Source of the DNA: Candidatus Jordarchaeales archaeon
Lineage (GTDB): Archaea > Asgardarchaeota > Jordiarchaeia > Jordiarchaeales > Freyrarchaeaceae
Assembly: GCA_038889235.1 (NCBI GenBank)
Contig: JAWAHN010000003.1
Location: 293,703-325,702 of the forward strand
Direction of reading: 5' to 3'
Length of the DNA: 32,000 nt
In this document: piece by piece, positions 1 to 32,000 of the stretch
How positions within the stretch are numbered: the first letter of the stretch is position 1
How the letters are laid out: every line of letters starts with the position of its first letter
The notes under the pieces: model-generated
The model's database searches: none
Seen by the model: only the letters and a program-made list of their open reading frames with translations
Told to the model about the DNA's origin: nothing
Made by a program: the position numbers and the translations under genes

Positions 1-185
1 AGAGATAGCAATTAAAAACGCTTAATTAAATTTTCCCTCTAAAATGGGAAGGATTAAGTGACTCCAGCTAGCTTTTGCAACCCGAACACGGCGGCATCCA
101 GCTGGTGGGGACACCTTTAACTTCGGGCAAGCATTTAATAATTAAGTGCCCGCGGTTTCGACTAGTGTGAAACGGATACATCAGT

Positions 186-938
186 CTACCTGACAAATAT
201 ATCCTTCGTCTTCTTTTCCATGTCTCTAAGTATGCCCTTGTCAAGACTCTTTGGGTTATAGTACTTGGCCCTCGAGCAGTCGGGAAGCCAGTTTTCAGGT
301 ACTCTGAAGGTTTTTGCCTCGCTTTGCTGGGTTCTGGGTGACTCAAGGTAACCGTGGCTCTCCGGGGCCACAGGGGCAACCTGGCGTCTCTCGCGTGGAG
401 TGACGGGAATTCTATCGCTTCTCATGTTTTCCAGCACGCTTGAAATCTGTAGGCGGAGGCTAGATTGAGGGGGTAAGTGGGATTGTGACGAGGGAGTGAG
501 TGTTTCAATTTCGCTCAACTTTCTCAGGAAAGCTGAAGGTTTAACAAACTGTTCTTCAACTATTCCACCCCCCCTCCCTCCCCCCGCTTCCCGAGCACTT
601 TTGGGACGCTCCTCGAACTGGGGTACTCGCCTTAAGGTTGGAGCAGGTTCTACCGCCATCTCCCTGTAACCTTGCAGGGTGACGCCGCCTACTCTAGGCT
701 CATCGGTGCAGGCTTTTCCGCTGGCCGCCTCACCCACATTTTCCTCGCCGGTGAGCTCAACCATTTGAGGCCAGAAGTCCATTCTATCAATCCTACTTTC
801 AAGCTCGGAGACTTTCTGGTTGATGAAAGCTATCTCCTGTCTTAAAGTATCGATGGAAGACTCAACGAAGAACATGACTTTTTGTATGCCTTCCTCCAGG
901 TTCTTTATAGAATTCATTATTTCATCTATTTTCTTCAA
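186..938 (-). CDS. Hypothetical protein: N-terminal coiled coil, long Pro/Ser/Glu-rich linker, short C-terminal domain
   Basis: 250-aa ORF. TTG start at 938 is preceded by GGAGGAGG on the minus strand. Heptad-like N-terminus (IKNLEEGIQKV...LRQEIAFINQKVSELESRID). No family recognised. Confidence 0.7.
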   Translation of the reverse strand: MKKIDEIMNSIKNLEEGIQKVMFFVESSIDTLRQEIAFINQKVSELESRIDRMDFWPQMVELTGEENVGEAASGKACTDEPRVGGVTLQGYREMAVEPAPTLRRVPQFEERPKSAREAGGGRGGGIVEEQFVKPSAFLRKLSEIETLTPSSQSHLPPQSSLRLQISSVLENMRSDRIPVTPRERRQVAPVAPESHGYLESPRTQQSEAKTFRVPENWLPDCSRAKYYNPKSLDKGILRDMEKKTKDIFVR

Positions 939-1155
939 TAATCCTCCTCCCCACCTTGTAGCTCAATTTATTTGGGGAAGGAGGGAGAATAATAATTTTT
1001 CGTCTAACCACTTTTACTGAGAAAAAGCATGCTTGGATGAGCGTGCACTGCTGCAGTTTTAAGGACTTTTAGTGCCCCCGGCAAACTATGCTTTCGCGTA
1101 CATGAGACTGGGAGCGGTGTCAGGGTTAGGGTTAAATATGTGTGAGGGTTTGTTT

Positions 1156-2355
1156 TCAGAATAGCTCGTACTTTTTCTCGATAAACCCTTTCCATATTGT
1201 TGGCATTTCGTCCATTACTTCGCTCGCTATGTTCTCGGCTGTTGTTTTAATGACGTTGAGCGGCGCGTCCGTGTACACTTCTATGTTTATTGCTTGAGGC
1301 TGATTTATCGGTTTGCCTATCCTGCTGACTATGTAGCATGAGGCTTGCTCGACCGACGGCTCCTCCTTTATGAGTTGTTCGACTATTTTCCGCGCGGCAA
1401 TGTTGTAGGTTTTTCCTACGTGGCTGACCGGGTTCTTACCCGCGGTCGCCTCGAGCGTCATAGGCCTGTACGGTGTTATTAGCCCGTTCGCCCTGTTACC
1501 TCTTCCAACCTGCCCGTCGTCACCGTGCTCAGCCGAGGTTCCAGTCACTGTTAAGTAGTAGACGTTGTTTTCAGGGTCGTCGGCCGTGTTTACGTGGACT
1601 ACAACTTCTTTATCGGTTATATCGGAAGCGAGCTTGTAAACTACCTCCTTCACTTCCTCCTTGACGCTCATATAGTGGTCTGGGTCAGGTATTAGACTGG
1701 ATATCATGGCGCACGCTATGGTTAAGTCTATCTTGTCTTTCACCCTGACCCCCATCACTTTGATGTCTTCTCCGACCTCGGGGAGCTTCTTCTTAACCTC
1801 GGGTGAGTTAAGCTTCTTCTCAGTCATATAAACAAGCTTTTCCGTCTCGGTCAGCGGGGCGAAAGCCACACCGAAGCTGGTGTCGTTCGCCCTTGGGACG
1901 TCCACGCCGAGCTCGAACGTCTCTACCAGGTCCACGCTCCCCGGCTTTATCCTGTAATCTACGATTATGTCCGTTGAGGGGTTTAGGAAGCGAAACTCCT
2001 CGGAGAGCCAGTCCCTCGTCGTTTTGACGACAAGTTTACCTATCGGAACCCTCTCGCCCTTCGGGAGCGTGAGGGCGGCTCTGCCGACGAGCAGCAGGTA
2101 TATTGGCTCTATAACTTCTCCTCCCCCAAAGAACGCGTTGGACTGGCCTCCGACGAGCACGCATTTGTCAACGTTGTGGTGGAGTATCCTGCCAACCTTC
2201 TCCAAGTAATACTTACTGAGTGCCACGCTAAGCTCCTCGGCGGCCCTATCGCATATGACGTCAGGATGGCCTTTGCCTTTCCTTTCGACCATCTCCATGT
2301 TAAGTTTGCAGGTGGGGACTCCTAAACCTTTACACACTTCTATGTTTAAAACCAT
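1156..2355 (-). CDS. mat: S-adenosylmethionine synthetase, archaeal type
   Basis: Motifs ERKGx[37 protein letters not shown] and [13 protein letters not shown] at 2355 has GGAGGT upstream and is preferred over the TTG at 2391. Confidence 0.97.
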
Positions 2356-2539
2356 TGGAGTAACCTCCGACACGGCAGTACCGGGTTTCAATTATAGAAT
2401 GAGAGTGAGCTGTTCTTTTTTTAAGTCTTACTAAAGGGAAACAATTGTTCTAATTAATGAGAATCATATCTAAACGAATTTTAGTATTCGCTTTGAGGAA
2501 TAATTGAGGCTTTTCCGGGTAAGCCGGGGCCCCGGAAGG

Positions 2540-3337
2540 TCAAAGCTTTATTTTCATAGTGTCATATCCGACTAGGATCCTGTCCATTGACGGGTCCACT
2601 TTTCTCTGCAGCTCTTCGTGGGGTGGGTTTGCGTGCGACAAGTGAACTAGGATGGCTTTTCTCGCTTCAAGCTGTTCTGCGAGCAACACCGCCTCCTCGA
2701 CTGTCATGTGGTGGTCTAGGAAGTGCTTGGGGTAAGATACGAACGCGTCGACCACGAGGAGGTCTGGTTTACGGATAAGCTTAAACGATTCTTCTGGTAT
2801 GTTTATGCCCGTGTCACCTGTAATCGCCACCCTCACGTCTCCCAGCTTAAAGAGGTATCCTACTGGTTGGATGTTCAACCCGTCGTTTAGGTGGGGGTGG
2901 TAGACCGGGAACGCCGTGAACTCAAACGACTTGTACTTCACGCTTTCAAAAGGCCTAATGTATACCCTTTTGACCCTGACGAGGTTTCCGAAGCCCACCT
3001 TGTCGAGCACGTAGTCCACTGTCTCCTTAAGTCCGAAAACCGTCACCGTCGCCTGAACGCGGTAGAAGTCGTTGAAGCCGAGCACGTGGTCCCAGTGGTG
3101 GTGGGTGTAGCACACCGCTGATACTCTTTCGACTCCCTCCCTGATAAGTTGGAGGCGCATATCTGGCGAGGTGTCGACCAGTAAGTTCAAGCCCTTCTCC
3201 TCGTCCCTCAGCAGCACGGAGAACCTCGTCCTGGCATCAGGTATCCCTCGCTCCCTGGCAACAGTGCACGTCGGGCACTTGCATCCAATTTTCGGGACGC
3301 CTACAGTGTCACCGCTCCCCAGGATGACAAGCTCCAA
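2540..3337 (-). CDS. Metallo-beta-lactamase-fold hydrolase, PhnP-like
   Basis: LGSGxxxGVPxxGCxCxxC N-terminus, RTRFS, LVDTSPD, THHHWDHVLG (HxHxDH), TGDT and a late LVHLSH motif. Confidence 0.87.
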   Translation of the reverse strand: MELVILGSGDTVGVPKIGCKCPTCTVARERGIPDARTRFSVLLRDEEKGLNLLVDTSPDMRLQLIREGVERVSAVCYTHHHWDHVLGFNDFYRVQATVTVFGLKETVDYVLDKVGFGNLVRVKRVYIRPFESVKYKSFEFTAFPVYHPHLNDGLNIQPVGYLFKLGDVRVAITGDTGINIPEESFKLIRKPDLLVVDAFVSYPKHFLDHHMTVEEAVLLAEQLEARKAILVHLSHANPPHEELQRKVDPSMDRILVGYDTMKIKL

Positions 3338-3411
3338 CCAGCAACACCCACCACGTCTGTCGGCAACTGGAAATATATTAAAGAATGCGTTTTTAAAGGT
3401 GATTTCGGGAG

Positions 3412-3789
3412 GTGCAGCCGTTGCTTATTCTGCTTCACCAAACAATCTTCATATTCACCGTGTTTACATTCATCATTATGCTTGCTTTCACCATAATCTT
3501 CTTCGCGCTGGCATTCAAGTTATCCCTCGGAGACCTTTCATTCTACAAGAAGCCTAGGGAGTTCAGAGAGCCTGTGAGGTGGTCCCCGCCGGGGGCAGTA
3601 CTTAGACGGGGGCCAGCTGAGCGCCAGCTGGACGAGGCTATGGTTTACAAGGAGCTTGCAAATTACGTTAACCGCTTGTACCATGATGGACGCATCAGCC
3701 TAGAGGTGCGCAACAGGGTTTTAGGGGAGCTGGAGGATAAGCTGAGGCGCGTCGAGAGTGGTCAGGGGGATTCTAAGGCTTCCTCGTAG
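3412..3789 (+). CDS. Hypothetical membrane-anchored protein
   Basis: 125-aa ORF with a hydrophobic N-terminal helix and a charged helical C-terminus. Its 3' end overlaps the convergent GT4 gene by 28 bp. Confidence 0.6.
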   Translation: MQPLLILLHQTIFIFTVFTFIIMLAFTIIFFALAFKLSLGDLSFYKKPREFREPVRWSPPGAVLRRGPAERQLDEAMVYKELANYVNRLYHDGRISLEVRNRVLGELEDKLRRVESGQGDSKASS

Positions 3790-4952
3790 ACTTTAAGCGT
3801 CTCCCTAGCAGTTTTCTCCCACGTGAACTCTTTTTCGACCGTTTTCCTCCCGTTCTCCGCTAGCCTGCGCCGGAGCTCCTCATCTTGGAGGAGGAGGGTG
3901 ATAGCGTAAGCCAGCTGGTCTGGGCTATGTGCGTCGACGAGTATGCCGTTCTCCATAGGCTTCACGAACTCCGGTATGCCTCCGGTGTACGTTGATACCA
4001 CTGCTGTTCCGCACGCCATCGCTTCAAGAAGAGTTATTCCAAAGGGTTCGCAGAGCGACGGGGAGACGAAGACTTCAGCCGCGGAGTAGAGTGCTGGGAG
4101 TTCTTTAGGCGGTATGTAGCCTGCGAAGACTACGTGGTCTTCTACTCCAAGTAGCTTGGCTAGGGCTGCCAGTGTCGGCTCAAGCCAACCTCGTCCAGCT
4201 ATGACTACTTTAGCATCGGGTTCCTCTTCTAGGATCATTGGGAGGGCTTTCAGTAGGTAGTCGAGGCCCTTCGACGGGTCAAGTCTCCCTAAGAAGAGGA
4301 CGAGCTTGCTGTTTTCGAGCCCGTACTTGCTTCTTATCTCCCTTTTCTCCTTCTCTGACGCGGGCTTAAACCTCTTGGAGTCGACGCCGTTGTAGACCAC
4401 TCTTATCTTCTCCGGATTTATGCCAATATTCACAAGTTCCTGTTTTATGTAGTTGCTCACAGTTATCACTCTGTCAGCTTTCTCGGCGCACATTTTCTCT
4501 AGTTCCTCTATAGGCCTGATGCCTCTGCCGCCCGATCTAACTGTCTCGGTGCTGTGAACGGTGAATACCAAGGGCTTTCCGAGAGCTTCCTTAACGGATA
4601 ACCCGGATATGGCTGAGAGCCAGTCGTGGACGTGGCATAAGTCGAAGGGCTTCTCTCTTTCGAGTTCAATGAACTTGGCTGTTGCGGCTATGTTGAACGC
4701 TAGGTTTGCCGAGAGGAAAGCCCTGAAATCGTTGAAAGGGATAGTCATCACAATCCTCTTCTCCGGGACACGGTAAACTCTTACCCCTTCCACCTTCTGG
4801 AAGGTTGGGTTGGAGACGGCGAACCTGGTTACAACGCTAACTTTACAACCGAGCCTGGCGAGAGCCCTAGAGTTTTCATATCCGTGGACGCCGAGGCCGC
4901 CTTGGAGCTGAGGCGGCCACTCCCACAGGAACATGCATACGTTTAGGCTCAT
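3762..4952 (-). CDS. Glycosyltransferase family 4 (GT-B fold)
   Basis: WEWPPxxxGGLG, HVHDWLS, TVHSTE, VITVS, VYNGVD, FLGRLDPSKG and EPFGITLLEAMACG (ExFG...E) motifs. Confidence 0.93.
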   Translation of the reverse strand: MSLNVCMFLWEWPPQLQGGLGVHGYENSRALARLGCKVSVVTRFAVSNPTFQKVEGVRVYRVPEKRIVMTIPFNDFRAFLSANLAFNIAATAKFIELEREKPFDLCHVHDWLSAISGLSVKEALGKPLVFTVHSTETVRSGGRGIRPIEELEKMCAEKADRVITVSNYIKQELVNIGINPEKIRVVYNGVDSKRFKPASEKEKREIRSKYGLENSKLVLFLGRLDPSKGLDYLLKALPMILEEEPDAKVVIAGRGWLEPTLAALAKLLGVEDHVVFAGYIPPKELPALYSAAEVFVSPSLCEPFGITLLEAMACGTAVVSTYTGGIPEFVKPMENGILVDAHSPDQLAYAITLLLQDEELRRRLAENGRKTVEKEFTWEKTARETLKVYEEALESP

Positions 4953-4953
4953 C

Positions 4954-5358
4954 TCACCTTTCTACTCCCACGTTTTCAAGCTGGCTGACCACCCACTCAG
5001 CGTATTTCCCCAAAGCATCTTTAACGCTTCTGAAGTCTTCTCTCTCCAAGAGTCTTTCTATTAGGGCGTGGAACTCGTCCCGGATAACGGAGACGACGTC
5101 GCCCTCGACATCTTCCCCTTTCACTTCGAGCAAGGGTCTGATAAGTCTCATTTCGTCTGAGAACGCGTGCTCGCTGTAAAACCTCGAGAAGTACGTTGGG
5201 AGCATGGAGCAGAGGCGCCTCACATCCAGCTTCATCGCTGAACCCTTCCAGCTACCCCTCCCTTCAGGAGTACACAGGGAACTTGAAAGGGGTTGACGGG
5301 AAATAAACTTTACTAGAGTTTCGTGTTCCGCCTTTGAACTATAGTCCTCGCTTGCCAT
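4954..5358 (-). CDS. Hypothetical protein, translationally coupled to the GT4 gene
   Basis: The TGA stop lies 1 nt before the GT4 ATG. ATG at 5358 (MASEDY) is the likely start. Helical, charged composition. Confidence 0.65.
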   Translation of the reverse strand: MASEDYSSKAEHETLVKFISRQPLSSSLCTPEGRGSWKGSAMKLDVRRLCSMLPTYFSRFYSEHAFSDEMRLIRPLLEVKGEDVEGDVVSVIRDEFHALIERLLEREDFRSVKDALGKYAEWVVSQLENVGVER

Positions 5359-5450
5359 GTTCAGACGGCGGCTAAGTGCTAGTTTCTTAGTAAGAGTTAA
5401 AAGACGAATTCTCAAATGTTAGGTTTAAGTGAGTGTTGAGAGGTGGGCTT

Positions 5451-6002
5451 TTGACTACCGAGGAGATTCTTAGGGAACGCGTGGAGGACACGTTGGACAA
5501 GATACGTAAGAACGTGGAGAAGGTGGATTACGCTATTCTAGCCAAGTTGAGAGAGGAGATCGCGAGGGCTGAAAGGATTTTCGTGGTTGGAAGAGGTCGG
5601 TCAGAGTTCGTTGGGAAAATATTCGCGATAAGGCTTCTAAATAGGGGTTACAGGGTTTACTTCGTTGGGCTCGACGTAATAGACTTGATCCCCCCTGTTG
5701 AGCGCAACGACTTGATTGTGGCGATTTCTGGCTCGGGGGAGACGTTGGAAGTCGTCTCCGCTGTTAAGACCGCTAAGGATATAGGGTGTAGGATTGTCGC
5801 TGTGACGTCTTACCCGAACTCGACTATCGGTAGATTGGCGGACCTCGTCTTGAAGATTGAGGGGCGTGAGGAGAGGACTGAAAAAAGTTTCCTTCAGAGG
5901 ACCGTTTTCGGGGAGCTTGAGCCTCCAGGAGGGCTTTTCGAGCTTTCAGCCATCATAGTGCTTGAGTCGCTAGCTAGCTCTCTTGAGGTCAAAGAACGCT
6001 AG
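5451..6002 (+). CDS. hxlB: SIS-domain protein, 6-phospho-3-hexuloisomerase-like
   Basis: IFVVGRGRS, AISGSGET, AVTSYPNSTIGRLAD and a C-terminal PxGxLFE motif typical of PHI. TTG at 5451 follows GAGGTG; GTG at 5433 is an alternative start. Confidence 0.82.
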   Translation: MTTEEILRERVEDTLDKIRKNVEKVDYAILAKLREEIARAERIFVVGRGRSEFVGKIFAIRLLNRGYRVYFVGLDVIDLIPPVERNDLIVAISGSGETLEVVSAVKTAKDIGCRIVAVTSYPNSTIGRLADLVLKIEGREERTEKSFLQRTVFGELEPPGGLFELSAIIVLESLASSLEVKER

Positions 6003-8515
6003 GAGCTTTTCTTGATCTCATAAAGGATTTTCTCTATTTCTTTCACGTGGCTTTCGAGCAGTTCTTCAGCTTTATCCCTAGTTTTGGCTTCGGATAGCAC
6101 TTCGAGCATGGCTTCGTGGAATGATGGCCTAATGAGAACCCAGCCGTAATCGAAGTATATTTTAATGCCGTCTATGGTGTCGAAGACCATTCCCTGAGTT
6201 TCCTCCATGAGGCTTCTCATGACGGCGCCCCTGTACTCGAGCGGGCATTCAAGGGTCTTCTTAGCCATGTAGAACTCTGGAATCCTCTTGCGTAGCTCGG
6301 ATAATGGCTCCTCTTCTAAAGCTATGAACTCTAGCAGCTTAGCCGCCCCGACGAGACCGTCCCTGAACATGTGGACTTCGGGTATAACGTAGCCTCCGCT
6401 CTCGTCTCCCCCGAAGATCCCGTTGACCTCCTTGAGCTTCTCGATAAGTGGCCTGAAGCCGAGCTTAACCCTAACCACTTTACCGTTGTACCTTTGTGCG
6501 AGCTCTTCCACAACGTGGCTCGTCGTCACGGGGACTACTATGTTTCCCCCTTTGCTCTCCTCGAGCTTGCTCATCGCTAGGAGGGCTGTCGCCGCGTCAC
6601 CGCTTATCTCCTCGCCCTTCTCATCGACGAAGAGAACTTGGTCTCCGTCGTCGTCGAACGCTACGCCTATGTCCGCGTTAAGAGCTCTAACGGTTTTGGC
6701 GAGTTTCCCAACGGCGTCCGACAACGGGCGATGCTCCCTTTTCGGCACAGCTGCGCCTATGTTAGCGTTAAGCGTCACAACCTCGCATCCCAGCTCCCTG
6801 AACAGGAACGGGGCTGTTAGAGATGCGCATCCGTCCCCGCAGTCCAGTATGATTTTCATCTTCCTCTTCCTAACTTCTTCCACTCTAAGGGACTTGATTA
6901 TCTTCTCGAGGTAGCTTTCTACAGCCTCGTACGGGTACACTATGTCGCCGACCTTCCACGCTTCAATCCTCTTAAGGTCCTCTTTGAAGAATATCTCTTC
7001 CACTTTCTTCTGCTCGGAGCGCGAGAGGTCGAGCCCGTCGGAGTCGAAGAGCCTTATGCACACTCTTTTAGTGTCATCTTGGCTCATCGAAACGTAGACG
7101 CCGCCGTCCGCCTTGAAAGAGTGTATGGCGGCCTCGACTATGGGGACTGGCTGAACCCTCAGGTTGTAAACGTTAACCCCGGCCGATTGAAGGCCAGCTA
7201 CTATAGCCCTTTTCACCATGCGCGACGCTATGTGTGAGTCTCTGCCTACAACGACCGTGCACCCCTCACCGAGGTGCGTGGCAAACGCTGCTCCGAGCTT
7301 CGTAGCGAACTCTGGTGTAATCTCCAAGTTGACCAAGCCCTGTATCCCGTATTCTGTGAACAGGCTCTTTTTCCACATGACACCCCACTTGAGGTTCATG
7401 TTGACGACAGCGTTCTTCTCGATAACCTTGTCCGGCCAGATGTATATCTCGGGCATGACCTTAGCTCCCGGACCGAAAATGCAGTCGTCGCCCACAACCG
7501 CGCCCTCAAGTATCTGAACCCTCTCTCCTATTTCGCAGCGCGCTCCCACGACGCACCCTTTTAGCTCCGCCCCCCTGTGTATCGAGGTGTTCCCCCAAAC
7601 GATAGACCTAGAAACGAACGCCTTGGAAGCTATATAGCATCCACCACCTATAACGCTGAACCTGTCTATGACCGCACCTTCGTCAACCCTGCAGAACCTT
7701 CCTATGATCACTGGGGGGCGGATGTCGCACGCGCCTGGAAGCTCCGTTCCCTCTCCGACCCAGACGCCCTCCCTCACCTGCCTGTGCGGTATTTCAACGT
7801 GAACCTTACCTTTCAGCACGTCGTAGTTAGCTTGAATGTACTTTTGGGGGTTTCCTATGTCTATCCAGTACTCCTTCATCCGGTAACCGTAAATTTTTTC
7901 ACCTTTCTTCAAGAGGTGAGGGAAGAGGTCCTTGCTGAAATCGTACTCCTTGTTGCTCGGAATGTAGTCGAAAACCTCCGGATCCATGACGTACGTTCCA
8001 GTGTTGACTAGGTCGCTGAAGACCTCTCCCCATCCAGGCTTCTCCAGAAACCTTTGTATCCACCCGTTTTCGTCTAACAGCGCTATCCCGTAGGCCACCG
8101 GGTTGTCGACGCGCGTTAGAGCTATGGTGACCAGAGCCCCCCTCTCTTCGTGAGTCTTAACGAGGCGTGTCAGGTCTATGTCTGTCAAAACGTCGCCGCT
8201 CAGCACGAGAAATGTGTCGTCAAGGTGTTCCTCGAGAAGCTTGACGCCGCCGGCTGTCCCTAAGGGCTCTTCTTCGAACGAGTAGATTATCTCAACGCCG
8301 TACCTTCCACCGTCCCCGAAGAACTTCTCTATCTTGTCTCCAAGGTAGCTGACGGTTACAAGCACCTCTCTTACGCCATGCCTCCTTAACAAGTTTATCG
8401 TATGCTCCATCATGGGGACGTCAGCTATAGGGACTATCGGCTTAGGTATGTTGACTGTCAGAGGCCTAAGCCTTGTTCCTTTTCCCCCAGCCATTATTAC
8501 GGCCTTCAAGCACAA
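5999..8515 (-). CDS. Sugar-1-phosphate nucleotidyltransferase (mannose-1-P guanylyltransferase-like) + hexapeptide LbH + phosphohexomutase-like fusion
   Basis: AVIMAGGKGTRLRPLT...PKP, EEEPLGTAG, LSGDVLTD, FLEKP and YWIDIG motifs, then hexapeptide repeats, then a PGM/PMM fold (VVVGRDSH, DCGDG, FDDDGD). Confidence 0.93.
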   Translation of the reverse strand: MCLKAVIMAGGKGTRLRPLTVNIPKPIVPIADVPMMEHTINLLRRHGVREVLVTVSYLGDKIEKFFGDGGRYGVEIIYSFEEEPLGTAGGVKLLEEHLDDTFLVLSGDVLTDIDLTRLVKTHEERGALVTIALTRVDNPVAYGIALLDENGWIQRFLEKPGWGEVFSDLVNTGTYVMDPEVFDYIPSNKEYDFSKDLFPHLLKKGEKIYGYRMKEYWIDIGNPQKYIQANYDVLKGKVHVEIPHRQVREGVWVGEGTELPGACDIRPPVIIGRFCRVDEGAVIDRFSVIGGGCYIASKAFVSRSIVWGNTSIHRGAELKGCVVGARCEIGERVQILEGAVVGDDCIFGPGAKVMPEIYIWPDKVIEKNAVVNMNLKWGVMWKKSLFTEYGIQGLVNLEITPEFATKLGAAFATHLGEGCTVVVGRDSHIASRMVKRAIVAGLQSAGVNVYNLRVQPVPIVEAAIHSFKADGGVYVSMSQDDTKRVCIRLFDSDGLDLSRSEQKKVEEIFFKEDLKRIEAWKVGDIVYPYEAVESYLEKIIKSLRVEEVRKRKMKIILDCGDGCASLTAPFLFRELGCEVVTLNANIGAAVPKREHRPLSDAVGKLAKTVRALNADIGVAFDDDGDQVLFVDEKGEEISGDAATALLAMSKLEESKGGNIVVPVTTSHVVEELAQRYNGKVVRVKLGFRPLIEKLKEVNGIFGGDESGGYVIPEVHMFRDGLVGAAKLLEFIALEEEPLSELRKRIPEFYMAKKTLECPLEYRGAVMRSLMEETQGMVFDTIDGIKIYFDYGWVLIRPSFHEAMLEVLSEAKTRDKAEELLESHVKEIEKILYEIKKSS

Positions 8516-8693
8516 ACAGGCCCCCTCTCAGAAAAAAGGAAACTAATATTTGAAAATAGAAGTTGAGAAATGCATTTAAAAAACTATCTTTCCCCGCCAC
8601 GTACGGGCTTCAGTAATTCGCTCTAGGCAAACATTAATAACCGTGCATTCCCCAGTTTACTGGGAGTTTAAAAACTAAATTGGGGCTTTAAGA

Positions 8694-9023
8694 ATGGCGC
8701 GAGAAAACCGAGATAAGGAGATGCCGTCCAAGGTTTACGCCCCCCTAGGCACTAGGGGAAGAGAAGCCATCTCCATAAAAGAGTGCCTTAAATGTGGGAG
8801 CGCGGACTCCGTGGAGGTCATCGGGTTCAGCAGCAGCGACGAGACCTCAGGGGAAAACATACTTGAAACCATGGATTACACCGTGAAGTGCACGAAGTGC
8901 GGGGAGACGTACATCGTAAGGGTAAAGTCGATGTACCTTGAAAGCAAGGAAGAGGAGAACAGGCTTGTCTCTACGGTATTCATAGTGGAGAACGGAGAAG
9001 AGTACTGGCTTGGGATACTGTGA
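8694..9023 (+). CDS. Small zinc-ribbon protein
   Basis: Two CxxC pairs (CLKC, CTKC) and an ATG start. Lies 61 bp upstream of the co-oriented AbfD-like gene. Confidence 0.75.
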   Translation: MARENRDKEMPSKVYAPLGTRGREAISIKECLKCGSADSVEVIGFSSSDETSGENILETMDYTVKCTKCGETYIVRVKSMYLESKEEENRLVSTVFIVENGEEYWLGIL

Positions 9024-9084
9024 GACTGGTGGAACGCTGACACTTAGAAAAGCTTAATTAGCAATCCTTTAAATGGGTTGATGG

Positions 9085-10521
9085 GTGGGTGGAGTGAGGA
9101 GTCCAGAAGAGTATCGGGAAAGTCTTTTCAAAATGAAGCCTAACATATACCTTGAAGGTAGAAAGGTTGGTAGAGACGACCCGGCGCTTCAGGGAGGAAT
9201 AAACGTAATATCTAAGACGTTCGAGCTAGTCGACCACCCCGATTTCAGGGACCTGCTAGTGGCGACCTCCCACTTAACTGGGGAGAAGATAAACAGGTTT
9301 ACTCATATAAACCGCAGCCCTGAGGACCTCCTCAAGAAGCAGGAAATGATTAGGAAGCTCTGCCACTTGACAGGAGGGTGCATACAGAGGTGTATGGGTT
9401 GCGACGCCATAAATGCTCTCTCAGTTATAACGTACGAGGTGGACCGAGCGCTCGGAACAGACTACTATAAGCGCTTCACCAAGTACCTTGAATACTTCCA
9501 GAAAAACGACCTCGTGGCTGCCGGGGCGCAAACCGACGTTAAGGGGGACAGGAGCCTTAGACCGCACCAGCAGAAGGACCCAGACCTCTACGTGCGCGTA
9601 GTGAAGAAGACCGATGAGGGAATAGTTGTTAGGGGGGCTAAGAATCACATAACCATGGCGGCCTACGCCGACGAGATCATAGTGCTCCCGACGAGGATTA
9701 TGACGAAGGACGACGCAGACTGGTCAGTTTCCTTCGCCGTTCCGGCCGACGCCGACGGAGTTAAACTCATCACTAGGGCTTCGTCCTTTAGGCCACGTAA
9801 GAAGTTTAAGGCTCCACTAGCGGAAATAGGCTCCACAGACTCGTTTGTCATATTCGACGACGTCTTCGTCCCATGGGAGAGGGTCTTCCTGTGCGGCGAG
9901 TGGCAGTTCGCGGGGCTTCTCGCACACTTATTCGCGCTCTTCCACAGGCATAGTTACACCGGATGTAAGCCAGCTCTCTTCGACATAATAATGGGGGCAG
10001 CCGCGCTGGTTGCAGACTATAACGGTGTCGCCGACAAACCCCACGTCAGGTCGAAGCTTGCCCACTTAATCAGCCTAAGCGAGCTAGTCTACGCCGCAGG
10101 AATAGCTTCGGCGGTCAAGTCGCAGATCTATGGGTCTGGAACTTGCGTGCCGAACGTAGTATACGCCAACGTAGGCAGAAGACACGCGGGGCTAAACGCC
10201 CATAACGCCATAGAGATTCTCACAGACCTTGCTGGTGGACTCCCAGCGACGCTGCCTTACGAAGAGGAGTTCATAAACCCTGAGACCGCTCCGCTGCTGG
10301 AGAAATATATAGCAAGGCGCTCAGGGGTTCCACCGGAAAACGTACACCGGTGCTTTAGAATGCTGTCAGACATGCTTTGCTCCTCCCTAGGAGGCGTGAT
10401 GGCCGTCGCAGACGTGCACGGGGGAGGCTCGCCCGTCATGGAGGAAATAGCCATACTGGCAACATACGACATAGAAGAGAAGAAGAAAATAGCAAAATAC
10501 CTAGCGGGAATAAAGGACTAG
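9085..10521 (+). CDS. abfD: 4-hydroxybutyryl-CoA dehydratase (AbfD)-like / 4-hydroxyphenylacetate 3-hydroxylase family flavoprotein
   Basis: CIQRC (CX3C) and HRHSYTGC (HX6C) [4Fe-4S] ligand motifs, TDVKGDRSLRP, VRGAKxHIT, FDDVFVPWERVF and a C-terminal HGGGSP. Confidence 0.85.
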   Translation: MGGVRSPEEYRESLFKMKPNIYLEGRKVGRDDPALQGGINVISKTFELVDHPDFRDLLVATSHLTGEKINRFTHINRSPEDLLKKQEMIRKLCHLTGGCIQRCMGCDAINALSVITYEVDRALGTDYYKRFTKYLEYFQKNDLVAAGAQTDVKGDRSLRPHQQKDPDLYVRVVKKTDEGIVVRGAKNHITMAAYADEIIVLPTRIMTKDDADWSVSFAVPADADGVKLITRASSFRPRKKFKAPLAEIGSTDSFVIFDDVFVPWERVFLCGEWQFAGLLAHLFALFHRHSYTGCKPALFDIIMGAAALVADYNGVADKPHVRSKLAHLISLSELVYAAGIASAVKSQIYGSGTCVPNVVYANVGRRHAGLNAHNAIEILTDLAGGLPATLPYEEEFINPETAPLLEKYIARRSGVPPENVHRCFRMLSDMLCSSLGGVMAVADVHGGGSPVMEEIAILATYDIEEKKKIAKYLAGIKD

Positions 10522-10737
10522 AACAAACCCTTCACACTTTTTCTTTAGAGCGGAAAAGTGGGCGCGCCTCGCTTTGGCACTTAAACCCGGGTACAAAAAG
10601 GGCGTTGACTCTGGCTTTTTTGAGTGTCGTCAAACTCTGAAGGGGGTTATCGCTCCGGCGTGACTTAACCGTCTCTGCTAGCTTTCAACCAGTTTGGAGA
10701 GCTGGCTGGAAGCAATGCTAATCGGCTTTTTTGGACG

Positions 10738-10751
10738 ACAAAATTTAAATA
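10738..10751 (+). promoter_or_regulatory. Putative BRE/TATA promoter of the FAD-oxidoreductase gene
   Basis: TTTAAATA at 10744-10751 preceded by an A-rich tract, ~48 bp upstream of the GTG start, which has GGAGGAG before it. Confidence 0.5.
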
Positions 10752-10798
10752 AAGAACGTAGAATGTTGATTCGAAACCGTGGTCTTGGAGGAGTTGAT

Positions 10799-12304
10799 GT
10801 GAGCTACAACCACGTTACGCCTGACATAGTTAAGGCGCTTGAAAGCATAGTTGGCAAGGAATATGTTTCAGCTGACATAGCGATGAGGCACAGTTACCTC
10901 TCAAAGGGAATTATGGGGCTCGAAGCCACAGTGCCTGAAGTTGTTGTGAGACCGAAGTACGTGGAAGAGGTACGGAAGATCCTTGTGCTCGCAAACGAGA
11001 ACCACATACCTGTAACCCCGGCCGCGGGAGGACTAAGCGGAGGATACGCTGCCCCCCTAATCCAGCCGGGAGGAATACTCCTAGACCTTTCACGAATGGA
11101 CCGCATAATAGAGGTCAACACCGATGCAAGATACATGGTGATTGAGCCGGGGGTAAGGAGCGGCAAGGTCTGGGCGTACTTCAGAAAGGCAATGTGAACG
11201 CATTGCCCTGAAAAATACTACCCAGACTGGGCACCCCCGGTTCCTGACGGAGCTCCACCAGCCGCAACGGTGGTAGGCGACGCTCTTGAAAGAGGATTCA
11301 GCTTGGTGACAGCTAGGTATGGCCCGCAGGCTGACATGGTCCTCGGCATGGAGGTCGTGCTCCCAACAGGTGAGATAATCAGGACTGGGAGCTGGTCTAT
11401 ACCGGGAGCAAAGCCTTTTTACAGGTGGGGTCCTGGGCCGAACTTTGACGGCCTCTTCCTAGGAGCACAAGGTACTATGGGCGTTGTCACCAAGCTGGCC
11501 ATAAAGATAGTCCCACACCCGCAGTACAAGACGATAGTTGCTTACGGCATGGACAACCCGTACGACATGCAGGACTTCACGCTCGAGGTTTCGAAGTACG
11601 AGCTCGGCATAGCGGACCACATAGTGATGGTTCAGGGAGGGAACTGGCCGCTCGTTATGACCAGGTGGCCGAAGGAGAAGGTTCCAACCGACTACGAATT
11701 CTACAAGAAGCTTGGCATACCCCCGTGGTGGATGAACTTCGAGATATGGTGCCACAGCAAGGAGGAGCTGGACTTTACCGTAAACAAGATCCACGAGCTG
11801 GCTAAGGAGTACAATGCTAAGACGGGCCACGAGATAAAGGAGTGGAAGTTGCACCCCAAGCAGATAGCTAGCAGGCTTAAGAAGCCTAACAAGATAGCCA
11901 TACCCTACTCGCTGTGGGAGGCGGGCTTCCTCTTCATAACGTGGTACACTCCGTGGAAGGACTGCGCCGAGTTCGCGGAGATATATAACCAGAAGCTTGT
12001 AGAGTACGGGTTCCCGCCAGTCATGTGGATAGCTAGCATTGACCACTGCAGGCAAGCCATATGCATGCCCATAGTCTGCTTCAACTACACTAACCCGGAC
12101 GACGTGCGACGCGTGCAGGAAGTGAACAGAGTCACAACAGAGATATTCCTGGAGAAAGGATGGCTTAACTACAGGCCTGACCCGTACGTGCACGCCCCGC
12201 TGACGTTTGCTAGGGCGAAGGCGTACTACGACATGTTGCTGAAGTTCAAGAAAATCCTAGACCCGAACATGATACTCCACCCAGGAAGGCTCTGCATGCC
12301 TTAA
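10799..12304 (+). CDS. FAD-linked oxidoreductase, VAO/p-cresol methylhydroxylase family; intron-containing, join(10799..11186,11214..12304), 492 aa
   Basis: Both track ORFs are in the same frame. The N-half has VVRP...GGYAAP...LLDLSRMDRIIEVN...IEPGV. The C-half has TVVGDALERG, VLGMEVVLPTGEIIRTG, GPGPxxDGLF, GVVTKL, GWLNYR and LDPNMILHPG. GTG at 10799 follows GGAGGAG. Confidence 0.88.
11187..11213 (+). other. Predicted 27-nt bulge-helix-bulge (BHB) mRNA intron
   Basis: Central 4-bp helix UCAG(11181-84)/CUGA(11208-11) with 3-nt bulges AAA(11185-87) and AAA(11212-14). Inner stem GGCAAUG/CAUUGCC. Outer exon pairing includes GUCUGGG(11168-74)/CCCAGAC(11221-27). The segment contains the in-frame TGA (11195-97), and its removal restores the frame. 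Confidence 0.88.
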
Positions 12305-12634
12305 ACCACCCTTTACTCCTACTTCTTTTTAGAGAAACACTCTCAGCTCATGACGGCAGGTTTCCCCCTTTTCTACTAGTCTTTTTGCTGGTATTCCCGG
12401 GTTTGAAGTTGCTGTTAAGAGTGGGATTTTCCTTTTCCAGGAGTTGCGCCTTTGAAGGGTTTAGTGAAAAACGTGACTAGAGTATTGTTGGCTGTAGCGT
12501 GTCGTCTTTTTGATCGACAGTGCTGTAGGCTTCGTAGCGGCTTCTGCGTGCACGTTGTGCCTTCGAAGTTTGTGATGGCGGTGTGTTTTTGGGCGTTAGC
12601 TCTGCCTTACGTCATCCAGGTTTATGCTTCTTTT

Positions 12635-15361
12635 TTAGCCTATTGTTGCGGCTAGCAGTGGAAAGGTGCTCCAGTATATTTGGGGTGAAATGTACGCTTC
12701 GATCACCGCTGCGGTTGTGAACATGGCTGCGGATGCTAGTAGTGCTATCGCCAGCCTTCTTGACTTCAACATGTTTTTCGCTTGTTCTAGGAACATGTCG
12801 GGATTGTCTGCGGCTGGCGAGAGTGTTCTAGCTACTGAGAGGCCGATTGCTGTTGCAAGGATCGCCGCCGGTATTTCGATTACTCCGTGTGGCAGTATGG
12901 AGACGAGGAAGGGGTATCCGCCTTTTCCTCCAAGCCAGAGGAAGGTGACCGACTCGATCATGTAGAGGCCAGCTATCACGAAGGCTGTTGAAAGTATTTC
13001 GAGCGTGCAGAGGGAGTAGAGGGAAGACTTCACGAGCGTGGGGGTGAAGGGCGCTTCTTTGTGGACGAGCTTGTACATCGCTGCTGCAGTTAGGGGTATT
13101 ACCAGCATTGCTATTGGTGTGAACTGGTCGTCGAAGAGCAAGTATTCCGCCACGAAAAACCCCGCCCCGAGAATGTACCATTCGACGCCACGTGTCCCAC
13201 CCTTTGACGCTGCGCGGATGCCCATTACCACGATCCAGAATGCTAGTGCTCCTACGGCTGACAGAACGCACCTGTTGAGGTTATGGGTCAATATTATCGG
13301 GAGGTTGTTCTCCAGCATCCATGAGGGGACGTGGATTAGTAATGCCAAGAGCCGGGGTATTAGCGTGTAGTTGAGGTACAGCCAGTACTCTACTCCTTCA
13401 GGGGCTGCGATCTCTAATATCACCGCCTTAAAGAGCCACACTGCGGTGAAACCGGCTAGGTAGTAGAGGGTGAACGCTGTGAACGTGGTTACAACTAAGC
13501 CCGCGGCGAACGCTGCGGAGCTCAGAACCACGTCCCTTAACGTTAGCTTGAACAACTCCACTCTGGTTAGCGCCTCAACTTTCTCCAGAACGGGTTTTAC
13601 CACTGGTGGCTTAGCCGGCCTAGCGTAATAAGCGATGTACGCTACGAGCATCGTCGAAAGAATCCATATTGGTAAGTCGAAGAAAGCCATGTACGCCATT
13701 TGGACTATAAAAGCGGAAAAGTAGTTTCCACTGAAGTATGACGCCGGCTCCATTGTTTCTGGGAGGGTTATGATAGGCCTGTTTACGGCTAGAACGCCCA
13801 TGACCGGAGAAACTATGTAGGAAGGCACGTGTCCGACAAGGGGGGTGCTGACGGAGGGAATACTCCACGAGGCGACAGCTGCCACGAGCGCCGATACGGA
13901 GGCGATCCACTCGGGTTTAACTTCCTGTGTAGCAAAGTACCCTGCGGCTCCTCCTAGGAGGAGCTTGAGCGCCATGGTTACGAGGACTGTTAAGAAGACC
14001 CATATTGAGAGAGGTGTCAGGAGGGAGGGGGAGAGGGGTGGGAGGCCTTGTTGAAGTGCGAGGCTTGAGAGCTTTGGGTATACTGCAAGGGTGTAGTATA
14101 TTGCAGTTGAGGCTAAGGGGAGGTCGTAGGTTCCCGTAATTAGAGCAGAAGCCGTCGAAAGGATGACGTAGAAGGTTATGAATGCAAGCGTGCCGAGAGA
14201 GATTCCTAAAGCTGTTGCCTCAGCTAGGTCAACACCTTTTAGCTCACGGATCTTTTCATAGAAGTTCACCACGAGAGAGTAGGATTTGTGGTAGAGGTTG
14301 AGGGCGAATTTTTCGAAGAGGGGTAGGAGGACTACTGCAAAAACGATGGACGCGGTGTTCGCGAGTGTTATCCTTAAGAGCATGTAGACGTTTACTCCTT
14401 GAAAAGAGGGTATTAGCGCTGAGGCTACTAGTCCGAGGAGGGGGTCTTGCGCTGAGAGGCTAACTATCAGGTTATGCCTTAAAACTTGCAGTGCTACATA
14501 GAAGTGTCCCTGCGTTAGCAAGCTGTAAGCTATGTTTCCTATTCTCTCCAGCGAAAGGAAAATGTTGAAGTATGTGAATGGGCCGACAACGTTTCTCATC
14601 AGCTTTTCTCCCAGGTCCACCTCCCCGCACTTCACGCCCCCTATTTTCGCAAGCCTTGACGATGCGAGGTAAGAGAACCTGTAGAGAAGCATTATGTATA
14701 TGGCTATGTTGAGGCCAAACCCGCCCACTACTCCCATGTTGTAGTAGTTTTCCAATATTAAGCTGAAGGAGACTATGGCAGGCAGCGTGACCAAGCCTAT
14801 TACTAAGTAGTCCTTAACGACGCCTACCCCTGAAACTGCATCAAGTGGATTAGCTGGGATCTTGGTGAAAACTACCGCCTTAGCTCTGTCCTTAAATGAG
14901 CCACCTAATTTCCTTTCAAATATTAGCAGCCTGATGAGTAAAGTAAATACTCCTAGGAAAGCTGAGAAAAGGGCGACGAACGCCCAAAGGATGAACGTGT
15001 GAAGCGTGCTGGCAGCGTACTGGGTTAGCAGCGTCAAAAAATGGAAGGCAAAGGCGCCCAGAAGGCTTTCAGTAGAATATATTAGGAACTCCTCGAAGCC
15101 CACACTATGGGTGGTGAGGCAGGATATCAACAAGTTCTCGTAGCTGACGTTCTCGAAGTGAGCTATAAGCACGTTGCCGGTGTTAAGCGCACCCACCGTC
15201 AGTGAAACCACGACCGCCGCGTCAACAAATGATTTGAACCTCCCCGCCCAACCCCTCACCAACGCCAGCATGGCAGCCAGGAACAGTGCGGGGGCCATGT
15301 TCAGCACCACAGTTAAAGCAACGTTCACCGTAAGCAACTCAAGCAGACCAGTCAAGTTCAC
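12635..15361 (-). CDS. Large polytopic membrane protein with a C-terminal stage II sporulation protein M (SpoIIM)-like domain
   Basis: 908 aa with many hydrophobic helices. The C-terminal ILPHGVIEIPAAILATAIG and AAVIEAYISP segments match SpoIIM-family signatures. Confidence 0.8.
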   Translation of the reverse strand: MNLTGLLELLTVNVALTVVLNMAPALFLAAMLALVRGWAGRFKSFVDAAVVVSLTVGALNTGNVLIAHFENVSYENLLISCLTTHSVGFEEFLIYSTESLLGAFAFHFLTLLTQYAASTLHTFILWAFVALFSAFLGVFTLLIRLLIFERKLGGSFKDRAKAVVFTKIPANPLDAVSGVGVVKDYLVIGLVTLPAIVSFSLILENYYNMGVVGGFGLNIAIYIMLLYRFSYLASSRLAKIGGVKCGEVDLGEKLMRNVVGPFTYFNIFLSLERIGNIAYSLLTQGHFYVALQVLRHNLIVSLSAQDPLLGLVASALIPSFQGVNVYMLLRITLANTASIVFAVVLLPLFEKFALNLYHKSYSLVVNFYEKIRELKGVDLAEATALGISLGTLAFITFYVILSTASALITGTYDLPLASTAIYYTLAVYPKLSSLALQQGLPPLSPSLLTPLSIWVFLTVLVTMALKLLLGGAAGYFATQEVKPEWIASVSALVAAVASWSIPSVSTPLVGHVPSYIVSPVMGVLAVNRPIITLPETMEPASYFSGNYFSAFIVQMAYMAFFDLPIWILSTMLVAYIAYYARPAKPPVVKPVLEKVEALTRVELFKLTLRDVVLSSAAFAAGLVVTTFTAFTLYYLAGFTAVWLFKAVILEIAAPEGVEYWLYLNYTLIPRLLALLIHVPSWMLENNLPIILTHNLNRCVLSAVGALAFWIVVMGIRAASKGGTRGVEWYILGAGFFVAEYLLFDDQFTPIAMLVIPLTAAAMYKLVHKEAPFTPTLVKSSLYSLCTLEILSTAFVIAGLYMIESVTFLWLGGKGGYPFLVSILPHGVIEIPAAILATAIGLSVARTLSPAADNPDMFLEQAKNMLKSRRLAIALLASAAMFTTAAVIEAYISPQIYWSTFPLLAATIG

Positions 15362-15956
15362 AGAGGACCCCCACTACCTTTAACATAGGAAAACACGACT
15401 GCTCAAAATTTAGCATTTTTGTGGCGGCGTTGGCTATTAAGGAACAATCCCCGCCTGCAAGTTTCTAATCTGGAAGGTATTCTACTTATAAGCTTTTGTA
15501 GCTGTTACTCCTTCGCCGGCCGAAATAACGTGGTTTCACCGCTAACAACCAGTAGGCTCACATTCTCCTGATCTCCCGAATCATCCAGAGATCTATCACG
15601 CAGTAGTTATTAATAGTGCGGGTGGAAGTGAAAGGGTTAAAGCCGTTCCACTGGTGTCGTAGAGTTTTTGGTGTAGAACGAGAGGGAGGAGAGACCTAGA
15701 TAGGGCGGATATTGCGGTGGATGCTACTGGTGCGAGCAAGAGCAACGAGCTCCCCTTTGTAGTTTTCCTTTGCAACAATCTTTGTCAGCGACCAGACTTC
15801 ACTATTAGCCCTTGTAGTAGCCGAAAACCCCGGGTTACATATGGGAACATAGAATCCTAGGAAAGGAGGGGAGGGGCTGCTTTAAACCTCAAATTGCCCG
15901 TGTTTTCCCCTTCTCCAAAAGGATTTAACCGTCTAAGCTAAAATTTTTTGAGGGTG

Positions 15957-16472
15957 ATGGTGTTGGCCGTTGAGTGGTGGCTTCTCAACATAATAGGATC
16001 CCTAATTCTCCTCGCTTTAGGCGTCATCTTGATGCTTGCTGACGCTAAGCTTGGAACAGGACTGGTGTCCCTTATAGGGGCAGTGTGCGCCTTCATGGCG
16101 GTTGTCATTCTAATCCCCACTCAAACACCCCCGCAAAACCAGGATTTTGTGATACTCGTGAGAAACGTGATGTTAGCGTGCAGCATTGTGGCCACAGGGT
16201 TCTTCCTCTTCGTGAGCTACAAGGCTTACGAGGCTAAGCGGCTTAGGGACAAAGTAGGCATAGATTCAATAGTCGGCGAGAGAGGGGTGGCGAAAACAGA
16301 GCTCAAACCTAAGGGGGTTGTCAACGTTAAAGGGGAGCTGTGGTCCGCTGTAACTGAAAGCGGCGAACAGGTTGCCGAGGGAGAGGAAGTCGAGGTGGTA
16401 GGGTACGAGGGGATAACACTCATAGTGAGGCCTGTGGGGAGGAGGACGGCGTTGAAGTGGAAGCCTAGTTGA
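15957..16472 (+). CDS. NfeD family protein (short form, TM helices + OB-fold)
   Basis: Three N-terminal TM segments, then IVGERGVA...LKPKGVVNVKGELWSA...GEEVEVVGYEGITLIVRP. ATG at 15957 follows GAGGGTG. Confidence 0.87.
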   Translation: MVLAVEWWLLNIIGSLILLALGVILMLADAKLGTGLVSLIGAVCAFMAVVILIPTQTPPQNQDFVILVRNVMLACSIVATGFFLFVSYKAYEAKRLRDKVGIDSIVGERGVAKTELKPKGVVNVKGELWSAVTESGEQVAEGEEVEVVGYEGITLIVRPVGRRTALKWKPS

Positions 16473-16551
16473 GAATCGCGTAGGTTGGCGTCTCACTGCT
16501 GCTGAGACTGGGACGCCGTCTCGGTGTTTAGCTTTCATCCGGTAGGCTGTG

Positions 16552-16971
16552 CTAGGGCCTCCACCTGCCATCCCTGATCAAGTTTCCCGGAGTGCACAGT
16601 TTTATAATGTAGGGGTTTCTCGGGTTGCCGACGTAGACCCATGCCTCCTTTTCGCCTCCCCCAAGGAGGAAGACCTTAACCCTCTTCCTTATGAAAAGCG
16701 AGCCTGGGTCTGACTCGTCGTACCCCTCGTAGTAGTCTATCTGTTTTATGATGGACGCGAAACTACTTAACTTGAAGAGTTTCCCGTAAACCCTGAAGCC
16801 TTCGGGGTCCTCTATGAATACGGGGAACCAGCCAGCCTTGTAGAGCCGCCCTATGATGAAGCCGTCCTCCACGCTGGCAGGCTCGACACCCCACCTCCTC
16901 TTGAGAAACGAGGTGTCCATCAGAGTTCCATAGGCAAACAAGTAGTCGGTGTCAGCCAAAAGCTTGTGCAC
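16552..16971 (-). CDS. Gamma-glutamylcyclotransferase (AIG2-like) family protein
   Basis: LFAYGTLM, VYGKLF, IDYYEGY, RKRVKV and AWVY motifs. Confidence 0.88.
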   Translation of the reverse strand: MHKLLADTDYLFAYGTLMDTSFLKRRWGVEPASVEDGFIIGRLYKAGWFPVFIEDPEGFRVYGKLFKLSSFASIIKQIDYYEGYDESDPGSLFIRKRVKVFLLGGGEKEAWVYVGNPRNPYIIKLCTPGNLIRDGRWRP

Positions 16972-17072
16972 CCCCAGCGGGGGTTAGGCGTCAAATTAAT
17001 AAATTTTTTGCAAGCTTAATTGTTTTACCTTTATAGTGTCTCCCAGGAAAGCCCCGGGGAGAAGGAGACCCC

Positions 17073-17687
17073 TTGATTGAGGGAATAATATTCGACATGG
17101 ACGGCGTCCTGGTAGCTTTGAACGTGAGCTTGGAGGAAATGGTGAAGAAGGTTGAGGAAAAGTCTCAGGTTCAGGTGGAGCCTTTGGGGTTCCGCTGGGT
17201 GCTGGAGCGCGCTATGAAGGACAGGGAGTTTTACAGGGAGGTCATGGAGGCCTTAGATGAGCTTGAGGTGTCGGCTGTCAGGGAGCGCATGACTGTCTTT
17301 CCGGAAACCAAGAGAGTTGTAACTTACTTGGGAGAGCGTTACCCCTTAGTCCTCGTCACGCTGCAGGGGAGGAGGGCGGCTGAAATGGTGCTGGAGAAGC
17401 TGGAAATTAGGCGGTTCTTCAAGTTCGTGTTCACGAGGGAAGACTCTTTTTTCAGGAAGGAGCAGATAGAGAAGGCTGTCCAAGCCCTTGGAGTGGACAA
17501 GGAGAGAGTGCTCGTGGTTGGGGATAGAAGAAGCGACAAGGTGGCGGCGGAGGAAGTTGGGTGCAAAGTCGTCATAGTTAGGAGGAAAAAGCAGGCTGCA
17601 GTTGAAGGGGTCGACGTGATTAGCTCGCTCGACGAACTTCCAAAAGTGATAGAGCGCATGAGTAGAGGAGGCGGTGAGCTACCATAA
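17073..17687 (+). CDS. HAD-superfamily hydrolase
   Basis: IIFDMDGVL (motif I), LVT (II), K (III) and VGDRRSD (IV). Confidence 0.9.
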   Translation: MIEGIIFDMDGVLVALNVSLEEMVKKVEEKSQVQVEPLGFRWVLERAMKDREFYREVMEALDELEVSAVRERMTVFPETKRVVTYLGERYPLVLVTLQGRRAAEMVLEKLEIRRFFKFVFTREDSFFRKEQIEKAVQALGVDKERVLVVGDRRSDKVAAEEVGCKVVIVRRKKQAAVEGVDVISSLDELPKVIERMSRGGGELP

Positions 17688-17711
17688 AGTTTAAAGCCCA
17701 GTGCCCGGCAC

Positions 17712-18374
17712 TTGAACCTTGACCTCCCAGAGGTGGTTAGTCTCATGGTCGATGCGCTGGAAAGGGTCAGGCGGCGCCTATCCCACCTCACGGTTGAAAC
17801 AGGCATAGAAGTCATGGACGTCTCCTTCGCTTTGCTACTAGTCCTCACTATAATACTCTTCTTCCTCAACGTTATACTTCTCCCCAAAATTGTCATCTTC
17901 ACCCGTAACCCCTATCTGAACGTTTTCGGCGCCTACTACGCTCTTCAGCGCCTAGCACTAAATGATGAGCTCCTAGCCTTCTTTTCCGCCCTCATAGCTG
18001 CTCCAACACCACTAACACTTTTCATCGCGCTTCGCATAAGGCGCTTCAAGGATAGCGCAAACTTCGGCGAAGCATGGAGCAAAACAGTGAGCTCGCTGAA
18101 GCCGGAGGAGGGCGGGTTAAGGGGAAAGGCAACCATGGCACTAGTAGTTCTAGCGATAGCGCTAATTGTAGCCCCATTCGCGGCCATAACCACCCTTCAA
18201 CCGATAATAGTGGACTACGCCCTCTCAAACCTCGCCCCCCAATGGTACCAGTTCAACGTGACAAGCATCACCCTATCACTAATCTTAGCGTACGCGGCAT
18301 CAAAGCTAAAGAGAGAAACTGAGGGTAAAGAAATATCACAAAACATGGAAAAACAACGCGGGAAAGCAAGTTAG
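17712..18374 (+). CDS. Hypothetical membrane protein
   Basis: 220-aa ORF with about four hydrophobic helices, 24 bp downstream of the HAD gene. Confidence 0.7.
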   Translation: MNLDLPEVVSLMVDALERVRRRLSHLTVETGIEVMDVSFALLLVLTIILFFLNVILLPKIVIFTRNPYLNVFGAYYALQRLALNDELLAFFSALIAAPTPLTLFIALRIRRFKDSANFGEAWSKTVSSLKPEEGGLRGKATMALVVLAIALIVAPFAAITTLQPIIVDYALSNLAPQWYQFNVTSITLSLILAYAASKLKRETEGKEISQNMEKQRGKAS

Positions 18375-18503
18375 AGGGGCAAGCCACGACGCGCGCATCC
18401 CGCAACATAAGTTTCAAGGTTCACATAGAGGTAAATACGTAACCCTTCCTTACCATCAAAGCTGTTGCGTTAAGACGCACTCCGCCATGCCAGCCGATTT
18501 CAC

Positions 18504-18731
18504 CTACCATCTGGGAATTCTCTTGAGGGCATCCTCAATCACCCATGCCGGGATCTTAACTTTTGATAGTTCCTCCACCTTTCTGGACAAGAACTCGGCC
18601 ACCTCACCCAAACTAGCGTTCGGCTTAACCTCTCCCATCATGCTCACAGCTATTCTAGCAGTAGCCTTATCCACCCCAAGCTCCTCAAGCACCCTCACCA
18701 AAAACTCATACCACTCTCTCCAGCCCTTCAT
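18504..18731 (-). CDS. Small hypothetical helical protein
   Basis: Amphipathic, protein-like ORF (MKGWREWYEFLVRVLEELGVD...). ATG at 18731 follows a GGGGTGG site. Confidence 0.55.
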   Translation of the reverse strand: MKGWREWYEFLVRVLEELGVDKATARIAVSMMGEVKPNASLGEVAEFLSRKVEELSKVKIPAWVIEDALKRIPRW

Positions 18732-19334
18732 CACACACCACCCCAGCAAAACCTCATTTCACCCCTTCAATATAAAACTCCACATAGCCACAACCCTCAT
18801 GCACATACCACCCGAAAATCATTTCCACCGCAAAAACATTCCACCCTTATTATGAAAGTACATCCACCAGAAAAACGCACCCCCACAACCACAAAACACC
18901 TTCCCTCACCACACCCAAACAAAGATAACAGAACAATAGAAGAGGATACTGAGGAAAAACCATCCATCTCCTCTAATAAGGTCACTGAGTTACGCCATAC
19001 CAATATCCACTCTAACAGGCAACCCCTTTAACCAGACCAACACTAAAGTACCGAGGCCTCATCCAATCACTATGATGTAGTCTGGTGAAACGCACATAAA
19101 AGCCCTCACATAACCAGGCTATCTTTAAATAACAGCCAGGCCAACTTAGAGATTCTGACGCTCATTTCACCAACAACCCCACCACAAATGCTTCAACTCT
19201 TAATTAAAAACGACCCCATTTCCGCAACATTCTTGGCTGCATCCATCTCCTCCATCTAACACAAACCCGCACAAAATACTAAAACAAGCGATTCGTTATA
19301 CCGTTAATTACTATGTTTTTATAGAAAAACATAA

Positions 19335-20273
19335 TCATGTTGTACGTTCTAACCACAAATGTATATTCCCTTCACTTAAAGCTCTAGCCATTATTTCATA
19401 GTATAATTTCTCTGCAGCCCCACGTCTAACATTGCACTTGTTATGAGCTATAAGGATAAGTAAAGGCTCATCCATTCCCGGCATAGTCCATACATGGCTG
19501 ATTATGCTCAAAATTCGGCTAAATTTCTCGGAAATCTCCTGCTCACCGAGATCCTTGAAGGATGCATACTCTACTCTAAATATCCTCCCTCTCAGGAGAG
19601 GTTTATAATAAGAGTAGTAAACTCTTAGCCCTTTACTTTTATATACACTGTAAGTCAACGCACTTTTACTTCCGTCTTCACACCCATCTTCATAATTTTC
19701 TGGAAGCGTATATACTGGAGAGGATTCTGCCTTAGCGGCGTCAAACATCACCGTCGAAAGTAAGTCAAGATCGTTTATAAATTCTGTAAAATGATCTTTT
19801 CCAATCTTATTTTTCAGAATGTTGAGGTAGTTGCTTCCCATAACCCTTTTAACAAACCCAACAACGTTTATCCCCTTATCATAACAATATCGTAATGCAT
19901 CTACTCTCTCTTCAACATACCTTTCATCACCATACAGCGGCGGATCGATCACAGGGCCATCAATTAAGATGTAAGATTCACCTCCGCTTAACATGTTTGC
20001 CAATTTTCTGAGTGCTTTTATCTCTCCAAGCATCATAAGTACCTCTGATTCTTGGTTAACCGCTATTTCGTCCACACTCTCCAGCGGCTCTATGCTTCCA
20101 TCAACTTTTATTACAGGATGCAAGGTAAACCCCTTCTCAGCAATCACTTGAGAAATACCAAGTATAACATACCATCTCCCTCCAATCCCCCCTACAACTT
20201 GAAAACTGCCGTCAACAGCTCCTATTGGAGTTGCCTTCAGCCTGCCGACTTCTTCACTTTCTCTAATTGGCAT
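19335..20273 (-). CDS. NurA-domain nuclease (RNase H-like fold)
   Basis: IGAVDGS, a central E (MLGEIKAL), ILIDGP, VVGFVKR and late YYK/RVEY/AHNKC elements typical of NurA. Confidence 0.8.
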   Translation of the reverse strand: MPIRESEEVGRLKATPIGAVDGSFQVVGGIGGRWYVILGISQVIAEKGFTLHPVIKVDGSIEPLESVDEIAVNQESEVLMMLGEIKALRKLANMLSGGESYILIDGPVIDPPLYGDERYVEERVDALRYCYDKGINVVGFVKRVMGSNYLNILKNKIGKDHFTEFINDLDLLSTVMFDAAKAESSPVYTLPENYEDGCEDGSKSALTYSVYKSKGLRVYYSYYKPLLRGRIFRVEYASFKDLGEQEISEKFSRILSIISHVWTMPGMDEPLLILIAHNKCNVRRGAAEKLYYEIMARALSEGNIHLWLERTT

Positions 20274-20619
20274 TTATTGGTGTTCATTTTCATTTAAATT
20301 TAAAAATATCTTTATAAAACAATCAGTTTAAATTTGCTTTGAGAATCAAAGCGTAACAATCGACTAGAGTTAGAACAAGATTTTTTTTGGCGCGCGAAAA
20401 AATCTTTACGAAATTCGTGTCCCCTTTGGTTTTCAATTCGCGTGAAATTGTGTTCAGATTAATGAACTGATAAACACACAATGTTTTGCTGGTGGAAGAG
20501 AGATACGCTAAAGCTTTATTTTAATAACAACGGAAAGATGGCAGTAGTTATGAGTAATTATAATGTGCTTTTAGGGGCTTTGGTTATGATTAGAACAAGT
20601 GGAAAGATACATAAAAATA

Positions 20620-21300
20620 TGTGTTTGTTAGGTGAGGTATCCTGACTGTAGAAGGGAAGTTTATCGCAGGAATAGCTTAGCTAAACTCTCTATATTATTA
20701 TACTACAACAGATTTTCGGTCTAACAATTAGCATCCCCGAGCTTTATCGCTGGGAGGATAGCATAAGAATACTATTCAAGATTATGGTTGAAGAAATACC
20801 TCTCATTCGCTTTGTCGATAAAATCTTTGAGTAGACTGAGTGACGGTTAATTATCAATTAACTGAAGAAGTAGGAGCCCGAAGTAGATTACGAGGTACTT
20901 AAAGAAGGTCCGAACAAGCTTTAAAGAATTGGTCAAAGATTTTGAGCACGTTCTAGAGATTTTAGGTCAACTTTCTTTTTTCTTTTGGTCTATAAAACAT
21001 GTACCTTGCAAGTTTTATGAAAAGGTGCACCCAAGGATCGATCAATATGGAGTTTTTAGAAGTAAGCTTCGGGCCTAACGTGATTCAGAGGGGATATCAT
21101 TCGACGAAAAACCGGATTTTTATAAGGACTATATGGTTTAGTGTCGGCCTAAATACAACACTAAGTCAGAGAAAAAGAGCACGTGTAGACTTGAATAAAG
21201 TCAAGGCAGGTTCTTTGGAGGAGCAACATGCATGTTAAACGAAGTCGTATGGGAGCATCCAGCTGACGCAAATTTAGAAAAACTGAATAGCTCTCGGTCT
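20620..21300 (+). pseudogene. Decayed protein-coding remnant of unknown family
   Basis: Successive protein-like fragments in shifting frames (QIFGLTISIPELYRWEDSIRILFKIMVEEIPLIRFVDKIFE*, EPEVDYEVLKEG, FKELVKDFEHVLEILGQ..., RDSEGISFDEKPDFYKDY) broken by stops. Confidence 0.4.
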
Positions 21301-21361
21301 TCCACAAATTAAAAGAGAATATATGACAAATTTAACTATGCGAGGTAAAAGTTAACAAAGA

Positions 21362-21388
21362 AAAACTTATATAAAACTTATTATATAA
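21362..21388. promoter_or_regulatory. Tandem TATA-like boxes upstream of the island operon
   Basis: AAAACTTAT occurs twice (21362, 21373), and palindromic TTATATAA occurs at 21367 and 21381. Confidence 0.4.
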
Positions 21389-21524
21389 AGATCAATTGCA
21401 GAGGAACCTTTTAAGCAACTGAAAGCAGTACCAAGATCGACAAAACTAACTTATTATAGTTTATCTTTTTACAGGTTTGATGAAAATCGACCTTGTTCGG
21501 TGATAACTTCATTAGACTGCGCGT

Positions 21525-22667
21525 ATGGTGGAAGTAATGTCAAGCTACGATAAAATTCCCGGCTTTGAATACTGGAACATTGATGCATGGTTAAACTTTA
21601 TTAAAAGCTACGTGTTACCTCTGCATATTTCAATATCTAAATTGTTAAAATTGAGAGAGTTTATTTTGACAGCAGTTGGAACAAGCGGTGAAGTTACTCT
21701 TTCTGAGGTGGAGAGAGAGCGAAACGACATTTTGCCATTTTTGTTGGGCGGAATCAAAGAAGATGGAACGTACAAAGACAATAGTTTAGCGAATTTTACT
21801 AGACTCGCCTTTGGAATATACGTAGATCCTAAGGCATGGGCGGCTTTAGAGATGGAGGAAGGATTAAAGGCTTCTGATTACGTGGTCGTAGAAGTTAGGA
21901 ACACACAGTTTATGAAGTTTTTAAGTGAACTAGAGAGAACAATTTTACGTATACTTGGGATAGCTGGGGTGGAACCTAAAGAGGTCTTAGAAAGCGAAAT
22001 TGCAGAAGTCGTCCAGAAACCAGGAGAAGAATTGCCGAAAATAATGGGATCACTATACAGGGAGTGTTTACAGGTAAGCGCTAACTACAATTACTACACT
22101 TTTTTCGCACTAAGCACTAGGGCAATTCTGTTTAAACTTATGGAAAAAGCTTACCCTAAACTAGCAAGTAACCTTAACTCCTTGAGGAATTTTCTTGGTC
22201 TCAAAAAAATATTTGAGCCAAAGATAAATGAAAGTGAAAAGAGAGAAAAGTATTCCATTTGGAGCCATTTAGAGAATAGTCTTTGCGATTGTCTCTATAA
22301 TCTAAATCAGTTAATTTGGAAGTACTTCGCAGATGAAAGCGTTAAAAAAGTTTTAAGTTTCGTTTCACCCTCTGTGAAAGACTTAAGACAGGAGTTTGTT
22401 CAAAAAGCACGGCAAAAACTGGAAGAAATAGGACAGCAGTTCCCTGATTGCATTTTCAAGTTGACAAGCTCGTATAAAAAGACGTATACTATTTCAGGCC
22501 TTATGGTAATAAAGGAAGAGGAGATCATAAGTTATCGTAATAGAGAAAAAGGGGAATGCAATATCAGTCTTTTTAAGTTGCTTGATGACCTATCGTTGGC
22601 GCTATTTTTTGATCTAATTACATTAGTAAAAATAACAGACGGAGAATTGGAGATAGAAAGAAAGTAA
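21525..22667 (+). CDS. Hypothetical protein (mostly helical), first gene of the island operon
   Basis: 380-aa ORF in an AT-rich background, 2 bp from the next gene. No recognisable motif. Confidence 0.8.
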   Translation: MVEVMSSYDKIPGFEYWNIDAWLNFIKSYVLPLHISISKLLKLREFILTAVGTSGEVTLSEVERERNDILPFLLGGIKEDGTYKDNSLANFTRLAFGIYVDPKAWAALEMEEGLKASDYVVVEVRNTQFMKFLSELERTILRILGIAGVEPKEVLESEIAEVVQKPGEELPKIMGSLYRECLQVSANYNYYTFFALSTRAILFKLMEKAYPKLASNLNSLRNFLGLKKIFEPKINESEKREKYSIWSHLENSLCDCLYNLNQLIWKYFADESVKKVLSFVSPSVKDLRQEFVQKARQKLEEIGQQFPDCIFKLTSSYKKTYTISGLMVIKEEEIISYRNREKGECNISLFKLLDDLSLALFFDLITLVKITDGELEIERK

Positions 22668-22669
22668 CA

Positions 22670-24445
22670 GTGGAGGTAATAAGTAGAATGCTTACATGGA
22701 GAGAAAAAACGTTAAATAAAGAATATTTGAGGGAAGAGAAGGAAAAAAAGAGGGATGAGAAAGGAAAGAAGTTAAACGCGACCGTTAAGGGGAAAGAGGG
22801 GGGAACAGTTTCTGAGGAAGGAGAAGATATTAAGTTTTTGCCTTTGAAATTAGAAGAAGTTCCGAAACTTAAAGTAGAAAGATGCAAGTTAGAAGAAATT
22901 CCTATGATTAAAATTAAAAAAGAAGAAAGAGTTGTCTCGGTGCCCATACTTGTTCTTCAAGAGCCCTCCTTTGAGTTTAGGGAGCATAAGTTGGATTGTG
23001 AAGTATATCGTGCAGAGAAAGTAGGGAGGATTGCGGTTCCGATAATTAGTGTGAATCCTCCTCCTAAACTCTCCATTTTAATTAAGGAATTTGATACAGA
23101 AATAAGAAAGCCTATGAAGAGAACGCCCGTTTATTGGGGAAGTGTAAAAGTGCCTATTTATTGGAGAGGTGTAATTGTTTCGCCCGAGCATCTTTTAGAA
23201 AGCTTTGATTCGACTATTAGTGAAGAGGTTGTGAAACGTTTAGGATTGAAAAAGATACCGTTGGCTGATTTTCCTAGAGAAAAGGTGGGAGAGTCTAAGG
23301 CTGGGGAACCGACCTCTGGTGGCGGAGAAGAACTTCAAGACTTCCTTGAAATTGCCTTTGAGGGTGAGGGAGGTAGAATTGCTGGCAGAGGCCCAAAAAT
23401 AATTTTATTCAAGGACTTTGAAGACGACAGCTATGTTAACTTCCTTGAAAGCATATGTTTAAGGATTTATCGTGAGAGGGTTGGTGGTGAGCCTAAGCCT
23501 GTGAAAATACGAAAGATTGACGACATGAACAAAAGAGAAGTGGAAAAATGGTTGGAAGCTGGTGGAAAAATATTTACTGTTGACTTGGAACAAAATGAAA
23601 TGCCGGATGAGACCCATCTATGGGAAAGGTTAGAGGAAACTTATTCTGAAAAATTAGGGTTCATAATATTTGCTGTGAGGAGCGAGGAGAAGTTTAGGCA
23701 TTTAAGGAAGTTGTTGCAGAGAATTAATGATAAAGCTCAGGGAAGGATAAACATAATAGAATTAAGGGCTAAAAGGTTACCACGAGAATTAATAAAGTTG
23801 GCTTCTGGGATTATTGATTTAGAGAAAATATCAGAAGATGTGAAAGTGAAGGCAGATGGAATACCAGTAATTACAACATTTGATTTTATGTTTAATAGGG
23901 CTTTCTTTGAACAAGAGAAACTCTTTAACGAGATTAAAAACGAGGAAGGAGGTCTTTTCAAAGAATCCACTAATACTGCAAAAGAAGAATCCTCCATTCA
24001 CTTTAATCTGAAGGTTTTTTTAGTTAGATATCTAACTCATAAGTTAAGGAAGGAAGGGAAAAGGCTCTTCAAGCGTGAGGAAATAATGAAAGAGATAAAG
24101 AGTGAAGAAGAACTTGCTCAAGATGTGATTCCGGACGTCAGGGTAGGAAGTGAGGTTTACGAGGTCGAGACACTATTTGGTCCTCATGCCGGGGAAGAAC
24201 CTGATCTAAAGATAAACAGAACGGTTGATAAATATGATAGAATAACAGGAATATCTAAAGTAAACATAGTTATGGATAACTTCGGTTTTCTGTTGCACCT
24301 AAGAGACTTACTAAGAAAAAAGGCCCATTTCAGAGACAAAAAGTTTGAGGTGGAATTTTATACTATAGATCTCCAAAATAAAAGGCTTATATCTTTGGCA
24401 GACTTTACCAGAGAATTTAAAAGGGTGCTTGAGAGAAGCGTATGA
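22670..24445 (+). CDS. Hypothetical protein with N-terminal repeats and a C-terminal PD-(D/E)xK-like nuclease domain
   Basis: 591 aa. ESSIHFNLK...IPDVRVGSEVYEVET resembles restriction-endonuclease-like domains (PD...ExE variant). ATG at 22688 after GGAGGT is an alternative start. Confidence 0.7.
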   Translation: MEVISRMLTWREKTLNKEYLREEKEKKRDEKGKKLNATVKGKEGGTVSEEGEDIKFLPLKLEEVPKLKVERCKLEEIPMIKIKKEERVVSVPILVLQEPSFEFREHKLDCEVYRAEKVGRIAVPIISVNPPPKLSILIKEFDTEIRKPMKRTPVYWGSVKVPIYWRGVIVSPEHLLESFDSTISEEVVKRLGLKKIPLADFPREKVGESKAGEPTSGGGEELQDFLEIAFEGEGGRIAGRGPKIILFKDFEDDSYVNFLESICLRIYRERVGGEPKPVKIRKIDDMNKREVEKWLEAGGKIFTVDLEQNEMPDETHLWERLEETYSEKLGFIIFAVRSEEKFRHLRKLLQRINDKAQGRINIIELRAKRLPRELIKLASGIIDLEKISEDVKVKADGIPVITTFDFMFNRAFFEQEKLFNEIKNEEGGLFKESTNTAKEESSIHFNLKVFLVRYLTHKLRKEGKRLFKREEIMKEIKSEEELAQDVIPDVRVGSEVYEVETLFGPHAGEEPDLKINRTVDKYDRITGISKVNIVMDNFGFLLHLRDLLRKKAHFRDKKFEVEFYTIDLQNKRLISLADFTREFKRVLERSV

Positions 24446-24699
24446 ATGGTTAAAGTCATGACTCGCTTATCGCCCTGAAGTGACTCTAAGAAGAAGGAAA
24501 TTACGTGTCTTTTTGCTAAACACAGCGTTTATGGGCCCTTTGAGCCACTTTATCGTTTAAGGACGTAAGCTTCACGGAGACCATAACTTCTTTTTTATTC
24601 CCTTATGTATCACCAGCCATTTAACCGAAGCCACTTATTATACGAACCGCTCAATTTAAAGCAAAGCCTTTATTATCGGTACAAAGGTATTCTTGCGCT

Positions 24700-25200
24700 T
24701 CAGGCCTTTCCGTCAACTCCTGAGAAGGGCGACGTGTACTCCTAATGTAACCTAACTAATCAGCCGTGCTTCCAAGAAATGTTCTGAAGCCTCTTCTGAA
24801 AACGCCTTGAATAAATTGTTTAGTTCAAAAAAGAGACCACAATATTACTATAGATAGCGGATGCTTATGACGGTAGGGATTATTTCGGCTGCTACTGATT
24901 GCCAGCATCGACTTACATTCTATAATTATGGTTTCCCTTTGACGCGTATGAAAAGGGATTTTTGTTAACATTTTAGAGTTGCTGGCCTTCTGGTGTTCTT
25001 CTATAGAAGACAATTAAGCAGGATATTCCCTTGAAAGTAGGCTCCAGGCTCAGCAACGCCACTTACTATTCTCTTTCTTCCACTCACTTTCAACCAAACT
25101 GAATGCTCTTTATTTTTAGCCTCGGTTTTTTCGGTCCTTTCTTTTCCTTTTCTGTTTTACGGCGTTTTCATTATCCACTTCCATACCCTGAACTTTCACC
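24700..25200 (-). pseudogene. Possible decayed gene
   Basis: Lys/Glu-rich protein-like fragments on the minus strand interrupted by stops and frameshifts. No family recognised. Confidence 0.25.
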
Positions 25201-25401
25201 TTGTGCTTTTAGGTGTTTAAATTACCTGGAGAGAGTTGGTGGAGGTGGGGGAGGAGGGTGGTGGATTGGAAGTTCATAGTGGTAGGCGTTTTGTTCTTGA
25301 AAGTGTTCTTGGATTTTGAGTAAAGTAGGGGTGGTGGTTGCGTGGCTTGTGTCGTAATTGTTATTAGTCTGTGTTTATCTGGTTTTTTCTGGTGAGGTCG
25401 G

Positions 25402-25662
25402 ATGCAGGCTGTTGGTAAGGTTGGGAAGAGGATGGTTTTGTATCCGCCTAGGGAGCTTCTGGAGAAGCTTGGTTTTAGTGAGGGGTGTGATGTGGTTTTC
25501 AGGGTTGAGGGGGATAGGCTTGTAGTGGAGAAGGTTGAAAACTTGTGGGAGCTTGCTCTCCGCTCGCGTAAGTGGGCTGAAACTAGTGTTGAGGAGTTTG
25601 AGAGGGAGTCTGAGGAGGTGCAGGGGGAGTTCGCTTTTGAAGAAGAGAAGAGTGGTTCTTGA
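25402..25662 (+). CDS. vapB: AbrB/MazE/SpoVT-family antitoxin
   Basis: VGKVGKRMVLYPPRELLEKLGFSEGCDVVFRVEGDRLVVEK swapped-hairpin signature, an acidic tail and a GGTGAGGT SD. Overlaps the PIN gene. Confidence 0.88.
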   Translation: MQAVGKVGKRMVLYPPRELLEKLGFSEGCDVVFRVEGDRLVVEKVENLWELALRSRKWAETSVEEFERESEEVQGEFAFEEEKSGS

Positions 25663-26134
25663 CACAACTTACCTACTTCCGTCGCTGGGAATTTCCGTCA
25701 AGGAGATAGGGGAGGAGGATATTCGAGGCATCATGAAGCATGGAAGTGAGGCAGAATACCTTTACCCGTCGCCCCTGCTAGCCGAGCTTTTGGCGAAGGT
25801 AGCTAAGGAGGCTTCGAAGAGGGGGATCACCGGGCTTCCAGCCGAAGCCTGTGACGGGTTAAGGGCTCTGCTGGCAGGATTAACAGTTACTGTAGAGACA
25901 CCTACAATAGATTCCCTGATACTTGCAGCCGAGCTCTGGATAAGGGGGCACAGGGATATCATGGATAACGTGGCCTATGCACATGCTTTGAAAACCAAAG
26001 CGTACTTCATGACCCTCGACGAAACGCTCAAAAAGTTCCTAGCGGAAAAAGGATACCCGACAAGCATCATAATAAACCATAAAGAGCTGAGAAATGTCTT
26101 TAGTAGGAAGGAGAGGGAAAGTGGACCCCCTTAA
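25637..26134 (+). CDS. vapC: PIN-domain ribonuclease toxin
   Basis: VVLDTTYL, LLAE, RDIMDNVAYA and MTLDE acidic tetrad. TTG at 25637 follows GGGGGAG, inside the 3' end of the antitoxin gene. Confidence 0.88.
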   Translation: MKKRRVVLDTTYLLPSLGISVKEIGEEDIRGIMKHGSEAEYLYPSPLLAELLAKVAKEASKRGITGLPAEACDGLRALLAGLTVTVETPTIDSLILAAELWIRGHRDIMDNVAYAHALKTKAYFMTLDETLKKFLAEKGYPTSIIINHKELRNVFSRKERESGPP

Positions 26135-26517
26135 TGGGGCAACATAATGGATTTCCATACCGGCGTCAGTTTGTGGACGGAGGTTACGGCCACTTATGGC
26201 TTCTAAACGTTCTTAAAACGCTGCCAGAATCGGAGCAGACAGCTTTCATTTGCAAGTTAACCTTTTGAGCGTTGCGTCGACTGGGAGCGTTTTCAGTAGC
26301 CCTTCAATTCTCGTCGTTTCCCTTTAATATTTTTCATCGCCCCTAATTTCGGAAACCGTTTCTTGTGGAAGCCGGTAGTTGTCCTGATATTTGCGCTTGA
26401 GAGTGTTGAATCATGCACCGCTTTTATGCCACCTGTTTTTCGGAATTAAAAATGTGAGGCCTTTTGAGATCAACACTGCTTCCGGTTTGAGCGTAAAGAT
26501 TCTGTGGCGCTTGGTGG

Positions 26518-27066
26518 TTAATACTTGATGAAGTTTTTTCCTGGTTCGTCGCAGACAGGGCACCTGTAGGGGGGTTCTCCGACGTGTATGTAGCCGCAGA
26601 CTGGGCACACATATATTTCCTCTGGCTGCATGTCTTCTCCTTTTTCAACGTGTTTCAGCGCGTTTCTGCAGGCGTTGGCATGGCTTTCTCCAACTTGAGC
26701 CAACTGCGTGAAGATCACATATGCCCCGGGGTTTCCGCTTTCAATCGCAGTGTTCGCTGCTTCTATGTACTGCTTGGTTTCGTCTTCGACATTTGCACAC
26801 ACGTTCAGGTTTTCCCTTGTGGTGCCGACGTTAAACCCCACTTCCCCCCTGAGTTTTTCGACGTCTTCTTTTGTGGCGTCCCTTCCGTAGTAGAGGTGGA
26901 AGAAAAGATTTAGGTGTATTTTCTCAGCGCGTGAAAGGGCCTTAAACATTCTGGCGACGTTTACGTAACCTTCGTCTACTGCTTTTTTCTCTGCCCCCGC
27001 GTATAGGAGGGCTGCTTTTAGCTCTGTGAGCATACCCTCGAAGATTAAGTCTTCGAGTTTACCCAT
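26518..27066 (-). CDS. rbr: Rubrerythrin family protein (atypical diiron ligands)
   Basis: EGYxxVAxxF...AEKIH, TRENL and a C-terminal rubredoxin domain CPVCGY...CPVC. Confidence 0.85.
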   Translation of the reverse strand: MGKLEDLIFEGMLTELKAALLYAGAEKKAVDEGYVNVARMFKALSRAEKIHLNLFFHLYYGRDATKEDVEKLRGEVGFNVGTTRENLNVCANVEDETKQYIEAANTAIESGNPGAYVIFTQLAQVGESHANACRNALKHVEKGEDMQPEEIYVCPVCGYIHVGEPPYRCPVCDEPGKNFIKY

Positions 27067-27069
27067 GCT

Positions 27070-28938
27070 TTATCCTCCACGGCTTACAACTATCTTTTCT
27101 GCTATTGACGCTATGAAGGGGGAAGAGGTTTCCTTCAGCTTACTGACTATGCTTTTCGCCGCCTCGACTCCCTGGCTTGTTCCGCTTAGCATGTAGAACC
27201 TGACGGCCTTCAGGAGCTCGATATCGTGTACGATTGGGGTGTCTCTAAAGAGCTCTGCGGCGGATTCTATGCCGTAAGCCACCTGCATGAGCAAGTTCTG
27301 TTTGACGCGTTCAAACTCCACGAATAGGGCCGTGTTGCCTATGGCGTCAAGCATGTCGACATAGTAGTGGACGAAGTGGTATTCGTTGAAGTTCCAGAAT
27401 TCCTCCATTTCTGGGCTAGCCAGTTCTATCACGAGGTTTGGTACGTCTGAGAGGAAGATGCCCTTTTCGGCTGCTAGTCTCGATAGGACGGAGAGGAGGC
27501 CGGCGAGTGAAACATAGTACATGTCGAGCATCACCCTATGGGTTTTTCCTAACCCTATGAGCCACTCGGTCTTGCTCCTAGCGTAGTCGTAGTACTTATC
27601 AAGCCGTTTATTGACAAACTCGTCTCCTAACTCCAGCAGTAACCTCAATATGAGGTTGAGCGCAAAGTAAATGTTCACGGCCTTGTACCTGTTTGGGTAG
27701 TAGAGTCCCTTGTCGACCAGCTCGTCTCTGTAGGACTCGAACAGCTCTAGGATTTGCTTTAAGAGTTTGACGCCATCGTCTGGTAAAATGCTCTTTTCCA
27801 GTAACCCCCACACTAGAATGAACTGTAGGACATGGAAGTATACGTAGACCTCGGGAGACTTTCTCTTATAGGCTTCGTCGAACTCCCTCTTGAACCTCCC
27901 GTAGAGCGAGAAGACCTCGGAGATGTCCTTCGGTCTTTTGGTTAGTATGTCGAGGAGAAACTTTGTTTCAATGGTTAACCCATAGAGGTAGCTTGACTTC
28001 CCCTTATGCTTTCTTTCGAGGAAGTCTAGGAGCGGGCCGTACGGCAACGGGGTAAGCAAAATGGAGTACACATCAACCTTTTCTCCGCTGAGACCCCTGA
28101 AAAACTCCATCTGCTTTTTAACGAATAACTCTCTCCTCCTATTATAGGCGCCCAGCACGAGGAAGGATTCAAGCTCAGCCTTCAGAAACTCCCTAGCCAC
28201 TTCGTCCTTAATGGATTCTATTACCGTGTTTATTTCGTCAAGCGGTGGCGCCTCAACTTCTGGGTCGAATGAGTTTAAGGTTAGCGCCGCCTTAGCGTAA
28301 AGTATCTTCGCCAGTTCTCCACTCTCTTTGTCGTCGAAAAGTGAGGGGGCTGCCTCGACGACTCTAGAAAAGTCCGCTTTGTAGTATGCATCCACAAGTT
28401 CTTTAAGTGTTACCCTGCCTGTGAAGAGCTTCCTTATCTTGCCCAGAATTCCCGGCTTGTAAATTTTGGGCTTCACCTCGGCGAAGCCTAGTTTCATCCC
28501 TTTCCTGACATCCAGTCCTGCGAGTAGGACCTCGGCAAGCCTCTTCACGGAAAGAATTGACGGAGGAGACCTGAAAACCACCCTTTCCACTTCTCCGATG
28601 ACGCGCTGTTTGAGTTCGTCGTCAAACTGGATGCGTAAAGGATCAACACCAGTCCTGTCCAGCCGAGTAACGGCCTCGTCGCTTATCTCGATAAGCCTGT
28701 CATCCCTCACATCGCTTATCATGACAAGGTTAAACTTCCTACCAAATGCGAAATAGAGATGTAGGTTTTCAAGCTCAACGTGCCTAACTCTCGACTTGAA
28801 AACCTCTTCGACAACTCTTCCTATCGCCACCACTACGCCGGAGAAAAGTACCTGATCAGACTCTAGGAGGACACGAACAAGCTCCTTGGCAACCAGAGGA
28901 GTTCCACCTTCATCTAGCAATAGGTAGCCGAGAATCAT
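27070..28938 (-). CDS. N-terminal longin/roadblock-like domain + long helical solenoid-like region
   Basis: MILGYLLLDEGGTPL...DQVLFSGVVVAIGRVVEEVF...HVELENLHLYF...LVMISD matches the longin-like pattern. ATG at 28938 follows GGAGG. Confidence 0.75.
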   Translation of the reverse strand: MILGYLLLDEGGTPLVAKELVRVLLESDQVLFSGVVVAIGRVVEEVFKSRVRHVELENLHLYFAFGRKFNLVMISDVRDDRLIEISDEAVTRLDRTGVDPLRIQFDDELKQRVIGEVERVVFRSPPSILSVKRLAEVLLAGLDVRKGMKLGFAEVKPKIYKPGILGKIRKLFTGRVTLKELVDAYYKADFSRVVEAAPSLFDDKESGELAKILYAKAALTLNSFDPEVEAPPLDEINTVIESIKDEVAREFLKAELESFLVLGAYNRRRELFVKKQMEFFRGLSGEKVDVYSILLTPLPYGPLLDFLERKHKGKSSYLYGLTIETKFLLDILTKRPKDISEVFSLYGRFKREFDEAYKRKSPEVYVYFHVLQFILVWGLLEKSILPDDGVKLLKQILELFESYRDELVDKGLYYPNRYKAVNIYFALNLILRLLLELGDEFVNKRLDKYYDYARSKTEWLIGLGKTHRVMLDMYYVSLAGLLSVLSRLAAEKGIFLSDVPNLVIELASPEMEEFWNFNEYHFVHYYVDMLDAIGNTALFVEFERVKQNLLMQVAYGIESAAELFRDTPIVHDIELLKAVRFYMLSGTSQGVEAAKSIVSKLKETSSPFIASIAEKIVVSRGG

Positions 28939-29143
28939 CGCGAAAACCTCCGGCGAAAGCAGAAACCACATTAACCACTCTTCTATTTAACTTTTCTCTC
29001 ACACTTTTTGAGAGAGCTGAAACCTAGATTCAGAAAGCTCCCTGAAAGTGACTGGAAACAAGTTTGTGAGCGTTTTCCTATTTAGGGCAGCGGCGCCGAG
29101 CAATGGGGTTTTTCGGTGAAAAGTGTTCGCGGCACTAATGCGC

Positions 29144-30829
29144 TTAGCCTGCCTTCTTCATCTTCTCTATTTCTCTTTCCCTCAGAATTCTTCTTAGGAG
29201 TTTTCCTGCGGGCGTCCTTGGGAGACTGTCCACGAACTCGACTTCCCTTATCCTCTTGTAGCCCGATATTCTTTCCTTCACCCACTCTATGATTTCCTCA
29301 GCACTTACTTTTCCTTTGTATTCCGGTTTTAGGACGATGAAGGCTTTCGGTATCTCTCCCGCCTCAGGGTCAGGCTTGCCTATGACCGCGACGTCGAGAA
29401 CTGCTTCATGCCTCAAGATGAGGGATTCAAGCTCAAAAGGCGCCACGGTGTATCCCTTATACTTTATGACCTCCTTGATCCTGTCCTGGAACACGAAGAA
29501 CCCTTCCTCGTCTATGTAGCCTATGTCCCCCGTTCTAAAGAAGCGCTTCCCTGTTTTCGGGTCAACCCACCACGCCCTAGCATCCTCCTCCGGCCTCTTC
29601 CAGTAGCCCTTAAAAACGTTTGGCCCCGAGATCACGACCTCGCCACTCTTGTTGACGTCCTCTATCTCTTCGCCTGTCTCTATGTCCACTATTTTTAGTT
29701 CTACGTCGGGTAAGGGTATTCCCTGCCTCTCTGTCCTGTCAAGCCTTGCATTTGGATTAGTCGTGCACATGGGGCTTGCCTCGGTCATCCCCCAAACCTG
29801 GTTGTGGAGCAGATTTGGATTGTTGCACTTTTTGGCAGCCACCTCTCTCATCCTGTCTATTAGAGCCCTAGCTATCGGCCACGCTCCAGTAGCGAAACAT
29901 TTCAAGTACCTCCAGTCGTATCTTTTATCAGTGTTTTCAAGGTACATTACGAGCAGCGCGTAGGCTGGCGGAACAGCCCAAGAAATGGTCGCCTGATACT
30001 TCTCTATGTTCTCTGCAAGCTTCTCCAGGTCGAACCTGCCCATTATGACGTAGGTGCCGCCGACGCCAAGCAGAATGTTGAAGAAGCCGAACTCAGCCAT
30101 GTGGAACATGGGCATGCTCCCCACATGGGTATCCATGTGGCTGATCCCAAGCGCTGTAGCCAGCTGAATAGCGTTCACGACAAGGTTATAATGTGTGAGC
30201 ATTGCCCCCTTCGGCGGCCCAGTTGTCCCGCCAGTGTAACATATCGTGGCTACATCTTCCACCGGGTCGATACTAACAGATACGGGTTTTGCCTCCCCGC
30301 CTTCAATAAGCTCCTTGAGCCTGTACGTCCCCTCAACGTTGCCCCCAGTCACGATAACCCTCTCAACCTGCACTCTACTTCTAACATTCTGGAATACCGG
30401 GTAGAGGTCGCTATGAATGACAAGGGTTGAAGCCTCTGCGTCACTCATAACTTGCTCGAGCTCGTACTCCCGATACATAGGGTTGATCGGAACCTGTATC
30501 GCTCCAAGCTTCCAGTTCGCATACGTGACTAAAACGTAGTCGGGGGAGTTTGGAAGCATAACGCCAACCCTACTTCCCTTACGAACCCCAACACGAAGCA
30601 AAGAGTTGGCAAGCCTATTAGTTAGCTCACCCAACATGTTGAACGTCATCACTTCAGGTGAATCAAACGTAAACCTCGGCTCAGCATATATCAAGGCAGT
30701 CTTCTCACCATACTTTCTGACGGCGTTATCCAAGTACTCCCCCAGAGAAATTTTTGGATAATAGAGCGAGGGAAAACCAATTCTATAAGAAAGCTTCCTA
30801 ACATCCACCAAACCAACCACCCAAGCCAC
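29144..30829 (-). CDS. fadD: Long-chain-fatty-acid--CoA ligase / acyl-CoA synthetase (ANL family)
   Basis: YTGGTTGPPKG, WGMTE, FRTGD, DRIKEVIKYKG, APFELE and LPRTPAGKLLRR motifs. The start may be TTG 30811 or GTG 30808. Confidence 0.93.
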   Translation of the reverse strand: MAWVVGLVDVRKLSYRIGFPSLYYPKISLGEYLDNAVRKYGEKTALIYAEPRFTFDSPEVMTFNMLGELTNRLANSLLRVGVRKGSRVGVMLPNSPDYVLVTYANWKLGAIQVPINPMYREYELEQVMSDAEASTLVIHSDLYPVFQNVRSRVQVERVIVTGGNVEGTYRLKELIEGGEAKPVSVSIDPVEDVATICYTGGTTGPPKGAMLTHYNLVVNAIQLATALGISHMDTHVGSMPMFHMAEFGFFNILLGVGGTYVIMGRFDLEKLAENIEKYQATISWAVPPAYALLVMYLENTDKRYDWRYLKCFATGAWPIARALIDRMREVAAKKCNNPNLLHNQVWGMTEASPMCTTNPNARLDRTERQGIPLPDVELKIVDIETGEEIEDVNKSGEVVISGPNVFKGYWKRPEEDARAWWVDPKTGKRFFRTGDIGYIDEEGFFVFQDRIKEVIKYKGYTVAPFELESLILRHEAVLDVAVIGKPDPEAGEIPKAFIVLKPEYKGKVSAEEIIEWVKERISGYKRIREVEFVDSLPRTPAGKLLRRILREREIEKMKKAG

Positions 30830-30840
30830 CGCTACACAAC

Positions 30841-30883
30841 TACTTTAAGCTTTAAAGTATTTAAAAAATATAGATTTTTTAAA
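30841..30883. promoter_or_regulatory. Two adjacent inverted repeats over the fadD promoter region
   Basis: TACTTTAA-gct-TTAAAGTA (30841-30859) and TTTAAAAAAT-atag-ATTTTTTAAA (30860-30883). Confidence 0.4.
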
Positions 30884-32000
30884 CGCAAGGCAATAACGTA
30901 ACCGTATTAAAAACTACACCTTAAAAATCCAAGGGAGCCTTTAACGAAGACGCCTGAGGAAGGATATCATAAAGGAGGACTGCGTGAGTTTTAAGCGGGA
31001 AAAACAACCTAATGTGGAAAATCGGACCCGGTATGTTTCAATAGGTAAATTTCTCCCTTCTAACACATTTAGAAATTTTCCTTGTCCATGGATGCTGGGA
31101 TCGCGCCGGCCGTCTAACTCCACTTTAAAATGCAACGCGTCTATGGCTATGCCTTATAGGGCACGGAGACGGTGTGCTGACGCAAAAATTCCTGTTGCAG
31201 TCAACCAGCATCTCTGGGTGAATAACTAGGTCAGGAAGTTCTCGCCTCACCAGCCACATCGACCCTGACCCTCCTTGCCAGGGTTCCGCAAACTCCCCAG
31301 CAAACGACGCTAGGCTCAAGAAGGATAAATCGACATTTGGCGTCTGAAAGCCTCTAAAAGAAGCGCCGGGAGATAAGTTTACAGCGTATCCTTCAACTTT
31401 GACAGAACCTAAGCATTAATTGCCAAGATGCAATTTTCCAAAGGAAAAATATTCTCGCTTTCTTTAAGGTCGTAGGGACAACGAACCCACAACAAGTGCT
31501 CATCCAGCAAAAGTTAAGGCATCCAGACTGACAATTACCACCGCACCTCCAAACACCCATCAAACTACTAGAAGGTTACACGTGCAACAATAATGCTGGT
31601 GCCTTCCAAAACATCATACACGGAAACAAGAAGCCAACAAAACGCATGACACCGATTTTTCGAGAACTTCCTTCAAACCCGGAGTAATAACAACCACAAG
31701 TCTAACGAGCAATACTTTCAGACTCATTGAATCTAGAACTAGCTCTTTTCAACGTGAAATACATCCAGAAATCTTTGGCAATAGTCCGGCAAGCGATCCG
31801 CAAACCAGTCCAGAAGTGCTTTTACTTGAATGGTTGATGCGCGCTTCTCATGGAAACCTCTTATAGGAGGCTGGATCGGCCCTTTGGAGGGCGCCCATTA
31901 CGGTCTCCTTTCAAGCCTGGCGAAGCCGTGTGCTGAAAACAGGCTTACGCGAAAACAGTTAATTTATATTTTCACCTACTCATATTAAATTACATGAAGG

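Follow-up and report, generated by a model that had tools for sequence, protein, structure and literature searches.

In a Jordarchaeales (Asgard) archaeon, the gene encoding an FAD-binding oxidoreductase of the PCMH type very probably holds a 27-nt bulge-helix-bulge (BHB) intron that is cut from the mRNA by the tRNA-splicing pathway. The gene lies within a window of 32,000 nucleotides, the whole stretch of DNA that was analysed and to which all plain coordinates refer. According to the ORF listing and the translation, two ORFs on the plus strand (10694-11197 and 11270-12304) share one frame and are separated by a TGA at 11195-97. The read-through translation matches the FAD_binding_4 domain (PF01565) of Pfam over residues 81-232 with 87.4 bits against a cut-off of 26.4 (E 9e-25), and this score above the curated cut-off places the protein among the PCMH-type FAD-binding oxidoreductases (PF01565, GlcD-like). 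A homologue search returned 801 homologues, many of which bear the name FAD-binding oxidoreductase; the closest of them, 'FAD-binding oxidoreductases' of 480-535 aa, belong to Asgard Njord-, Sigyn-, Thor-, Loki- and Hel-archaeota and to some Bathy-/Aigarchaeota. GTG at 10799 is taken as the likely start codon, since in the alignment the 492-aa orthologue P0002 begins at the same position and since a GGAGG lies 8 nt upstream of this GTG. Removal of 11187-11213 yields TTC AGA A/AA TAC TAC (the slash marks the junction), that is ...WAYFRK/YYPDW... within a product of 492 aa counted from this GTG. Owing to the A run at the cut sites, cuts displaced by +1, -1 or -2 places yield the identical product in the window sequence. 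The features of the gene and of the BHB motif are compiled in Table 1.

Table 1. Coordinates of the exons, the intron and the elements of the BHB motif in the window.
Feature	Position	Strand	Remarks
Exon 1	10799..11186	+	GTG start, 129 codons and first base of junction codon; ORF, PF01565
BHB intron, 27 nt	11187..11213	+	Contains in-frame TGA 11195-97; missing in homologues
Exon 2	11214..12304	+	Last two bases of junction codon, 362 codons, stop; dN/dS 0.02-0.04 vs relatives
Central 4-bp helix H, 5' strand UCAG	11181..11184	+	Pairs with 11208-11211; invariant in 6 variants
Central helix H, 3' strand CUGA	11208..11211	+	Fold; invariant in 6 variants
5' bulge AAA	11185..11187	+	Predicted cut 11186/11187; fits homologue gap and RNA contig junction
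3' bulge AAA	11212..11214	+	Predicted cut 11213/11214; middle base A, U, C or G among relatives
Inner helix h' GGCAAUGU/GCAUUGCC, loop GAAC	11188..11207	+	Stem GGCAAUG(U)/(G)CAUUGCC; fold
Outer helix h, 5' exon strand (GGUCUGGG, GUA, U)	11167..11180	+	Pairs with 11215-11230; fold, variants
Outer helix h, 3' exon strand (A, UAC, CCCAGACU)	11215..11230	+	Fold, variants, third-position constraint

The RNA between the two ORFs reads GGUCUGGG-C-GUA-C-U-UCAG-AAA-GGCAAUGU-GAAC-GCAUUGCC-CUGA-AAA-A-UAC-UA-CCCAGACU, of which the part from 11168 to 11227 forms a canonical hBHBh' motif comprising the UCAG/CUGA helix, two 3-nt bulges, an 8-bp inner stem and a long outer stem. The outer pairing consists of U11180-A11215, GUA/UAC and GGUCUGGG/CCCAGACU; hence both flanking helices are present, h' with 6-8 bp and h with 1+3+8 bp including one bulged C and a small internal loop. 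The minimum free energy (MFE) fold of 11160-11235 reaches -34.5 kcal/mol as compared with -18.7 +/- 3.4 for shuffled sequences (z -4.67), a value equalled by 0 of 200 shuffles, and its sole departure from the motif is that the run of A lets U11180 extend the central helix by a fifth pair. The bulges are located on opposite strands, each 3' of its helix strand, which corresponds to the tRNA-intron orientation as derived from the 37/38 intron geometry. In all, the attributes of an archaeal hBHBh' intron are found here: the bulge-helix-bulge core, the flanking helices h and h', a predicted cut whose joined product matches the orthologues, and both EndA and RtcB in the host. The original prediction had read the region as two same-frame ORFs split by a TGA inside a hairpin, the hairpin as part of a complete hBHBh' motif, and a cut after the second base of each bulge as removing 27 nt to give 492 aa; the ORF listing and the fold bear out the first of these readings, the fold and the invariance of the core in six variants the second, and the fit to the orthologues the third. 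The 27-nt insert and the whole 64-nt motif each occur in a single copy in the genome, which rules out a repeat or mobile element as their source.

Intron-less orthologues define the extent of the additional segment. In the protein alignment, 12 of 12 homologues display a gap of exactly 9 residues, where FRK[AM*THCPEK]YYPDW of the read-through protein faces FRKKYPEW and similar sequences. At the DNA level, 43 orthologous loci were compared, 32 of them without and 11 with an insert. The codons from EPGV to DGAPPA comprise exactly 75 nt in the 32 intron-less loci, as opposed to 102 nt in the window and 97-111 nt in the 11 intron-bearing loci, and in L004, whose protein is 74% identical, the gene is uninterrupted in the DNA itself. 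Moreover, the spliced product equals the intron-less orthologues codon for codon in every insert-length variant. Both the reduced EPGV-to-ERG spacing after splicing and the precise absence of 27 nt from orthologues had been anticipated, and both were encountered in the 12 proteins and the 32 loci. Several candidates for related events were discarded: L003 is frameshifted, P0073 is a mere alternative gene call on the intact L004 gene, and P0092, P0096 and P0117, whose common start residue hinted at a second intron site, are contig-end truncations without an insert. A 30-nt insert located elsewhere in the gene was observed in L002 (Promethearchaeota).

The insert is present at the same site in 11 loci with 86-93% protein identity, and its occurrence in 11 independent assemblies contradicts an assembly artefact. 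Among these loci, the labels are Jordarchaeales, Jordarchaeum or Jordarchaeia for L005, L013 and L017, and Thermoproteota for L006. Six versions were found, with lengths of 22, 24 (L005), 27, 29 (two loops) and 36 nt. Across all versions UCAG, AAA, the inner stem up to its sixth pair, CUGA, the A-N-A of the second bulge and both cut sites are invariant, and the versions differ in length solely through the loop and the upper end of the inner stem. On the 3' side, variation is limited to the central position of the second bulge, where A, U, C and G all occur, as is to be expected of a base that is intronic under the canonical cut. In an alignment of the six variants, 97.9% of the pair cells are standard versus 31-43% with the partners slid. 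At the pair 11193/11202, four variants have U-A, whereas L006 has C-G and L001 has U-G; this includes one compensatory double change, though with this one change among six variants the covariation of the inner stem is illustrative and below significance (173 of 500 shuffles). In the maximum-likelihood tree the 11 intron-bearing loci constitute one clade with a support of 100/100, a topology that fits a single gain.

The same variants bear on the question of whether the stop codon might be decoded, as selenocysteine or by other readthrough, so that the 9 extra residues would be kept in the protein. The position of the TGA, in frame and within a hairpin, would suit such recoding, and Sun et al. 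reportedly proposed stop-codon recoding for this lineage in 2021. On the contrary, an in-frame TGA is a property of the 24- and 27-nt versions, whereas the 36-nt version carries TAG and the 22- and 29-nt versions shift the frame and leave two ORFs in different frames (2528-2926 and 3001-4035 in L001). In L001 and L013, only the BHB cut restores FRKYY across these frames, and in every version this cut yields F-R-K-Y-Y. In addition, the nine residues occur in no aligned homologue, and an Rfam search of the insert region returned chance-level matches only, with neither a SECIS element nor another family, so that the hallmarks of a selenoprotein are missing in frame, structure and conservation alike. 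We thus regard a decoded stop as having next to no chance of being correct, and removal of the insert from the RNA as the reading that accommodates all six versions.

Selective constraint speaks to the integrity of the gene. In comparisons of the window with five relatives, dN/dS amounts to 0.04-0.08 for exon 1 and 0.02-0.04 for exon 2 at dS values of 0.8-2.2; given these ratios in both exons, the gene is not a pseudogene and both halves encode working protein. Furthermore, third codon positions are variable at 3 of 13 sites in the exonic part of the BHB motif versus 304 of 456 elsewhere in the gene (Fisher p 0.002), a variability in the lowest 2% of 12-codon windows. The three changes that do occur in the exonic part (U-A/U-G, G-C/G-U and G-U/A-U) all preserve pairing, and low variability together with preserved pairing indicates that the exon bears a constraint on RNA structure besides coding. 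On the pseudogene view, a small insertion able to form a hairpin would have broken the gene and would be neither excised nor of any use, which would be in keeping with the two ORFs given by gene callers and with the presence of only C-terminal fragments in public databases. This explanation is nevertheless highly improbable in view of strong purifying selection in both halves at dS near 1 or above in all five comparisons, the persistence of the insert, its BHB core unchanged, throughout a clade with six diverged variants, the constrained synonymous sites flanking it, and the presence of the gene in an RNA library.

This library, X3, is a metatranscriptome run from a study separate from the near-identical DNA runs X1 and X2 and is known here in the form of contigs rather than reads. 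Its contigs span 10711-11182 and 11212-12183; 11183-11211 is without cover, and missing cover is not counted as evidence. The contig of record 5 (670 nt, depth 17) begins with GTACTTCAG, which corresponds to 11176-84 and mismatches the genomic bases preceding 11212. After GTACTTCAG the contig resumes at 11212, with GTACTTCAG joined directly to AAAATACTAC..., so that it reads TTCAGAAAATACTAC, i.e. ...TTCAGAAAATACTACCC..., which is the predicted junction. The anchor of this junction in record 5 is only 9 nt long, hence the contig comparison did not list it as a joint; the chance of a 9-nt match to a junction specified beforehand is about 4e-6. By comparison, the 27 nt are present, letter for letter, in the DNA contigs of both X1 and X2. 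The spliced junction demanded by the original prediction was therefore recovered in RNA, via this one contig and its 9-nt anchor, while the DNA contigs retain the insert. No RNA-derived protein with the junction emerged from a second homologue search and the cluster listing, which contained C-terminal fragments only. The X3 strain, known here from its RNA contigs alone, differs from the window at 2 of 661 bases. The junction might accordingly stem from an intron-less DNA allele in that sample instead of splicing, which is unlikely, as far more distant relatives all retain the intron.

The RNA contig also weighs on the idea that the ribosome hops over the insert by translational bypassing, as in phage T4 gene 60, while the mRNA stays unspliced. 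A short gap that starts beside a stop codon and encloses a stable hairpin resembles such a case, and in the window the take-off codon AAG and the landing codon AAA are both readable by Lys tRNA. Yet L001 has UAA before UAC UAC, L017 and L006 are without a matching landing codon, the 3-4-3 BHB geometry plays no role in bypassing, and the X3 contig lacks the 27 nt altogether. Bypassing is therefore exceedingly improbable, and excision of the intron from the RNA is the preferred interpretation. A different matter is whether EndA might cut the BHB mainly as a switch, with conditional or inefficient splicing gating the production of the enzyme. The long retention of the intron in one clade would be compatible with this role, as would the analogy with the 5'-UTR intron of HVO_1309, removal of which affects expression (PMC7714728). 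The sole RNA contig across the site, however, represents the spliced form, and a gating function consequently appears doubtful.

The genome (2.14 Mb in 8 contigs, 95% complete) encodes the components of such a splicing pathway, namely two EndA paralogues (PF01974 matches at C1:1056473 and C3:444309, with ORF lengths of 205 and 195 aa) and a single RtcB (PF01139 match at C1:704115). An (alpha-beta)2 architecture of EndA was reported for 44 of 60 Asgard genomes (bioRxiv 10.64898/2026.10.13.758758), and this EndA type is described as having a broad substrate range (PMC5829648); the two paralogues found here probably constitute an (alpha-beta)2 enzyme. ARAGORN detected only 14 tRNA genes in the genome, 10 of which contain an intron. 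These few, intron-rich genes agree with the heavy interruption of tRNA genes in Freyarchaeia, a synonym of Jordarchaeia, where 92-95% of tRNA genes feature introns (PMC11291895).

In the proposed mechanism, the pre-mRNA would fold such that exon sequence provides the outer helix and one strand of the central helix, while the intron contributes the other strand and the inner hairpin. EndA would then cut after the second base of each 3-nt bulge, and RtcB would join the exons and probably circularise the 27-mer. The joined mRNA, ...TTC AGA AAA TAC TAC..., would encode the full 492-aa enzyme, whereas RNA left unspliced would give rise only to a 132-aa N-terminal fragment (GTG 10799 to TGA). We infer both the action of EndA and RtcB on this mRNA and an efficient removal of the intron. 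The original proposal that an ordinary mRNA is spliced by EndA and an RtcB-type ligase has thus gained support from the homologues, the variants, selection, the RNA contig and the presence of the enzyme genes.

Two further genes of the genome are interrupted as well. The genome scan disclosed an in-frame 18-nt BHB insert with a TGA in ppsA (C1:711449-711466), and the six extra residues align to a gap within VRSSA-AED/LP-ASFAGQQETYL (slash at the gap) of the solved PEP synthase 8a8e. In addition, the cbf5 gene is broken into two frames, with the break between GTLEP and KVTG, a site at which a canonical BHB could not be drawn from the MFE fold. Of the genome-wide BHB scan that had been suggested, one part succeeded and another did not. 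It recovered both the FAD oxidoreductase intron and the ppsA insert; on the other hand, among 327,343 core BHB motifs, a pair of ORFs, each 60 codons or longer, is 'restored' by 8,482 versus 8,403 for the mirror-image decoy, and no excess over decoys arose with stricter helices, short introns, RBS-plus-start masking or cut-shift decoys (-1, 0, +1). The mirror decoy is no independent control, given that a true BHB read on the reverse strand is itself a mirror BHB, and noise from gene boundaries swamps any signal, so the comparison is no argument for or against. It is somewhat more likely than not that Jordarchaeia/Freyarchaeia routinely interrupt ordinary protein-coding genes of metabolic, translational and signalling function with mini-introns that are removed by the protein-only EndA/RtcB system.

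A distant parallel is provided by HAC1/XBP1, where IRE1 acts together with RtcB or Trl1 and a short structured mRNA intron (26 nt in XBP1) is cut by a protein endonuclease, whereupon a tRNA ligase joins the ends. This system differs in that IRE1 instead of EndA/TSEN recognizes twin stem-loops instead of a BHB, in its regulation by stress and deliberate change of frame, and in belonging to another family. Among archaea, cbf5 is the only confirmed case of a BHB in a coding sequence, besides the Haloferax 5'-UTR intron (PMC2738675, PMC7714728), in accordance with the original statement that archaeal mRNA introns are known mainly from crenarchaeal cbf5. The BHB intron of cbf5 pre-mRNA is described for the Crenarchaeota orders Desulfurococcales and Sulfolobales (Watanabe 2002 via Yokobori 2009, PMC2738675), and the oxidoreductase intron resembles it as a short BHB intron in a coding sequence, with the tRNA-splicing pathway, a restored frame and a gene mis-annotated as split. 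In contrast to cbf5, the host is a metabolic FAD oxidoreductase rather than an RNA-modification enzyme, the lineage is Asgard, and a single clade has inserts ranging from 22 to 36 nt. The HVO_1309 5' UTR intron of Haloferax volcanii (Schwarz 2020, PMC7714728) is likewise a BHB in an mRNA, which serves there as EndA substrate and is excised as a circular piece. Its 46 nt, unlike those considered here, reside in an untranslated leader with the codons intact, and in-vitro cleavage pertains to HVO_1309, while the present intron is known from sequence and an RNA contig. With archaeal tRNA/rRNA BHB introns (Freyarchaeia/Jordarchaeia, Atabeyarchaeia) it shares the 3-4-3 motif, the cut positions, the lineage and presumably the enzymes, but its exons are codons and not tRNA arms (PMC11291895; bioRxiv 10.64898/2026.10.13.758758). 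Introns in protein-coding genes receive no mention in either of these papers, which deal with Asgard tRNA introns, and a literature search retrieved no account of BHB introns in Asgard protein-coding genes. The FAD oxidoreductase intron is hence of the cbf5-type mechanism and new in both lineage (Asgard) and class of host gene.

The finding has consequences for the annotation of such genomes. Mis-annotation had been predicted, and public records indeed hold C-terminal fragments of 333, 344 and 370 aa called 'FAD-binding oxidoreductase', one of which begins inside the 36-nt intron. On account of these truncated records, metabolic reconstructions as well as pseudogene and stop-recoding counts for such genomes are biased. 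For more than 20 years, cbf5 of Crenarchaeota was the sole confirmed coding case, to which a second kind of host gene is now added with comparative and RNA-level support. The natural series of 22-36 nt with an invariant core moreover constitutes a ready substrate set for the specificity of Asgard EndA. The case indicates that, in the lineage closest to eukaryotes, ordinary mRNAs can be substrates of the EndA/RtcB pathway, which bears on the way in which gene expression tolerant of introns could have emerged before the spliceosome. If protein-coding genes are routinely interrupted in this manner, mRNA splicing would be a regular step of gene expression in Jordarchaeia/Freyarchaeia, and many of their 'pseudogenes' and 'recoded stops' would be unspliced genes.

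Beyond the oxidoreductase gene, an insert in the phosphoenolpyruvate synthase gene ppsA of the same genome is flanked by a motif of bulge-helix-bulge (BHB) type comprising a GAGG/CCUC helix and the bulges AUU and AAU. The solved PEP synthase structure 8a8e features a 6-residue gap at the exact insert position, within VRSSA-AED/LP-ASFAGQQ. In addition, an insert of ~29 nt places cbf5 into two reading frames, with the break between GTLEP and KVTGVLPV; a clean BHB was sought at this insert in the minimum free energy fold, and none was obtained. Only 14 tRNA genes were found by ARAGORN in the whole 95%-complete genome, 10 of which carry introns (11-1333 nt), and most of its tRNA genes are probably too interrupted for recognition.

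Features in and outside the window
Feature	Location	Strand	Remark
HpaB-family gene, upstream neighbour of the oxidoreductase	window 9085-10521	+	HpaB_N and HpaB domains in intron-bearing relative L001
ppsA, 18-nt in-frame insert with TGA	G000:C1:711449-711466 = L054:550-567	+	outside window
cbf5 (TruB_N), split gene	G000:C1:835906-836211; L055 ~1590-1625	+	outside window
Oxidoreductase orthologue L002, 30-nt insert	L002:2966-2995		Promethearchaeota contig Ga0366832_1000095, Lokiarchaeial genome
Oxidoreductase orthologue L003, in-frame stop and frameshift	L003:2485-3975		ENA contig_14142

The Lokiarchaeial orthologue harbours an insert that differs from the window intron and contains two stops (GPQGD|SLLAVS-stop-YR-stop|NFMCGE, insert between the bars). 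It fits a relaxed BHB with the central helix GGCG/CGCU, bulges AUA and AGA, a 7-bp inner stem and a weak outer helix, and cleavage after the second bulge base yields exactly GGC GAU AAU UUU AUG, that is, G-D-N-F-M. This insert was observed in a single contig only, related contigs being devoid of it. In orthologue L003 the reading frame contains a stop and is shifted over ~70 codons, with no BHB-like insert there; L003 is thus either a true pseudogene or a sequence with long-read indel errors.

In public records from Freyarchaeota/Jordarchaeia metagenome-assembled genomes, the oxidoreductase appears as C-terminal fragments of 333-370 aa (P0128, P0129, P0132 and others; the cluster of P0005). 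The N-terminus of HDO80206.1 reads MSLSCPEEYYPDW, and its annotated start therefore lies inside the 36-nt intron. This record is labelled Bathyarchaeota and the intron-bearing relative L006 Thermoproteota, yet both fall within the Jordarchaeales clade.

With respect to function, the HpaB-family neighbour possibly encodes an enzyme resembling 4-hydroxybutyryl-CoA dehydratase or 4-hydroxyphenylacetate monooxygenase. A CCG-domain (HdrD/GlcF-like) gene comes directly after the oxidoreductase gene in L002. Such a gene context hints at a GlcD/GlcF-type module for 2-hydroxyacid or phenolic oxidation.
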